Below are positions 1 through 58,405 of a DNA stretch of 58,405 nt, piece by piece. The DNA is taken from the NCBI GenBank assembly GCA_903954185.1, contig CAJBMM010000017.1, positions 1 through 58,405 of the forward strand, read 5' to 3'. Numbering within the stretch: position 1 is the first letter of the stretch; the number at the start of each line of letters is the position of its first letter. This DNA is from an uncultured Candidatus Berkelbacteria bacterium. GTDB taxonomy: Bacteria; Patescibacteriota; UBA1384; CAJBMM01. A program made the position numbers and the translations under genes. A model generated the notes under the pieces. That model had not been told where the DNA came from. It did not search any database and saw only the letters and a list, made by a program, of their open reading frames with translations.

Positions 1-3000
1 AGAATAAGCAGTCTCGACACTATCCGCATTACGAGCTTTCACTTCATACACGTAGTTAGTGTTAACCAAAAGGCCTGAAGTGACTTGGCCGCTTGCTCCA
101 CCCCAATTATTATATGTTTGCCACACCGCACTAACACCTAGCGTACCGTCTGCTTGAACATATTTATTAGTACTAGTCTCGTGAATGACGTATTGGGTAC
201 CAACAGGATTAGAGTTTACGGCAATCGTAGCCACCATGCCAGTAGTAGTTTGGGCAGATAGAGTCGGTGCTGTTGGAGCATTAGCTAAAGTATAAGCAGA
301 TGCAGTAGATGAAGCAGAGCTGTTAAAAGTACCATCTGTAGCGTGAACATGTCTAGTATAGCTTGTGTTAGGAGTTAAGGATGACTCGATGTAGCTATAA
401 GCAGTACCAGTACCAGCGGTAGTAGAAGAGTTAACTGTAGTAATAACACTTTCACTACCATCATGAACAATAAATTGTGTTTCAGTTGTTGAATTATCTA
501 CCCAATTCCAGGTTATCGACGTAGCGCTAATGGCCGATGCAGCACTAATTATCGGGGCCGCAGGAGGTACTGAGGAAGTCCCATCGGATCCAGAATTACC
601 ACCTCCGGTGCCACCAGAAACAGTAAATGTAGTGCAAGCAGTATATGTTCCAGAGACACTTCTTAATAACCTGCCTCCGCCTCCGCCTCCACCCTTGGTA
701 GGTGATCCTGCTCCAGCGCCACCATTAGCAGTAACCGCGCCGCCAGTGCAATCAAAATTTCCGCCAATATTTAAGCTAACTGTTCCGCCCGAACCACCAC
801 CTCCACCATAATTACCAGAGGAACCAGCAGCACCATTTGCTGTAATTGTACCTGCATTAATGAAATTTGAGGTAATGTTTAATATTACTGAACCACCACC
901 TGCACCACCAGCCGCAGAAACGCCGCCGCCGCCGCCAGAACCAATATTTAAAGGAACGGTCGATGAACCATAAGTCGTGCCCGCGCTACCAGGGCTTCCC
1001 CCCAAGCCCGCTCCGCCTACTCCGCCATATCCCGCACCTCCACCAGAAGAGTTCGAACCCCCAAGTCCACCAAAACCAGTGCCATTACCTTTTACACCAG
1101 CAGAACCTCCGGTATATCCAAGGCCTGCAACATCAATACTACCGCCACTATTTATTGTTAATGAGCCAATATTTAATACATTTTTATATGTTTCGCTAGC
1201 TACGTTAGCAGAATGATTGATTTTTCCGCCAGATTGAATTGTAACGCTTGAAAAAGTATCTCCAGATATATCTGCGGTAAGAATACCTCCGGAAATAATC
1301 GTGAGAGCAGTGCTTTGTGTAATTGTTCCCCGCTGAATAATTTGCGTACCTAAACTCCATGTTGCAGGAGTTGCGATAGTGCCAGTGTTGGTAATTACTG
1401 GCCCGCCGCCAGCCGCTCCAACGGCCGCACCAACATTCAAAGTATCTGCATTGTAAATATAGCTGTTGGTATTACCCGTAATCGTTCCGCCAGAATTTAT
1501 TGTGATCGATGTACCAGATGGAATCTGAAACATAGCTTTATTTATTACCGATAATGCATCAAGAGTTAAAGACGCTGCGTTTGTTTTTGTATATTTACCA
1601 GCAACAATAACGGCCGCTTTAGCATCGATCGTGAGTGTGCCATTAGTTTGAGAAGTCGATTTAGTAAATATTGTACCAGATGCTCCCCCTGCGGTAGTTG
1701 TAGCTGCATCTTGAGTACCAGTATGTGTATCAGTTACATAACCAGTTATCGCAATACGGCCGCCGCCAGCTCCCCAACCACCTTTAGCGTTGATCTGACC
1801 GCTTGTGCCAGCCCAAGCAGATGCAACTCCGGTCAAATTTATCCATACTGACCCTCCCGATGCACTGTTTCCACCGACGGCGCTATACCCATCGCTACTT
1901 ATAACTCCACTATTAGAAAAATCGCCGCCAACATTTATCTTGATTGCGCCACCACCACTTCTAGTTGTGCTCCCTGAACCTAAGCTTTCAGGTGCTGTTG
2001 TCGAACCATATGTTCCACCGCCAGTGCTGCTATTTGCCTCACCGCCATACCCGGCTCTATCGCCAGTTCCCGATCCAAAACCAGCCCCAAAACCTTTTTC
2101 AAGAGTATTGATCGTTCCACCAGAATTAACAGTAAGGTTTCCGGTAATCGTAAGATTTATTTTATATGTCTCAGCGTTAGTATTTGCTGTATGAGTAATA
2201 TTTCCACCAGATTGAACCAAAATACTAGCAAATGTGTCGCCAGCAACATCTGCAGTAAGAGTTCCACCAGAGGCGACGGTTAAAGCAGTGTTTTGGGTAA
2301 GAGTTCCTCTTTGAATCAAGCTTGTCGCAAGGCTCCAGGTGGCAGCAGTTGTTAATGTTCCACCTAAATTATTTGTAACAATTGGACCTGAAAGAGTTGC
2401 TGTACCCGATGAATCTAAAATCCCGCCGCTCGCAATATTAATAGCCGCATCGCTAGTACCACTTATCGAGCCGCTTGCAGCAATTGTAATTGTTGTGCCA
2501 GTAGGAAGATTAATTGCACCCTTGTTTTTAACAATCAAAGAATCAAGGGTTAAAGAAGCTGCATTTGTTTGGGCGTATTTAGTTGCACTTGCGTTGACGC
2601 TATTATTATCAATTGTTAGCGTACCATTTGTTTGAGCAGTAGATTTTGTATACACGGTTCCTGCGCTAGATTTCCAGTTGCCAATTGCCAAAACCGAGCC
2701 ACCCGTTCTTGTGTCGGAGACATATTCAGTAATAGCAACACGGCCACCAGCACCCGGTATTCCTCCGTTTGCAGTAATAACTCCGCTCGTTCCAGTCCAT
2801 GTGGATGCTCCACCTGTAAAATTAATCCAAACAGATCCACCAGAACCTCCTCCATCTAAATTTAGTCTCTGGGAGCCATTCGAAGAAATGGTACCGCTAT
2901 TCGATAAATTACCACCAATCGAAAGCTTGATTGCGCCACCACCAAATTGACTATACGCACCAGAACCAATATTAACAGGAGCAGTCGCTGAGCCATAAGT

Positions 3001-4479
3001 TACCCCATTAGTGCCCATGCCGCCATAACCACCAGCTCCGTTAACTACATTTCCACCAGATCCTGGCCCAGAGACTGAATCAAAACCCAAGCCATTGACA
3101 TTAATGGTTCCACCGCTGTCAACTGTTACATTGCCGGTAACAACAAGATCTACTTTATAAGTTTCAACGAATGGATCGGCTGTATGAGTAATATTTCCAC
3201 CAGATTGAACCAAAATACTAGCAAACGTGTCGCCCGCAACATCTGCAGTAAGAGTTCCACCAGAGGCAACGGTTAAAGCAGTGTTTTGAGTAAGAGTTCC
3301 TCTTTGAATCAGAGGAAGTGCAAGCGTCCATGTGGCAGCAGTAGTGAATGTTGCGCCCAAATTATTTGTGACAGCTGGTCCTGCTAATGTCGCTGCACCA
3401 GATGCATCGATAATCCCGCCGCTCGCAATATTAACAGCTGCATCACTGGTGCCACCAATTGAGCCGCTTGCAGCAATTGTAATTGTTGAACCACTAGGAA
3501 GATTAAACGCCCCCTTGTTTTTAACAATTAATGAATCGAGCGTTAAAGAAGCAATATCTGTTTGAGCGTATTTTCCTGTAGTTGAAATAGCAGTATTATT
3601 GTCTATAGTAAGTACACCGTTTGATTGGGCGGTTGATTTTGTATAAACAGTTCCTGCGCTACTATTAGAGCCAGTAGCTAATACAGACCCCCCCGTTCTT
3701 GTATCAGAGACATATTCAGTAACAGCAACACGTCCACCGGCACCATATGAAATTCCACTAGCCGTAACTATTCCGCTCGTTCCAGTCCATGTAGATGCTC
3801 CACCTGTAAAATTAATCCAAACAGATCCACCAGAACCCCCGTTCGTCGAAGTAACTCCTCCGTTGGCGGTAATTGTCCCACTGTTAACTAAATTACCAGC
3901 AATATTAATCTTAACAGCTCCTCCACCAACCGAGTTATATGCACCAGAGCCTAAACTTACAGGAGCAATAGCCGATCCATATGTTACACCACTCGTAGAC
4001 ATTCCACCGTATCCACCACCAGTCCATGAACCATTGGGTCCAGATCCGGGGCCAGTACCACCATAGCCTTTAGCGTCTGCACTAATTTTTGAGCCCGTAT
4101 CAATCGTAACATCACTCGCAACTGTAAAAGTTACGCCAGTTCCAGCGGTTATATCACCACTTGTAATAAGTGTGGAATTACCCGTCACATATATGCCATT
4201 TCCTGCCGCAGCCGTAAGTGCAATTGTTGTGTTACCCGCAATTGTAAGCGTTGCCCCAGAATTTACCGTAAGAGAGCTACATGAATAATCTCCTTGCGCC
4301 CAAGAAGTATTTGCGGAGATAGTAATATCGCCAGCTCCTCCAGGGCAATCAGACAAAGCATATACTTTAGTACTGCCATGGTAGTAGACACTTGCAAAAA
4401 GCACAACAAAAATAATTGCAAAACGAGCAAAGGCCCGTAGGATGCTTTGAAATAGTTGCCTGCTATCTTTGTTTCCCAC
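1..4479 (-). CDS. Giant surface/secreted repeat protein. The 5' end is present and the 3' end lies beyond the window (>=1493 aa here). It has a signal anchor, tandem ~330-aa Gly-rich beta-solenoid-like modules, and FN3-like modules.
   Basis: The minus frame is open from GTG 4479 (alternative TTG 4491) to position 1. I translated both ends and the 1140-1220 stretch and found no stops. The ORF track omits it because there is no stop in the window. The N-terminus reads MGNKDSRQLFQSILRAFARFAIIFVVLFASVYY, then GATLTIAGNTTI, GYGG, GGGAVKINIAGNL and GSGGSVWINFTG motifs. The last codons read NTNYVYEVKARNADSVETAYS, an FN3-like Y.V.A.N motif. The plus-strand Pro-rich ORFs are its mirror image. Confidence 0.8.
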   Translation of the reverse strand, partial: MGNKDSRQLFQSILRAFARFAIIFVVLFASVYYHGSTKVYALSDCPGGAGDITISANTSWAQGDYSCSSLTVNSGATLTIAGNTTIALTAAAGNGIYVTGNSTLITSGDITAGTGVTFTVASDVTIDTGSKISADAKGYGGTGPGSGPNGSWTGGGYGGMSTSGVTYGSAIAPVSLGSGAYNSVGGGAVKINIAGNLVNSGTITANGGVTSTNGGSGGSVWINFTGGASTWTGTSGIVTASGISYGAGGRVAVTEYVSDTRTGGSVLATGSNSSAGTVYTKSTAQSNGVLTIDNNTAISTTGKYAQTDIASLTLDSLIVKNKGAFNLPSGSTITIAASGSIGGTSDAAVNIASGGIIDASGAATLAGPAVTNNLGATFTTAATWTLALPLIQRGTLTQNTALTVASGGTLTADVAGDTFASILVQSGGNITHTADPFVETYKVDLVVTGNVTVDSGGTINVNGLGFDSVSGPGSGGNVVNGAGGYGGMGTNGVTYGSATAPVNIGSGAYSQFGGGAIKLSIGGNLSNSGTISSNGSQRLNLDGGGSGGSVWINFTGGASTWTGTSGVITANGGIPGAGGRVAITEYVSDTRTGGSVLAIGNWKSSAGTVYTKSTAQTNGTLTIDNNSVNASATKYAQTNAASLTLDSLIVKNKGAINLPTGTTITIAASGSISGTSDAAINIASGGILDSSGTATLSGPIVTNNLGGTLTTAATWSLATSLIQRGTLTQNTALTVASGGTLTADVAGDTFASILVQSGGNITHTANTNAETYKINLTITGNLTVNSGGTINTLEKGFGAGFGSGTGDRAGYGGEANSSTGGGTYGSTTAPESLGSGSTTRSGGGAIKINVGGDFSNSGVISSDGYSAVGGNSASGGSVWINLTGVASAWAGTSGQINAKGGWGAGGGRIAITGYVTDTHTGTQDAATTTAGGASGTIFTKSTSQTNGTLTIDAKAAVIVAGKYTKTNAASLTLDALSVINKAMFQIPSGTSITINSGGTITGNTNSYIYNADTLNVGAAVGAAGGGPVITNTGTIATPATWSLGTQIIQRGTITQSTALTIISGGILTADISGDTFSSVTIQSGGKINHSANVASETYKNVLNIGSLTINSGGSIDVAGLGYTGGSAGVKGNGTGFGGLGGSNSSGGGAGYGGVGGAGLGGSPGSAGTTYGSSTVPLNIGSGGGGGVSAAGGAGGGSVILNITSNFINAGTITANGAAGSSGNYGGGGGSGGTVSLNIGGNFDCTGGAVTANGGAGAGSPTKGGGGGGGRLLRSVSGTYTACTTFTVSGGTGGGNSGSDGTSSVPPAAPIISAASAISATSITWNWVDNSTTETQFIVHDGSESVITTVNSSTTAGTGTAYSYIESSLTPNTSYTRHVHATDGTFNSSASSTASAYTLANAPTAPTLSAQTTTGMVATIAVNSNPVGTQYVIHETSTNKYVQADGTLGVSAVWQTYNNWGGASGQVTSGLLVNTNYVYEVKARNADSVETAYS
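1213..4176 (-). repeat. In-frame tandem coding repeats inside the giant protein gene (units ~978-993 nt)
   Basis: Homologous anchor strings start at 1213, 2191 and 3184, giving offsets of 978 and 993 nt (326 and 331 codons). Positions 2186-2318 and 3179-3311 differ at only 4 of 133 positions. Confidence 0.75.
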
Positions 4480-4835
4480 CTTAAACCCCAACTTCTAATT
4501 TAATTAATTATAACATATAAACACTCGTAGTTGCGAGAAAATAATAATAACCTAAAATGTGATTTATTACTCGTGATGAACCGCGGACATAGAAAGACTC
4601 TCGAGATTGACTAATAGATTTTTGTCCACAGCTGCCATTCAATTTAATCTATCATATATTGAGCATAAAATAGTTGCCATGTCTACAGAATGGCTTGAAA
4701 ATAGATAATAATCATATTTTCAATAGTGACATTAATACAAACTTGAATCTCCAGTTGGCGACTTGCATTTTGTGCTACTCATTCTCACTTAATCAAATAT
4801 CGCCAAACGATTTCTGCACGTTTATAAAAGATACA

Positions 4836-4940
4836 CCCCCAACCGACGCATCGGCTGGGGGCGGCCAGACCCAATAGTCTCACCCGTTGATCGTATTGAT
4901 CATGGGCAATGCTCCTTTCTGAGAGTAAGGAGGTGTCTCG
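4836..4940. other. GC-rich structured island (candidate small RNA or leader, strand unresolved)
   Basis: Hairpin CCCCCAACCGA-CGCA-TCGGCTGGGGG lies at 4836-4861. Further stems are CCC..GATCGTATTGATC..GGG and CTCCTT-N9-AAGGAG. It is followed by an AT-only hairpin at about 4954-4975. The flanks are strongly AT-rich. Confidence 0.3.
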
Positions 4941-5022
4941 ATATTAATATACACTTTTTTGCAAAACAAAAAAGCGGATTTCTCTACTCGTTTCACAACG
5001 ATGGCTGTGTTATATTTTAGCT

Positions 5023-5829
5023 ATGGAAATTATTGATCAATGCCACAGCTTACTTAAAGCATACAAAACAGGTAAATTGGGCGAATGCCCCATGCCAGAA
5101 GACAGTAATCCTGGTAATTTTGCTAATGCAGAGGAAAGGCTGGTATATTTTACACTACCCATGGCACTTAATTACCAGCGAAATAGTTACAGTTTATGAC
5201 AAGCTGCATTAAATACATATATGGATGCGGAAACGAAAGATGCATTTGATATTAAAGCCGTGCAAGAAATGCCGCCAGATATACTAAAAGAAAAGCTTCT
5301 TAAGTACAAATTAGCCCTCCAACCTAACAAACACACGCATACCTGGCAAACTATCTCACAAACAATTTATAATAATTGGGGCTCTATTGAAAATTTATTT
5401 GCGTCAACTGACGCCAATACCTGTCATCCTGAGGGTACCGAAGGATCTCCTTATCATCAAAAAGTACTAATTGACGCATACTCCGCCGACTTTCTTCAAC
5501 TTAAACAATTAATCCAGCACAAATACAAAAGGGACTTTCCTTACCTTTCTGGCCCTAAGATTTTTAATTATTGGTCATTTATTATTAGTACCTATGGCAA
5601 AGTAAACATGAAAAATCGGGAATATATTAGCATTGCGCCAGACACCCACATAATTCAGGCATCGTTCAAATTAGGGGTAATTACGCAGGTAGAAGCAGAT
5701 AAGCTTTCGCGCGATGAAATTGCTGAACGCTGGCGTATTTTGCTCGCCGGTTCCGGTATCAATCCAATAGACATGCACGCTCCCCTTTGGTTCTGGAGCC
5801 ATAACGCATTCAATGATATCCATGTATGA
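5023..5829 (+). pseudogene. HhH-GPD-like (DNA glycosylase-like) gene interrupted by an in-frame TGA at 5197-5199; the family assignment is tentative
   Basis: ATG 5023 is in the same frame as track ORF 5221..5829. There are 58 sense codons (MEIIDQCHSLLKAYKTGKLGECPMP...LNYQRNSYSL), then TGA, then QAALNTYMDAETKD. The motif FPYLSGPKIFNYW and the C-terminal LWFW resemble uncharacterised HhH-GPD-type proteins, judged from memory only. Confidence 0.5.
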
Positions 5830-5903
5830 AGGCTTTGGGGACATTATTTAATTGGTCTGCAATAAATTTATTTTTTATATAGTATTACTATAAAAGGTGT
5901 ATA

Positions 5904-6074
5904 ATGATAAAAAAGAGGAAAATGAGCAAATTAATAGAGAAGACATCCAAACAAGATATAAATCCTAAGAACACGAAAGAGCTTGAGGATGCCTTAAAGT
6001 ATCTGCAAAATACCAGTAAACCCGGCCTCACTTGGCAAGATTTGCTAAAACCTAAATATGAAACTGACCATTGA
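5904..6074 (+). CDS. Small ORF upstream of and overlapping the PIN gene (candidate antitoxin)
   Basis: ATG 5904 is preceded by AAGGTG (alternative ATG 5922 preceded by GAGG). The stop is TGA 6072-6074, and the ORF overlaps the PIN ORF start (6058) by 17 nt. It is below the ORF-track size cut-off. Confidence 0.45.
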   Translation: MIKKRKMSKLIEKTSKQDINPKNTKELEDALKYLQNTSKPGLTWQDLLKPKYETDH

Positions 6075-6480
6075 TAGTTCTATTTTTGTCGAGGCGGTTG
6101 TTAAGGGCACTCATGGATCGCTGTGCTACGATTTACTAATTACTGCTTACAAAAAGAAATTGGTAGAAATAATCGAACCCAGCTTATTATTTTTTGAGTT
6201 CACAAACGCCGTTACAAGGAGCGCGCCGGAAACTAACACGAGGAAAGATAAACAATTAAGAATCGATAACTCATTAAAAATATGTGACGCATTTGAGAAT
6301 AGAGAAAACACGCATTATTACAGCCTAGATAACGATTTCTGGAAAGTTTGGCGCGGACATATTAAACAAAAACCGGAGCTCGTTGCTCACAAAACTCAAG
6401 ACGAGCTTTTTCTGATAGTAGCTTATTTGGCTAATTCTACACTCGTTACACTTGATACAACACTATTAAGAATAGAATAA
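6058..6480 (+). CDS. PIN-domain protein (VapC-like toxin candidate)
   Basis: The N-terminal MKLTIDSSIF carries the conserved Asp. PSLLFFEFTNAV and the C-terminal LVTLDTTLL follow the PIN acidic-residue pattern. It sits next to an overlapping small ORF. Confidence 0.55.
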   Translation: MKLTIDSSIFVEAVVKGTHGSLCYDLLITAYKKKLVEIIEPSLLFFEFTNAVTRSAPETNTRKDKQLRIDNSLKICDAFENRENTHYYSLDNDFWKVWRGHIKQKPELVAHKTQDELFLIVAYLANSTLVTLDTTLLRIE

Positions 6481-6552
6481 ATGTATGATGGGTAATGTAA
6501 AAGTCATTTCCCCGTATGACTGTTTAAAATTAATTCAAGAACTTAACTAAAC

Positions 6553-6581
6553 AAAAAAGCGGAGAATACTGCCGCTTTTTT
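6553..6581. terminator. Bidirectional intrinsic terminator between the convergent PIN gene and groEL
   Basis: The sequence is AAAAAA-GCGGAG-AATA-CTGCCGC-TTTTTT, a GC stem flanked by an A-run and a T-run. Confidence 0.6.
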
Positions 6582-6593
6582 GCTTTGAGTTAT

Positions 6594-6613
6594 GGGCGAT
6601 TCGTGAATCGCCC
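6594..6613 (-). terminator. Hairpin just downstream of the groEL stop
   Basis: GGGCGATTC-GT-GAATCGCCC has perfect 9-nt arms and lies 34 nt past the groEL TAG. Confidence 0.4.
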
Positions 6614-6646
6614 CTTCATATCACTCTCTACCACCTACAACCTAAC

Positions 6647-8314
<1,668 letters not shown>

Positions 8315-8346
8315 TTATGTTTAATTTGATCTAGATGTCTTACTCA

Positions 8347-8440
8347 ATAAATGATGAATGATAAATGATTAATAATGAATCAATTTTGAAATTCGAAATT
8401 AAGATTTTACTCATCATTCGTTATTATAAATTCATAATTT
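8347..8440. repeat. Palindromic AT-rich repeat element (family A) filling the groES-groEL spacer
   Basis: The left arm aatgatgaatgataaatgattaataatgaat pairs with the right arm actcatcattcgttattataaattcataatt. The core caattttgaaattcgaaatt is shared with the elements at 16741-16877 and 22276-22610. Confidence 0.6.
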
Positions 8441-8445
8441 TAGGA

Positions 8446-8730
8446 TTATTCGATCACTCCAAGTATGTCTGACTCGGATAAAACGTACATTTCTTCGCCA
8501 TCTACTTTTATTTCTGTCGGGCCGTATTTGCTAAACATAACAGTTTGACCAACTTTAACTTCCATTGGTACCAATGTACCATCATCGAATTTACCAACGC
8601 CTACTGCAATAACTTTGCCTTCTTGTGGTTTTTCTTTAACGGTATCTGGCAATACAATTCCACCCTTAGACATTTCTTCCTTAGCTAAAGGATTGACCAA
8701 TACACGGTCTCCTAAAGGTTTGAATGACAT
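8446..8730 (-). CDS. groES: Co-chaperonin GroES (10 kDa)
   Basis: The protein starts MSFKPLGDRVLV. I prefer ATG 8730 over the track start 8751 because AGGAG lies 5 nt upstream of it. Confidence 0.93.
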   Translation of the reverse strand: MSFKPLGDRVLVNPLAKEEMSKGGIVLPDTVKEKPQEGKVIAVGVGKFDDGTLVPMEVKVGQTVMFSKYGPTEIKVDGEEMYVLSESDILGVIE

Positions 8731-8754
8731 ACGAACTCCTTTCATATTCAATTT

Positions 8755-8860
8755 TCAATTAATGTAACAATTATTCAATTCTCAATCGATACTATTTATA
8801 TACTTATATTGAGCCATTGAAGCGTTGGTAATTCATTGAAAATTGATAATTGATAATTGA
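8755..8860. repeat. Palindromic AT-rich element (family B, caattttcaat / attgaaaattg type) upstream of groES
   Basis: The left arm caattttcaattaatg pairs with the right arm attcattgaaaattgataattgataattg. The right arm is nearly identical to 32291-32318. Confidence 0.5.
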
Positions 8861-8900
8861 CATTTACTCAAAAGGATTTTAATCCTTGTGAGATTAAATG
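8861..8900. promoter_or_regulatory. 40-bp near-perfect palindrome about 150 nt upstream of groES (candidate operator, or a hairpin)
   Basis: The sequence is catttaCTCAAAAGGATTttAATCCTTGTGAGattaaatg. The core has 12-nt arms with one mismatch and a 2-nt spacer. Confidence 0.4.
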
Positions 8901-8949
8901 TCAAGTATACTTTACGTTAAAAACTAAAATGTAGTTGCAAACATCTAAT

Positions 8950-9051
8950 TGGTTTACCCTCCTTTTCAAGGAGGGGTTAGGCGCCGCCCAGAGGGCCGCC
9001 GGCTAGAAGCCTCTGGCTGGCAGCTCTACCCGGCGGGGGGTGGTTAAACCA
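8950..9051. other. GC-rich structured island (candidate small RNA, or a complex 3' structure)
   Basis: The closing stem is TGGTTTA/TAAACCA. Internal hairpins are CCCTCCTT-ttc-AAGGAGGG and CCAGAGG..CCTCTGG. It is roughly 65-70% G+C between AT-rich flanks. Confidence 0.35.
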
Positions 9052-9076
9052 AATATTGTATAATTTAATCTTCCGC

Positions 9077-9120
9077 AATTCTGCACATGTAGTGAGCCTG
9101 TCGAACCTATTCTGCATTCT
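9077..9120. repeat. 44-nt direct repeat, copy A (straddles the stop codon of the 9107..10042 ORF)
   Basis: aattctgcacatgtagtgagcctgtcgaacctattctgcattct matches copy B at 42 of 44 positions. Confidence 0.8.
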
Positions 9121-10042
9121 TCATTCTGCATTTGCTTGCAATCTCATCCGCCATCTTCCCATACCCAGGCCGCTTATCAACCGAGTGTAATTTGAGAGTA
9201 TCTTTACTCACCACCAACTCTTTAGAATTTCTAAATTCCGGATCCATCATAATCTTCACCTTACTTACCCAATACGCAACCTTTTCAATAATCGAATTTC
9301 CATAATTCTGCACCTGCAGTGAGCCTGTCGAACCTATTCTGCATTCTGCATTTTGCATTTCTTCTATATGCCCCACCGCGTGTTCTTTCCAATTCGGTAA
9401 GTATCCGTACACCCACAGATTCGCTTTTATAAACTTTTTATAGCCTTCTATCCCGAACAAAGGTACCATTGTTGCCATCCAATAGGCAGCCGTAAATTTA
9501 TCTGTTTGATATTTTTTCACATCTAAATTATCCTCGGATAGCCAATAGCCCAAGCAAGCTTTTCCCTCTTGATTATATTTTGATTTAGCCAGTCCTGCTT
9601 TTTTTAGATAAAACAAGATATTTAACCGAGTTTTGTATAACAGTCCCTTTTTAACAATAATCAAAAAGTCTAAATCCGATTCTTTAGTAATTGTTTGCAT
9701 GACTAAACTATTCATGGCAATCACTGAAATCACCCCGCTTGTACTGACAATAATCTCAGCAATCTTTAACGCCTCTTTCCTACGTTGTCCAAGCAATTTT
9801 TGACGCTGTATTGTTTTCGTCAAACTTTCTTCACTTAACCCATAAACCCGTTCACTCTCATAAATATTAATGGCGCGATCGCGGAATAAATATTTTTTGT
9901 CAGAAGAGAGGCTGTCGGTAAGCTGGGTAATAGTGCATTTTTGGCGCCAGAGCAAACTATGCAATTCGCTAGCATTTAAGGCCCGCCCGAATTGTTCAAA
10001 GTAGGCTAATGTTTTAATAATTGCTTGTCCAATCTCGTTCAT
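9107..10042 (-). CDS. Hypothetical protein, possibly with a nucleotidyltransferase (Pol-beta-like) fold
   Basis: 311 aa. NSLVMQTITKESDLDFLIIV resembles the GS..x..DxD nucleotidyltransferase motif. The assignment is weak. Confidence 0.4.
   Translation of the reverse strand: MNEIGQAIIKTLAYFEQFGRALNASELHSLLWRQKCTITQLTDSLSSDKKYLFRDRAINIYESERVYGLSEESLTKTIQRQKLLGQRRKEALKIAEIIVSTSGVISVIAMNSLVMQTITKESDLDFLIIVKKGLLYKTRLNILFYLKKAGLAKSKYNQEGKACLGYWLSEDNLDVKKYQTDKFTAAYWMATMVPLFGIEGYKKFIKANLWVYGYLPNWKEHAVGHIEEMQNAECRIGSTGSLQVQNYGNSIIEKVAYWVSKVKIMMDPEFRNSKELVVSKDTLKLHSVDKRPGYGKMADEIASKCRMKNAE
9304..9347. repeat. 44-nt direct repeat, copy B (inside the 9107..10042 CDS)
   Basis: aattctgcacctgcagtgagcctgtcgaacctattctgcattct encodes ...ECRIGSTGSLQVQN... 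in frame. Confidence 0.8.
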
Positions 10043-10092
10043 GATAGTAAAATAGACCTTAATAATATAATCTTCAAGAAGAAAGAGGAATT

Positions 10093-10557
10093 ATGTCAGA
10101 AAATATTGGACATGGACCAGATGCTGAAAATTTTGATGCCCCAATGTCAGAAATAGAGCTAAATACTAATGTCTCGATGATCGTACGGGCATTAGCTCGC
10201 GAGTTTGGTATTAAAGACCTGACTAATCATGAATTTTTACGTCTTTATTATTATGCAAAGCAATTTATGAACAATGAGCTAGACCATATGTTAAAGTATA
10301 AAAATGATGAAACGTTATCCAGGGATCAACTGATTTTTAATGTTCTAACTGAATCCTCTGACAAAATATTATATGCATGGTTTAATGATATCTGCGAAAT
10401 AGATTATGCAGATTTAAATAAAATACAAAAGAAATTACGAGCAGGGGAAGCAGATGTAGCAATGCAAAAGTACGTTAATTTACTCAGATCGAATAAAGAA
10501 ACAGGTACTCAAAACAATTTTCTCGAAACAAAACACATACCAAATGCTGAAGAGTAA
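10093..10557 (+). CDS. Hypothetical protein (154 aa)
   Basis: Track ORF with AAGAGGAA upstream. No motif was recognised. Confidence 0.5.
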   Translation: MSENIGHGPDAENFDAPMSEIELNTNVSMIVRALAREFGIKDLTNHEFLRLYYYAKQFMNNELDHMLKYKNDETLSRDQLIFNVLTESSDKILYAWFNDICEIDYADLNKIQKKLRAGEADVAMQKYVNLLRSNKETGTQNNFLETKHIPNAEE

Positions 10558-10588
10558 TATCTACTACAAATTCTTCATTACAATTTTA

Positions 10589-11116
10589 CTATTTAGATCT
10601 AAACATATCCCAAAAACTAGGTTGTTTTTTACGGCTTGATTTTTCTTCAGGGGCAGAGAGTTGCTTAACTTGATCTTTTAGTGTTTCTACTTGATTTTGA
10701 AAATAACCTAATTGGCCAGCCATTTGAAAGTTTTTTTCATTAATGTCTTTAGTCTCTAATCGCATAGCTTCTTTTTCTTTACGCAGTTCTTCTAGTTCTT
10801 TTTCTAACACTTCTATAGCGTGTGCGACATTGGAGTCTGTAATAACGGTATTAGTAACGGTACTAGATGGGGTATCTTTGACACTCTTTTCTTTTACGGT
10901 ATCTGATACTCTTTCTCCAGTGTGTGCAGGAGTGTCTTTAAGAGACTTCTTTAAAGCCTCTAATTCTGTGCGACTTAAACGAATTTCTTGACCATTAAAA
11001 CCCTCTACGTACTCTTTAGTAAGACGCCCACTGCGAATGTATGATCTTACTGTAGCAGCTTTCTTGCCCAAAATGAGCATAGCCTCTCTCAGAGACACAT
11101 CGTATTTATCGGACAT
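10589..11116 (-). CDS. Helix-turn-helix (excisionase/MerR-like) plus coiled-coil protein
   Basis: The N-terminal VSLREAMLILGKKAATVRSYIRSGRL looks like an HTH. The C-terminal half is heptad-like and E/K/L-rich. Confidence 0.5.
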   Translation of the reverse strand: MSDKYDVSLREAMLILGKKAATVRSYIRSGRLTKEYVEGFNGQEIRLSRTELEALKKSLKDTPAHTGERVSDTVKEKSVKDTPSSTVTNTVITDSNVAHAIEVLEKELEELRKEKEAMRLETKDINEKNFQMAGQLGYFQNQVETLKDQVKQLSAPEEKSSRKKQPSFWDMFRSK

Positions 11117-11163
11117 AATAGACCTCCAACGTTACCCTATTTGCTACCCCTCTATATACCCTG

Positions 11164-11192
11164 ATAGTAGAGGGTTGTTAATAGGTTGTCAA
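11164..11192 (-). promoter_or_regulatory. Sigma-70-like promoter for the 10589..11116 gene
   Basis: On the minus strand, TTGACA (11192-11187), a 17-nt spacer, then TACTAT (11169-11164). Confidence 0.45.
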
Positions 11193-11216
11193 TAGGGGTA
11201 TATAAAAGAGTACCTT

Positions 11217-11250
11217 ACTTAAGTTACTTAAGTATCTTAAGTGACTTAGT
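11217..11250. repeat. Array of ACTTAAGT palindromes (3.5 copies)
   Basis: The sequence is ACTTAAGT-t-ACTTAAGT-at-CTTAAGT-g-ACTTAGT. A near-identical array occurs at 15610-15635. Confidence 0.7.
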
Positions 11251-11254
11251 TCTA

Positions 11255-13105
11255 TTATGGAGTTGCGCTTAGTGTTGGCGTTGCGTCAGCGGGCTTAGCA
11301 GTTCCACGTAGATACTTGGCTTGCCATGGCACATATTTGCTCACAAATGTCTGCTTGTTCATAACCGAGCCATCACTCTTAAACACAGTGTAAATAAATG
11401 AGGCACTAGCCCCAGGGTGGGCACTCTCTATCTTTTTTGTAGTACCCTCTGGCAGAGTATCTGTATCAGTGTATTCTGCGTCCGGAGGATTTACCACATC
11501 GTAAACTGAAGGGCTGGGAATGTTCACTGTTCTACCATCTTTTTTCCCAAATATTTCGAACGTAATTTTAGTGCCCACAACAGACGATTGCACTAATATA
11601 CTGTTTGTATAAGTGTTAACAAATTTAAAATCTGGACTACCCTCATATATTGTGGCGTCCATACCAACTGGTGGTTCATAGTAACTAACGCGATAACGAT
11701 GATTTTGTCGTTCAGTAATTTTTAAACCAGAGTTCATAGCAGCCCTAAACAGGGTGGTGGAAACTTGGCACAATCCCCCACCGTATTCCGGAACTGTCTT
11801 GTTAACTTTTATCACCAGCTCTGGTAAGTATCCTGTAGACTGATCTATCTTGCCCAAATTTTTTAGTGTCGAAAATTCTTCACCAGGTTTAATAATAATC
11901 CCACTTAATGCATTAGCCCCTACCGTAATGTTGTGCTTTCGATTGTCTGGGCTACCGACAAAAGTTGTATTTGCAATTCCAACCTGTTCAATGATGCCAA
12001 AAGACGATAGATTAGCTTCGGTAACATCAGGTTTTGTTACTTTTATAATAGCAATAACAGAAATTGTTTTATCGTTAGATTGGTTGACAACAAAACTTTG
12101 AACCGCATCTTTAATTTTGCTTGCCGTTACAGATCCATCTAAGGCTTTACCATCGCTTCCAGAGCCATTAATGCTCAATTTACCATCTGTCATCACCAAA
12201 CGAGCTTCTACGGGCCCCTGATTCAAATCAGCCGATATTATATTTAACCAATCTTGTACCATAGTCGCGCTAACTCCAGCGTATAGTTTACCATCGATTA
12301 AACTTGATCCTATCCAACTATCCAGGGTATTTTGATCGGGCGATGCTTCTTTATTCTCAAAATTCAATACGATTTTAGTTTTTCGCAGCTTTTCTGCTTG
12401 AGCAAGAGCGTCTTTTGCATCTCCAGATGTAATTATTGGTTTAGCTACATATCTTTCAAAGCCAATTTTGCTGTTACTGTTATTTTTAAAAGCTTCAACT
12501 AAACTATATTTTATCTCATCTTTGTTTACGCGATTCCCATCAGATGCACTGGTCTCTACAGCCTTGCCCTTAGCAATCTTAACGCCCGCGTTAATTTCCG
12601 GCTGATCGACTAATGCAGCGAACTTTTCAACTAATATATCTAGTTTTTCTTGATTATAAGTTAGCACTAATTGTAGTTTCGTATCGCTAAAAGGCTGTCT
12701 AACATAGTCCCACACAGAAGATATAAAGCTATCGCGACGACCATAATCGTAAGCAGCGGCAGCACTAGCTTTAGAATCCACCACCAAATCGAAATCAGCT
12801 GCATGAACGTCCATGGTTTTATCAGAAGCAGAAATAGTTAACGGTGTAGAATATGATTCCTGCACCTTATCACTGATATATTGAGCAGAATTTGGTAAAT
12901 TCTTACCACTGACATTTATCCCCGCAACAGTAATATGCGGTAGTGTTTGCTGTGAATAGGCGTACGAATAAGTAGAAATAGACATTATTAATAAAAACAA
13001 AAGCACAAGTCCACCAATTATAATGGCTTTCCTGTGCTTTTTTAATACCGTATTTTCAACAGAAGATTTTGCCTTTTTACTTTTTTTTACGACTTCTGCT
13101 GGCAT
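11255..13105 (-). CDS. VanW-family protein with an N-terminal TM anchor and a C-terminal G5-like region
   Basis: GGGLCQVSTTLFRAAMNSGLKITERQNHRYRVSYYEP...GMDATIY is the VanW core. The N-terminal segment AIIIGGLVLLFLLIMSI is hydrophobic. Confidence 0.8.
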   Translation of the reverse strand: MPAEVVKKSKKAKSSVENTVLKKHRKAIIIGGLVLLFLLIMSISTYSYAYSQQTLPHITVAGINVSGKNLPNSAQYISDKVQESYSTPLTISASDKTMDVHAADFDLVVDSKASAAAAYDYGRRDSFISSVWDYVRQPFSDTKLQLVLTYNQEKLDILVEKFAALVDQPEINAGVKIAKGKAVETSASDGNRVNKDEIKYSLVEAFKNNSNSKIGFERYVAKPIITSGDAKDALAQAEKLRKTKIVLNFENKEASPDQNTLDSWIGSSLIDGKLYAGVSATMVQDWLNIISADLNQGPVEARLVMTDGKLSINGSGSDGKALDGSVTASKIKDAVQSFVVNQSNDKTISVIAIIKVTKPDVTEANLSSFGIIEQVGIANTTFVGSPDNRKHNITVGANALSGIIIKPGEEFSTLKNLGKIDQSTGYLPELVIKVNKTVPEYGGGLCQVSTTLFRAAMNSGLKITERQNHRYRVSYYEPPVGMDATIYEGSPDFKFVNTYTNSILVQSSVVGTKITFEIFGKKDGRTVNIPSPSVYDVVNPPDAEYTDTDTLPEGTTKKIESAHPGASASFIYTVFKSDGSVMNKQTFVSKYVPWQAKYLRGTAKPADATPTLSATP

Positions 13106-13120
13106 ATTATCTCTCTCTAA

Positions 13121-13339
13121 CTATTTTTCTTTTAGCAGTTCTTGTAGAACATCCCTAGCGTTATTATGTTGGTTCAGCTCGTACTCTGTTTTGGTATTTA
13201 ACGTAAGTATCAACTGATCGCCAATTGCCACACCGTCAGGAACCATCGACGCAGGCAACGTAATATTTAATGATTCATCTAGCAATATTACATTATCTTT
13301 ATCTAATTGGTCAATTTTTAAGCGCCAATTTTTGTTCAT
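13121..13339 (-). CDS. Small hypothetical protein (72 aa, DUF3006-like?)
   Basis: Its start overlaps the hppA stop (TAATG), and it ends 16 nt before the VanW start. Confidence 0.45.
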   Translation of the reverse strand: MNKNWRLKIDQLDKDNVILLDESLNITLPASMVPDGVAIGDQLILTLNTKTEYELNQHNNARDVLQELLKEK

Positions 13340-15465
13340 TATTGTACTAAAGATGTTTCTTTTGGTCGTCTAACATACCAAATAACTAGTACAATGGCTA
13401 CAACCACAGCAAAGGTTATCCATTTGGTTGTGAGTGATAATACATTTTCGGTCATCAGCGAAATAATCAGTAAAGCAACAATGTTAACTACTTTTATCAT
13501 TGGATTGATAGCGGGACCAGCAGTATCTTTATATGGATCGCCAACAGTATCACCAGTAACAGCTGCTTGATGTGCAAAGCTACCTTTACCACCAAAGTTT
13601 CCAGATTCAATATACTTTTTGGCATTGTCCCAAGCGCCACCGCCAGAAGTCATAGAGATGGCAACAAAGATACCCGTAACAATTGAGCCAACTAATAACC
13701 CACCCAAGGCTGATGCGCCAAGTAATAATCCCACTAAAATTGTGGCAAAAATTGGGATAATGGCAGGCAAAATCATCTCTTTAATTGCAGCTTTGGTCAC
13801 AATATCTACACAAGCTCGGTAATCGGGTTTTTCTGTGCCTTTCATAATACCTTTATATAACTTAAACTGACGTCTAACTTCTTCTACAACTGCAGCGCCC
13901 GCTTTGCCAACAGCTTCCATAGAAAGAGCGGCAAAATAGTAAGGTAAAAGACCACCAATAAATAATCCAACTAGCACTTTTGGATCTGATAACGAAAAGG
14001 TTAATTCGGTGCCGGTTATATTCTTTAAATCTGCAACATAAGAAGCAAATAAAACAATTGCGGCAAGCCCAGCGGATCCGATAGCATATCCCTTAGTAAC
14101 AGCTTTAGTAGTGTTTCCAACAGCATCTAATTGATCGGTAACCGTGCGAATAGCAGCAGGTAACTCGGCCATTTCGGCAATTCCACCGGCGTTATCGGTA
14201 ATTGGACCGTAGGCATCAATGGCAACAATCATACCAGTAAGCGAAAGCATGGCTACAACGGCAATTGCTACTCCGTAAACACCCGCTAAATAATACGAAC
14301 TTAAAATTGCAGCACAAATAATTAAAACAGGAGCAGCAGTAGAGCGCATAGAAACAGCTAAACCAGTAATCACATTGGTACCGTGACCAGTTTGGGAAGA
14401 AGCTGCGATAGATTTTACTGGTGCATACTTTGTGCTAGTAAAATATTCGGTAATTACTACTAGGAATGCCGTAACACCCAAACCAATCAATGAAGAATAG
14501 AATAAATTAATTGCGGTATAGCTAGATCCGTATGCAGTCATATCACCCATGAATTTTTGGGTAACAAACCAAAATGCAATGGCTGAAAGCACACCCGCAA
14601 CAACCAATCCATTATATAGCGCTCCCATAATGCTTTGATTACGAACCCGACGAACAAAGAATGTTCCGATTATTGAAGTCACAATCGAAACACCACCTAG
14701 TGCCAATGGATAAACCAAAGCGTTTTCGTTCCCTGAAAACAAAATTGAACCTAGCAGCATTACCGCTATTAATGAAACTGCATAAGTTTCGAATAAATCG
14801 GCAGCCATACCAGCACAATCGCCTACATTATCACCTACATTATCGGCAATAACGGCAGGGTTACGTGGATCGTCTTCTGGAATACCAGCTTCTACTTTTC
14901 CCACTAAATCGGCACCGACATCGGCGCCTTTGGTATAAATACCGCCACCCAATCGGGCAAAGATGGATATTAATGAGCCACCAAATCCAAGACCAATTAA
15001 AGCACTGGTATCTTTAAAAATAGCGTAAAATCCGGTTACTGCTAGTAATCCTAAGCCTGCAACCAGCAAACCAGTAACACTGCCGCCCTGAAAAGCAACG
15101 CGTAATGCAGCATTCAAACCGTTTTTGGCAGCCTCGGCTGTACGTACGTTAGCTCTAACCGATACATTCATACCGATAAATCCTGCTAAGGCAGAAAGTG
15201 CAGCGCCAATTAAAAACCCAAGGGCAGTTTTCCAATCTTTCATATATAGCAAAACAACAAATAAAACAGCAGCCACAACCGCAACAGTAGAATACTGTCT
15301 AGTTAAATAAGCCTTTGCCCCTTGCTGGATGGCCAGTGCAATATCTGCCATCTTTTTAGTTCCAACTGGTTTCTTGGTTATAACCATGGTCAATAGTATT
15401 CCATATACTACAGCCAATGCACCGCCACCAAGTGCTAATAAAAGCGCTAATGGATAGTTGTCCAT
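13339..15465 (-). CDS. hppA: Membrane-bound proton/sodium-translocating pyrophosphatase
   Basis: 708 aa and polytopic. It contains [25 protein letters not shown] and [11 protein letters not shown]. Confidence 0.95.
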
Positions 15466-15559
15466 TCTACTTTCCTTTCCTGTTCTGTTAGTTGTTAGTT
15501 TTAGTTGTTAGTTTCCAGCGACGAAACATCGGTTCACTGTTCATTCTTAACTTTTCTAA

Positions 15560-15588
15560 TTAATACAACTTTTTTAGTGAAATATCAA
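15560..15588 (-). promoter_or_regulatory. Sigma-70-like promoter for hppA
   Basis: On the minus strand, TTGATA (15588-15583), a 17-nt spacer, then TATTAA (15565-15560). The 5' UTR would be about 90 nt. Confidence 0.4.
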
Positions 15589-15609
15589 GCTTTTTCACCG
15601 TCCTATGTA

Positions 15610-15635
15610 ACTTAAGTTGCTTAAGTAACTTATAA
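15610..15635. repeat. Array of ACTTAAGT-type palindromes (second locus)
   Basis: The sequence is ACTTAAGT-tg-CTTAAGT-a-ACTTATAA. It overlaps the stop of the 15630..16685 gene. Confidence 0.65.
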
Positions 15636-16685
15636 TTTTTCGTAGAATTTTAACAAGTCACTCGCAGTATTACCCCAGCTCTCAGTGCTCGCCCGCTTGC
15701 GAATTTCTTTAAATAAACACTCTTGCACTGCATCTTGTGATATTAATTCTTCCAATTTGTCTTTTATATCTAGCGGGTCTCCGACTTTATAATAAATAGC
15801 GCATTGATCTAAATATGTACGCATATTCAAAGTATTTGCTGCCAGTATCAAACTGTCGCTAGACATCGCTAACGCGGCAGAAAGTAAAGTGGAACTACCG
15901 CCCCATGGCAGAATACAGTAGTCTGCTTCATTTTGTGCGGCAAAATATGCGATTTCGTCACAATCTTGCATAACCACAATCGCGCTACTCAATCGAGCAT
16001 AATTTTCGGATAGCAATTTAACAATCGCACTTAATTTACTAGTAGAAGCAATAGTCAGTCGGAGAGACTTATTCCTAGCATGCAAAATGGCAAATGCTTC
16101 TATTAAAGTGAGAAGATATTGATAATCGTATTCACCATTTTCACATCCACAAAATAGATGGGTTATAAATTCATCATTGATAACTAAATCAGCAGTATTA
16201 TTTACTAGATTGTCGTCTATTCCGAGTGTGATGCCAAAAATTAATTGCCGATTATTCTTTCTCTTTAGCCTATTTTCTAACAAAATATTGGTGGCAATAA
16301 TGGGGTAGCCAGAGTCTAGAGCGTGATGATAATTTAAATATTCTTGACCTATTTGCCCACTCTTATATAAAGAATGAAGCGTAAATAAAGCTTTTTGGCG
16401 ATAACTTCTGGGATGATTTATGCTTAGAAAGTGCACCAAATCGTACTTTTCATTTTTTAATATTTTGCCAAATTCTACCTGCTCAGCTACGCTTTTTGGC
16501 TTAATATCAGTCTCAATTATTTTAATACTGTAATCTTTGGGATTATAAATATTTTTGGGTACATAAACAGTGATATCATGATCAGAATTTTTAGAAGCCA
16601 TCAGCGCTTCAACCAAATTCTTAGCAAAGTACTGTTCTATACCAAATTTTTCCCCGATCACCCGGGCATCTATAGCAATTTTCAT
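15630..16685 (-). CDS. GT-B-fold glycosyltransferase-like protein
   Basis: The N-terminus MKIAIDARVIGEKFGIEQY is typical of GT4. The C-terminal motif is degenerate. Confidence 0.45.
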   Translation of the reverse strand: MKIAIDARVIGEKFGIEQYFAKNLVEALMASKNSDHDITVYVPKNIYNPKDYSIKIIETDIKPKSVAEQVEFGKILKNEKYDLVHFLSINHPRSYRQKALFTLHSLYKSGQIGQEYLNYHHALDSGYPIIATNILLENRLKRKNNRQLIFGITLGIDDNLVNNTADLVINDEFITHLFCGCENGEYDYQYLLTLIEAFAILHARNKSLRLTIASTSKLSAIVKLLSENYARLSSAIVVMQDCDEIAYFAAQNEADYCILPWGGSSTLLSAALAMSSDSLILAANTLNMRTYLDQCAIYYKVGDPLDIKDKLEELISQDAVQECLFKEIRKRASTESWGNTASDLLKFYEKL

Positions 16686-16740
16686 ATGACTCCATAATAA
16701 TCAAAGATCAAAGAACGAAGATCAAAATTGTGGAATATCC

Positions 16741-16877
16741 TTATTATAATGACTAAATCCGAGTGACTAATGACTAATCAATTTCGAAATTCAAAATTAG
16801 AATTTGATTCTAAATTCGTCGCCCTTCGGTTGTAGTCGCTCATGAAATTCGCAACCATCATTTATCATTCATAATTT
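16741..16877. repeat. ~140-nt MITE-like repeat (family A), copy 1
   Basis: The termini attataatgactaaat and atcatttatcattcataat are inverted-repeat-like. Its reverse complement aligns in two blocks with 22276-22610, for example aaatgatggttgYgaatttYatga...actacaRccgaagg and ttagtcattag...ggatttagtcatt. Confidence 0.65.
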
Positions 16878-16985
16878 ACTTCTATTCCAGCTCACCCCAA
16901 ACTTACCGCATCAAGAAACAAGAAGCAAGTAGGCATGTTAGGTAGTAGGTTTTAGAGGCTAATAAGATTCTGACCGTCCAATCAA

Positions 16986-18185
16986 TCAGACGTTAAGACG
17001 ATCTTTCGCTTTAACCATCGCTAATGCGGTAACAAACCAAATTATTAAGTCGTTTTTAAAGATGGTTAGGTCTATCATACCGTGTATTAAAATAGTTAAG
17101 ATCAAAACCGCACCTAGTATTGCCAGCGGGCTTTTTGTCCCCAAAGTTGACTTATGTAGCCAATAAATAAAATTAACAAAACCCAAAAAGCCCAATAATC
17201 CAAAAGATAACCAGATGTATAAAATAATATTATGTGGGTGAACCGCATATGGCGTTATATATTCGTCATAATTTGGCTGGTGAAGAGTATATTCTGCAAA
17301 TTTATTGTGAAAATTCCCGAGTCCAACCCCTAAAAACCAATTATACTGCACTAGTTCCCAACTCTTTTGCCAAATATTTACCCGAATATCCATATTATCT
17401 GGATTTTGTTTAGCCAATATTGAATAGACAATAGGATTAGAAATTAAGAATGTACCAGCTACAATTATATGTGCCCATACTCGCTGACGTTTTATCCAGA
17501 GAATATAAACAAATAACCCAACAATTAGGGCAATAAAGCCACCGCGCGATTTTGTTTCATACAAACCCAAAGCCGTAATAATAAATATTAAAAAGTTTAG
17601 CCAATCTATTTTATCTGGTTTTGCGTTATCTAAGCTACGCGATTGTAGCTGCCAACAAATGATTAAAGCCGGAACCAAAATCATGGCTGCCGCATTTGGT
17701 GAATTAAATAAACTTACTGCACGCCCAGTATTTAAGTATTGCCCTAAATCTGGATATTGGTTAATCCACCACTGCTGCACAGCCGGAATTTGCTGGGCAA
17801 TGGCGACTATTGCAACTAATACACCCTGATAAGCCATCGCTTTTAGCATTATTTTGACATTGCTCTCGGAATCTAAGGCATTCTTAAGCATCCAATAGAC
17901 TAAAATGGCTGGCACTATCCAACCCTTAATAATGCCTAAGGCATCGCGCTTTTGCGGAGAAACAATAAGACTTATCAGACTTATAAGCCCTATTAGCCCT
18001 ATCGACAACTTTTCTGACTTGGATAATTTACGCCAACCAGGATTATAAATTACAGCTGCAATGGCGCATAAATAAATTAGTACTTCAAAAACATTGGTTG
18101 GCAAACCCGCTACATTAAATTTAATTAAATAGAGGATAGAAAGCCCGGGCAGCAATAGAATTAGATATTTGATGTATTTATTCAT
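16986..18185 (-). CDS. O-antigen ligase/polymerase-like (Wzy_C) polytopic membrane protein
   Basis: YETKSRGGFIALIVGLFV is a Wzy_C-type loop, and there are many TM segments. I prefer ATG 18185 (MNKYIKY) to the track's TTG 18221. Confidence 0.7.
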   Translation of the reverse strand: MNKYIKYLILLLPGLSILYLIKFNVAGLPTNVFEVLIYLCAIAAVIYNPGWRKLSKSEKLSIGLIGLISLISLIVSPQKRDALGIIKGWIVPAILVYWMLKNALDSESNVKIMLKAMAYQGVLVAIVAIAQQIPAVQQWWINQYPDLGQYLNTGRAVSLFNSPNAAAMILVPALIICWQLQSRSLDNAKPDKIDWLNFLIFIITALGLYETKSRGGFIALIVGLFVYILWIKRQRVWAHIIVAGTFLISNPIVYSILAKQNPDNMDIRVNIWQKSWELVQYNWFLGVGLGNFHNKFAEYTLHQPNYDEYITPYAVHPHNIILYIWLSFGLLGFLGFVNFIYWLHKSTLGTKSPLAILGAVLILTILIHGMIDLTIFKNDLIIWFVTALAMVKAKDRLNV

Positions 18186-18229
18186 AATAATCCATAAGAT
18201 TAGATGATTGAACGCGCGCAACTTCTATC

Positions 18230-18305
18230 CTGTCATCTCGAACTCGGTGAGAGATCTCGCTTTGATCGATACTGACGGGATTTCTCGCCAAACTCGAAAT
18301 GACAG
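18230..18305. repeat. Long hairpin repeat of the gtcatYtcgaR...cgaaatgac family (family C)
   Basis: The arms ctgtcatctcgaactcggtgagagatc and gatttctcgccaaactcgaaatgacag are imperfectly complementary over 27 nt. Confidence 0.7.
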
Positions 18306-18465
18306 CTTGTCTTAGTCAGGGTTAGGTGGGGGCGATTGCGAGCGGTTCGGCCATTGGCCTACTTATGCTCTTTGCAGTTCGCCCCCCAGGCATGACGAGA
18401 ATACTTAAGCCCAGTGTGCCCTATTCGGACTCGCTTTCGCTGGCTCACCCCGTCAACTTTCAACA
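18306..18465 (-). ncRNA. Candidate structured RNA of unknown family (or the leader of the downstream Wzy-like gene)
   Basis: It is a GC-rich block in an AT-rich intergenic region. It lies immediately downstream of an extended -10 promoter (TGCTATAAT, 18479-18471). The closing pairing is GGGGUG(AGC)...(GCU)CGCAAUCGCCCC, with internal hairpins such as GGCCAAUGGCC. Confidence 0.4.
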
Positions 18466-18470
18466 GCTAA

Positions 18471-18479
18471 ATTATAGCA
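18471..18479 (-). promoter_or_regulatory. Extended -10 promoter element TGCTATAAT
   Basis: It reads TGCTATAAT on the minus strand, 8 nt after the TrmB-like stop codon. Confidence 0.45.
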
Positions 18480-18486
18480 CAAACAT

Positions 18487-19263
18487 TTATTTGATTTTAA
18501 TTTCGGAAATTGGAGAGCTTATTTGCCATAGCGATTGGAATAAACTGAGCTGGGCGGTAGCCATGTCTTGGCTTTCGATAATTAATCCGAATGTTTCTTT
18601 TTTGGATGATAGATTGATTACTTTATTATCGTATGCAAACGAAACAACTGGCAGGTCCAAGTTTGCCGGCGCCAATCGCACCTCGCGCATTTCGTTACCC
18701 GACGTGCCCCAAAATCCCGGTAAATCGTTTGAACGAGGGTGAATGGTTTGCAAAAATATACCCTTAGCCACCCGTCTTTTTACCATATCGTTTATGTACT
18801 CTTCGCCCAAAACCTCGATGATAGATTTATTAGAATAGATGCCAAAAAGCCGCTTGTTAGAGGTGGTTAACGTGTCTTCGTAGACAGTTTTGTATCCTTC
18901 GATACCCGGATAGTACTTTATGCGCGGCTTAAACTCGGACAAATTGTACAATGACCGCAACTCGGGCAACAAGCTTTTTAATTTGCTCTCTTTTTCATCT
19001 AACATTTTGCTGATTGACTCTGGCGGTTCGGCTACAAAAAGCCGTCTTTTGCCAACCGTTACAGTGCTTAGTAAGTGACAATCAATTAAGTGCTGAATCG
19101 CATCGTATGCGTTAGTGCGTTCTACTTGGGCTTTTTGGGCGATGTTTTGGATTGACGATGCCCCCAGCTGCAACGCCGCCAAATACACCTTGGATTGCTT
19201 GCTGGTTAAGCCAAATACTTCTAACTGCGTTGCTAATTCTTCGTTATTGTATTGCTCTTTCAT
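18487..19263 (-). CDS. TrmB-family transcriptional regulator
   Basis: The N-terminal winged HTH is LTSKQSKVYLAALQLGASSIQNIAQKAQVERTNAYDAIQHLIDCHLLS. The protein is 258 aa. Confidence 0.7.
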   Translation of the reverse strand: MKEQYNNEELATQLEVFGLTSKQSKVYLAALQLGASSIQNIAQKAQVERTNAYDAIQHLIDCHLLSTVTVGKRRLFVAEPPESISKMLDEKESKLKSLLPELRSLYNLSEFKPRIKYYPGIEGYKTVYEDTLTTSNKRLFGIYSNKSIIEVLGEEYINDMVKRRVAKGIFLQTIHPRSNDLPGFWGTSGNEMREVRLAPANLDLPVVSFAYDNKVINLSSKKETFGLIIESQDMATAQLSLFQSLWQISSPISEIKIK

Positions 19264-19339
19264 ACATATTTATATTAACTCTTCCGTGCTTGTTTTGTCA
19301 AATGTTGCCATTATATAACAACACTTTGTGTACATATCA

Positions 19340-19368
19340 TTTACATTTGTGACCTTTTGGCATATAAT
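19340..19368 (+). promoter_or_regulatory. Near-consensus sigma-70 promoter for the radical SAM gene
   Basis: TTTACA (19340-19345), a 17-nt spacer, then TATAAT (19363-19368). Confidence 0.5.
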
Positions 19369-19431
19369 ACCTCCTCATGATCGCAAGATCAGTTCCTTTA
19401 AAGCCTATTTCGACACCCCAAGGAGGGGACA

Positions 19432-20445
19432 ATGAACACCCGTAAGATCCTAGCCGGCATGCCCGCGTCCTTTCCTGCCAGCGTCAGAGAGAGTGATCGC
19501 CCACTCTATCTGATGATGAATTTGGAAACGGGGTGCCCGCTTCGCTGCCTAAAGTGTGCCCAGCCTGGGCAAGGCCGCCAAGTTGGTACACCGCTGACCT
19601 TGGCAAAGCGTGAGCGGATCATCGAAGTGGCGGCACAGTGCGGCGTTAAGGCACTGGTGATTATCGGCGCAGGAGAGCCGAGCACCCCGCAAAACTTTTC
19701 CGCTTTCGTGCGACCAGTCATCGAGACGGCGCACCGTCACAGCCTGTTGACCGTGATGTTCACCACTGCACTCGGGATCAATCGAGAGCAGGCGATTTTC
19801 TACCGTGACCATGGGGTCACCATTGTGGTAAGCCTCGATTCGCTATTGCCCGAAACGTATCGCAAGCTGACGGGCAACGGCAACCTTGCTCACACTCTGC
19901 AGAACATTGCCGTTCTGCGCGAGGTATATCACAACACTGCCCGCGAAGAGGGCGGCGTGCGAACGGTGCGGTTGGGCATCAACTGCACCATCCAGCGTCC
20001 CAATGTTGGGGAGTTGGAGCAAATCCGCGAGTTTTCCAACAGTGATATGCTGTTCGTCGCTAACGCCCCGATGCCGGCGGGGCGGTTCGCCGTTTATGCC
20101 AACTGGGACGAGACAGTTGGCGACGCGAACCTAGATCGTTTCAATAAGCTAGCGCGGGAGATGTCCGACACTGGCGGACACAGCTCCATCGCAGAAGGCG
20201 CATGTAGCTATTTCAACCGCGGTATAACTGTTGATGTTGACGGGCAATTCCTATCGTGTGGCTATGCCGCTGCCAGCGCGGAGTTTCTTGGTAACATCGA
20301 GGAACCTACTCTTGAAGCGATGATGGATCACTATCATCGCGTCCGTGGCGGTTACCACGCATGGTGCCAATCCGCTGGCCGCCAGCCCTCCTGTCCGTTA
20401 AGGGACCCCGATTATCAGGGGTTCCTCCTCCATCTTCGCCGTTAG
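19432..20445 (+). CDS. Radical SAM enzyme with a SPASM/twitch-like C-terminal Cys region (substrate unknown)
   Basis: CPLRCLKC is a CX3CX2C motif, and GAGEP is the GGE-type SAM motif. The C-terminal Cys pattern is CSYFNRGITVDVDGQFLSCGY...C...CPLR. AAGGAGGGG precedes the ATG. Hand counts give 60-63% G+C against 28-42% nearby. Confidence 0.8.
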   Translation: MNTRKILAGMPASFPASVRESDRPLYLMMNLETGCPLRCLKCAQPGQGRQVGTPLTLAKRERIIEVAAQCGVKALVIIGAGEPSTPQNFSAFVRPVIETAHRHSLLTVMFTTALGINREQAIFYRDHGVTIVVSLDSLLPETYRKLTGNGNLAHTLQNIAVLREVYHNTAREEGGVRTVRLGINCTIQRPNVGELEQIREFSNSDMLFVANAPMPAGRFAVYANWDETVGDANLDRFNKLAREMSDTGGHSSIAEGACSYFNRGITVDVDGQFLSCGYAAASAEFLGNIEEPTLEAMMDHYHRVRGGYHAWCQSAGRQPSCPLRDPDYQGFLLHLRR

Positions 20446-20478
20446 TTAACGGCGCCCCATGGCCACCTTGGCCAGCCA

Positions 20479-20513
20479 CCTCGGGTGCGTGCTACGCACC
20501 CGGGGCTTTTTTT
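20479..20513 (+). terminator. Intrinsic terminator of the radical SAM gene
   Basis: The sequence is CCTCGGGTGCGT-gct-ACGCACCCGGGG followed by CTTTTTTT. Confidence 0.75.
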
Positions 20514-20541
20514 ATCTAAAAATGTTATTTACTCTCAAAAA

Positions 20542-20636
20542 GGTACAAATAACACGCTATAGTGCTTAGGTCGGATACCGTAGCACTTAGCACTACGCTA
20601 CGAAATAGCTAAGTGCTATAGCGTACTATTTGTACC
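20542..20636. repeat. Long imperfect palindrome rich in AGCACT/AGTGCT hexamers
   Basis: The 28-nt arms are ggtacaaataacacgctatagtgcttag and ctaagtgctatagcgtactatttgtacc, mismatched at 4 positions. Hexamers lie at 20561, 20582, 20589, 20612 and 20651. Confidence 0.7.
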
Positions 20637-20780
20637 ATTTTAATCATGTTAGTGCTAAGCTTCGAAGAACTTCTGCTGTTAAAATTAGGCGATTTTGGAT
20701 TGCAGTTGTTTTACTTGTTTTTCGAGTGCATCTAAACGCTTGCGCATTTTAACAACATCATTACACTGATATCGATTCCA

Positions 20781-20819
20781 TTACCAATACCCCCCCCTTA
20801 AAAGGAGGGGGTATTGGTA
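20781..20819. other. GC-cored hairpin downstream of the 20835..22274 gene
   Basis: The sequence is TTACCAATACCCCCCCTT-aa-AAGGAGGGGGTATTGGTAA. No U-run follows on either strand. Confidence 0.5.
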
Positions 20820-20834
20820 AAGTTTCATAATTGC

Positions 20835-22274
20835 TTAATCTGATAGCTTAGAATTGAATATAATATTTTGTGTGGCGATCGTTAGGGCGATGAGTACCCA
20901 AATGTGCATTATGTATAAAGTTGAGAAGAATTGATATTGCACCAAAACCCCTACAAGGGCAGAAATGAGGGCTAATATTATGGCGCGCAAAGTTGGATCT
21001 TTAGCTCTAAATAGTGCGCCAAAAGACCGTACAAACAAAACCAGCAGGAACATTAAGAGCGCCCCAAGCCCTATCATGCCAGTTTCGGCTAGTGTTTCTA
21101 AAGTTTGGTTATTTACTATTGGCCATCCGCTAATTGGTAGCTGATCGGGATAGTTAGTAGACCACGGACCAAAGTTGCCAATGCCAATACCAGTTAAAGG
21201 CTGTTCGTTAAAGGCTTCTTTAGCTTGATCAAACGTACTAAAACGCTGCAAAGTAGAGGCAGTATCTAGTGCGTTAAAAAAGTGCTTTTGCGTTTCTTCT
21301 ATTGCTTTGCGACCAGCATTGGAAAAGTTAATGACTAATGTTAACCCAACTGCCAAAACCATAGTGGTAATAATGGCACCAGTTATAACATGAGGACGCA
21401 ATAAAGCAAGTAAACTACCGAAGAATATAACCGCCAGTGTTACCGCAAGCCCTAAATACCCGCCGCGCGAAATTGTCATTAAAAACACAAGGCCAACTAG
21501 TGCAATAAAGCCAATAAAGAATTTACTAGAAAAAACATTAATTTTACGAATATATAGTGTAATTACTAACGCTAACGGAATGATAAGAAAATTAGCCAAA
21601 TAAAGTGGTTCTTGCATTACCGATTGTACGCGAGGGTAACCAAAAACTACTTTAGTGTAAACATCTTTTAGCCCAGTTAAAGACATAGGTAAGCCAATCA
21701 TATCGCCCGCAAATTGATACAGCCCAAAAATCGAAATAATAATAGTTACCCAAAACAAAACCTTAATAACCAAGCAAAGATGATCTTTGGTTTGCAATAT
21801 GGCAGGAATGACCCAAATTGTAAGTGAAGTAAAAATTATAAATGCAAATACCATCATGCCGCGGCTAATAGCCAACATATGGCTAAATGAAAGAAGTAGA
21901 GAAATGACTACGGTAATGTATACCCACAAATAAGGTGAATAACGCAAAATGAACGATTTGGAAATTAACTTTCTTATTAAAAATGCTGCAATCATTCCTG
22001 CCAATAAAACTTGACTAATGCGTAGGTTAGCTCCGCCAATTGGCAACGAAGGAATTCGCTCAAATGGAATAGAAAAGATAAAAACTAATAGTCCATGAAT
22101 TGGATATTTAATAGAGAAAATAATGTAAGCTAGCAATAATACTGCGCCAACAAGAGCATATGAGATAATTTCTAGCCCTCGGCCAATAAAAAAACCATAG
22201 ACGGTTGCAGTTAAAACCAACCCGATAGAAATTAGAATGTTTATTAGATTTTGTTTTTCCATTATCGTTAACAT
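20835..22274 (-). CDS. O-antigen ligase/polymerase-like (Wzy_C) polytopic membrane protein, second copy
   Basis: 479 aa with at least 10 TM segments. It contains the loop TISRGGYLGLAVTLAVIF. Confidence 0.65.
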   Translation of the reverse strand: MLTIMEKQNLINILISIGLVLTATVYGFFIGRGLEIISYALVGAVLLLAYIIFSIKYPIHGLLVFIFSIPFERIPSLPIGGANLRISQVLLAGMIAAFLIRKLISKSFILRYSPYLWVYITVVISLLLSFSHMLAISRGMMVFAFIIFTSLTIWVIPAILQTKDHLCLVIKVLFWVTIIISIFGLYQFAGDMIGLPMSLTGLKDVYTKVVFGYPRVQSVMQEPLYLANFLIIPLALVITLYIRKINVFSSKFFIGFIALVGLVFLMTISRGGYLGLAVTLAVIFFGSLLALLRPHVITGAIITTMVLAVGLTLVINFSNAGRKAIEETQKHFFNALDTASTLQRFSTFDQAKEAFNEQPLTGIGIGNFGPWSTNYPDQLPISGWPIVNNQTLETLAETGMIGLGALLMFLLVLFVRSFGALFRAKDPTLRAIILALISALVGVLVQYQFFSTLYIMHIWVLIALTIATQNIIFNSKLSD

Positions 22275-22275
22275 A

Positions 22276-22610
22276 ATAATGATTAATTTTAAATTTTAAA
22301 TGATGGTTGTGAATTTTATGAACAACTACAGCCGAAGGCTGATTAATCAAGCACTAATTACTGAATTCGAATTTTTAAAACTTTGCGGAAACGTCATTCT
22401 GGCTTGCAGTGCCGTCCATATCTTTACGCGGAGGATGGTCCAGAATCTTCACTTTTAATAATAAATTTATAATAATTATTGTTGGTTCAAATTCCAACTA
22501 TGAATAATGAAATGTTATGAATTTCGAATTTGATTCGTAATTCTAAACTCATCATTCAATCCATTAGTCATTAGACATTAGGATTTAGTCATTGAATCGT
22601 CATTCAGATT
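22276..22610. repeat. Family A repeat, copy 2. It is inverted relative to 16741-16877 and split by an insertion of about 120 nt that contains a family C hairpin.
   Basis: Block 22297-22345 matches the reverse complement of 16820-16868 at about 38 of 45 positions. Block 22518-22592 matches the reverse complement of 16748-16800. The insert 22385-22452 carries gtcattctgg...ccagaatc. Confidence 0.6.
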
Positions 22611-22634
22611 TCTGATTTCCGTCACTTCTGTTAC

Positions 22635-23483
22635 TTAATCCTCTGGAGTCTTATACACTGCCTGCCCTTGCCACCAACTCTCAATCATGCGGGCAATAAC
22701 GCTCCCTTCTCTTCGCCAACGATAACGCATCCAAAATACAACTTTATCATACCATGTTCCGTAAGTAGAAATATAGCGCTCCAAATCGTTATACCAGCTA
22801 CGTGGCACAATTAATGTTTCGGAAAGATCTGAATAAAGTACGCCATCGTAGAAAACCGAGATACCCATAGTTACCAATGATGTTACGCCCGCCGAAACCA
22901 TTTTTTCAATCCAGTAAAACAAAGCAAGTTCATCATCGTTGTTACTAATAGAATGCTTATAGCAAACTTGTGTACGCATTAAACAAACTGGTCCCAAAAA
23001 ATGCAGTCGCTCTGGGTCGATTGTGAATTCATTATCATCGCTAACAGCTTTAATTTGATGTGGCCAAGGACCAATGCTTTGCCCACCATAAATTGTGCCC
23101 TTTGCATCTGGGCGAATTATGGCTGGATAGTAAAGATCTATATTTTGATTTTGATTAAAGTGAACAACCATTCGATTGATAAAATCTCGCTCGAGCGTGG
23201 TTCCAGATTGGATAAATAAGATTGCTTCAATAAATGAGTACCGAGCATGTTCAACCATTACCTTAATTAAATCGCTAAACGGGCGGCTTTTATCACAGAC
23301 AAAAGTAACCCAATTAAAATCGCGCTTCAGACTATGCAGTATGCCTGTAGAGGAGTTTGGGACCAAGCAAATTATTTCGTGATTTCGATAACGTAATCCC
23401 TGCGTTGAGCGTAGAGTTGTGTAAGTTTTGGCTAAATCATCGCAGGCAATTACAATGGTAAGAATTTTTGGTTGTGCAGACAT
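22635..23483 (-). CDS. Hypothetical protein, possibly a GT-A-fold glycosyltransferase
   Basis: The N-terminus KILTIVIACDD is GT2-like, but no clear DXD motif is present. Confidence 0.3.
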   Translation of the reverse strand: MSAQPKILTIVIACDDLAKTYTTLRSTQGLRYRNHEIICLVPNSSTGILHSLKRDFNWVTFVCDKSRPFSDLIKVMVEHARYSFIEAILFIQSGTTLERDFINRMVVHFNQNQNIDLYYPAIIRPDAKGTIYGGQSIGPWPHQIKAVSDDNEFTIDPERLHFLGPVCLMRTQVCYKHSISNNDDELALFYWIEKMVSAGVTSLVTMGISVFYDGVLYSDLSETLIVPRSWYNDLERYISTYGTWYDKVVFWMRYRWRREGSVIARMIESWWQGQAVYKTPED

Positions 23484-23530
23484 TAAAAGGCTCCTTTTTA
23501 AAGGTGCCCCTCTTAGTTTGCACTATAACA

Positions 23531-23660
23531 TAGAATTGGAGAATGGAGAATGGAGTAAGCAAAAATGAATTTTCAAGTGTCAATTTTCAATTTTCAATAG
23601 GAATTATTATTTATAATTAAATAATCCATAATTCTCCACTCTGCATTCTCCATTCTTCAT
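23531..23660. repeat. Large palindromic AT-rich element (ggagaatggagaatggag / ctgcattctccattcttc arms)
   Basis: The arms at 23531-23556 and 23629-23659 are imperfectly complementary. The centre contains caattttcaattttcaat. The words ctgcattct are shared with the repeats at 9077 and 9304. Confidence 0.55.
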
Positions 23661-23670
23661 TAATTATATA

Positions 23671-23697
23671 GATTCCGGATCACAAGTCCGGAATGAC
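23671..23697. repeat. Family C hairpin repeat (short copy)
   Basis: gattccggatcacaagtccggaatgac has GATTCCGGA/TCCGGAAT arms. Confidence 0.6.
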
Positions 23698-23734
23698 AAA
23701 ACAAATATTCCTTATCACCTCTACCAGCTCCCAA

Positions 23735-24994
23735 CTAGCTTTCGAGTATTTCTTCAATCCTTAAAAGCTCGTTATACTTTGCTACACGTTCGCCCCTAGC
23801 AGGAGCTCCAAATTTCACATATGGACAGTTAAAACCAACTGCAATATGAGCGATAAATGCACTCTCAGTATCACCAGAACGATGCGAAAGAATAGGTGTG
23901 TAACCCAGTTTTACTGCCTCGGCAACAGCATCGTAGGCACCTGTCAATGTACCTATTTGGGTCGGCTTTATCATTATGGCATTAGCGATATGATCAGTGT
24001 ATCCCTTGTTTAAACGAATATCGTTAGTTGAAAAGATATCATCACCGATAACCATCATCTTGTCTCCAACCCGCTTAGTCAGTTCTATCCATCCATCCCA
24101 ATCTTGATCTGCCAACCCGTCTTCGATACCAGAAAGTGGAAATAGCGTGGACAACTTCTCATACTTAGCAATTAAGTATTCCGAGGGCACATCACCAGCA
24201 TGATGAATTAAATGGTAAAGTCTTTCATCGGTGAATAAATTACTAGCAGCTTCATCTAAAATGATGCCAATATCATCAGTAGTATAACCCGCCAAAGAAG
24301 CACCCTGAACAATTAAGGCCATTGCCTGATCGGTAGTTGCCCCAGGAACAGCATAGCCACCCTCGTCGCCCACCTGCATTCCAAATTTTTGATCTTTTAA
24401 AATACTACCAACTGCATGATAAATTTCGGTACCAATTCTCAGCGAGTCTGAAAAAGGTAGATTCTTTTTGATTATGACATTGAATTCTTGTGTATCAGTG
24501 GAAAATGAGGCTAATTTCCCGCCATTAAAAATGGTAAACATTGGGCTTGGAATTACCAGTTTTTTATTATTATTCTGTCCAAAACAATGCTCGGCAAAAC
24601 GAAAAAGTGGCTCTCGATTTTCGTTGGCACAAGCTATAGCATAACTGTATGAAACTCCGAGAATTCCATTAGAACCAAAGTGTTCTAAGTTTGGTGTACC
24701 ATCTAAACCAATAATGTATTGGTCAAATTCCCGCTGACTCTCAAATTCCATCCCAACAATTTGAGCACTTAGATAGTGATTAATATTTTCTGCTACCCGC
24801 GTAACGCCACGACCGTTTAAGCGGCCCAAATCGCCATCGCGCAACTCGTGCATTTCGTAAGACCCAATCGATGCCCCGCTCTCAACCGCTGCCGTACCTT
24901 TCGCTCCGCTTTTAAGCGTAATTTCAACTTCTACAGTAGGGTCTCCGCGAGAATCGATAATTTCTCGAGCTAATATATTATTGATAGATGACAT
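23735..24994 (-). CDS. eno: Enolase (phosphopyruvate hydratase)
   Basis: It contains ILAREIIDSRGDPTVEVEI and LSHRSGDTES. The protein is 419 aa. Confidence 0.93.
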   Translation of the reverse strand: MSSINNILAREIIDSRGDPTVEVEITLKSGAKGTAAVESGASIGSYEMHELRDGDLGRLNGRGVTRVAENINHYLSAQIVGMEFESQREFDQYIIGLDGTPNLEHFGSNGILGVSYSYAIACANENREPLFRFAEHCFGQNNNKKLVIPSPMFTIFNGGKLASFSTDTQEFNVIIKKNLPFSDSLRIGTEIYHAVGSILKDQKFGMQVGDEGGYAVPGATTDQAMALIVQGASLAGYTTDDIGIILDEAASNLFTDERLYHLIHHAGDVPSEYLIAKYEKLSTLFPLSGIEDGLADQDWDGWIELTKRVGDKMMVIGDDIFSTNDIRLNKGYTDHIANAIMIKPTQIGTLTGAYDAVAEAVKLGYTPILSHRSGDTESAFIAHIAVGFNCPYVKFGAPARGERVAKYNELLRIEEILES

Positions 24995-25022
24995 TTCCCC
25001 TCCATCGGTATCTAATCAAAGA

Positions 25023-26111
25023 CTATCTACTTTTTTGTTTTTCGTCTAGGATTTTATGATATACATCGAGTGTTTCTTTAGCACATTTTTCCCAAGAGAA
25101 TTTTTCGGCTTGAATATGCCCAAGTTTAATGAGTTTCTCACGCTCAACTCCACTATTTAATAACAATATTATAGCTTTAACCCATGCTTCTTCATCATTT
25201 GGCGATAGGCTAATACCACCGTCTCCAATAACTTCTGGCAGTGAAGAGACATTGCTAGAAATTGTCGGTACGCCGCAAGTCATTGCCTCTAACGGCGGCA
25301 ACCCAAATCCTTCGTATAATGAAGGAAAGGCAAAAAGCGTTGCCCCGTGATACAATGCTGGCTTGTCTGCTTCATCTACATAACCCGTAAAAATTACCTC
25401 ATCACTCAATTTTAAATCTTTTACCAGTTCAAAAAGTTGATCATAATGCCAACCTTTCTTGCCAGTTAAAACAAGCTTATGATTAGATTTATTACGATGC
25501 CTTACCTCGGCAAAAACGCGAACTAAAAACTCAAGGTTTTTGCGAGGGTTAATGGTACCAACATTTAAGATATATGGCCCTGTAATTTTATATTTTTTTA
25601 AAACTGTATCTATTTGGCTCAGAGACACTTTATTTCTATAGGTATTATCAACTGCTTCGTAGATTACAGTGATTTTTTCTGGAGCGATTTTTAAATGCTC
25701 AATAATGTCTTTCTTCGAATGCTCCGAAATAGTAATAACATGATCGGCATATCTATATGAAAATGGCATCCACTTGGCGTAATACTGCCGTGAATAAAAT
25801 GGAATATCACCACGCAGCATGCTTATCACATCGTGAATTGTTACCACATTTAAACCCTTATAAAAAACTGGCACCGAAAAAGCTGGTTGATGAAATATGT
25901 CCAATTTTGAATGATATGCCATAGAGGGCAAAGTAATTTGATCCCACCACCATCGTTGCGGGGTAGATAAATCGTGCTCCTCAGATGGTGAATAAGTAAC
26001 TAGCTTGTCATCATCTGCCACTTTTTTCAGCGCATTAACAAGGTTATTCACGTAAAAGCCAAAGCCAGTTGGCTGACCTTTTGTTGTTTGTACGTCTATG
26101 CCAATTTTCAT
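25023..26111 (-). CDS. GT4-family glycosyltransferase
   Basis: The N-terminus is [10 protein letters not shown]...GFGFYV. The C-terminal [28 protein letters not shown] is an E-x7-E type motif. Confidence 0.85.
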
Positions 26112-27602
26112 TTATACCCTTTTTACGACTAATTTTATCACATCTTCCGATATTGCTTTCGTTTTCCATGCAGCTATGCAATAGACTATAGCCCCAACGG
26201 CTATTCCATAAAGTAAATTGCTATTGCGCAAAGGATAAATAATTGCGGCCATAATAATTACCGCAACCAGTGTACGCCCAACAACCGCCCAAGGAATATG
26301 CACTTTTATGAATTTTGAAATAATTATGGATTGTGCTAACAATACCAACGCTTCAGTCAAAATAGTTACTAATGCGGCGCCCAAATATGACCATCGCGGA
26401 ATTACAAAAAGGTTAAATCCAATATTTACTACTACTGCGATAATATTAGCAATAAGTAGCAGCCTAGATCGCGACATGGCAATTACACCCTTACCTAAAA
26501 TATTGGCAAAAAAGTCAAACCATACGGCAACCAATAGCAGCCTTAAAACCATCGCGCCGTCAATGGCAACCGAATACCCCATCAACTGAATTGCCACAGT
26601 AGAAGCATGCGAATAATCGCTTGAAGTAATAAAGTTCATCATTGGACGGGCTAAAATTATACCACCAATAATTATAGGTAACCCAAGCACAAACATAGCT
26701 TCGATAGATCGTGAAATTAAGAATTGGAAGCGCTTATGGTCATCTTTCCAGCTTTGTACCAAAGAGATAAATACCACTCCCATAAAAACAGCAGGGAAAA
26801 AATTGATAATCTCGATAACCTTATACGGTGCGGCGTAAATGCCAACATCACCTGCAGATTTATAAATTGATAAGATAACGCTATCAATTTTAAAATAGAT
26901 CAGCGCAAGCACAGATACTATGCCAAGCACACTGCTTTCACGAAATATTCGCTTCCAATATCCTCGATCAAATTGAAATTTAACTATTGTATATTGGCGG
27001 GCAAAAAGAACATTAGTATAATAATTTGCCACAGCCCCAAAAATCATCGCCGAAACTAACCAGGCAACATTTAATCCGAGCCATAAAAACGGTAACAAGA
27101 CTGCCAATGATACAATTCGCCCAACAATATCAGCTATTACTGGTCTATCCATGCGATAGTTTGCCTGGAATATGGCGACAAAAGTCATGTTTAGCGTTTG
27201 CCAAAAGGTAGAAATTGCAACCATTAACACACCCAGCTTAACCGGACCGTTAAGAATAGGGATAGCGCCAGTGGGTAATAAATAAATCGCAACCACGGCA
27301 CAACTTAGCACAATAAGGGCAAAAAATGAGCGCAATGCCAATATATTGCCCATAATGTAGTTAGTTTTGGCCATATCGCCTTCAGCCTCAGTCAATTCCT
27401 TGGCTAAAATCCAATAAAACCCAAAATCAGCCAATGTGCCAAACAAAGCTATGTAATTTAAGATAGCTGCATATTCACCGTATCCGGCTGGCCCAAGCTT
27501 ATTGGTTAGAAGTTTAACCGTAATCAAAGCAATAAGCGTTGTTACAACGCGCCCAATTATTTGTACAGATGAATTAAATGCAACTTTTCTTGTCAAACCC
27601 AT
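26112..27602 (-). CDS. Wzx-like polysaccharide flippase (MOP superfamily)
   Basis: 496 aa with about 14 TM segments. It abuts the GT4 start codon, consistent with translational coupling. Confidence 0.75.
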   Translation of the reverse strand: MGLTRKVAFNSSVQIIGRVVTTLIALITVKLLTNKLGPAGYGEYAAILNYIALFGTLADFGFYWILAKELTEAEGDMAKTNYIMGNILALRSFFALIVLSCAVVAIYLLPTGAIPILNGPVKLGVLMVAISTFWQTLNMTFVAIFQANYRMDRPVIADIVGRIVSLAVLLPFLWLGLNVAWLVSAMIFGAVANYYTNVLFARQYTIVKFQFDRGYWKRIFRESSVLGIVSVLALIYFKIDSVILSIYKSAGDVGIYAAPYKVIEIINFFPAVFMGVVFISLVQSWKDDHKRFQFLISRSIEAMFVLGLPIIIGGIILARPMMNFITSSDYSHASTVAIQLMGYSVAIDGAMVLRLLLVAVWFDFFANILGKGVIAMSRSRLLLIANIIAVVVNIGFNLFVIPRWSYLGAALVTILTEALVLLAQSIIISKFIKVHIPWAVVGRTLVAVIIMAAIIYPLRNSNLLYGIAVGAIVYCIAAWKTKAISEDVIKLVVKRV

Positions 27603-27645
27603 GCATATATCATACCATAGGAGTGCTATGGTTGTCAGTTGGTTG

Positions 27646-27654
27646 TGTTATAAT
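27646..27654 (+). promoter_or_regulatory. Extended -10 element TGTTATAAT upstream of 27676
   Basis: TGTTATAAT lies at 27646-27654, and AAAGGGAG precedes the ATG. Confidence 0.4.
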
Positions 27655-27675
27655 AAATTTGAAAGGGAGTGACAA

Positions 27676-29163
27676 ATGAGCAAACCTCTTAAATTATTAA
27701 TAGTTGGTATTTGTATTGCCAATTTTGGATTTTTACCAAACGGCTTTAGCAAAACACTGCCAACCGCCAAAGCTTCTTCATTTAACCAAAATAATTTAAT
27801 AAGTGACGATATATTCGTTAATGTTGACGCCATGTCTGTTGCCTCGATTCAAAGTTTTTTAACCTCAAAAGGTGGGTTTTTAAAAGATTTCTCAGAGAAT
27901 GGTAGATCGGCAGCGCAAATTATCTACGATGCTGCACACGGCTATGGAGACGGCACCGGCACCATCAATGGAATAGCCTTAAATAGTAGCACTGGCACCG
28001 TAAGTCCTCAAATTATTTTGGTAACACTGCAAAAAGAACAAGGTTTGCTTACAATGCCGACTCGTAACGATTCAAGCTTAAACGCTGCAATGGGATATGG
28101 TTGTCCAGATGGTAGCAGCTGCAATCCATCTTATACAGGATTTACAAAACAAGTAGAGAACGGTGCATGGCAATTAAGATATAATTACGAAGCAGCATTT
28201 AAAGATGATTCTTGGAGAACTACTTATTATGGCAGCCAAACTTTTGCGAGTAAGCCAGGATCCGTAGGGCAAACTGTTGGTTTAGATAGTTACACTGTAA
28301 CTTTTGCTAACGCTGCTACCGCGTCATTGTATCGCTATACTCCTCACGTTTATAACGGAAATTATAATTTTTATAACCTTTTTAATTCTTATTTTGTAAC
28401 ATATAGCCATTCGTTCGTTAGACAAAATGCATATCCAACAGTTGGTCCAGGACAATCATATAACTTTGTTTTAGTCCTAAAAAACACAGGCAGCGCCACA
28501 TGGCAGCAAGACCAAGTGAATTTAGGCACAGATAGAAGCCGAGACAGGATTCCTGCATATACGCGCGAAGGAGATGGACCGAGTGGATGGATAAAGGGTA
28601 ACCGCATTAGATTTCAAGAAGCATCCGTTGCACCAAATGAAAATGCCACTTTTTCTTTTTGGATGAGAAATGATGGAATGTCAATCGGCACATACCGTGA
28701 ATATTTTCGCCTCGTAGCAGATGGTATACAGTGGATGGAAGACTATGGAATCTATTGGGATGTTAGCGCTGTTTCCACAGCAGACACGTACCGTCACAGC
28801 TTTATAAACGGTAGCGCTTACCCAACACTATCAAGTGGCGAAAGCTACAACCTTGTAGTTAGAGTAAGAAATACTGGAACTGCAACTTGGCAACAAGACC
28901 AGGTTAATTTAGGAACCGATAGATCTCGCGATCGTATACCAGTCTTTACTCGTGAAGGAAATGGACCGAGTGGATGGATAAAGGGTAACCGCATTAGATT
29001 TCAAGAAGCATCCGTTGCCCCTGGTGGCACGGCAACTTATTCATTCTGGATTAAGAATGATGGAGTTTCACCAGGAGTGTACCACGAATATTTCCGACTT
29101 GTGGCTGACGGTATAACTTGGATGGAAGACTACGGCATCTATTGGGACGTAACCGCAATATAG
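27676..29163 (+). CDS. Secreted protein with two tandem ~129-aa repeat domains (Ig-like?)
   Basis: The signal-like N-terminus is KLLIVGICIANFGFLP. The repeats GQSYNFVLVLKNTGSATWQQDQVNLGTDRSRDRIP... and GESYNLVVRVRNTGTATWQQDQVNLGTDRSRDRIP... are offset by 387 nt. Confidence 0.7.
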   Translation: MSKPLKLLIVGICIANFGFLPNGFSKTLPTAKASSFNQNNLISDDIFVNVDAMSVASIQSFLTSKGGFLKDFSENGRSAAQIIYDAAHGYGDGTGTINGIALNSSTGTVSPQIILVTLQKEQGLLTMPTRNDSSLNAAMGYGCPDGSSCNPSYTGFTKQVENGAWQLRYNYEAAFKDDSWRTTYYGSQTFASKPGSVGQTVGLDSYTVTFANAATASLYRYTPHVYNGNYNFYNLFNSYFVTYSHSFVRQNAYPTVGPGQSYNFVLVLKNTGSATWQQDQVNLGTDRSRDRIPAYTREGDGPSGWIKGNRIRFQEASVAPNENATFSFWMRNDGMSIGTYREYFRLVADGIQWMEDYGIYWDVSAVSTADTYRHSFINGSAYPTLSSGESYNLVVRVRNTGTATWQQDQVNLGTDRSRDRIPVFTREGNGPSGWIKGNRIRFQEASVAPGGTATYSFWIKNDGVSPGVYHEYFRLVADGITWMEDYGIYWDVTAI

Positions 29164-29262
29164 CTTCAACCATCTTTAGCAGATTATTTGTATTACTGAC
29201 TATAGAATAGTTTTATATTAATTAAGTGCACGTCCACGCTAGACGAAGCTAAAAATGATTAA

Positions 29263-30819
29263 CTATTTACCGACATATTCATAAATTAGTGTGCCAAGTT
29301 TATACTCTTTAACAAGCTTTACATTAGGAATAGCTTTTAAGGCGGCGCTTATTTGATCGAACCCAGCGAAGTAGGGGTATAAATCTTCACCAGACTGTGA
29401 AGGACGAGCTCCAATTATTATATAGCGTGCGCTACTCACAATTGCACTGGCTGGGATATTGCTGGGCGAGAGTACTGTGACGACTGGGCTATTTATTAAA
29501 TATGGTACATAAAGATTTGCGTTATTTGATATAACGATTTTATTATCAATATTGTGATCATTAACCCATTTATATGCATCGGCTTGCTCTTCTTGTACTC
29601 TTTGTATGAACTCAAAAGGCTGCGGCAATGCAAACGGACGCGAAAAACTTAATACAAAATCAATAGATATTACCAATATTATGATAATTCTAGCCATCCA
29701 ACCACGATTGTATTTATCTGCCCAGTTATAAACTGCGAAAGCACCGTAGCCAAATGTCAGCGACAAAGGTAAGGCCAGTTCCCTCACAAATCTACCGGGC
29801 AAACCAAAATAAGATGTAATGCTAAACCCAAATAAAATAAGAATCCAAAATGCAAAAAGGTACTTTATGGGCCGATTGGCGTTAGAAACCATCAGAATTA
29901 GTAAACCTATTAAACCCGCAATAATAAGTAGCGGATTATTTAACTCCTCTATTTGCCATAATGTTACAGGTTTACTTATTGCACCAAACACTGAAGCTAA
30001 AGAACCGCCACTGAGCAAAACATCAACGAACGGCTTAGCTAAAGGCCCAATAACTATCCACGATAATGCAGTTAACGCAATCAAAGCTACAAAGACTGAA
30101 ATTATTAATAACATTTTTCGACGTAATTTTGCTTTTGTAACATAGCCAATAAAAACCGAGATTAACCAAGGAATAATCGCGATAACCAAATAAACAACCG
30201 TCAAATGATGCGTGATTATGATGAGCACCGAGAAAATTATGGCCAATATCAAGTATTTCCATTTCGGTTTATTAATTAGTAAATAATAAAATGTAATAGC
30301 TAAGGGTAGATAGAACCCACTGGCAATTAAATTAGGATAATTACCATCGCCATATGCCCTAACTGGGCCGAGTGCAATAAAACCCCAAAATAAAGCTGCA
30401 AAAGCACCCACAGCCGGGTGATCAAACAATTTTTTGCCAGCATAATATATAGCTATAATTGGGATTACCATCAAAATGGGTGTAAACCAAACTAAAACAT
30501 TTAATGGTGTTTGATGGAATATCTTTGAAAAATAGACAACGATTATATGGAAACCAGTAGGATAGCCATTAATGTCAATTTTTAAACCATTACTTATTAA
30601 ATTAGTTATATATTGCATATGTACTGCGCCGTCATCACCAGGTGGAGTAACGTAATGAAAATGAATAACAGGATAATACGCATAAATAAGCCGCCAGATA
30701 ATAGCGACTAAAGGTAACAGAAACCAAGGAGAAATATGTAATTTCTTCACCCTTTTATTGTACCAACTAAAGTCTGTAGTTGGTAGTCCCCAGGAAAATG
30801 AATAATTATTCCTTATCAC
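29263..30819 (-). CDS. Polytopic membrane protein with a C-terminal soluble domain (GT-C-like?)
   Basis: There are more than 10 TM segments followed by an extracytoplasmic tail of about 120 aa. The start is uncertain, because GTG 30819 lies inside a repeat that is shared with 23705-23735. Confidence 0.4.
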   Translation of the reverse strand: MIRNNYSFSWGLPTTDFSWYNKRVKKLHISPWFLLPLVAIIWRLIYAYYPVIHFHYVTPPGDDGAVHMQYITNLISNGLKIDINGYPTGFHIIVVYFSKIFHQTPLNVLVWFTPILMVIPIIAIYYAGKKLFDHPAVGAFAALFWGFIALGPVRAYGDGNYPNLIASGFYLPLAITFYYLLINKPKWKYLILAIIFSVLIIITHHLTVVYLVIAIIPWLISVFIGYVTKAKLRRKMLLIISVFVALIALTALSWIVIGPLAKPFVDVLLSGGSLASVFGAISKPVTLWQIEELNNPLLIIAGLIGLLILMVSNANRPIKYLFAFWILILFGFSITSYFGLPGRFVRELALPLSLTFGYGAFAVYNWADKYNRGWMARIIIILVISIDFVLSFSRPFALPQPFEFIQRVQEEQADAYKWVNDHNIDNKIVISNNANLYVPYLINSPVVTVLSPSNIPASAIVSSARYIIIGARPSQSGEDLYPYFAGFDQISAALKAIPNVKLVKEYKLGTLIYEYVGK

Positions 30820-30930
30820 CTGTGCAAGCTACCCGATACAACCTGACGTTCTTACTTCTATCAGCTAAAAGCTAGTAACTAAAAAATATCCAGTTTCCGT
30901 CATTCGAATTTCGAATTTAGTATTTTTGTT

Positions 30931-32208
30931 CTATGTTCCTTCTTGCCAGCTAGAAAGATAGGCAATTTGATCCGAGGTTAAGTTGTCTTTTGTTAACCCC
31001 ATTGCTGTCATCTGAAGTGCTGCAATATCATGGTCAACATCGGTAGGAAGCGAAATAACTGCAGCAGGAAGATTGCCTTTATGCTTTACTCCGTATTCAA
31101 CAGCCAACGCTTGACCGCAAAATGATAAACTCATTACTTCTGAAGGATGGCCCTCTGCAGCTGCAAGGTTAACTAATCTTCCTTCTGCAAGCAATGCAAT
31201 TTTTTTACCATTATCAAGCTCAAACTGCTCCATAAAAGGACGTACTTTAACGCGTTTCTTTGCCATTTTATAAAGGCCGGCTGTATCAATCTCAATATCA
31301 AAATGGCCTGAGTTACACATAATGGCACCATTTTTCATTAATTTCATTATCTCGGTTGTTATGACATGCTTATCGCCCGTGACTGTCACAAAAACATCAC
31401 CAATGGGGGCACATTCTTTCATTGGCATAGATTCAAAACCGTCCATGCGGGCCTGCAGGGCTTTAACTTCGTCTACCTCTGTAACTGTAACCAATGCGCC
31501 CATGCCACGAGCACACTTGGCAACACCGCGACCGCAATGCCCATAACCAGCTACAACCACTCGTTTACCAGCCAACAATATTGATGTAGCCCGCAATATA
31601 CCGTCAATTGTAGATTGCCCGGTGCCGTAATAGTTATCAAATAAATGTTTTGTCTGATTATCGTTAACAGCAATGACAGTGCATTTTAATGCGCCGTCTT
31701 TTTCCATCGCTCGCAAGCGAATTACACCCGTTGTAGTTTCCTCGGTGCCAACCACTAATTGCGGAATCAAATCGGCATGTTTTTGATGAATAAGTGTCAC
31801 TAAATCACAGCCGTCATCAATGGTTGCGATTCTTTTTCCGCCAGCTAAACCTTTTCTAAGATGCCCCACAATTGCTTCGAGATTGGCATAATACTCCTCA
31901 GTATTTTCACCTTTCCAACCATAAACTTTTACCCCATTTTTTGCTAACGCAGCCGCAACATCATCTTGAGTCGAAAGTGGATTACACCCTGTTATGGCTA
32001 CCTCGGCGCCCCCAGCCTGTAGCGTTTCAACTAAAACTGCGGTTTCTTTTGTAACATGCAAAGCCATACCAATAACAATACCTTTAAGTGGCTTTTCTTT
32101 AAAAAAACGCTCTTGCACTTTTACTAATGCACCCATTTGGCTTTTTGCCCAAGCAATGTTTAATTCACCTTGTGGCGCAAGTTTAATGTCTTTAACATGA
32201 TAATCCAC
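30931..32208 (-). CDS. ahcY: S-adenosyl-L-homocysteine hydrolase
   Basis: 425 aa. It contains MDYHVKDIKLAPQGELNIAWA, the NAD site VVAGYGHCGRGVA, and HFDIEID. Confidence 0.92.
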   Translation of the reverse strand: MDYHVKDIKLAPQGELNIAWAKSQMGALVKVQERFFKEKPLKGIVIGMALHVTKETAVLVETLQAGGAEVAITGCNPLSTQDDVAAALAKNGVKVYGWKGENTEEYYANLEAIVGHLRKGLAGGKRIATIDDGCDLVTLIHQKHADLIPQLVVGTEETTTGVIRLRAMEKDGALKCTVIAVNDNQTKHLFDNYYGTGQSTIDGILRATSILLAGKRVVVAGYGHCGRGVAKCARGMGALVTVTEVDEVKALQARMDGFESMPMKECAPIGDVFVTVTGDKHVITTEIMKLMKNGAIMCNSGHFDIEIDTAGLYKMAKKRVKVRPFMEQFELDNGKKIALLAEGRLVNLAAAEGHPSEVMSLSFCGQALAVEYGVKHKGNLPAAVISLPTDVDHDIAALQMTAMGLTKDNLTSDQIAYLSSWQEGT

Positions 32209-32224
32209 GCAAACTCCTTTGTCG

Positions 32225-32330
32225 TTTAATTTAAAAATTTACAATTATCAATTTACAATAAATGTTTCAATGCAACATTGTGACAATGATAATTCATTGA
32301 AAATTGTTAATTGAAACTTGCAAATTGTCG
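32225..32330. repeat. Family B palindromic AT-rich element
   Basis: The sequence runs ttacaattatcaatttacaat...caatgcaacattg...aattcattgaaaattgttaattgaaacttg. The last part is nearly identical to 8831-8858. Confidence 0.5.
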
Positions 32331-33269
32331 TTAAAACTCTCTTATCTTCTGCAATATCTCGTATCTTTCAGTTACATCTTTGTGCGTTATGTTTTGCAAT
32401 CTCTCCACACTAAAACCCTCTGCACAATATGATGCTACCACGCTACCATAAATTATGGCTTTGCGCATCGTTGCCTGATCTACTGTTTTCTGTTGCGATA
32501 AATAACCCATTAAAGCCCCAGAGAATGAATCCCCAGCACCAGTTGGGTCTACCAAATCTTCTAAAGGATAGCTTGGGGCCGAAAAATAAACGCCTTCACT
32601 AAACATTAAAGAACCATGCTCACCTTTTTTGATAATAACGTATTCTGGTCCTAAATTAAGCAACTCTCTACCAGCAGATATTAAATTAGGCAGTCCAGTG
32701 AATTGTCTTGCTTCTGCGTCATTTAACACAAGCGCGTTAACCTTGCTAATCACTGTTAAAAGCTCATCTTTATTGGTCGATATCCAATAGTTCATTGTAT
32801 CAAGCAATACAAATGGACGATTTTTCATATGCAAAATTACTTCAAGCTGTAGGCAAGGATCGATGTTGGCTAGAAACAAATATTTAGCATTTTGATAACT
32901 ATCTGGCACTTTTGGACGGAATTCGGCCAGTGAGTTAAGTTCGGTTTTAAGAGTTTTTGCCGAATTCATATCAAATTCATAGCTTCCATACCAACGAAAC
33001 GTCTTTTCCGCAATGGTAACACCCACTAAATCAATCGATTTGTTTTGATATGTTTTTAAGAATTCCTTGGGAAAATCTTGCCCCATTACGCTAATAAGAC
33101 CAGGATTAGTGAATAATGAGGCAGCTATAGCAGAGTAAGATCCACTTCCACCAAGTACGCCCATCCGCTTACCAAAAGGTGTCTCTAAATCGTCTAAACC
33201 AATGGTACCGATGATGACCAAGCTAGGTTGTGGGTTGTAGGTTGTAGGTTGTAGAAGCTTATGATTCAT
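32331..33269 (-). CDS. PfkB-family carbohydrate/nucleoside kinase (adenosine kinase candidate, from context)
   Basis: DPTGAGDSF is PfkB signature 2, and the N-terminal region has LVIIGTIGLDD. I prefer ATG 33269 to the track's TTG 33317. The first codons are built from a ctacaacc repeat. Confidence 0.75.
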   Translation of the reverse strand: MNHKLLQPTTYNPQPSLVIIGTIGLDDLETPFGKRMGVLGGSGSYSAIAASLFTNPGLISVMGQDFPKEFLKTYQNKSIDLVGVTIAEKTFRWYGSYEFDMNSAKTLKTELNSLAEFRPKVPDSYQNAKYLFLANIDPCLQLEVILHMKNRPFVLLDTMNYWISTNKDELLTVISKVNALVLNDAEARQFTGLPNLISAGRELLNLGPEYVIIKKGEHGSLMFSEGVYFSAPSYPLEDLVDPTGAGDSFSGALMGYLSQQKTVDQATMRKAIIYGSVVASYCAEGFSVERLQNITHKDVTERYEILQKIREF

Positions 33270-33409
33270 ATTTTTTCTTTTAATTGTTTGATCGACGGTA
33301 GTTGGTAAAGGTAACAAGGAGAGGGAATCTGTTCACTGTTCTCACACATCGGGCAGACACTTGGGTCTGCCCCTACGACCTCACCTAAAAGCTATAAGCT
33401 CTGCCCTAT

Positions 33410-34390
33410 CTAGTCCCATTTAAATCCATGGCCAAAATGCCCCCAAGCAGCGGTTTGTAAATATTGGGGCTTACGTAAGTCTAAAAATTCAATAATAGCT
33501 TTTGGTCGCAAGTCGTACTTCTTTTCTTTTAAAATGTTGACCTCGGTTACCTCATCTACACCTTTGGCTTTTAAGTGTGCGGTAGCCATAACAGGCTCGG
33601 CAACCCCAATTGAATAGGCAATTTTTACTGTGGCCTCATCGTACCCATCGCGCACAAAGTCGCAAGCTACTCTACGTGCCATGTAAGCAGCGCTTCTATC
33701 TACTTTTGATGGATCTTTACCAGAATAACAGCCACCACCAATAGTAACTTGTGGGCCGTAGTTATCAACAATTAATTTACGCCCAGTTAAGCCTGTATCA
33801 GCAGTAAACCCACCAAGCACAAACGCACCAGTTGGATTAACAAAGATATTTTTAGCCTTGTATTTTGCTGCTAATGCCTTTAGGGGTTCAAAACTTTGGC
33901 CTTCTTTGTGTTGAGCCGAAATAACAATAGTTTCGACATCGCCTTGATCATCTAAAGTAACTTGAGACTTTGCATCTGGTCCAAATTCCTTTGGCAAATT
34001 CTTTAATATTTCGCGTGCTAAATGTAATTCTTGTGGAATCATCGATTTATTGGCGCTAGTAGCATAGCCAACCATAATCCCCTGGTCGCCTGCCCCACCC
34101 GTGTCTACACCTTGTGAAATATCTGGGCTTTGGCTAACTACATTTACAATTACGCCCACTTCATCTGTATATCCAATTTGGCGATATACGTCTCTAGCTA
34201 CAGCATTCATATTTACGTATGCTTTTGTGGTCAGTTCGCCAGTAATAGCAATAACTCCATGTCCACCCATAGTCTCAATGGCAACACGCGATTTTGGATC
34301 TTGTCTTAAACATTCATCTAATATCGCATCGGATATTTGGTCACACACTTTATCTGGATGCCCCGGTGCAACACATTCTGCTGTTTTCAT
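33410..34390 (-). CDS. metK: S-adenosylmethionine synthetase (short form)
   Basis: It contains GHPDKVCDQISDAILD, GAGDQGIMVGYA and GGGCYSGKDPSKVDRSAAY. I prefer ATG 34390 because GGAGG lies 4 nt upstream. Confidence 0.9.
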   Translation of the reverse strand: MKTAECVAPGHPDKVCDQISDAILDECLRQDPKSRVAIETMGGHGVIAITGELTTKAYVNMNAVARDVYRQIGYTDEVGVIVNVVSQSPDISQGVDTGGAGDQGIMVGYATSANKSMIPQELHLAREILKNLPKEFGPDAKSQVTLDDQGDVETIVISAQHKEGQSFEPLKALAAKYKAKNIFVNPTGAFVLGGFTADTGLTGRKLIVDNYGPQVTIGGGCYSGKDPSKVDRSAAYMARRVACDFVRDGYDEATVKIAYSIGVAEPVMATAHLKAKGVDEVTEVNILKEKKYDLRPKAIIEFLDLRKPQYLQTAAWGHFGHGFKWD

Positions 34391-34407
34391 AAAACCTCCA
34401 CTCATAT

Positions 34408-34477
34408 TGTCATCTCGAGTGCGGCGAAACGCTTTAGCGTCTCATATGCCCCGCTTAGCGGGACGAGAGATCCCGCC
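34408..34477. repeat. Family C hairpin repeat inserted between the leader terminator and metK
   Basis: The sequence is tgtcatctcgag...acgctttagcgt...ccccgcttagcgggacgagagatcccgcc. Confidence 0.55.
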
Positions 34478-34514
34478 ATTTTCAAGATAAACATTGTATT
34501 TAACATATTATTTC

Positions 34515-34548
34515 AAATAAAAAACTCTCCAAACAATATAGAAGAGCT
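34515..34548 (-). terminator. Intrinsic terminator inside the metK leader (candidate riboswitch expression platform)
   Basis: The minus-strand RNA reads AGCUCUUC-UAUAUUGUUU-GGAGAGUU followed by UUUUUAUUU. Confidence 0.6.
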
Positions 34549-34712
34549 TTCTTTTGTCCCGCCTAGGCGGGACCGCATTGCCCTGTACTAGTCGCTATCG
34601 CTCTAGTGCAAGACGAGCACCGCAGTTTCACGGTTGCTGGAACGCTAAGCGTTCCAATCACCACGCTCAGCGTGGTGCCGCCTAGACATTCTCTCTTCAT
34701 GCTTGTCTTATC
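34549..34712 (-). promoter_or_regulatory. Structured GC-rich leader RNA (candidate SAM-family riboswitch aptamer; class unresolved)
   Basis: Hairpins lie at 34659-34677 (CACCACGC/GCGUGGUG), 34639-34655 (GGAACGC/GCGUUCC), 34617-34637 (GCA(A)CCG/CGGUGC) and 34587-34607 (ACUAG/CUAGU). Long-range options are AAGAC/GUCUU and CUAGGCGG/CCGCCUAG. An AAGAGAG tract is also present. Confidence 0.45.
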
Positions 34713-34715
34713 TTT

Positions 34716-34744
34716 ATTAAAGCAAATTAAAATTTATTTTTCAA
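34716..34744 (-). promoter_or_regulatory. Sigma-70-like promoter of the metK leader
   Basis: On the minus strand, TTGAAA (34744-34739), a 17-nt spacer, then TTTAAT (34721-34716). Confidence 0.5.
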
Positions 34745-34807
34745 CTGTCTATTTATTCTTTTTACTTAGTTTGCTAGCGTATAAGATGAAATTACGAAAG
34801 GATATCT

Positions 34808-35758
34808 ATGCCTAAAATATTGGTTACGGGCGCTTTTGGACAAATTGGCTCTGAACTAGTTAATTCTTTGCAAAATAAATTCGGCACAGATAGTGTAATT
34901 GCGACCGACATACACCTACCTAAAAATTTTGTGGGAAATGCAGAAATTTTAGATGTTTGTGACGCAGAAAAATATCGGCAATTCGTGGTTGATAACAAAA
35001 TTGATACAATTTATCATCTTGCGTCATTACTCTCGGTTGGAGGAGAGGCAAATCCAGATTTGGCGTGGACACTTAATTTAGGCAGCCTTAAAACAATGTT
35101 AGATATTGCACGCGATCATAAAATTAAATGCTTTTGGCCAAGTTCTATCGCTGCATTCGGCAAAACATCACTTTACGACCCAACACCACAGCATAATATT
35201 CTTGAACCAACTACAATTTATGGCGTCACCAAGGTGGCAGGTGAATTACTTTGTCAGTACTATTTTCTTAAATATGGTGTAGATGTGCGTAGTGTACGTT
35301 ATCCTGGAATTATCCAATATAAAGGCGATGTGGGAAATGGTACAACCGAATACGCTATCGCCATTTTTTACGATGCACTTAAAACTGGGAAGTTTGAATG
35401 TTTTCTTAAACCTGATGCAAAATTACCGATGATGTTTATAGATGATGCAATAGCGGCTACGATTGGCATTATGGAGGCAAGTGCCGATGCTATAGAAATC
35501 AGAACTAGCTACAATTTATCCGCAATAAGTTTTAGCCCAGAAAAGCTTGTTCAAGAAATACGCAAAAATATCGCGCTTAAGGTAAAATACAAGCCAGATC
35601 ACCACCAAACGATAGCCGATACTTGGCCAAAGACAATTGACGATTCTGAAGCACGTAAAGATTGGGGCTGGAAAAATACCGTGGATTTACCCAAATTGGT
35701 TAATATCATGCTTAAAGAGGTAAGTGAGAAAATTGGAGTTAATGATGGCAAGAAATGA
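34808..35758 (+). CDS. tdh: SDR-type (UDP-glucose-4-epimerase-like) L-threonine 3-dehydrogenase
   Basis: It contains ILVTGAFGQIGSEL and the YGVTK (YxxxK) motif. The protein is 316 aa and lies immediately upstream of kbl. Confidence 0.75.
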   Translation: MPKILVTGAFGQIGSELVNSLQNKFGTDSVIATDIHLPKNFVGNAEILDVCDAEKYRQFVVDNKIDTIYHLASLLSVGGEANPDLAWTLNLGSLKTMLDIARDHKIKCFWPSSIAAFGKTSLYDPTPQHNILEPTTIYGVTKVAGELLCQYYFLKYGVDVRSVRYPGIIQYKGDVGNGTTEYAIAIFYDALKTGKFECFLKPDAKLPMMFIDDAIAATIGIMEASADAIEIRTSYNLSAISFSPEKLVQEIRKNIALKVKYKPDHHQTIADTWPKTIDDSEARKDWGWKNTVDLPKLVNIMLKEVSEKIGVNDGKK

Positions 35759-36989
35759 ATTTTTAGATTTGCTGAAGAGTGAGATTAAGAGGATTGACGA
35801 TTCGCATACTGCTAAACGCGGCGAAATGATAATTGATGGCTATACCAGCGACGCTAATCCAAAAGCTATCATTGGTAGTAAAAAATACACCGTCTTTAAC
35901 TCAAACGATTATTTGGGCTTGCGTCATCACCCTAAATTAAAACAAACTGAAGCCGAGGCAAGCGAAAAATTTGGCACAGGGCCTGGGGCAGTACGATTTA
36001 TTTCTGGTACTCTGCGAGTACATAAAGAGCTTGAGAGTGAGATTGCCAAATTTCACAGCCGAGACGATGCGATCGTATTTTCGAGCGCCTTTGCTGCCAA
36101 TTTAGCTACCCTATTTTGCCTCACAAAGGGGCAAAGTAAAGTTAGTTTGGTCAATTCAGATGTACTAGTAGTATCTGACGAGCTAAACCATCGCAGTATT
36201 ATAGACGGCATAAGGTTAGCTAACTTAGCACCCGAACAAAAAGCTATCTTTAAACACTTAAATTATGGCGACCTTGACCGTGTCCTTTCAGAGAATGTTG
36301 GCAAATTTGCCCGCGTTGTTTTAGTGACCGATGGCGTTTTTAGTATGCTCGGAGAGCTACAAAATATCGCCAAAATTAATACTATTATCAAAAAATATGA
36401 TGCCAAATATTCGCAAGGCATTTTGCTTGTAGTAGACGATTGTCACGGCGTTGGTGCATGTGGCAAAACAGGCCGTGGTTGTGAAGAGATATTTAATTCC
36501 AAAGCCGATTTGTTAATTGGCACGCTAGGTAAAGCATTCGGGGCAGATGGTGGTTATGTCACCGGCAGTCAAGTTCTCATAGACTATTTAAGAGAATCGG
36601 CCGCTACCTATATATACTCAAATTCCATTTCTCCAGGCACCGCTGGTGCGGCACTAGCAGCCATTACTTTGTTAAAACATACCGAAGGAAAAGCGTTATT
36701 GAAAAAACTTGAAGAGAATGTGACCTACTTTAAAGAAAAAGTTAAAGTGGCTCATTTAGAGTTAGCTGCCGATTCCGCCCACCCTATTCAACCCTTGTTA
36801 ATTGGCGATGGCGAACGAACTAAAAAGTTAAAGTCTGCTATGTTTAAAGAAGGATTTTTAATTACCAATATCAATTATCCGATAGTGCCACAAAAACGAG
36901 ACGAGATAAGAGTGCAAATTAGCGCCACACACACTTTTGAAGAGATAGATTTGTTGGTAAAGTACTTTAAGACACAATTTGGCAAATAA
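35742..36989 (+). CDS. kbl: 2-amino-3-ketobutyrate CoA ligase (glycine C-acetyltransferase), AONS family
   Basis: The PLP-lysine motif is IGTLGKAFGADGGY, and DELNHRSIIDG is present. It is paired with tdh. ATG 35742 is preferred over GTG 35724. Confidence 0.8.
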   Translation: MMARNEFLDLLKSEIKRIDDSHTAKRGEMIIDGYTSDANPKAIIGSKKYTVFNSNDYLGLRHHPKLKQTEAEASEKFGTGPGAVRFISGTLRVHKELESEIAKFHSRDDAIVFSSAFAANLATLFCLTKGQSKVSLVNSDVLVVSDELNHRSIIDGIRLANLAPEQKAIFKHLNYGDLDRVLSENVGKFARVVLVTDGVFSMLGELQNIAKINTIIKKYDAKYSQGILLVVDDCHGVGACGKTGRGCEEIFNSKADLLIGTLGKAFGADGGYVTGSQVLIDYLRESAATYIYSNSISPGTAGAALAAITLLKHTEGKALLKKLEENVTYFKEKVKVAHLELAADSAHPIQPLLIGDGERTKKLKSAMFKEGFLITNINYPIVPQKRDEIRVQISATHTFEEIDLLVKYFKTQFGK

Positions 36990-37084
36990 CCCACATTGCT
37001 TTTTGTGCTGTTCAAGTGATATAAATAGAGTAGCTATATCGAATTTCGATTTATTTTTTTGTTTGCAAAGGATAAACTATAGAG

Positions 37085-37909
37085 ATGAATAAGACATACC
37101 AAATACTTCCCCCAAAAGGGCTTGTGAGAATTGATCTTGGTGAATTGTGGCGTTTTCGCGAACTTTTCTTTGTTTTTGTATGGAGGGATTTTAAAGTACG
37201 ATACAAACAAACTGCTCTAGGTATTTTATGGGCAATTTTTCAACCGTTTGTAACCATGTTAATATTTAGTATATTTTTTGGAAAATTAGCTCAACTACCA
37301 TCCGACGATATACCCTATCCGATTTTTGTTTATTCTGGGCTGCTATTTTGGAACTATTTTGTCTCTGCGCTATCCAATGCCAGCAATTCATTAGTAGATA
37401 ATGAAAACATCGTGAAAAAAATCTATTTTCCGAGGTTAATCTTACCCATAAGCACCCTTGTCACTCCAATTATCGATTTTGTATGTGCATTCGTAGTACT
37501 ACTTGGAATAATGCTTTACTACCACTACACTCCATCTGTTTTAGGAATCGCACTAATTCCAATATTATTATTATTTTCTTTGTTGTCCGCTAGTGGACTT
37601 GGTGTACTATTTGCATCTGTGAACGTAAAATTCCGAGATATACGTTTTATATTACCGTTCTTTATACAGCTACTACTTTTTCTTACACCCGTTATCTATC
37701 CAATAAGTTTAATCCCGCAACCATACCAATGGATTCTGTATATTAATCCCATGTCATCCGTAATTACAGTTGCTCGATCATTTCTTATTGGTGGAGCATC
37801 TGTTCAACCAAGCTTAATAATGCTTTCCGTGGCGGTAACCGCGATTTTTGTATTTGTGGGTATTATTTACTTTAGATCAACCGAGCGATTAATTACCGAC
37901 GCACTGTGA
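37085..37909 (+). CDS. ABC-2 type polysaccharide/teichoic-acid export permease (Wzm/TagG-like)
   Basis: 274 aa with 6 TM segments. It contains FKVRYKQTALGILWAIFQP and lies upstream of the ATPase. Confidence 0.85.
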   Translation: MNKTYQILPPKGLVRIDLGELWRFRELFFVFVWRDFKVRYKQTALGILWAIFQPFVTMLIFSIFFGKLAQLPSDDIPYPIFVYSGLLFWNYFVSALSNASNSLVDNENIVKKIYFPRLILPISTLVTPIIDFVCAFVVLLGIMLYYHYTPSVLGIALIPILLLFSLLSASGLGVLFASVNVKFRDIRFILPFFIQLLLFLTPVIYPISLIPQPYQWILYINPMSSVITVARSFLIGGASVQPSLIMLSVAVTAIFVFVGIIYFRSTERLITDAL

Positions 37910-37915
37910 GGAATC

Positions 37916-39154
37916 ATGTCTTTTGCAATAAAAGCTGAGGGAATAAGTAAAGTATATAAAATTGGAGCATTTAATGCTGGTGGGACTCTTCGGGATTCAA
38001 TTAACGATTTGATGACCTTTAAATGGAAGAAGAGCCCTGTAGAAAACTTTTGGGCGCTCAAAGATATCGATTTCGAGTTGAAAAAGGGTGACGCGCTTGG
38101 GATAATTGGACGAAACGGAGCTGGTAAAAGCACCCTACTTAAAATATTATCACGAACAACTGCTCCAACTAGCGGTTGTATAGACATTAATGGCAGTATA
38201 GCATCCTTACTCGAGGTTGGTACAGGTTTTCACCCCGAACTATCCGGAAGAGAGAATATCTTTTTGAATGGGGCCATTTTAGGAATGAGCCGTAAAGAGA
38301 TAAAAAAGAAGTTTGATGCGATAGTAGATTTCTCCGAAATCGAGAAGTTTCTTGATACACCGGTTAAAAGGTATTCTTCTGGAATGTACGTAAGATTAGC
38401 TTTTGCAGTAGCTGCCCACCTAGAACCAGAGATACTAATTGTTGACGAAGTTTTAGCAGTCGGGGATTTAAACTTCCAAAAAAAATGCCTCGGCAAGATG
38501 AGCGATGTTGGAAAAGAAGGGCGAACAGTTATCTTTGTTAGTCATAATATGAGTGCGGTAAAAGCACTTTGTAATAGAGCGATCTATCTTGAAAATGGTC
38601 GCAAGGAATTTGAGGGGGACGTGCTTACGGCAGTAAGCAAATATCAGGGCAGAACAGATGAAAAACAAGTAGTTAAAATTTATGACAGCTTGGGGCCATC
38701 AACTAAATCGGCACAGATTAGAAAAATTGAGATAGGCGATGCATCAAACGAAGAAAAAACCGAGTTTTCTACAGAAAAACCCCTGGAGATTAAAATTACC
38801 TTTCTGGTGGAAAAAGAAAACGCAAAAATTGGTACTACGGTGTTTCTTAATAATTCAGATGGAGAGATGTTATTCGCGTCACTTTCAAACCACGAAGAGA
38901 AATGGCATGGTAAAAACCGCCCCATTGGAACATATATAAATACCTGTGAAATTCCGCCAAACCTTCTTAGCGATGGAGACTACTCAATCTCCGTGGGACT
39001 TTGGGAAGGTTTTTATGAACAAGGATTTATCGAAAACAATGTAATTAATTTTAGTGTACATGAGGAAGGTTTTATACGAGGTGACGTGCCTTACGATTCG
39101 AGAAGCGGCCTTATTAAACCTTTGCTTAAGTGGCAATCGATAAAGGTGAAATAA
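37916..39154 (+). CDS. ABC transporter ATPase (Wzt/TagH-like) with a C-terminal extension of about 160 aa (possible glycan-binding domain)
   Basis: Walker A is GRNGAGKST, the signature is YSSGMYVRLAFA, and Walker B is ILIVDE. The protein is 412 aa. Confidence 0.88.
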   Translation: MSFAIKAEGISKVYKIGAFNAGGTLRDSINDLMTFKWKKSPVENFWALKDIDFELKKGDALGIIGRNGAGKSTLLKILSRTTAPTSGCIDINGSIASLLEVGTGFHPELSGRENIFLNGAILGMSRKEIKKKFDAIVDFSEIEKFLDTPVKRYSSGMYVRLAFAVAAHLEPEILIVDEVLAVGDLNFQKKCLGKMSDVGKEGRTVIFVSHNMSAVKALCNRAIYLENGRKEFEGDVLTAVSKYQGRTDEKQVVKIYDSLGPSTKSAQIRKIEIGDASNEEKTEFSTEKPLEIKITFLVEKENAKIGTTVFLNNSDGEMLFASLSNHEEKWHGKNRPIGTYINTCEIPPNLLSDGDYSISVGLWEGFYEQGFIENNVINFSVHEEGFIRGDVPYDSRSGLIKPLLKWQSIKVK

Positions 39155-39909
39155 TGGCAATCAGAATAAAGAAGCATACAAAAACTCGAGTGCTATTTTT
39201 GAGCAACTCCCAGGGAACATCTGCTGGATTAGCTGATGATACATTTTGGAAAAGTTATCCTCATAGAGTTCAAGATCATTTCCCTGAGATTGAATGTGTT
39301 ATCTGGGCTGAATCAGATAATTCCGTAGCCAATATCGATAATCATTTTAATGAGCTCGTGCTGCAACAATACCCAGATATTATTTTTCTTCAATGCGGAA
39401 TTATTGAGGGTTCACTCCGAATATTACCAAGAGGTCTAAAAAATATACTTGCGCTGCTGCCTGGTGGTAAATATATAACCGGAAGTATTCGAAATCGCCG
39501 AAGACAATGGATGAAATTATTAAATATTTTCCGTCTAAAATTTTACGAGCTCGATCTTCACCAATTCGAGTCACATTTGTCCAGTATAATAAAAAAGGTT
39601 AAAGAGAATAATATCGAATTCGGAATATTAGAAATAGCACCCCTATCCCAAGACTTTATAAATAATATGATTCCTGGGAATAATCAGTCTTTGGCTAGAT
39701 ATAATTCAATCTTAGTTAAGGTTGCAAAAAGACACGATGTTAAATTAATTAATTCAATCGAAAACAACCACAATGCTTCACTTAACGACTTGTATATAAA
39801 AAATACTGTTCATTTTTCAGTTGAAGGCCATGAATTGATTGCAAAAAATATTATTAACTTCATCAACTCATCAACTAAGTTTTTAATCAATCACAAAACG
39901 AAAGGATAA
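39154..39909 (+). CDS. SGNH/GDSL-like hydrolase or acyl-esterase (tentative)
   Basis: VLFLSNSQG looks like block I. ATG 39154 overlaps the Wzt stop (TAATG), and AAAGGTG lies upstream. Confidence 0.4.
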   Translation: MAIRIKKHTKTRVLFLSNSQGTSAGLADDTFWKSYPHRVQDHFPEIECVIWAESDNSVANIDNHFNELVLQQYPDIIFLQCGIIEGSLRILPRGLKNILALLPGGKYITGSIRNRRRQWMKLLNIFRLKFYELDLHQFESHLSSIIKKVKENNIEFGILEIAPLSQDFINNMIPGNNQSLARYNSILVKVAKRHDVKLINSIENNHNASLNDLYIKNTVHFSVEGHELIAKNIINFINSSTKFLINHKTKG

Positions 39910-39910
39910 A

Positions 39911-40600
39911 GTGAAACAAGATTACGAAAAAATGTTTTGGAAATCATATTCCGAGAATCACTTTTGGAAATTAAACGATAAAACAAAAGTCAAAGAAAAC
40001 AGTATATATTACGATGCAATCTATAACTCTCTGCTGCCCGAAAAGAAATCCACAAAGATCTTAGACGTTGGCTCTGGCGGCGGACACTTTTTAGCTTATT
40101 TAAAAAGGAGAGGTTATAAAAACATTGAGGGAGTAGACCTTTCCCCCGGCTTAGTTGAATTTGTGAAAAAGGAAATACATCCTAAAGTTACCAATGAAGA
40201 TGCCCTGTCGTTCTTAGAGAAGCACAATAACGAATACGATATTTTGGTGGCAAACGATATTATTGAGCACCTGCACAAAGATCGAATCATTGAATTTTTA
40301 TTTCTTTGCTTCGAAGCCCTTAAAAAAGAAGGTACACTATATTTAAAAACGCCAAACATGGGAAATTTCTTTGCCCCAAGGAATCGCTATGTAGATTTTA
40401 CTCATTCAACAGGGTTTACCGAATATAGTTTGCGTCAAGTATGTGCTGCAGTTGGTTTTAAAGAAGTAGAAGTTATCGCAGAGAATCACACTAAGAAAGA
40501 ACCGAGGATTTACAAATGGATTCGAAAACTTTATAAGCTTACTGGTCAAGATGCCCCTTCAATTCTTGATGTAAACTTATTGGCAATATGTAAAAAATAA
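39911..40600 (+). CDS. Class I SAM-dependent methyltransferase
   Basis: ILDVGSGGGHFLAYL is motif I. The start is GTG. Confidence 0.75.
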   Translation: MKQDYEKMFWKSYSENHFWKLNDKTKVKENSIYYDAIYNSLLPEKKSTKILDVGSGGGHFLAYLKRRGYKNIEGVDLSPGLVEFVKKEIHPKVTNEDALSFLEKHNNEYDILVANDIIEHLHKDRIIEFLFLCFEALKKEGTLYLKTPNMGNFFAPRNRYVDFTHSTGFTEYSLRQVCAAVGFKEVEVIAENHTKKEPRIYKWIRKLYKLTGQDAPSILDVNLLAICKK

Positions 40601-40613
40601 TTAAGGAATTTAC

Positions 40614-41723
40614 TTGCGTATAATAGTTTTCTGTACCGCTAATTTATCAGTAGGCAGTGGCAGTGAAGTACGCGCCAGGCTTATTTCTCTCGGATTAAAA
40701 TACCATGGAGCTGATGTCCACGTGGTCTGTGGGGGAGTTCCACCCGAATTTGTTCAAAAAGGAATTGATTTTACCACAATGAAAGATGGTGATTCTTGGT
40801 ATGATACCTTAAATACGGCAACAAAAAAATTTGAACCCAATGTGATTATCGGCGTCACTGAGGCAGGAACTGACGCTGTTTACCAGGTAGCACGAAATTT
40901 TCAAATCAAGTACATTCTCGATCTTCACGGACTTGGCTTTGTTGAAATTCTCGAACTCGGCAAAGGATTTGGTCCACGTTGGCCACGAATTAAGAGATCA
41001 CTAAAATGGCTAAGCCGGGTATTATTTGCCGATGCTGTGACAATTGCAAACCCTACACTCGTCTCGTTCATTAAACCTTTTAATCGCCATACCATCCCAG
41101 TTGTCGGTATGACAGACACTACGTATTTCTCCCCCGAAGGGAAGAAGTTGGCGTTGGGTGAAACTAACCGAACTCAAGTGTTATACGCGGGAAATTTTTA
41201 TAAATGGCAGGGTATAGACATGCTAATTGAAGCAATACCGCTTGTTCTTAAAGAAAACCCTCATTTCGAGTTTACTATTGTTGGATCTGTCGGTGTTAAC
41301 GAAGAAGTTATGAATGCGTGGAAAAGTACGCTCCCGAGTAAATCTGTACATTTCAAACAATCAGTCGATTTTCGAGAAGTAGCAAATTATTATCGTTCCG
41401 CTGATGTGTTAGTTATTCCAAGACCATTTATGTTCAGTACGTACTTGGCTATTCCACAAAAACTCCTAGACTATATGTCTTGTGGCAAAACAATTGTGGC
41501 AACCAATCTCGCCCCTCATCGTTGGGCACTCACTCCAAATGCGGGAGTTCTTTGCAATCCCTCTGCAGAAGGAATTGCAAATGGTTTATTATTGGCTTCG
41601 GATAAGAGCAAACGAGCTAAGTTTGGGATGAATGCACGAAAGATTGCATTGGATAGATTTGATCACATCAAACAGACTAAGAAAATCTTTGATTATTGTG
41701 AGTCAGTAACTGAGAAAGGCTAA
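40614..41723 (+). CDS. GT4-family glycosyltransferase
   Basis: GT-B pattern, with YAGNFYKWQGIDMLIEA and PQKLLDYMSCGKTIVATN. Confidence 0.7.
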   Translation: MRIIVFCTANLSVGSGSEVRARLISLGLKYHGADVHVVCGGVPPEFVQKGIDFTTMKDGDSWYDTLNTATKKFEPNVIIGVTEAGTDAVYQVARNFQIKYILDLHGLGFVEILELGKGFGPRWPRIKRSLKWLSRVLFADAVTIANPTLVSFIKPFNRHTIPVVGMTDTTYFSPEGKKLALGETNRTQVLYAGNFYKWQGIDMLIEAIPLVLKENPHFEFTIVGSVGVNEEVMNAWKSTLPSKSVHFKQSVDFREVANYYRSADVLVIPRPFMFSTYLAIPQKLLDYMSCGKTIVATNLAPHRWALTPNAGVLCNPSAEGIANGLLLASDKSKRAKFGMNARKIALDRFDHIKQTKKIFDYCESVTEKG

Positions 41724-41725
41724 TC

Positions 41726-43654
41726 ATGTGCGGAATATGCGGAGTTATTAGTCAACAATCAGACAATGGATCTTCCGTAACAAGAATGGTGGAAGCGATG
41801 CACCATAGGGGTCCGGATGATAGTGGGGTTTACACCGATAACTATATTTCATTTGGCATGAGCAGGTTGTCTATTTTAGATTTATCACCCGCAGGTCACC
41901 AGCCAATGTTCAATGAGAAAAAAACGATTGGAATTGTTTTTAATGGTGAAATATACAACTTTCAGGAAAAACGTCGCGAACTAATTGCAAAAGGATATCA
42001 TTTTAAATCTGGTACAGATACAGAAGTAATCATAAAACTTTACGAAGAATATGGGGAAGAATTTATTAAGCAACTCCGTGGCATGTTTGCATTTGCAATT
42101 TACGACCGCAGAAAAAGTTCGAGTGGCAAAATTATTATTGCGCGTGATCATTTAGGGATCAAACCGCTATACTACTATTACATTAATGATGTATTCATTT
42201 TTGCTTCAGAAATTAAAGCGCTGCTCTCAAGCAATCTTATTCCAAAGTTAATTAATCCAGAGGCACTAAGGCTACTTATGACTTTTGGGTCCGTACTACA
42301 ACCTCAAACTATGTTAAAAAACGTATTTATGCTTTTGCCTGCTCATTATATGGTGATAGAGAACGGAAAAGTATCTGTTAATAAATATTGGTCCATGGAT
42401 ACAGACCGCATAGCTAATCTTAGAAGTAAGCCTTACCATGATCAGGTTGATTACGTTCGACAAACTATTGAAGAATCTGTGAAGATGCAAATGATTGGCG
42501 ATGTGCCAGTGGGGGCGTTCTTAAGCGGAGGAGTAGACTCCTCACTATTAGTCGCCATCATGGCAAAATCAGCCAAGGCAAAAGTTAAAACATTTTCTAT
42601 CGGGTTCGGAAGAGAAGGATCAGAAATTGATGAGACAGACGACGCAAGAAAGGTTGCGGAGCACCTAGGTACAATTCACAAACGAGTCGTAGTATCAGAG
42701 AAAGAGGTACGAGACAACATTCGGAAAATTGCATCCTCATTGGACCAACCTACAGTTGATGGATTTAATTCCTATTTTGTTTCTAAAGCAGCCAGTGAAG
42801 GAGTGACGGTAGCAATATCTGGCACCGGAGGAGATGAGTTATTTGCGGGCTATCCGTGGTTTATTAACATGGTTAAATACGCACAGAACAGTAGAAACAA
42901 TCGCGAGGAGTTTATATCAAAACTAGCCAGAAATTCTCTTTTTGACAAATTTGTACTTACTCGCTTTGCATCAAAAATTGAGGAAATTAGGAAAATGACC
43001 GGTTATTTACCTCAATTTGCTCGCGAGTATATGATTTTTGGAACCATTCGCGCATCAAATATACTTTCAGATAACATACGGAGAAAGGTTGAACTGGGGA
43101 GAGAGCCATCAATTGACATTAACATTGCTGATGAATTGTCTGATAAAAATGCGGTTGATCGGGCCACAGCGCTATGCTTGAGAGGATATACCCAAAATCA
43201 ACTTTTACGTGATATTGATGTTGCCTCAATGGCGCATTCACTTGAAGTTCGAGTGCCATTCCTTGATCCATACGTTGTTGACGTAGCGCTGTCACTTCCA
43301 ATTGAAGCTAAATTACCGAAAGCTGTTAACGTAGCTGATGCAACTAACGCAACATACCGTAGCACGGGGGCAAAAAGAATTTTAATAGATGCTGGCAGGA
43401 AATGGCTTCCTCCAGATATTGATCTGCAAATTAAGCGCGGATTTAGCATGCCTTTTGATTATTGGCTGAAAGGGTCGTTAAAAGATGTTGTGGAGGATAC
43501 TCTATCAAGCGATGTAGTAAAACGACGCGGATACTTTAATCCTACACAAGTGGCATCTATTTCAAAATTATTTAAAGAAAATAAAATGAGTTGGCCAAGT
43601 ATTTGGCTGTTAGTCATTACCGAACTTTGGGCTAGAGAGGTGTTGGATGATTAA
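41726..43654 (+). CDS. Asparagine synthase (glutamine-hydrolysing)-like amidotransferase (WbpS-like)
   Basis: The N-terminal nucleophile is MCGICG, and the PP-loop is FLSGGVDSSLLV. The protein is 642 aa. Confidence 0.85.
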   Translation: MCGICGVISQQSDNGSSVTRMVEAMHHRGPDDSGVYTDNYISFGMSRLSILDLSPAGHQPMFNEKKTIGIVFNGEIYNFQEKRRELIAKGYHFKSGTDTEVIIKLYEEYGEEFIKQLRGMFAFAIYDRRKSSSGKIIIARDHLGIKPLYYYYINDVFIFASEIKALLSSNLIPKLINPEALRLLMTFGSVLQPQTMLKNVFMLLPAHYMVIENGKVSVNKYWSMDTDRIANLRSKPYHDQVDYVRQTIEESVKMQMIGDVPVGAFLSGGVDSSLLVAIMAKSAKAKVKTFSIGFGREGSEIDETDDARKVAEHLGTIHKRVVVSEKEVRDNIRKIASSLDQPTVDGFNSYFVSKAASEGVTVAISGTGGDELFAGYPWFINMVKYAQNSRNNREEFISKLARNSLFDKFVLTRFASKIEEIRKMTGYLPQFAREYMIFGTIRASNILSDNIRRKVELGREPSIDINIADELSDKNAVDRATALCLRGYTQNQLLRDIDVASMAHSLEVRVPFLDPYVVDVALSLPIEAKLPKAVNVADATNATYRSTGAKRILIDAGRKWLPPDIDLQIKRGFSMPFDYWLKGSLKDVVEDTLSSDVVKRRGYFNPTQVASISKLFKENKMSWPSIWLLVITELWAREVLDD

Positions 43655-44822
43655 GAATAGAGTGAATGTTCTATTTATTTGTTGGGGTTTCTCAATACAT
43701 GCCAAAAGAAGAATACGAATATTCTGCGACGATCCGAGATTTAAGGTAAGTGTAGCCTCCACGTTTGATTATCAATTTTCACCAGCCAATAATGTAAAAT
43801 TACCTAGCGACTGTAATGTGCGCGAACTGCCAGGTTATTGGAATATATTCAAAACATGGTGGATTGCATTTAAAGCATTGGTAATTTTATTTACGACGGT
43901 AGCCCGCATTAAGCCAGAGGTGATATTCTTGCACACCCTTATGTTTCCGTGCTACCTAGCATACTTTTTACCAAAACGTATACCGATAATTATCACCTTC
44001 TGGAACGGTGACGTAATATGGTGGGCAAAATGGAATGGCATAGAACGCGCCTTGAAAAAAAAGATCGTAATTACCGGGGTAAGAAGAGCAAACGCCATTA
44101 CGGTTAACTCCCAAATGGCTTTAGATAAGTGTATTGAATATGGGGCACCAAAAGAGCGAATTAGCCTGATTCGCTATCCTGGAGTAAATATGGCATTGTT
44201 TAAGCCCAAAGTTAAAGCTGCTTCGAGAAAGATTTTGAATACTCAATACGAAAACATACTATTATGGCCACGCGGTCTTGGGGGTTATTTAAACAGCGAC
44301 ATTTTACTTGACGCGGCGCCAATAATCATCAAGGAGTTTCCAAAAACCCAATTTATTATTTTATCCAAGGTTGGTGAAAGTACAATTAGGGAGTTTTCAG
44401 ACGAATTAAAAAAACGTGATATCTATAATAATTTTCGATTTGACTCACAAGTAGATCATAGACTTATGCCGGATTATTATAATGCAGCAGATGCCATGAT
44501 CACAATATCGAGCAATGATTCGTTACCAAACGTTATGCTAGAATCTCTCAGTTGCGGAACACCAGTAATTGCTGGAGATATTGAACAACTTCGTGAATGG
44601 ATCGTCAACAAACACACTGGATTTTTAGTACCACCACGCGATCATAAGATATTAGCTGAAACAATTTTGTTTATTATCAATAATAAAAATAGTAAATTGG
44701 TAAATGCCGTTATAAAAAATGGGCTGATAAGAGCGCGAAAAGATGCGGATAGTAGGAAAAATATTCCCGCAATCAAGCAACTAGTAATTGATACCGCCAC
44801 AAGCGCCAATAAATTAAACTGA
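43647..44822 (+). CDS. GT4-family glycosyltransferase
   Basis: It contains NDSLPNVMLESLSCGTPVIAGD and overlaps the upstream gene by 8 nt. Confidence 0.7.
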   Translation: MIKNRVNVLFICWGFSIHAKRRIRIFCDDPRFKVSVASTFDYQFSPANNVKLPSDCNVRELPGYWNIFKTWWIAFKALVILFTTVARIKPEVIFLHTLMFPCYLAYFLPKRIPIIITFWNGDVIWWAKWNGIERALKKKIVITGVRRANAITVNSQMALDKCIEYGAPKERISLIRYPGVNMALFKPKVKAASRKILNTQYENILLWPRGLGGYLNSDILLDAAPIIIKEFPKTQFIILSKVGESTIREFSDELKKRDIYNNFRFDSQVDHRLMPDYYNAADAMITISSNDSLPNVMLESLSCGTPVIAGDIEQLREWIVNKHTGFLVPPRDHKILAETILFIINNKNSKLVNAVIKNGLIRARKDADSRKNIPAIKQLVIDTATSANKLN

Positions 44823-44838
44823 CGAAATTATGCGTAGA

Positions 44839-44847
44839 TGCTATAAT
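44839..44847 (+). promoter_or_regulatory. Extended -10 element TGCTATAAT (internal promoter of the glycan cluster)
   Basis: TGCTATAAT lies at 44839-44847, in the only gap of about 90 nt within the cluster. AAGGAG precedes ATG 44913. Confidence 0.4.
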
Positions 44848-44912
44848 TACCATCAAAAACTATTTAAGTTGCCGCAAAATATGATATATTGGTAACGAAA
44901 TAAGGAGAGTTT

Positions 44913-45842
44913 ATGCAGACAGTCGTTACCGGGGGGGCTGGTTTTATCGGGTCTTATTTAGTCCGCGAGCTAGTAAAGCGCGGATTTTCAGTGAAGGTAA
45001 TTGATAATTTATCTACAGGTAAAAAAAAGAATATCGAAGATATCTTGGGTGATATTGAATTTATCGAGGGGGATATTAGAGATATAAATACCCTTAATAA
45101 ACACTTTGAAAAAACAGAAGTAGTATTTCACCAGGCAGCGCTTCCCTCTGTGCCCCGGTCAATAAATAACCCAATCGCATCTAATGACCATAACGTTAAT
45201 GGCACACTTAATGTATTGGTAGCCGCAAGAGATAAGGGAGTAAAACGGGTTATTTATGCCTCATCAAGCTCTGCTTACGGTAATACTGATGTAGAATATA
45301 AGACCGAAACCCTCCCCTCAAATCCTCTCTCCCCATACGCATTAACTAAGTTCACTGGTGAAGTGTACTGCAAACTATTTACAAAATTATACGGTTTAGA
45401 AACAGTATCACTTCGATATTTTAATGTTTTTGGCCCTCGTCAAGACCCGAATAATCAATACGCAGCCGCCATCCCATTATTTATCAATTTAATGTTGAAA
45501 GGTGAGAGTCCAACAGTTTTCGGTAACGGAGAGCAAAGTCGCGATTTTACCTATGTTAAAAATAACGTAGAGGCAAATATTGCTGCTGCCTTATCCAATA
45601 AAGGGGCTGGCGAAACAATAAACATTGCTTGCGGAGAATCAATAACACTGGATAAACTCATTTCTGAGATTAATGCGAATTTAAAAACAAATATCAAACC
45701 AATTTATAAAGAACCGCGCGTTGGCGATGTTAAACACTCCAAAGCCGATATAAAGAAGGCCGAGTCCATGCTTGGGTACAAGCCTTCCGTTTATTTTGCG
45801 GACGGATTAAGGGAGACAATAGAATGGTACAAGAATCAATGA
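44913..45842 (+). CDS. NAD-dependent sugar-nucleotide 4-epimerase (WbpP/TviC-like)
   Basis: It contains VTGGAGFIGSYL and the SPYALTK (YxxxK) motif. It is paired with a TviB/WbpO-like dehydrogenase. Confidence 0.8.
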   Translation: MQTVVTGGAGFIGSYLVRELVKRGFSVKVIDNLSTGKKKNIEDILGDIEFIEGDIRDINTLNKHFEKTEVVFHQAALPSVPRSINNPIASNDHNVNGTLNVLVAARDKGVKRVIYASSSSAYGNTDVEYKTETLPSNPLSPYALTKFTGEVYCKLFTKLYGLETVSLRYFNVFGPRQDPNNQYAAAIPLFINLMLKGESPTVFGNGEQSRDFTYVKNNVEANIAAALSNKGAGETINIACGESITLDKLISEINANLKTNIKPIYKEPRVGDVKHSKADIKKAESMLGYKPSVYFADGLRETIEWYKNQ

Positions 45843-47131
45843 ACAATACAGACAACAAAACGATAATTGCCGTTGTAGGTTTGGGTTATGTTGGTATGCC
45901 ACTTGCCCTTGCTTTTGATCAGGCGGGGTTAGAAACGATTGGGTTTGATGTAAATGAAAAGCGCGTAAAAGAATTGCAGTCACATAAGGATCACACGGGG
46001 GAAACGGATTTGGCCGAGTTAGAAAAATCTAAAATAAATTTTTCATCTGATCCTAAGGTATTAAAACGATCTAACTTTGTTATTGTCGCCGTTCCAACCC
46101 CTATAGATAACGCTAATCAGCCAGACTTAGCCATGCTTAGAAGTGCTAGCGCATTAGTTGGCAAAAATCTTCAAAAGGGTGCCGTGGTAGTATTCGAATC
46201 TACCGTTTACCCTGGCGCAACCGAAGAAGTCTGCGGACCAGTCATCGAAGAAGAATCTGGTTATAAAATAGGTAAAGATTTCAAAATCGGCTACTCGCCA
46301 GAGAGAATCAACCCCGGTGACAAGGAACACTCGTTGTTCAGTATAGTTAAAGTGGTTTCGGGCATGGATAAACAAAGCACTGAATACATTACCTCCATAT
46401 ACAAAAAGGTCTGTCATGCTGGCGTATACGTTGCAACAAATATTAAAACCGCTGAGGCAGCAAAAGTGATTGAGAATACGCAGCGAGATCTAAATATTGC
46501 ATTAATTAATGAGTTATCTCTAATCTTTAATCGACTTGGAATAAAAACCAATGAGGTGCTAGAGGCAGCTAAAACTAAGTGGAATTTCTTACCATTTACG
46601 CCAGGCTTAGTCGGTGGGCACTGTATTGGCGTAGACCCATATTACCTTGTATATAAATCCGAGGTAGTTGGATACCATCCTCAATTAATTACCGCTGGGC
46701 GTCGAGTTAATGATTATATGCCTCAATACCTTGCCGACATTACGCTTAAAGAATTGATAAGAACTGGCAAACCAATAAAAAACATGTCACTACTAATCTT
46801 GGGGTTAACCTTTAAAGAAGACGTACCAGATATCCGAAATTCCAAAATCAAGGATACTATCATGAAATTGCAGCAGTTCGGAATAAATATCGATGGTTAT
46901 GATCCTTATGTATCGCAACATGATATCGAGCATGAATTCGCGATAAGCGGAATAACCAAGATCAGCAAACAATATGATGCTGCAATTTTAGCCACTCCTC
47001 ATAAGATATTCGATGATCAAAAGAATATTATTCTTACTTCCTTAAAAAAACCACGAATTATAATTGATGTGAAAAGCAAGTGGAGTGATCTTGCTTCAAA
47101 ACCAATCGATATTACCTATTTTTCATTATAA
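45839..47131 (+). CDS. UDP-N-acetyl-hexosamine 6-dehydrogenase (TviB/WbpO family)
   Basis: It contains VVGLGYVGMPLA and the catalytic GGHCIGVDPYY. ATG 45839 makes an ATGA overlap with the upstream stop (the track start is 45824). Confidence 0.85.
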   Translation: MNNTDNKTIIAVVGLGYVGMPLALAFDQAGLETIGFDVNEKRVKELQSHKDHTGETDLAELEKSKINFSSDPKVLKRSNFVIVAVPTPIDNANQPDLAMLRSASALVGKNLQKGAVVVFESTVYPGATEEVCGPVIEEESGYKIGKDFKIGYSPERINPGDKEHSLFSIVKVVSGMDKQSTEYITSIYKKVCHAGVYVATNIKTAEAAKVIENTQRDLNIALINELSLIFNRLGIKTNEVLEAAKTKWNFLPFTPGLVGGHCIGVDPYYLVYKSEVVGYHPQLITAGRRVNDYMPQYLADITLKELIRTGKPIKNMSLLILGLTFKEDVPDIRNSKIKDTIMKLQQFGINIDGYDPYVSQHDIEHEFAISGITKISKQYDAAILATPHKIFDDQKNIILTSLKKPRIIIDVKSKWSDLASKPIDITYFSL

Positions 47132-47134
47132 ATT

Positions 47135-48364
47135 ATGACTAATTACAGTAACAAATTTGCAATATTATCACATATTTTGCCACCATCGTCATCGGGGCAG
47201 GCAATTATGCTCTATCGCCTCCTCAAAGAAAGATCTAAGAATGATTACATCTTAATATCACGGCAAAATTATAACAACTCCGATATTGATAACACCGGTT
47301 CAGAAACACTACCTGCCAAATATTATTTTTTATGCTCAGACGCCAAACCAATGCGTGTTTACTCCTACCCGGTAATACAGCACATTCTAAACATTGCCCT
47401 AAGCGTCATCCCTCGAGTGAAAGCAAGAGCCAATTGCATTGCGGATATTCTGAGGAAAGAGCGCCCTTACTGCCTTCTCGCCTGTACCGCCGATTTACTT
47501 GATATGCCTGCTGGGTATATTGCCTGTAAAAAAGCTGGGATACCGTTCGTCCCATATATATTCGACGATTATGTATATCAGTGGACAGGATCAAGCCGTT
47601 TATTCGCCCGCGTAGTAGCTTGGTTTGTTATGCCAAGGAGTTTTCGTATTATTGGTCCAAATACATATATTGCTAAAGAATTTAAACGGCGATACGGAAA
47701 AGATATGGATATTATCCATAACCCATGCGATATGCCAAAACTCCCTATAGATGTTATAAAAAATAGTATTAAGTTAGATAGTCGAGAAATTAATATTGTC
47801 TATACTGGAGCCGTATATAGAGCCAATAACGATAGTTTTATCAATCTGTTGAAAGCTATCGACTTAATAGATAATAAAAACATTAAATTACACATTTTTA
47901 CTGGACAATCAAAAGATGAGCTCCAGAAAATGGGCATTTCTCATAATTGTTTAGAAGTTTATGGACATGTCAACCAATCTGAAATAGCTTGGGTATTGCA
48001 ACAAGCGACAATACTATTTTTACCTTTGGCTTTCAAATCACCGGTTCAAGAAGTTATCACCACCTCAGCACCCAGTAAAATGGGTGAATATATGTCCATG
48101 GCAAAACCGATTTTTGTTAATGCTCCAAGTAATTCATTCATTTCTTGGTATTTTAAACATCACAAAGCAGCGATGGTTGTAGACGAAAACAACCCCCAAA
48201 TTATTGCGAATAAATTAAGAGAGCTAATTTCCAACCCAGGCCTTCAAAAAAAGTTAGGACAGAAAGCCAGGTCAATTGCCGAATCTGATTTTGACTTAAA
48301 AATCATTCGAAACAAATTTGACCAACTTTTAAATAGTTACCAAGCCATCATCACAAAACACTAA
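47135..48364 (+). CDS. GT-B-like glycosyltransferase (divergent)
   Basis: It contains ILSHILPPSSSGQAIMLYRL and PSKMGEYMSMAKPIFV. It is a paralogue of the next gene. Confidence 0.5.
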   Translation: MTNYSNKFAILSHILPPSSSGQAIMLYRLLKERSKNDYILISRQNYNNSDIDNTGSETLPAKYYFLCSDAKPMRVYSYPVIQHILNIALSVIPRVKARANCIADILRKERPYCLLACTADLLDMPAGYIACKKAGIPFVPYIFDDYVYQWTGSSRLFARVVAWFVMPRSFRIIGPNTYIAKEFKRRYGKDMDIIHNPCDMPKLPIDVIKNSIKLDSREINIVYTGAVYRANNDSFINLLKAIDLIDNKNIKLHIFTGQSKDELQKMGISHNCLEVYGHVNQSEIAWVLQQATILFLPLAFKSPVQEVITTSAPSKMGEYMSMAKPIFVNAPSNSFISWYFKHHKAAMVVDENNPQIIANKLRELISNPGLQKKLGQKARSIAESDFDLKIIRNKFDQLLNSYQAIITKH

Positions 48365-48386
48365 TAAATATTATACTGTTCAAACT

Positions 48387-49670
48387 ATGCAAAATAATTT
48401 ATATACAAAAAAAACCCTAATAGTAACCAGCTGGGCACCGCCAATGATAGGCGGCCCACAAAACCTATATAGTTTGTTCTCTTTAATGGATTACCGAAAT
48501 TACTGCGTTTTAACAGGCTATAAAACAATTATTAACGATGGAGAAAACCAAGGAGACTGGCTGGATGGCAAGTACTTCTTTTTTGATCACCCCGATATGC
48601 CCACCAAGAACAAAACGATAGATAAGGTCGGCACAATATCCCCAACAAATTTTATTACTGATTATGCCTATAAATTGTACAATATAACTCAAGCAATTCC
48701 AGTTTTAAATACTCTTTTATACTTTTTATTTTTTATTTTTAAAACTACCTCATTTATTAAAAAGGGGCTTGAAGTCGTTCGAAATGAAGAGATAGATATC
48801 ATCTTTGGGATGTCTGATAATGGGCCTTCAATGATTGCTTCTTATTGGATCTCAAAAATCTCTAAAAGGCCGTTGGTTTATTATCTTTTTGATATTTACA
48901 AAGGAAATAATTTACAGTTTATTGATAAAATAATGTCATACTTTTGGGAACATACTCTTATTAAAAGTGCTAAGTTAGTAATTGTAACGAATGATGGAAC
49001 GAAAGATTTTTATCAGAATCGTTATAAAAATACGCTAAATATTCACGTGATAAATAACTCTGGTGACAGCGGGGTGGACAAAATAGTTACCAAAATATAC
49101 AAACCAATACCCCCATATAAAATAATATATACTGGCCATGTCTATTGGGCACAAGAACAATCTTTAATCAATCTGATAAATGCGGTTAAGCAAATTAATG
49201 ATTTACAAATTACGCTAGAATTATATATCCCCAATGGCAATAAAAATATTGCTGACTGCGTCAAAGCAAGAGATAATATTATTCTTACTCAAGCTCCAAA
49301 GAGAAAAATGCCATCAATTCAAAAACAAGCCACTCTACTTTTTTTGCCACTCTCATGGAATACACGCTCGACCGACATAATCAAGACCGCAACCCCAGGA
49401 AAGTATACAGAGTATTTAAAGTCGGGAAGACCGATGCTAGTTCACGCTCCAACCTATGCGTACATTTCTCAATATGTTAAAAAAAATAAACTTGGTATAG
49501 TAGTAGATAAGAATGACCCGACGTTTCTAGCTAAGGTTATTAGGAATTTTATTAAGGACCCCCAAAAAGGAAGTGAGCTGATTTCTAAAGCAATGAAGGA
49601 ATTTGAACGCAACCATGATCCGAAAATCAATATTAAAAAGCTTGAACACATATTACAATTAATAAAATAA
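48387..49670 (+). CDS. GT-B-like glycosyltransferase (divergent), paralogue of 47135..48364
   Basis: LLFLPLSWNTRSTDIIKTATPGKYTEYLKSGRPMLVHAPTYAYISQY aligns with ILFLPLAFKSPVQEVITTSAPSKMGEYMSMAKPIFVNAPSNSFISWY. Confidence 0.5.
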   Translation: MQNNLYTKKTLIVTSWAPPMIGGPQNLYSLFSLMDYRNYCVLTGYKTIINDGENQGDWLDGKYFFFDHPDMPTKNKTIDKVGTISPTNFITDYAYKLYNITQAIPVLNTLLYFLFFIFKTTSFIKKGLEVVRNEEIDIIFGMSDNGPSMIASYWISKISKRPLVYYLFDIYKGNNLQFIDKIMSYFWEHTLIKSAKLVIVTNDGTKDFYQNRYKNTLNIHVINNSGDSGVDKIVTKIYKPIPPYKIIYTGHVYWAQEQSLINLINAVKQINDLQITLELYIPNGNKNIADCVKARDNIILTQAPKRKMPSIQKQATLLFLPLSWNTRSTDIIKTATPGKYTEYLKSGRPMLVHAPTYAYISQYVKKNKLGIVVDKNDPTFLAKVIRNFIKDPQKGSELISKAMKEFERNHDPKINIKKLEHILQLIK

Positions 49671-49713
49671 TTCATTCTTCAGGCCGAAAAGCAAAAACCA
49701 AAATTGGAAAAAC

Positions 49714-50898
49714 ATGAAAATACTTGTTATCGCTATGTCTAATAGTATTCATACCGCCAGATGGTTATCTCAAATAGTTGATCAAGGTTGGGATATTCAC
49801 CTTTTCCCAAGCTACGATGTCGGATCAGTACGTCCCGAGCTAACGAACGTGACAGTGTATCACAGTTTTATAGGCCGCCTCACTCACGCCCATCCTAGCG
49901 TTAAACAAAAAGGGATATATGTTTGGTCGGAATTTGTAGCTTTATTTTTTCGGGAAATAACACGCAGAATTTATCCTCATTATCGAGTTATTAAACTAGC
50001 AAGACTAATTAAAAAACTAAAACCTGACATTGTTCATACATTAGAAATGCAAGGTGCCGGATACTTAACCATGGAAGCAAAGAAGTTGTTAAAAGGTAAC
50101 TTACCACCATGGATTGTTACAACATGGGGCAGCGATATTTATTACTTCGGTCAATTTAAAGACCATGCAAAAAAGATAAGGTCACTATTAAAACAGTGTG
50201 ATTATTATCACTGTGAATGCGAGCGGGATATTAAGTTGGCTCACAAGTTTGGTTTAAAAGGGATATCATTGCCGGTCCTACCCGATAGTGGTGGATTTTA
50301 CTTAGACAAATTGGCTAAAGTACAACAAAACATCAAACCATCCAACAGGAAATACATAATCGTTAAAGGATATCACGGTTGGGCAGGAAGGGCACTGGTG
50401 GCACTAAAAGCACTAGAACTTTGCGTCGAAGAGTTAAGGAACTTCCATATATTTATATATTCATCTGACATTGTCGTGCGCATTGCCGCCAACAAATTTA
50501 AATCACAATATAAAATACCCATTACTATTATTCCCGCGGGCACCGAGCATGATAAGATGTTAAAGTTTTTTGGCCAATCAAGGATAGCTATCGGACTAAG
50601 CATTAGCGATGGAATAAGTACGATGGTTCTAGAAGCAATGGCTATGGGAACATTTCCTATACAATCAAATACGTCTTGTGCTAATGAATGGATAAAAGAC
50701 GGTCAAACTGGTATATTAGTACCGCCAGAGGACATAAAGAAAATTAGTAAGGCGATCAAACATGCCCTATCTGACGATCCGCTGGTAGATAATGCCGCAA
50801 TACTTAATGCAAAAGTTGTTAAAAGCAGGCTTGATCAGAACAAACTAAGTAAAGAAGTAGTAGCAATCTATGATAAAATTTATAAGGAAAGTAAATAA
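49714..50898 (+). CDS. GT4-family glycosyltransferase
   Basis: It contains SISDGISTMVLEAMAMGTFPIQSN. Confidence 0.65.
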   Translation: MKILVIAMSNSIHTARWLSQIVDQGWDIHLFPSYDVGSVRPELTNVTVYHSFIGRLTHAHPSVKQKGIYVWSEFVALFFREITRRIYPHYRVIKLARLIKKLKPDIVHTLEMQGAGYLTMEAKKLLKGNLPPWIVTTWGSDIYYFGQFKDHAKKIRSLLKQCDYYHCECERDIKLAHKFGLKGISLPVLPDSGGFYLDKLAKVQQNIKPSNRKYIIVKGYHGWAGRALVALKALELCVEELRNFHIFIYSSDIVVRIAANKFKSQYKIPITIIPAGTEHDKMLKFFGQSRIAIGLSISDGISTMVLEAMAMGTFPIQSNTSCANEWIKDGQTGILVPPEDIKKISKAIKHALSDDPLVDNAAILNAKVVKSRLDQNKLSKEVVAIYDKIYKESK

Positions 50899-50899
50899 A

Positions 50900-51796
50900 A
50901 TGAGAAAAAAAAACGTTTTAATTATTGGAGCAACTGGGCTAATTGGTCACAAACTACTAGATTATTTTGGCAATTCAAACAAATACCAAGTTAGGGGCAC
51001 AACTCGCCAATACGACCCAGCGAAAACTTTTTTACCAGATAATTTGCAAAGACTACTGATTAACAATATTGATATTAATAATTTTGACTCGATAATATAT
51101 GCTTTTGCAGAAGCGAAACCCGATATTGTACTTAACTGCGCTGGTATTACTAAACAACTAATTGATAGTAACGGTCCAATGCAGGCAATAGCGGTCAATT
51201 CTCTTTTTCCCCATAAGTTGGCTTCATTAGCAACAATTAATAATGCTCGCGTAATACACTTTACGACAGATTGCGTTTTTAACGGAGATAGAGGAAACTA
51301 CACAGAGCAAAACCCATCGGACGCAGAGGATATGTACGGTAAGTCCAAGAATCTTGGTGAGTTATGCTATCCTAACTGCCTAACCCTTCGTACTTCATTT
51401 ATTGGCCACGAATTAGGCACCAGTCACGGACTAATTGAATGGTTCATGGCCCAAAAAGAATCAGCAAAAGGATACTCTAAGGCTATATATTCCGGTGTAC
51501 CAACCATTGAACTTGCACATATTTTAGATAAATATGTTATCGAGAACGATAAACTAAGCGGATTATACCATCTTTCAGCCCTGCCGATTTCAAAACTAGA
51601 CCTAATTACCCTTGTTGCTAAAGAATATGACAAGAAGATAAATATCATAGCAGACGATAAGGTAATAATTGACCGATCATTAAATTCAGATCGATTTCAA
51701 CAAATGACTGGCTATACGCCGAAATCTTGGAGCGAGCTGGTTAATGCAATGTTTGAAGATTATCAAAGATGCAATTATTATGGTAAATATAATTAA
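50900..51796 (+). CDS. RmlD-type NAD(P)-dependent sugar-nucleotide reductase (WbvR/FnlB-role candidate)
   Basis: It contains VLIIGATGLIGHKL and the MYGKSK (YxxxK) motif. ATG 50900 is preceded by AAGGAAAG. Confidence 0.65.
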   Translation: MRKKNVLIIGATGLIGHKLLDYFGNSNKYQVRGTTRQYDPAKTFLPDNLQRLLINNIDINNFDSIIYAFAEAKPDIVLNCAGITKQLIDSNGPMQAIAVNSLFPHKLASLATINNARVIHFTTDCVFNGDRGNYTEQNPSDAEDMYGKSKNLGELCYPNCLTLRTSFIGHELGTSHGLIEWFMAQKESAKGYSKAIYSGVPTIELAHILDKYVIENDKLSGLYHLSALPISKLDLITLVAKEYDKKINIIADDKVIIDRSLNSDRFQQMTGYTPKSWSELVNAMFEDYQRCNYYGKYN

Positions 51797-51813
51797 TCAA
51801 CAAAGGATCAATT

Positions 51814-52941
51814 ATGTCTTTAAAAGTTATGACGGTAGTAGGAACAAGGCCTGAGATAATTAAATTATCGAGAGTAATGGCCGAACTTGAACAAAATTTC
51901 GAGCATATATTAGTTCATACAGGTCAAAATTATGATTATGAGCTAAACGAAATATTTTTTAAACAATTAGGGGTTAAGAAGCCAGACTACTTCTTAGATG
52001 CTGTCGGTGATACCGTCGCTGAAACAATCGGAAATGTCATTGCTAAATCCGACAAAATTATGGATAAAGTTGCCCCAGACGCAGTATTGCTCTACGGAGA
52101 CACTAACAGTTGTTTAGCTATTATTTCTGCCAAAAGACGCAAAATACCAGTATTCCACATGGAAGCAGGAAACCGCTGTTTTGATCAACGCGTTCCGGAG
52201 GATATTAATCGTAAAATTGTTGATCATTTAAGCGACATTAATATGCCCCTAACTGAACACGCCAGAAGATATCTTATAGCTGAGGGGTTGAAGCCAGAAA
52301 CAATCATTAAAACTGGGTCAGCAATGCAAGAGGTTTTAAATTATTATCACCCATTAATCGAAAAATCAAATGTGTTGGATGACCTCAAACTAGAGGAAGG
52401 GCAATTCTTTGTAGTGAGCGCACATCGTGAAGAGAATATCGACAGTGAAGAAAATTTTAATAACTTACTTAAATCACTCAATAAATTAGCTAAAGTTTTT
52501 AAGAAACCCATCATCGTATCAACTCACCCTAGAACCCGAAAAAAATTAGAATCCACCGAGCATGTTAAAGCAGATTCGTTAATTCAATTTTTAAAACCAC
52601 TTGGATTTTTTGAATATATCAAGTTACAACTTAGTGCCGAATGTGTCATATCTGATAGTGGAACAATCACAGAAGAATCATCAATATTGGGATTTCCGGC
52701 TGTTATGATTAGACAGGCGCATGAAAGGCCAGAAGGAATGGATGTTGGTACAGTGATAATGTCTGGATTGGATCCTGAACGAGTTATTGACTCAGTCAAT
52801 ATGGCAGTATTACATTATAAAAATAATAAAAGACCTTTTCAAATAGTCCCAGACTATAATGTCGACAACGTTTCAAAAAAGGTAGCAAGAATAATTTTAA
52901 GTTATACTGACTTTATAAATCGCACAGTTTGGCATAAATAA
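51814..52941 (+). CDS. Non-hydrolysing UDP-N-acetylglucosamine 2-epimerase family (FnlC/WbvD/WecB-like)
   Basis: It contains VVGTRPEIIKLS, HTGQNYD and YGDTNS. Confidence 0.85.
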   Translation: MSLKVMTVVGTRPEIIKLSRVMAELEQNFEHILVHTGQNYDYELNEIFFKQLGVKKPDYFLDAVGDTVAETIGNVIAKSDKIMDKVAPDAVLLYGDTNSCLAIISAKRRKIPVFHMEAGNRCFDQRVPEDINRKIVDHLSDINMPLTEHARRYLIAEGLKPETIIKTGSAMQEVLNYYHPLIEKSNVLDDLKLEEGQFFVVSAHREENIDSEENFNNLLKSLNKLAKVFKKPIIVSTHPRTRKKLESTEHVKADSLIQFLKPLGFFEYIKLQLSAECVISDSGTITEESSILGFPAVMIRQAHERPEGMDVGTVIMSGLDPERVIDSVNMAVLHYKNNKRPFQIVPDYNVDNVSKKVARIILSYTDFINRTVWHK

Positions 52942-52953
52942 TAAGGAAATAAT

Positions 52954-54018
52954 ATGAAAATACTTGATAATAAGACAATTTTAATCACTGGTGGAACTGG
53001 TTCGTTAGGTAAGGTGTTGACTAAGCGATTGCTATCTGGCAAAGAAGGTACCCCAAAAAAGATAATCATACTCTCTCGCGACGAGGCCAAACAACATTAT
53101 ATGCGTCTTGAATATGAAAATAAACATGCTGCAACCGAAGAAGTAATCTACAATAACTTTAAGCGTTTACTAGAATTTAGGATTGGTGATGTTCGCGACT
53201 ATCATACGATTTGTTCTGCTCTTACTAATACAGATATTGTAATTAACGCAGCCGCCCTAAAACAAGTACCTTCATGTGAATACTTCCCTTTTGAGGCAGT
53301 TCGGACCAATATCAATGGACCAGAAAACATCATTAGAGCGATTAGGGAAAACCAGTATCCAGTTAAAACCGTCTTGGGAGTATCTACAGATAAGGCATGC
53401 AAACCAGTCTGCGTTATGGGCATGACTAAGGCGCTTCAAGAAAGAATATTCATCAGTGGCAATATATCTGTGCCTAATACAAGATTTATTTGTGTTAGAT
53501 ATGGAAACGTATTAGCCTCAAGAGGTTCTGTCATTCCCCTATTCCATGAACAAATTAAAAACGGCGGCCCTGTTACCGTGACCACAAAAGAAATGACTCG
53601 CTTTCTATTACCGCTAGAAAAGGCTGTGGACACCATCATCGCTGCGCTAAAATCCGCGAAGCGTGGCGAAACATACGTTCCGAGAGTTAAATCTATAAAT
53701 ATGACCGATTTGGCAAAAGCGTTAATTGAAGACAGACAAATTAAAATTAAATATACTGGTATAAGACCAGGTGAAAAGTATCACGAAATTATGGTTTCAA
53801 TAGAAGAAGCCTGGCGCACATATGACCGTGGTAATTATTACGCAATACAACCAATGTTGCCAGAACTTATCGAGGACGAAAATATCGTTCGCCCGCTAAA
53901 AGACGAATACAGCTCAGAACATTCAATCATGACCACTAAAGAGCTTGATAAGGTACTTACAGATTACAATCTTAAGGTTGGACAAAATTTGGCCGAAGAA
54001 GGCGAATTTCTCAGATAA
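52954..54018 (+). CDS. UDP-GlcNAc 4,6-dehydratase/5-epimerase (FnlA/CapE/WbvB-like)
   Basis: It contains ILITGGTGSLGK. VMGMTK has Met in place of the SDR Tyr, which is characteristic of CapE/FnlA. Confidence 0.8.
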   Translation: MKILDNKTILITGGTGSLGKVLTKRLLSGKEGTPKKIIILSRDEAKQHYMRLEYENKHAATEEVIYNNFKRLLEFRIGDVRDYHTICSALTNTDIVINAAALKQVPSCEYFPFEAVRTNINGPENIIRAIRENQYPVKTVLGVSTDKACKPVCVMGMTKALQERIFISGNISVPNTRFICVRYGNVLASRGSVIPLFHEQIKNGGPVTVTTKEMTRFLLPLEKAVDTIIAALKSAKRGETYVPRVKSINMTDLAKALIEDRQIKIKYTGIRPGEKYHEIMVSIEEAWRTYDRGNYYAIQPMLPELIEDENIVRPLKDEYSSEHSIMTTKELDKVLTDYNLKVGQNLAEEGEFLR

Positions 54019-54059
54019 TATTATGGCGTTTTTAAAACCATGAGGCAGATAAATTAGAT

Positions 54060-55190
54060 ATGCATAAGAATATTCCTAAAATTGTTTTAATACGCGCGAA
54101 TAGTATTCGATCCGATACAAGAACCCTAAAAATGTATCAGACATTAAATAAATTTAGCGAGTGCACTCCAATACTTTGGAACCGAGATAATATAAGAGAA
54201 ACCGAGCCAAAAGCGATTAGATGGTATTTTAATGTACCGCTTGGTTCTAAAAAGTTTTTGTTATTTTTTCCGCTTTGGACAATTGTTTGTGTTTGGCAAC
54301 TGTTTAAATTAAAGCCAGATGCAATTCACGGATGCGATTTGGATGGTGTTATACCTGCTTATATTTATTCTGTTTTCCGCAAAACCCCATTTGTTTTTGA
54401 TATTCATGATGTCACCGAAGGGAAATATGCACTCAATCCGAAATCTTCACTCAGACGATTATTCCTTTGGGCTGATAGAGTTATGATTATCAAAGCCAAT
54501 GCAGTTTTTATGCCAGATCCTGAACGCATGGACCAACTTGAGTTAAAAAAGGATCTTCGCGATAAACTTACTAACAAATGCTTTGTAGTCTACAATTCTG
54601 ACATTATTACAGCTGGAACCAAGAATATTACCTTTTCTAGTAAAAAACAGCTTGTAGCCTCTTATGTGGGCAACCTGACACGAAATATACGCGGGGTAGA
54701 GTTTATTTTAGACGCAATACCAAAATTTCCTAACATATTTTTCCAGATCGCTGGAATGGGAGCTGATTATCAATATTTCGCAGAGAGATTTAATAAATTA
54801 AAAACTTCTAACTTTAAGTTTTGGGGGCGAGTAAGTCACGAAAAGGCTATGGAAATAAATATAAAGTCAGATTTCATGATATCGCTATTGAATCCTAATT
54901 TTCATAATTACAAATTCGCATCATCAACAAAGTTATTCGAGGCTTTCAGATTATTTAAGCCCATAATTGTATCTGATGAAACGGCCACTTCGAATATATT
55001 AAATTCTACCGAGTGGGGTTCGGCTATAAAGTATCACGAGGGTGAATTAGAAAAAGTTTTATCTCAGATTTCAACCGGTAAAATATCGTATTGCTTAGAT
55101 TCAAAAAGAACGTCTAAATACTCGTGGCAACAAATGGAAAAGATAATCAGCAATACTTATTCTAAGCTGCTAAATCTCCCGATTCAATAA
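54060..55190 (+). CDS. GT-B-like glycosyltransferase
   Basis: It contains YVGNLTRNIRGVEFILDA and SSTKLFEAFRLFKPIIVSD. Confidence 0.5.
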   Translation: MHKNIPKIVLIRANSIRSDTRTLKMYQTLNKFSECTPILWNRDNIRETEPKAIRWYFNVPLGSKKFLLFFPLWTIVCVWQLFKLKPDAIHGCDLDGVIPAYIYSVFRKTPFVFDIHDVTEGKYALNPKSSLRRLFLWADRVMIIKANAVFMPDPERMDQLELKKDLRDKLTNKCFVVYNSDIITAGTKNITFSSKKQLVASYVGNLTRNIRGVEFILDAIPKFPNIFFQIAGMGADYQYFAERFNKLKTSNFKFWGRVSHEKAMEINIKSDFMISLLNPNFHNYKFASSTKLFEAFRLFKPIIVSDETATSNILNSTEWGSAIKYHEGELEKVLSQISTGKISYCLDSKRTSKYSWQQMEKIISNTYSKLLNLPIQ

Positions 55191-56127
55191 TGCTTTTAAT
55201 AGATAGGTCTATTGTTGTACTAGGTGACCAATTTACTAAATTTTTAATCTTTTTAAGATCTGGTTTACGTATTTGCATATCTTCAAAGTGTTCCCCATAA
55301 ACTTTCTCTGGATCGATGTGAGTAACTTTAGATTTGCTCTCGGTTAATTTAATTACCATATCTGCTAATTCGTTAATACTAATCTCGCGATCACATCCCA
55401 CATTTATAACCTCTCCTACTGCTTTGTCGCAATTTATTAGACGCACCAATGCCTCAACTACATCGTCAATGTAACTAAAACATCTAGACTGATTGCCATC
55501 TCCATATATCTCAATATCTTGCCCCCGAAGCGCCTTGGAAATAAACCTTGGGACAACCATTCCGTACTCACTTCGTTGTTTTGGCCCAATAACATTAAAA
55601 AAACGCGTAATCACAACAGGTAAACTTTCTTCATGATAATATGCAAGAGCAATAAACTCATCAAGTGCCTTAGACTCAGCATAGCTCCATCTTGTCTTCT
55701 GGGTAGGGCCCATGATTCTATCATCACTCTCTGAAAATGGTACTTTTGAATTTTTGCCGTAGACTTCTGAAGTTGACGCGATAATAGTTTTGATTTTATT
55801 TTTATTAGCAATCTTTAATACATTTTCTGTTCCAGTTAGATTATTAATGATTGATTTCAAGGGCTCGTCCATGATTAATTTAACCCCAACCGATGCTGCC
55901 AAATGAATAACCAAATCTTTATCTTTCATAACCTGAATCACAGTAGGCTCATCTAAAATAGTCCCCTCGACAAAAGTGAAGTTCTCTGTACCGATCAGAT
56001 CAGCAATATTAGATTTTAAGCCAGTTGACAAGTTATCAAAAACCGTCACCCTATGCCCTTCATCGACTAATCTGTGTGATAAGTGGCTGCCGATAAAACC
56101 TGCTCCCCCAGTAATCAATATTTTCAT
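55162..56127 (-). CDS. NAD-dependent epimerase/dehydratase (UDP-glucuronate decarboxylase-like)
   Basis: It contains ILITGGAGFIGSHL and the SYAESK (YxxxK) motif. The protein is 321 aa. Its 3' end overlaps the convergent gene by 29 nt. Confidence 0.75.
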   Translation of the reverse strand: MKILITGGAGFIGSHLSHRLVDEGHRVTVFDNLSTGLKSNIADLIGTENFTFVEGTILDEPTVIQVMKDKDLVIHLAASVGVKLIMDEPLKSIINNLTGTENVLKIANKNKIKTIIASTSEVYGKNSKVPFSESDDRIMGPTQKTRWSYAESKALDEFIALAYYHEESLPVVITRFFNVIGPKQRSEYGMVVPRFISKALRGQDIEIYGDGNQSRCFSYIDDVVEALVRLINCDKAVGEVINVGCDREISINELADMVIKLTESKSKVTHIDPEKVYGEHFEDMQIRKPDLKKIKNLVNWSPSTTIDLSIKSIIESGDLAA

Positions 56128-56154
56128 ATGCTAAACTCCAATTAAGTTATTTTC

Positions 56155-58170
56155 TTACCTTAAGCGTAATATTATCACGCTTCCATCTTGATACACAGGA
56201 TCGTAGCCCATATTTATATATTTGTCTTTATTTAATAAATCTAAATTTGCTTTTAGATACTCTCTTGTAGCATTTATACTACTACTCTTACGCATCGAAT
56301 AATAAAAGTATACTGGCTCGGTATTTGTATATGTAGGCTCCGTAACCGCAATCGTCCGCACCGACACTACACGATCAAATTCCCTTACGCGCAATCCATC
56401 ACGATACAACACTACATGCTCAATCTCGTCTGGAGATACAAGTTTTTCAATTCTCAAAGAGGCTTGATGCAAAAGCGCCTCAACTTTAATTTCAAACTCC
56501 TGTTTGTCAATCGTTCCATTCTGCTCAAACTGCAAATAGTTGCGCCCACCATATAAAGTTACGATAGTGCGATTTTCTTGTGATGATATAAAAATGCTGT
56601 TAGCGGCTGTATTTTTAATAAATTGCACGGAGCCAGATTCCTCTCGGTATGTTTCTGAAACATTATTTTGAGAAACATACATAGTTCCGCCAACGCCCAT
56701 TGTGCACATTATAATAATTAATGTTATAAAGATTTTACTGTTCTTTAGTTGCTCCTCATAGACGGAAACTATTGCAACTAGCCCAACCAACAGACCTGTT
56801 GCAATATTTACCCACGCCCTATTGGGTAGAAAGAAAAAGCCAATTCTTGGCATAATTTCGGCAACAATAAGAAATACAAAAACAAACAATCCAGGAATTA
56901 AAGCGTGTTTTAAAATTATGTATTTCCTACGAAACAAAACGATTACAAATAATATGGCAAAAGTAGCAAACAACTGTAACCCATTATAAGCATAATAATA
57001 CAACCCCATTATTCCTGGCCATCCCAAATTATGACCATCCATAGATACGTAATTGTCTATAAACCACCATCTCCAATGAAAACCACCAAATAAACCTAAA
57101 GCGTACGTAGCCATGTCGCGCACTCTTCCAAAATAGCTATCGACCTTAAATATGATCAAATAAGGGAATATAATTACTAACGATATTAATGCATTTTTGA
57201 ATGAAATTACCTTTTCAATAAAAATCAGCTGACAAAGGCAAATTAATAAGGACAATGTTGATAAACCCAATAACACAATTCCTAACTCATGAAAAACGGT
57301 TGCTACAAAACTAAATACCACTGCTACGGCGGCTAACACCGAGTCTCTTTCGCTAATGGCCCGTTGACTCATAATTAATACCGGCAGTATAAAAAGCACC
57401 ATCATAACTTGCGGACGAATTATATTCGCCTCAATCAAGATTACTGGAGCAATAAGCAAAGATAAATATACAAGGCTTTGTAATTTTTTATTTTCTATTT
57501 TAGCTTGGGCATAATCATACAAAAATAAGGTAGAAATAAAATATAAAAACGGCGGAAGTAAGCGAAATATATATATAGGCGGAACACCTAGTAGTTTTGC
57601 TGAAAATGAATAATACCACACAAAAAGTTGTCGCAAAGGTGCCGTTACTTGGCCAGCAATAACACTGCGATTAATAGCGGTCAAGAACCCGTCTGCATCC
57701 TGTGCAAGTGGACTAATTATAACCATAGCTGCAATTACGAAAAAAGTTAATAGTAATGGCCAGTGTGTGAAAATTTCAGGCCTAGAAAAATGACTTTTTA
57801 CATTAATAGACCCTGTGCTGAATTTTGCGACAATGACAGCAAAAACCAACGCCATGTTAGTAACCACAGTCAACAAAATTACATTACTATTACTTATATC
57901 CAAAGTTCTAAGAAATATTTGCAAAAAAGAAAAAGTGACGATGGATAAAAATACTACGAGCGCAATTTTACCAAATTTGCCAAATCGCTGACTTAAAAAT
58001 GGCATCAATTGCAGCAAGCTATACCCCGGTAAAATAAACATCAGTAATGTAGCAAGAAGCACTTTAACATATTCAAGATAGATAATGTCCAATTTATTGC
58101 ATATCACAAAAAGTATAATGACTATAATCGCCGGACTTACATACAATAATAATTGACTAATTTTTTTCAT
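56155..58170 (-). CDS. Large polytopic membrane protein with a C-terminal soluble domain (GT-C / ArnT-like candidate)
   Basis: There are about 14 TM segments followed by a tail of about 180 aa. I prefer ATG 58170 (MKKISQ), which makes an ATGA overlap with the upstream ORF's stop. Confidence 0.5.
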   Translation of the reverse strand: MKKISQLLLYVSPAIIVIILFVICNKLDIIYLEYVKVLLATLLMFILPGYSLLQLMPFLSQRFGKFGKIALVVFLSIVTFSFLQIFLRTLDISNSNVILLTVVTNMALVFAVIVAKFSTGSINVKSHFSRPEIFTHWPLLLTFFVIAAMVIISPLAQDADGFLTAINRSVIAGQVTAPLRQLFVWYYSFSAKLLGVPPIYIFRLLPPFLYFISTLFLYDYAQAKIENKKLQSLVYLSLLIAPVILIEANIIRPQVMMVLFILPVLIMSQRAISERDSVLAAVAVVFSFVATVFHELGIVLLGLSTLSLLICLCQLIFIEKVISFKNALISLVIIFPYLIIFKVDSYFGRVRDMATYALGLFGGFHWRWWFIDNYVSMDGHNLGWPGIMGLYYYAYNGLQLFATFAILFVIVLFRRKYIILKHALIPGLFVFVFLIVAEIMPRIGFFFLPNRAWVNIATGLLVGLVAIVSVYEEQLKNSKIFITLIIIMCTMGVGGTMYVSQNNVSETYREESGSVQFIKNTAANSIFISSQENRTIVTLYGGRNYLQFEQNGTIDKQEFEIKVEALLHQASLRIEKLVSPDEIEHVVLYRDGLRVREFDRVVSVRTIAVTEPTYTNTEPVYFYYSMRKSSSINATREYLKANLDLLNKDKYINMGYDPVYQDGSVIILRLR

Positions 58171-58405
58171 GATAAAATGCGTAAAATATATTTTACAAAT
58201 CCCCAATAAATTCCCATTATTTTATTATAAATAAAAACCCCTGGTAATGATACAAGTGCAAAATTTATCTCTGCATCAATATATTGGCTAAGCTCATAAT
58301 CATTCTTAACTCGTTTATTATGCATTCTCTTCATTAAAACTTCAGGTAATTGCAATATAAACATTAAATATGCTTTAATTTTTTGGATAAACCACCCGCT
58401 ACATA
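58167..58405 (-). CDS. 3' end of a gene that starts beyond the window (function unknown; possibly the GT2 partner of the GT-C-like protein)
   Basis: The frame stays open from 58364 to the window edge, reading ...CSGWFIQKIKAYLMFILQLPEV... . The TGA stop at 58167-58169 overlaps ATG 58170. Confidence 0.45.
   Translation of the reverse strand, partial: CSGWFIQKIKAYLMFILQLPEVLMKRMHNKRVKNDYELSQYIDAEINFALVSLPGVFIYNKIMGIYWGFVKYILRILS

Follow-up and report, generated by a model that had tools for sequence, protein, structure and literature searches.

The window, by which we mean the whole 58,405-nt stretch of DNA analysed here, comes from an uncultured bacterium of the candidate phyla radiation (CPR, Patescibacteria). 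On its minus strand it carries metK, a kinase gene and ahcY, the gene content given in the first-pass annotation; metK and ahcY pass the NCBIfam cut-offs and the middle gene is of the PfkB family. The gene order is kept in four related genomes (L081, L084, L086 and L088), and the three genes are presumably co-transcribed. A Shine-Dalgarno sequence, GGAGG, is found upstream of the metK ATG at 34390.

The leader of metK is bounded by a putative promoter and an intrinsic terminator. All leader coordinates refer to the minus strand and are collected in the table. Transcription would start near 34709. L081 and L082, the closest of the orthologous leaders, have the same promoter, TTGAAA-N17-TTTAAT, despite different spacers; a promoter scanner was negative here because it demands A as the second base of the -10 box. 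The terminator has a stem of 10 bp (34550-34541 with 34530-34521) followed by a tail down to 34515, and an equivalent hairpin with U-run is present in all eight leaders compared below. The terminator scanner missed it because its loop limit is 8 nt. Both signals had been proposed in the first-pass annotation (the terminator as 34515-34548 with a U6AU3 tail), together with four hairpins, and all of these are present. The hairpins at 34659-34677 and 34639-34655 have 8 and 7-8 pairs, respectively, that at 34617-34637 corresponds to helix P3, and that at 34587-34607 to the tip of helix P4.

Hairpins at 34400-34480, past the terminator, were considered as a second riboswitch and rejected: they have no Rfam match, are absent from L081 and L082, and give z = -2.9.

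Table. Positions of the features of the metK leader and of the genes downstream of it, in window coordinates.
Feature	Position	Strand	Basis or remark
Putative sigma-70-type promoter, TTGAAA (34744-34739), 17-nt spacer, TTTAAT (34721-34716)	34716-34744	-	Read from sequence
Aptamer domain and A-rich tail	34544-34706	-	RF01725 permissive match; clade model R2 match
P1 5' strand, GCAU(G)	34698-34702	-	AU step invariant in 8/8 leaders
J1/2, AAGA	34694-34697	-	RF01725 upper-case consensus; invariant columns
P2	34639-34693	-	RF01725 and R2 both place the 42-nt insert inside
Distal hairpin of P2 insert, CACCACGC-UGA-GCGUGGUG	34659-34677	-	8 perfect pairs
Local hairpin, GGAACGC-UUA-GCGUUCC	34639-34655	-	7-8 perfect pairs; identical in L082
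P3, AGC-AA-CCG-UGAAACUG-CGG-U-GCU	34616-34638	-	RF01725 and RF00162 consensus match
P4, internal hairpin between P3 and P1 3' strand	34580-34614	-	R2; present in 8/8 leaders
P1 3' strand, (A)AUGC	34575-34579	-	RF01725 and R2 alignments
P5, hairpin directly 3' of P1, GUCCCGC-CUAG-GCGGGAC	34556-34573	-	RF01725 3' hairpin alignment; 8/8 leaders
A-rich tail, AAAAGAAAG	34547-34555	-	A-rich start in 8/8 leaders, AAAC in five
Intrinsic terminator, AAAGCUCUUC with GGAGAGUUUU, 10-nt loop, U6AU3 tail	34515-34550	-	Stem -12.0 kcal/mol
CUCUUC, terminator 5' arm and antiterminator partner of GAAGAG (34698-34693)	34541-34546	-	RNAduplex
metK (methionine adenosyltransferase), first regulated gene	33410-34390	-	TIGR01034, 332 bits, above cut-off
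PfkB-family kinase	32331-33317	-	PfkB-type models only, below their cut-offs
ahcY	30931-32208	-	TIGR00936, 577 bits, above cut-off

Family assignment of the leader

The first-pass annotation had proposed a riboswitch of the SAM family running from promoter to terminator, not cleanly fitting a recognisable class, and had suggested a scan with the SAM clan of Rfam. At gathering thresholds Rfam gave no match in the window. In a permissive scan of 501 nt the best Rfam match to the leader was RF01725 (SAM-I/IV), covering the full model at 34707-34540 with 27.1 bits and E = 0.031, which is 14 bits short of the gathering score of 41.1 bits. Each upper-case consensus block of RF01725 is nevertheless matched, and the weak score is accounted for by a branched insert of 42 nt in P2 and a longer P4. 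The window has no reported match to RF00162 (SAM-I, gathering score 44.4 bits), as RF01725 takes precedence in the clan, and RF00634 (SAM-IV) was likewise not the clan match reported. The SAH riboswitch (RF01057) and the other SAM classes gave no Rfam match between 34350 and 34850 even at E <= 10. The minimum free energy (MFE) of the leader was -82.4 kcal/mol as compared with -57.2 +/- 3.8 kcal/mol in shuffled sequences (z = -6.63), and none of the 200 shuffles was as good.

Seven orthologous metK leaders (L081, L082, L083, L084, L086, L087 and L088), whose MetK proteins are 73-95% identical, were compared with the window, giving a set of eight. The orthologous leaders have a common architecture. 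P1 has an invariant AU/AU step and is followed by J1/2 AAGA; P2 is free of a K-turn, and P3 carries GCAACC/GGUGC. P4 is internal, and 3' of P1 there are a hairpin, then an A-rich tail and the terminator. With RF01725 they scored 45.5 bits (L086, above the threshold of 41.1), 38.7 (L087), 34.0 (L081), 31.5 (L088), 30.6 (L083) and 19.8 bits (L082), whereas L084 matched SAM-I with 32.1 bits. The lowest RF01725 scores in the clade are those of the window and L082.

We built a covariance model of the clade, R2, from six relatives, leaving out the window and L082. Searching the 58-kb window with R2 gave a sole match, which is the leader (34706-34544, 50.9 bits, E = 2.4e-11), and the alignment reproduces the proposed helices. 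Canonical SAM-I leaders reach only 15-24 bits under this model. A single-sequence model made from L086, R1, scored the window leader at 34.9 bits but placed its 5' end on the hairpins of the P2 insert, a placement that is resolved by R2.

Two alignments of leaders were used for evaluating base pairing. In the alignment fitted to the model (A4), 96.1% of the cells are paired and 21 of the 35 base pairs have changed on both sides; none of 500 shuffles reaches the A4 value and slid controls give 42-52%. In the hand-made alignment of the eight leaders (A2) the corresponding values are 98.6% of cells and 27 of 44 pairs. The compensatory changes are counted as cells and not as independent events, because the eight leaders come from about three to four sub-lineages. 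Three elements are invariant in all eight: the AU/AU step of P1, the GAG that runs from J1/2 into the opening base of P2, and the GCAACCG/CGGUGC of P3.

More distant relatives were also inspected. In 13 of 20 such CPR genomes a canonical SAM-I riboswitch lies directly upstream of metK, and sequence reading finds the same in L089 and L091. A SAM sensor is therefore ancestral at the metK locus.

A conserved covarying architecture, intact core nucleotides, a terminator and an antiterminator complementarity thus give the assignment computational support. From comparative sequence evidence, positions 34706-34544 of the minus strand very probably form the aptamer of a SAM-clan riboswitch with SAM-I/IV architecture, with a proposed SAM-dependent OFF termination upstream of metK. 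We read the leader as a genuine riboswitch of the S-adenosylmethionine type that belongs to a kind already known, SAM-I/IV, and is masked by additional hairpins. The proposal of a SAM-family riboswitch is borne out by the best Rfam match within the SAM clan, an R2 E-value of about 2e-11 and covarying helices, and the upstream regions of metK in relatives have the shared architecture and compensatory changes that had been looked for. The statement in the first reading that the leader does not cleanly fit a recognisable class is not upheld, as it fits SAM-I/IV, a class defined without the P2 K-turn signature of SAM-I. It had been foreseen that a strong match to an existing family would make the element real but not novel, and this is essentially the situation through the relatives, L086 with its 45.5 bits in particular.

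Aptamer core and peripheral helices

The closing helix P1, overlooked in the first reading, pairs GCAU (34702-34699) with AUGC (34578-34575), with G.A as the top pair in the window and in L081 and L082. The G and A of J1/2 and the G opening P2 (34693) are invariant in all eight leaders and jointly make up the SAM-clan core motif AAGAG. An AAGAGAG followed by P3 in the order of SAM-I and SAM-IV had been pointed out before, and both the AAGAG core and P3 agree with the RF01725 consensus. P3, with its AA and U bulges, is the predicted ligand-pocket helix of the SAM clan, and a motif of this type occurs a single time in the window, in the metK leader. J3/4 is 1 nt (a single C).

In P4, the base of which had also been overlooked, GUCUUG pairs with CAGGGC, followed by a 1x1 loop and ACUAG with CUAGU. 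Compensatory changes are seen in A4 at all six modelled pairs of P4 and at six of the seven of P5 (the hairpin named 'P4' in Rfam RF01725). An invariant G (34574) stands just before P5, and the tail after it reads AAAAG in the window. The hairpin at 34556-34573 had earlier been taken for a local competitor of a long-range pairing; it is a conserved aptamer element, P5.

Two mutually exclusive long-range closures had been put forward. Both complementarities exist, but neither is the closing helix of the aptamer, which is P1. For AAGAC/GUCUU, the GUCUU forms the 5' strand of P4, and L081, the closest relative, lacks the pairing. The complementarity of CUAGGCGG and CCGCCUAG is real; it extends to 9-10 bp and dominates the MFE structure, yet it is specific to the window and incompatible with the conserved P5. 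The global MFE fold beats the aptamer fold by 13 kcal/mol using the pairing of GUCUAGGCGG with CCGCCUAGGC, which crosses P1 and is likewise incompatible with P5.

The P2 of the window lacks the K-turn signature (GAGGGA..GGCCC..AUGA), as had been noticed at first reading, and contains the insert (34686-34645) with an asymmetric internal loop. At its base G34693 pairs with C34639 and GAAUG (34691-34687) with CGUUC (34644-34640), A34692 being bulged, and P2 may continue with CUAGGCG (34685-34679) paired to CGCUUAG (34651-34645). The local hairpin at 34639-34655 uses the 3' strand of P2 as its own 3' arm and is therefore an alternative to this long P2; the two forms are of equal stability (-69.2 kcal/mol for long P2, -68.8 kcal/mol with the local hairpin). 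L082 carries the insert too. Its counterpart of the distal hairpin, CGCCACGC/GCGUGGCG, amounts to one compensatory pair change, and an A-U pair there is G-U in the window. The distal hairpin is not found in L081, L083, L084 or L086-L088. The MetK of L081 is 95% identical to that of the window, but P2, P4, P5 and the terminator all differ; helix tips in this clade expand and turn over fast.

The 3' strand of the P3-loop pseudoknot of SAM-I/IV, PK-2, is located in the tail after the 3' hairpin. In the window leader the best helix between P3 loop and 3' tail has 2 bp. The relatives have UUAC/GUAA (L086), CUAU/AUAG (L083), CACU/AGUG (L081) and 3 bp in L082, and these helices of 3-4 bp are no better than those of shuffles, L086 excepted.

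These observations bear on a different reading, in which the window and L082 have lost PK-2 and the branched P2 extension of about 42 nt scaffolds the fold in its place, possibly contacting P5 (through CUAGGCGG and CCGCCUAG in the window), which would make a new sub-architecture of the SAM clan. The missing P3-loop complement in the window, with only 3 bp in L082, speaks in its favour, as do the insert common to both with its compensatory pair and its A-U to G-U change, the 9-bp complement between insert and P5, and the RF01725 scores, which are the lowest of the clade in these two leaders. However, the insert is known from two sequences only, the complement to P5 is not conserved in L082 (best 4 bp) and would unfold P5, and helices of 3-4 bp such as those proposed for PK-2 are frequent in shuffled sequences. 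Furthermore, L081, the closest relative by MetK, has a plain and compact P2, so that the insert gives the impression of an expansion that is recent and dispensable. We hold this reading to be unlikely. A low probability of the same order is given to the combined scenario of a class conversion in place (sisters with canonical SAM-I, the clade with a SAM-I/IV layout including P4) and replacement of PK-2 by a P5-docking branched P2 extension in the window and L082; if true, that extension would add a hitherto undescribed peripheral architecture to the SAM clan.

Proposed switch and competing explanations

The pairing of GAAGAG (34698-34693) with CUCUUC (34546-34541) in competition with the terminator, part of the first reading, is present, conserved and changes together with P1. 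By RNAduplex the window antiterminator has -10.5 kcal/mol as compared with -5.6 kcal/mol in shuffles, and it may be extended by ACAA (34706-34703) with UUGU (34536-34533). In all eight leaders the P1 5' strand and J1/2 are complementary to the terminator 5' arm, with energies between -10.5 and -20.2 kcal/mol where shuffles give -5 to -9 kcal/mol, and the complementarity tracks sequence changes in P1, e.g. GCAUUAG/CUAAUGC in L086. The window antiterminator (6 + 4 bp) is the weakest of the eight. The energies of the two states are close, with -69.2 kcal/mol for aptamer plus terminator and -66.2 kcal/mol for the antiterminator. The antiterminator logic is not uniform in the clade, because CUCUUC lies outside the terminator stem of L081.

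The conserved pairing is consistent with a SAM-dependent OFF switch. Following initiation near 34709, the RNA would fold so that the short P1 (GCAU/AUGC) closes a junction of J1/2, P2, P3 and P4, with P5 and the A-rich tail after P1. When SAM is bound, the aptamer would hold P1 and J1/2, leaving CUCUUC (34546-34541) to pair with GGAGAG; the terminator (34550-34515) would then form and transcription would be halted ahead of metK. At low SAM the short P1 would open and GAAGAG would pair with CUCUUC. The same hairpins would then be enclosed by this antiterminator, and transcription would continue into metK, the PfkB kinase gene and ahcY. The riboswitch thus most likely switches off the metK-kinase-ahcY cluster through premature transcription termination, with SAM as the presumed ligand.

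The weak antiterminator, the competing MFE structure far more stable than the aptamer fold, the sub-threshold Rfam score and the presence of four CGCU-N-AGCG hairpins in about 300 nt could also indicate a decaying relic, i.e. the descendant of a SAM riboswitch that has been broken by insertion of GC-rich palindromes and has lost ligand binding, with expression constitutive or controlled otherwise. We regard this as quite improbable. All invariant core positions are intact, the insertions are confined to helix tips (distal P2 and distal P4) where the model tolerates them, and R2 gives the window 50.9 bits. Promoter, terminator and the CUCU motif are conserved, and so is the insert itself in L082, whose MetK is 90% identical.

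SAH riboswitches (RF01057) control ahcY and are ON switches. With metK, a PfkB kinase (likely an adenosine kinase) and ahcY in the cluster, SAH or another metabolite of the SAM cycle could be imagined as ligand, but this is very improbable: the SAH riboswitch is unmatched even at the permissive E-value, the terminator logic proposed here is OFF, and the core has the pocket of the SAM-I clan with tandem A-U/U-A pairs in P1, which in SAM-I structures read the sulfonium charge.

That the leader is no riboswitch, its hairpins being copies of a dispersed palindromic repeat (REP or MITE-like) lying upstream of metK by chance, is extremely improbable. In favour of it, the window has 21 perfect GC-rich hairpins where shuffles have 4.6, and a 24-nt string (hairpin 34639-34655 plus AGCAACC) recurs identically in an unrelated AT-rich metagenome contig, L092. 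Against it, CGCTNAGCG, found three times in the window (0.32 expected), lies in the metK leader all three times, ACGCTNAGCGT is found among 91 loci only in L082, inside the homologous leader, and the other hairpins belong to a covarying aptamer as its P3, P4 and P5. The first-pass annotation had named such a repeat family as a possible source of the hairpins. A metagenome scan for the 24-nt string returned only L092, which has no Rfam match, and no further orthologues.

Relation to known SAM riboswitch classes

The preferred reading, a SAM-I/IV riboswitch, places SAM-cycle genes of small-genome CPR bacteria under predicted riboswitch control. The clade escapes standard Rfam annotation, as seven of the eight leaders fall below threshold, and a clade-specific model would find them. 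The leader reveals no new ligand, fold class or regulatory principle, and we rate its novelty as moderate to low.

The core of a SAM-I-type pocket, i.e. a short P1 with tandem A-U/U-A, J1/2 AAGA(G) and P3 GCAACC...GGUGC, is present in the window. With SAM-I (S-box, RF00162) the leader shares this core, the P4 within a four-way junction, the position in front of metK as in the distant CPR relatives, and the proposed transcription termination. It differs from SAM-I in lacking the K-turn in P2 and in having a J3/4 of 1 nt, where SAM-I has AAUUCC; PK-1 is therefore impossible. The conserved additional hairpin and A-rich tail 3' of P1 are a further difference. In S-box leaders the antiterminator is formed from the 3' strand of P1, whereas here it is formed from the 5' strand of P1 and J1/2. 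The absent K-turn, the absent PK-1 partner and the lack of an RF00162 call rule out a canonical SAM-I.

With SAM-IV (RF00634) the leader has in common the SAM-I-like core and, in the 3' peripheral domain, the P5 hairpin 3' of P1. SAM-IV has no P4, a P2 split into P2a and P2b, and PK-1 (PMC6890682, cryo-EM structure), whereas in the window leader P4 is present, the base of P2 is unsplit and PK-1 is missing.

The SAM-I/IV variant, RF01725, was described by Weinberg et al. 2010 (PMC2864571). Its P2 is unsplit and free of an internal loop, PK-1 is missing, a P4 helix is present, and the 3' hairpin comes with the pseudoknot PK-2 (PMC6890682; PMC2864571). Compared with this class, the window leader has a score below threshold, the branched P2 insert, a long P4, no detectable pseudoknot between P3 loop and tail, an expression platform in which the 5' arm of a terminator pairs with J1/2, and a CPR host. 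It resembles the class in P1 (GCAU/AUGC), J1/2 (AAGA), the K-turn-free P2, the absence of PK-1, the bulges of P3 (GCAACC/GGUGC), the optional internal hairpin between P3 and P1, a feature of many sequences in the published alignment, the linker G, the 3' hairpin, the 'CAAAA' tail and the SAM-cycle gene downstream. The metK locus, with either a SAM-I or a SAM-I/IV layout with P4 at the same position, is a clean case in which the periphery has been remodelled while the SAM pocket has stayed the same.

Leader elements and Rfam matches

On the minus strand, a gap of 418 nt lies between a divergent epimerase-family gene (34808-35758, plus strand) and the metK ATG at 34390, and every leader element listed in the first-pass annotation (promoter, hairpins, terminator) is present in it. 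The 203-nt leader has a minimum free energy (MFE) of -82.4 kcal/mol, compared with -57.2 +/- 3.8 kcal/mol in dinucleotide shuffles (z = -6.6). A simple promoter/terminator scanner called neither the leader promoter nor the terminator, owing to its own rules, under which the second base of the -10 hexamer must be A and terminator loops must not exceed 8 nt. Downstream, metK matches TIGR01034 and ahcY matches TIGR00936, each with a score above its NCBIfam cut-off; a PfkB-family kinase gene separates the two.

Elements of the metK leader, in window coordinates
Feature	Position	Strand	Basis
Promoter	TTGAAA 34744-34739, 17 nt, TTTAAT 34721-34716	-	Read from sequence
Perfect hairpin	34677-34659	-	Hairpin search
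Perfect hairpin	34655-34639	-	Hairpin search
GCAACCG...CGGUGC hairpin	34637-34617	-	Read from sequence
ACUAG/CUAGU hairpin	34607-34587	-	Read from sequence
Palindromic hairpin	34573-34556	-	Read from sequence
Terminator, hairpin + U6AU3	34550-34515	-	Read from sequence

Scanning the whole 58-kb window against Rfam at gathering thresholds gave no matches, with no tRNA, rRNA or other riboswitch. A permissive scan of 34350-34850 gave one meaningful match, to SAM-I/IV (RF01725, SAM clan CL00012), covering the full model (1-99) at 27.1 bits (E = 0.031) against a threshold of 41.1; the SAH, SAM-II/III/V/VI and SAM/SAH families were not matched even at E <= 10. The SAM-clan check proposed earlier thus has RF01725 as its best match, though below threshold. 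All upper-case consensus blocks of RF01725 are matched (GCAU-AAGAG; CAACC...GGUG; AUGC-GG, a hairpin, then CAAAA), and the alignment is broken at two places: within P2, where the leader has 42 extra nt, and between P3 and the 3' strand of P1, where it has ~20. It is because of such lineage-specific expansions that the leader stays below the Rfam threshold.

Related leaders and covariation

By protein comparison the window MetK falls within the candidate phyla radiation (CPR; Patescibacteria), where the nearest species-representative genomes reach just ~50-55% MetK identity. Canonical SAM-I (RF00162, 46-70 bits) lies directly upstream of metK in 13 of the first 20 species-representative loci, and the K-turn GAGGGA..GGCCC..AUGA is present in these SAM-I leaders. 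A protein search returned a graded series of closer MetKs, from whose contigs the orthologous leaders were taken. At 67% MetK identity canonical SAM-I is found again, in locus L089 and in the Berkelbacteria genome L091. Another MetK of 67% identity is encoded on a phage-like contig (L090; ERZ28593571 scaffold_1209) without a riboswitch leader; its gene adjoins N6/N4 DNA methyltransferase and terminase genes, and the protein is a phage-borne relative of the CPR SAM synthetases.

Orthologous metK leaders from closer relatives
Locus	MetK identity to window (%)	Best Rfam match (bits)	Antiterminator energy (kcal/mol)
L081	95	RF01725 (34.0)	-12.8
L082	90	RF01725 (19.8)	-16.2
L083	77	RF01725 (30.6)	-20.2
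L084/L085	75	RF00162, SAM-I (32.1; L084)	-11.2 (L084)
L087	75	RF01725 (38.7)	-18.1
L088	74	RF01725 (31.5)	-11.8
L086	73	RF01725 (45.5, above threshold)	-16.5

The window leader and the seven closer ones have the same order of segments (8/8). P1 is 4-5 bp long with an invariant AU/AU step, J1/2 is AAGA except for AGGA in L086 and CAGA in L087, P2 starts as G-(bulged A/C)-stem and ends, without a K-turn, at the C immediately before P3, and P3 is GGC-AA-CCG...CGG-U-GCC. A J3/4 of 1-2 nt and the internal hairpin P4 follow, and past P4 come the P1 3' strand, an invariant G and hairpin P5. After P5 all eight carry an A-rich tail (AAAC in five), then an invariant CUCU and the terminator.

Covariation in relatives, suggested earlier as a check, was counted on two alignments. 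In a structural alignment of the eight leaders made by hand (A2; N padding set aside in counting), 98.6% of 276 cells are paired and both sides change in 27 of 44 pairs; no column shuffle out of 500 was as good, and slid controls reached 38-50%. Since A2 was fitted by eye, a model-made alignment (A4) was added, for which a covariance model built from the single L086 aptamer (R1) was used to align six relatives. Here 96.1% of cells are paired and 21 of 35 pairs are compensatory (P2 7/8, P4 6/6, P5 6/7), with 0/500 shuffles as good and slid controls at 42-52%; the counts of both alignments come from eight leaders in ~3-4 sub-lineages, and the alignments lean towards structure. P3 and the middle of P1 show zero variation, which is expected of a ligand pocket.

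A second model (R2) was built from A4 with the window and L082 both left out. It gave a single, full-length match in the 58-kb window, 34706-34544 on the minus strand (50.9 bits, E = 2.4e-11 by rough calibration), in whose alignment the proposed helices are recovered, with inserts of 42 nt (P2) and 20 nt (P4). L082 scored 42.2 bits and canonical SAM-I leaders just 15-24 bits. Both the slid controls and the fact that R2 finds the window independently speak for a real covariation signal. The proposal of a SAM-family riboswitch upstream of metK is supported by the RF01725 match, the relatives' leaders, the R2 recovery and the covariation, and the leader is very probably a real riboswitch.

Three further observations were made at these loci. 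R2 matches L041 (a Bacillota MAG) at 2773-2891, just upstream of metK, with 29 bits (E ~1.6e-4), more than canonical SAM-I leaders; it may represent a further SAM-I/IV-like leader, from another phylum. The Kaiserbacteria genome L014 carries a glmS ribozyme (RF00234, 52.6 bits; 4165-4358) a short way downstream of metK. The MetKs of the clade (window 33410-34390; P0002-P0020) are short, 319-331 aa, yet align to TIGR01034 positions 2-364 of 377, and thus have internal deletions relative to typical bacterial MetK.

Peculiarities of the window leader and its predicted expression platform

P2 of the window consists of G34693-C34639 and GAAUG/CGUUC, and may extend past a bulged U by pairing CUAGGCG (34685-34679) with CGCUUAG (34651-34645), capped by the first perfect hairpin. 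The L082 counterpart is CUAAGCG/CGCUUAG, with A-U where the window has G-U, and its distal insert hairpin differs by one compensatory pair (CACC../..GGUG against CGCC../..GGCG). In the window the long P2 competes with the second perfect hairpin at equal stability (-69.2 vs -68.8 kcal/mol). L081, the closest by MetK, has a plain 7-bp P2, so that the insert is probably recent and dispensable. For PK-2 (the P3-loop/3'-tail pseudoknot) the window P3 loop UGAAACUG and tail AAAAGAAAG hold no complement (best 2 bp). Candidates of 3-4 bp in relatives, UUAC/GUAA (L086), CUAU/AUAG (L083) and CACU/AGUG (L081), suggest compensatory changes, though they are no better than shuffles. That the P2 extension has taken the place of PK-2, giving a new sub-architecture, is an improbable reading based on two sequences.

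P4 of the window is extended as well (GUCUUG/CAGGGC, a 1x1 loop, then ACUAG/CUAGU). Two long-range closures had been proposed. AAGAC/GUCUU was rejected, since GUCUU is the P4 5' strand and the pairing is not conserved. The pairing of GUCUAGGCGG, in the P2 insert, with CCGCCUAGGC, the P5 5' strand, is real and dominates the global MFE structure, which beats the aptamer fold by 13 kcal/mol, yet it is peculiar to the window; it would need to displace P2 and P5, both of which fold earlier in transcription. That the leader is a dead relic of a riboswitch is unlikely: the core is intact, insertions are confined to helix tips, and conservation extends to the promoter, the terminator and the insert.

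All eight leaders end in a hairpin with a U-run behind it, and in all eight the P1 5' strand and J1/2 are complementary to the terminator 5' arm, often to the terminator loop too. The antiterminator pairing of J1/2 GAAGAG with CUCUUC noted earlier is present in the window (with ACAA/UUGU, -10.5 kcal/mol) and has equivalents in every relative; shuffled partners gave -5 to -9 kcal/mol. The partner follows the P1 sequence, as in GCAUUAG/CUAAUGC (L086) and GCAUUAAGAGAG/CUCUCUUGGUGC (L083). L081 is an exception, with a terminator stem GCUGG/CCAGC without CUCUUC, which makes its switch logic less clear. The simplest reading would be an OFF switch in which either of two helices closes one bundle of hairpins. 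With SAM, the pocket would hold P1 and J1/2 and the terminator would form; without it, J1/2 would capture CUCUUC and transcription would run on into metK, probably also into the kinase gene and ahcY. The predicted window energies (aptamer-plus-terminator -69, antiterminator -66 kcal/mol) are nearly equal, as expected for a kinetically decided switch.

From the intact SAM-I-clan pocket, whose positions we take to be the SAM contacts of SAM-I and SAM-I/IV structures, the ancestral SAM-I at the locus and the gene content, we infer SAM as the ligand. An SAH sensor is unlikely, given no model match, a SAM-type pocket and an OFF layout. Copies of a dispersed palindrome family as an explanation of the hairpins were checked for in the window and among 91 loci and are not supported.

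In the metK-kinase gap, a GC-rich hairpin GGGCAGACCCAAGUGUCUGCCC (33351-33372, minus strand) without a U-run lies 38 nt past the metK stop; it may serve in RNA processing or stability, and co-transcription of the kinase gene and ahcY with metK may be less than complete. A separate promoter could lie in the kinase-ahcY gap (32209-32330), which is AT-rich.

Other GC-rich palindromes and class assignment

Between terminator and metK Shine-Dalgarno, at 34400-34480 (minus strand), lies a second cluster of GC-rich hairpins, CCCGCUAAGCGGG and GACGCUAAAGCGUUUC, with the CGCU-N-AGCG core of the P2 insert and GGCG/CGCC flanks; a hairpin CACUC...GAGUG adjoins the Shine-Dalgarno. The stretch folds at z = -2.9 and had no match in an Rfam scan, and since it is missing from the L081 and L082 leaders it looks like a recent insertion. 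In L083 the stretch between terminator and metK start (~1842-1990) holds a long inverted repeat rich in GC, GTCATTGCGAGCC ... GGCTCGCAATGAC, and L084 has GC-rich inverted repeats upstream of the promoter; intergenic DNA of this CPR group seems often to carry GC-rich palindromic insertions. Within the window, three adjacent GC-rich perfect hairpins ending in GGGGCTTTTTTT (20437-20510) lie just past ORF 19432-20445, followed at 20543-20637 by a long inverted repeat with mismatched arms of ~30-35 nt, GGTACAAATA.ACACGCTATAGTGCTTAG ... CTAAGTGCTATAGCGT.ACTATTTGTACC; GC content is unusually high throughout the 19-21 kb region around them (48-51% vs ~39%). A 24-nt string identical to the second perfect hairpin plus AGCAACC occurs at 1367-1390 of L092 (JGI24698J34947_10065739), an unrelated, very AT-rich metagenome contig, where nested inverted repeats, GCGGTTGC...GCAACCGC and GTTGTATACG...CGTATACAAT, form a GC-rich island around it. 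Rfam gives no match for the island, which is not a SAM leader; the identity could have arisen by chance, favoured by palindromy, or reflect a mobile GC-rich unit common to both.

The metK leader very probably belongs, as a divergent member, to the known SAM-I/IV class of the SAM clan, with one class feature, PK-2, not detected in it. Its value lies mainly in CPR genome annotation and in showing how the periphery can be remodelled while the SAM pocket stays fixed. Judged from sequence, the layout common to the eight leaders is that of SAM-I/IV. This class was defined as SAM-I/SAM-IV-like RNAs without an internal loop in P2 (PMC2864571), and in its structure P2 is unsplit, the P2-loop/J3-4 pseudoknot PK-1 is absent and a P4 helix is present (PMC6890682). 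Many members of the published SAM-I/IV alignment place a hairpin between P3 and the 3' strand of P1, and in them the P3 loop base-pairs with the tail that follows the 3' hairpin. The eight leaders likewise have a hairpin, P4, between P3 and the P1 3' strand.
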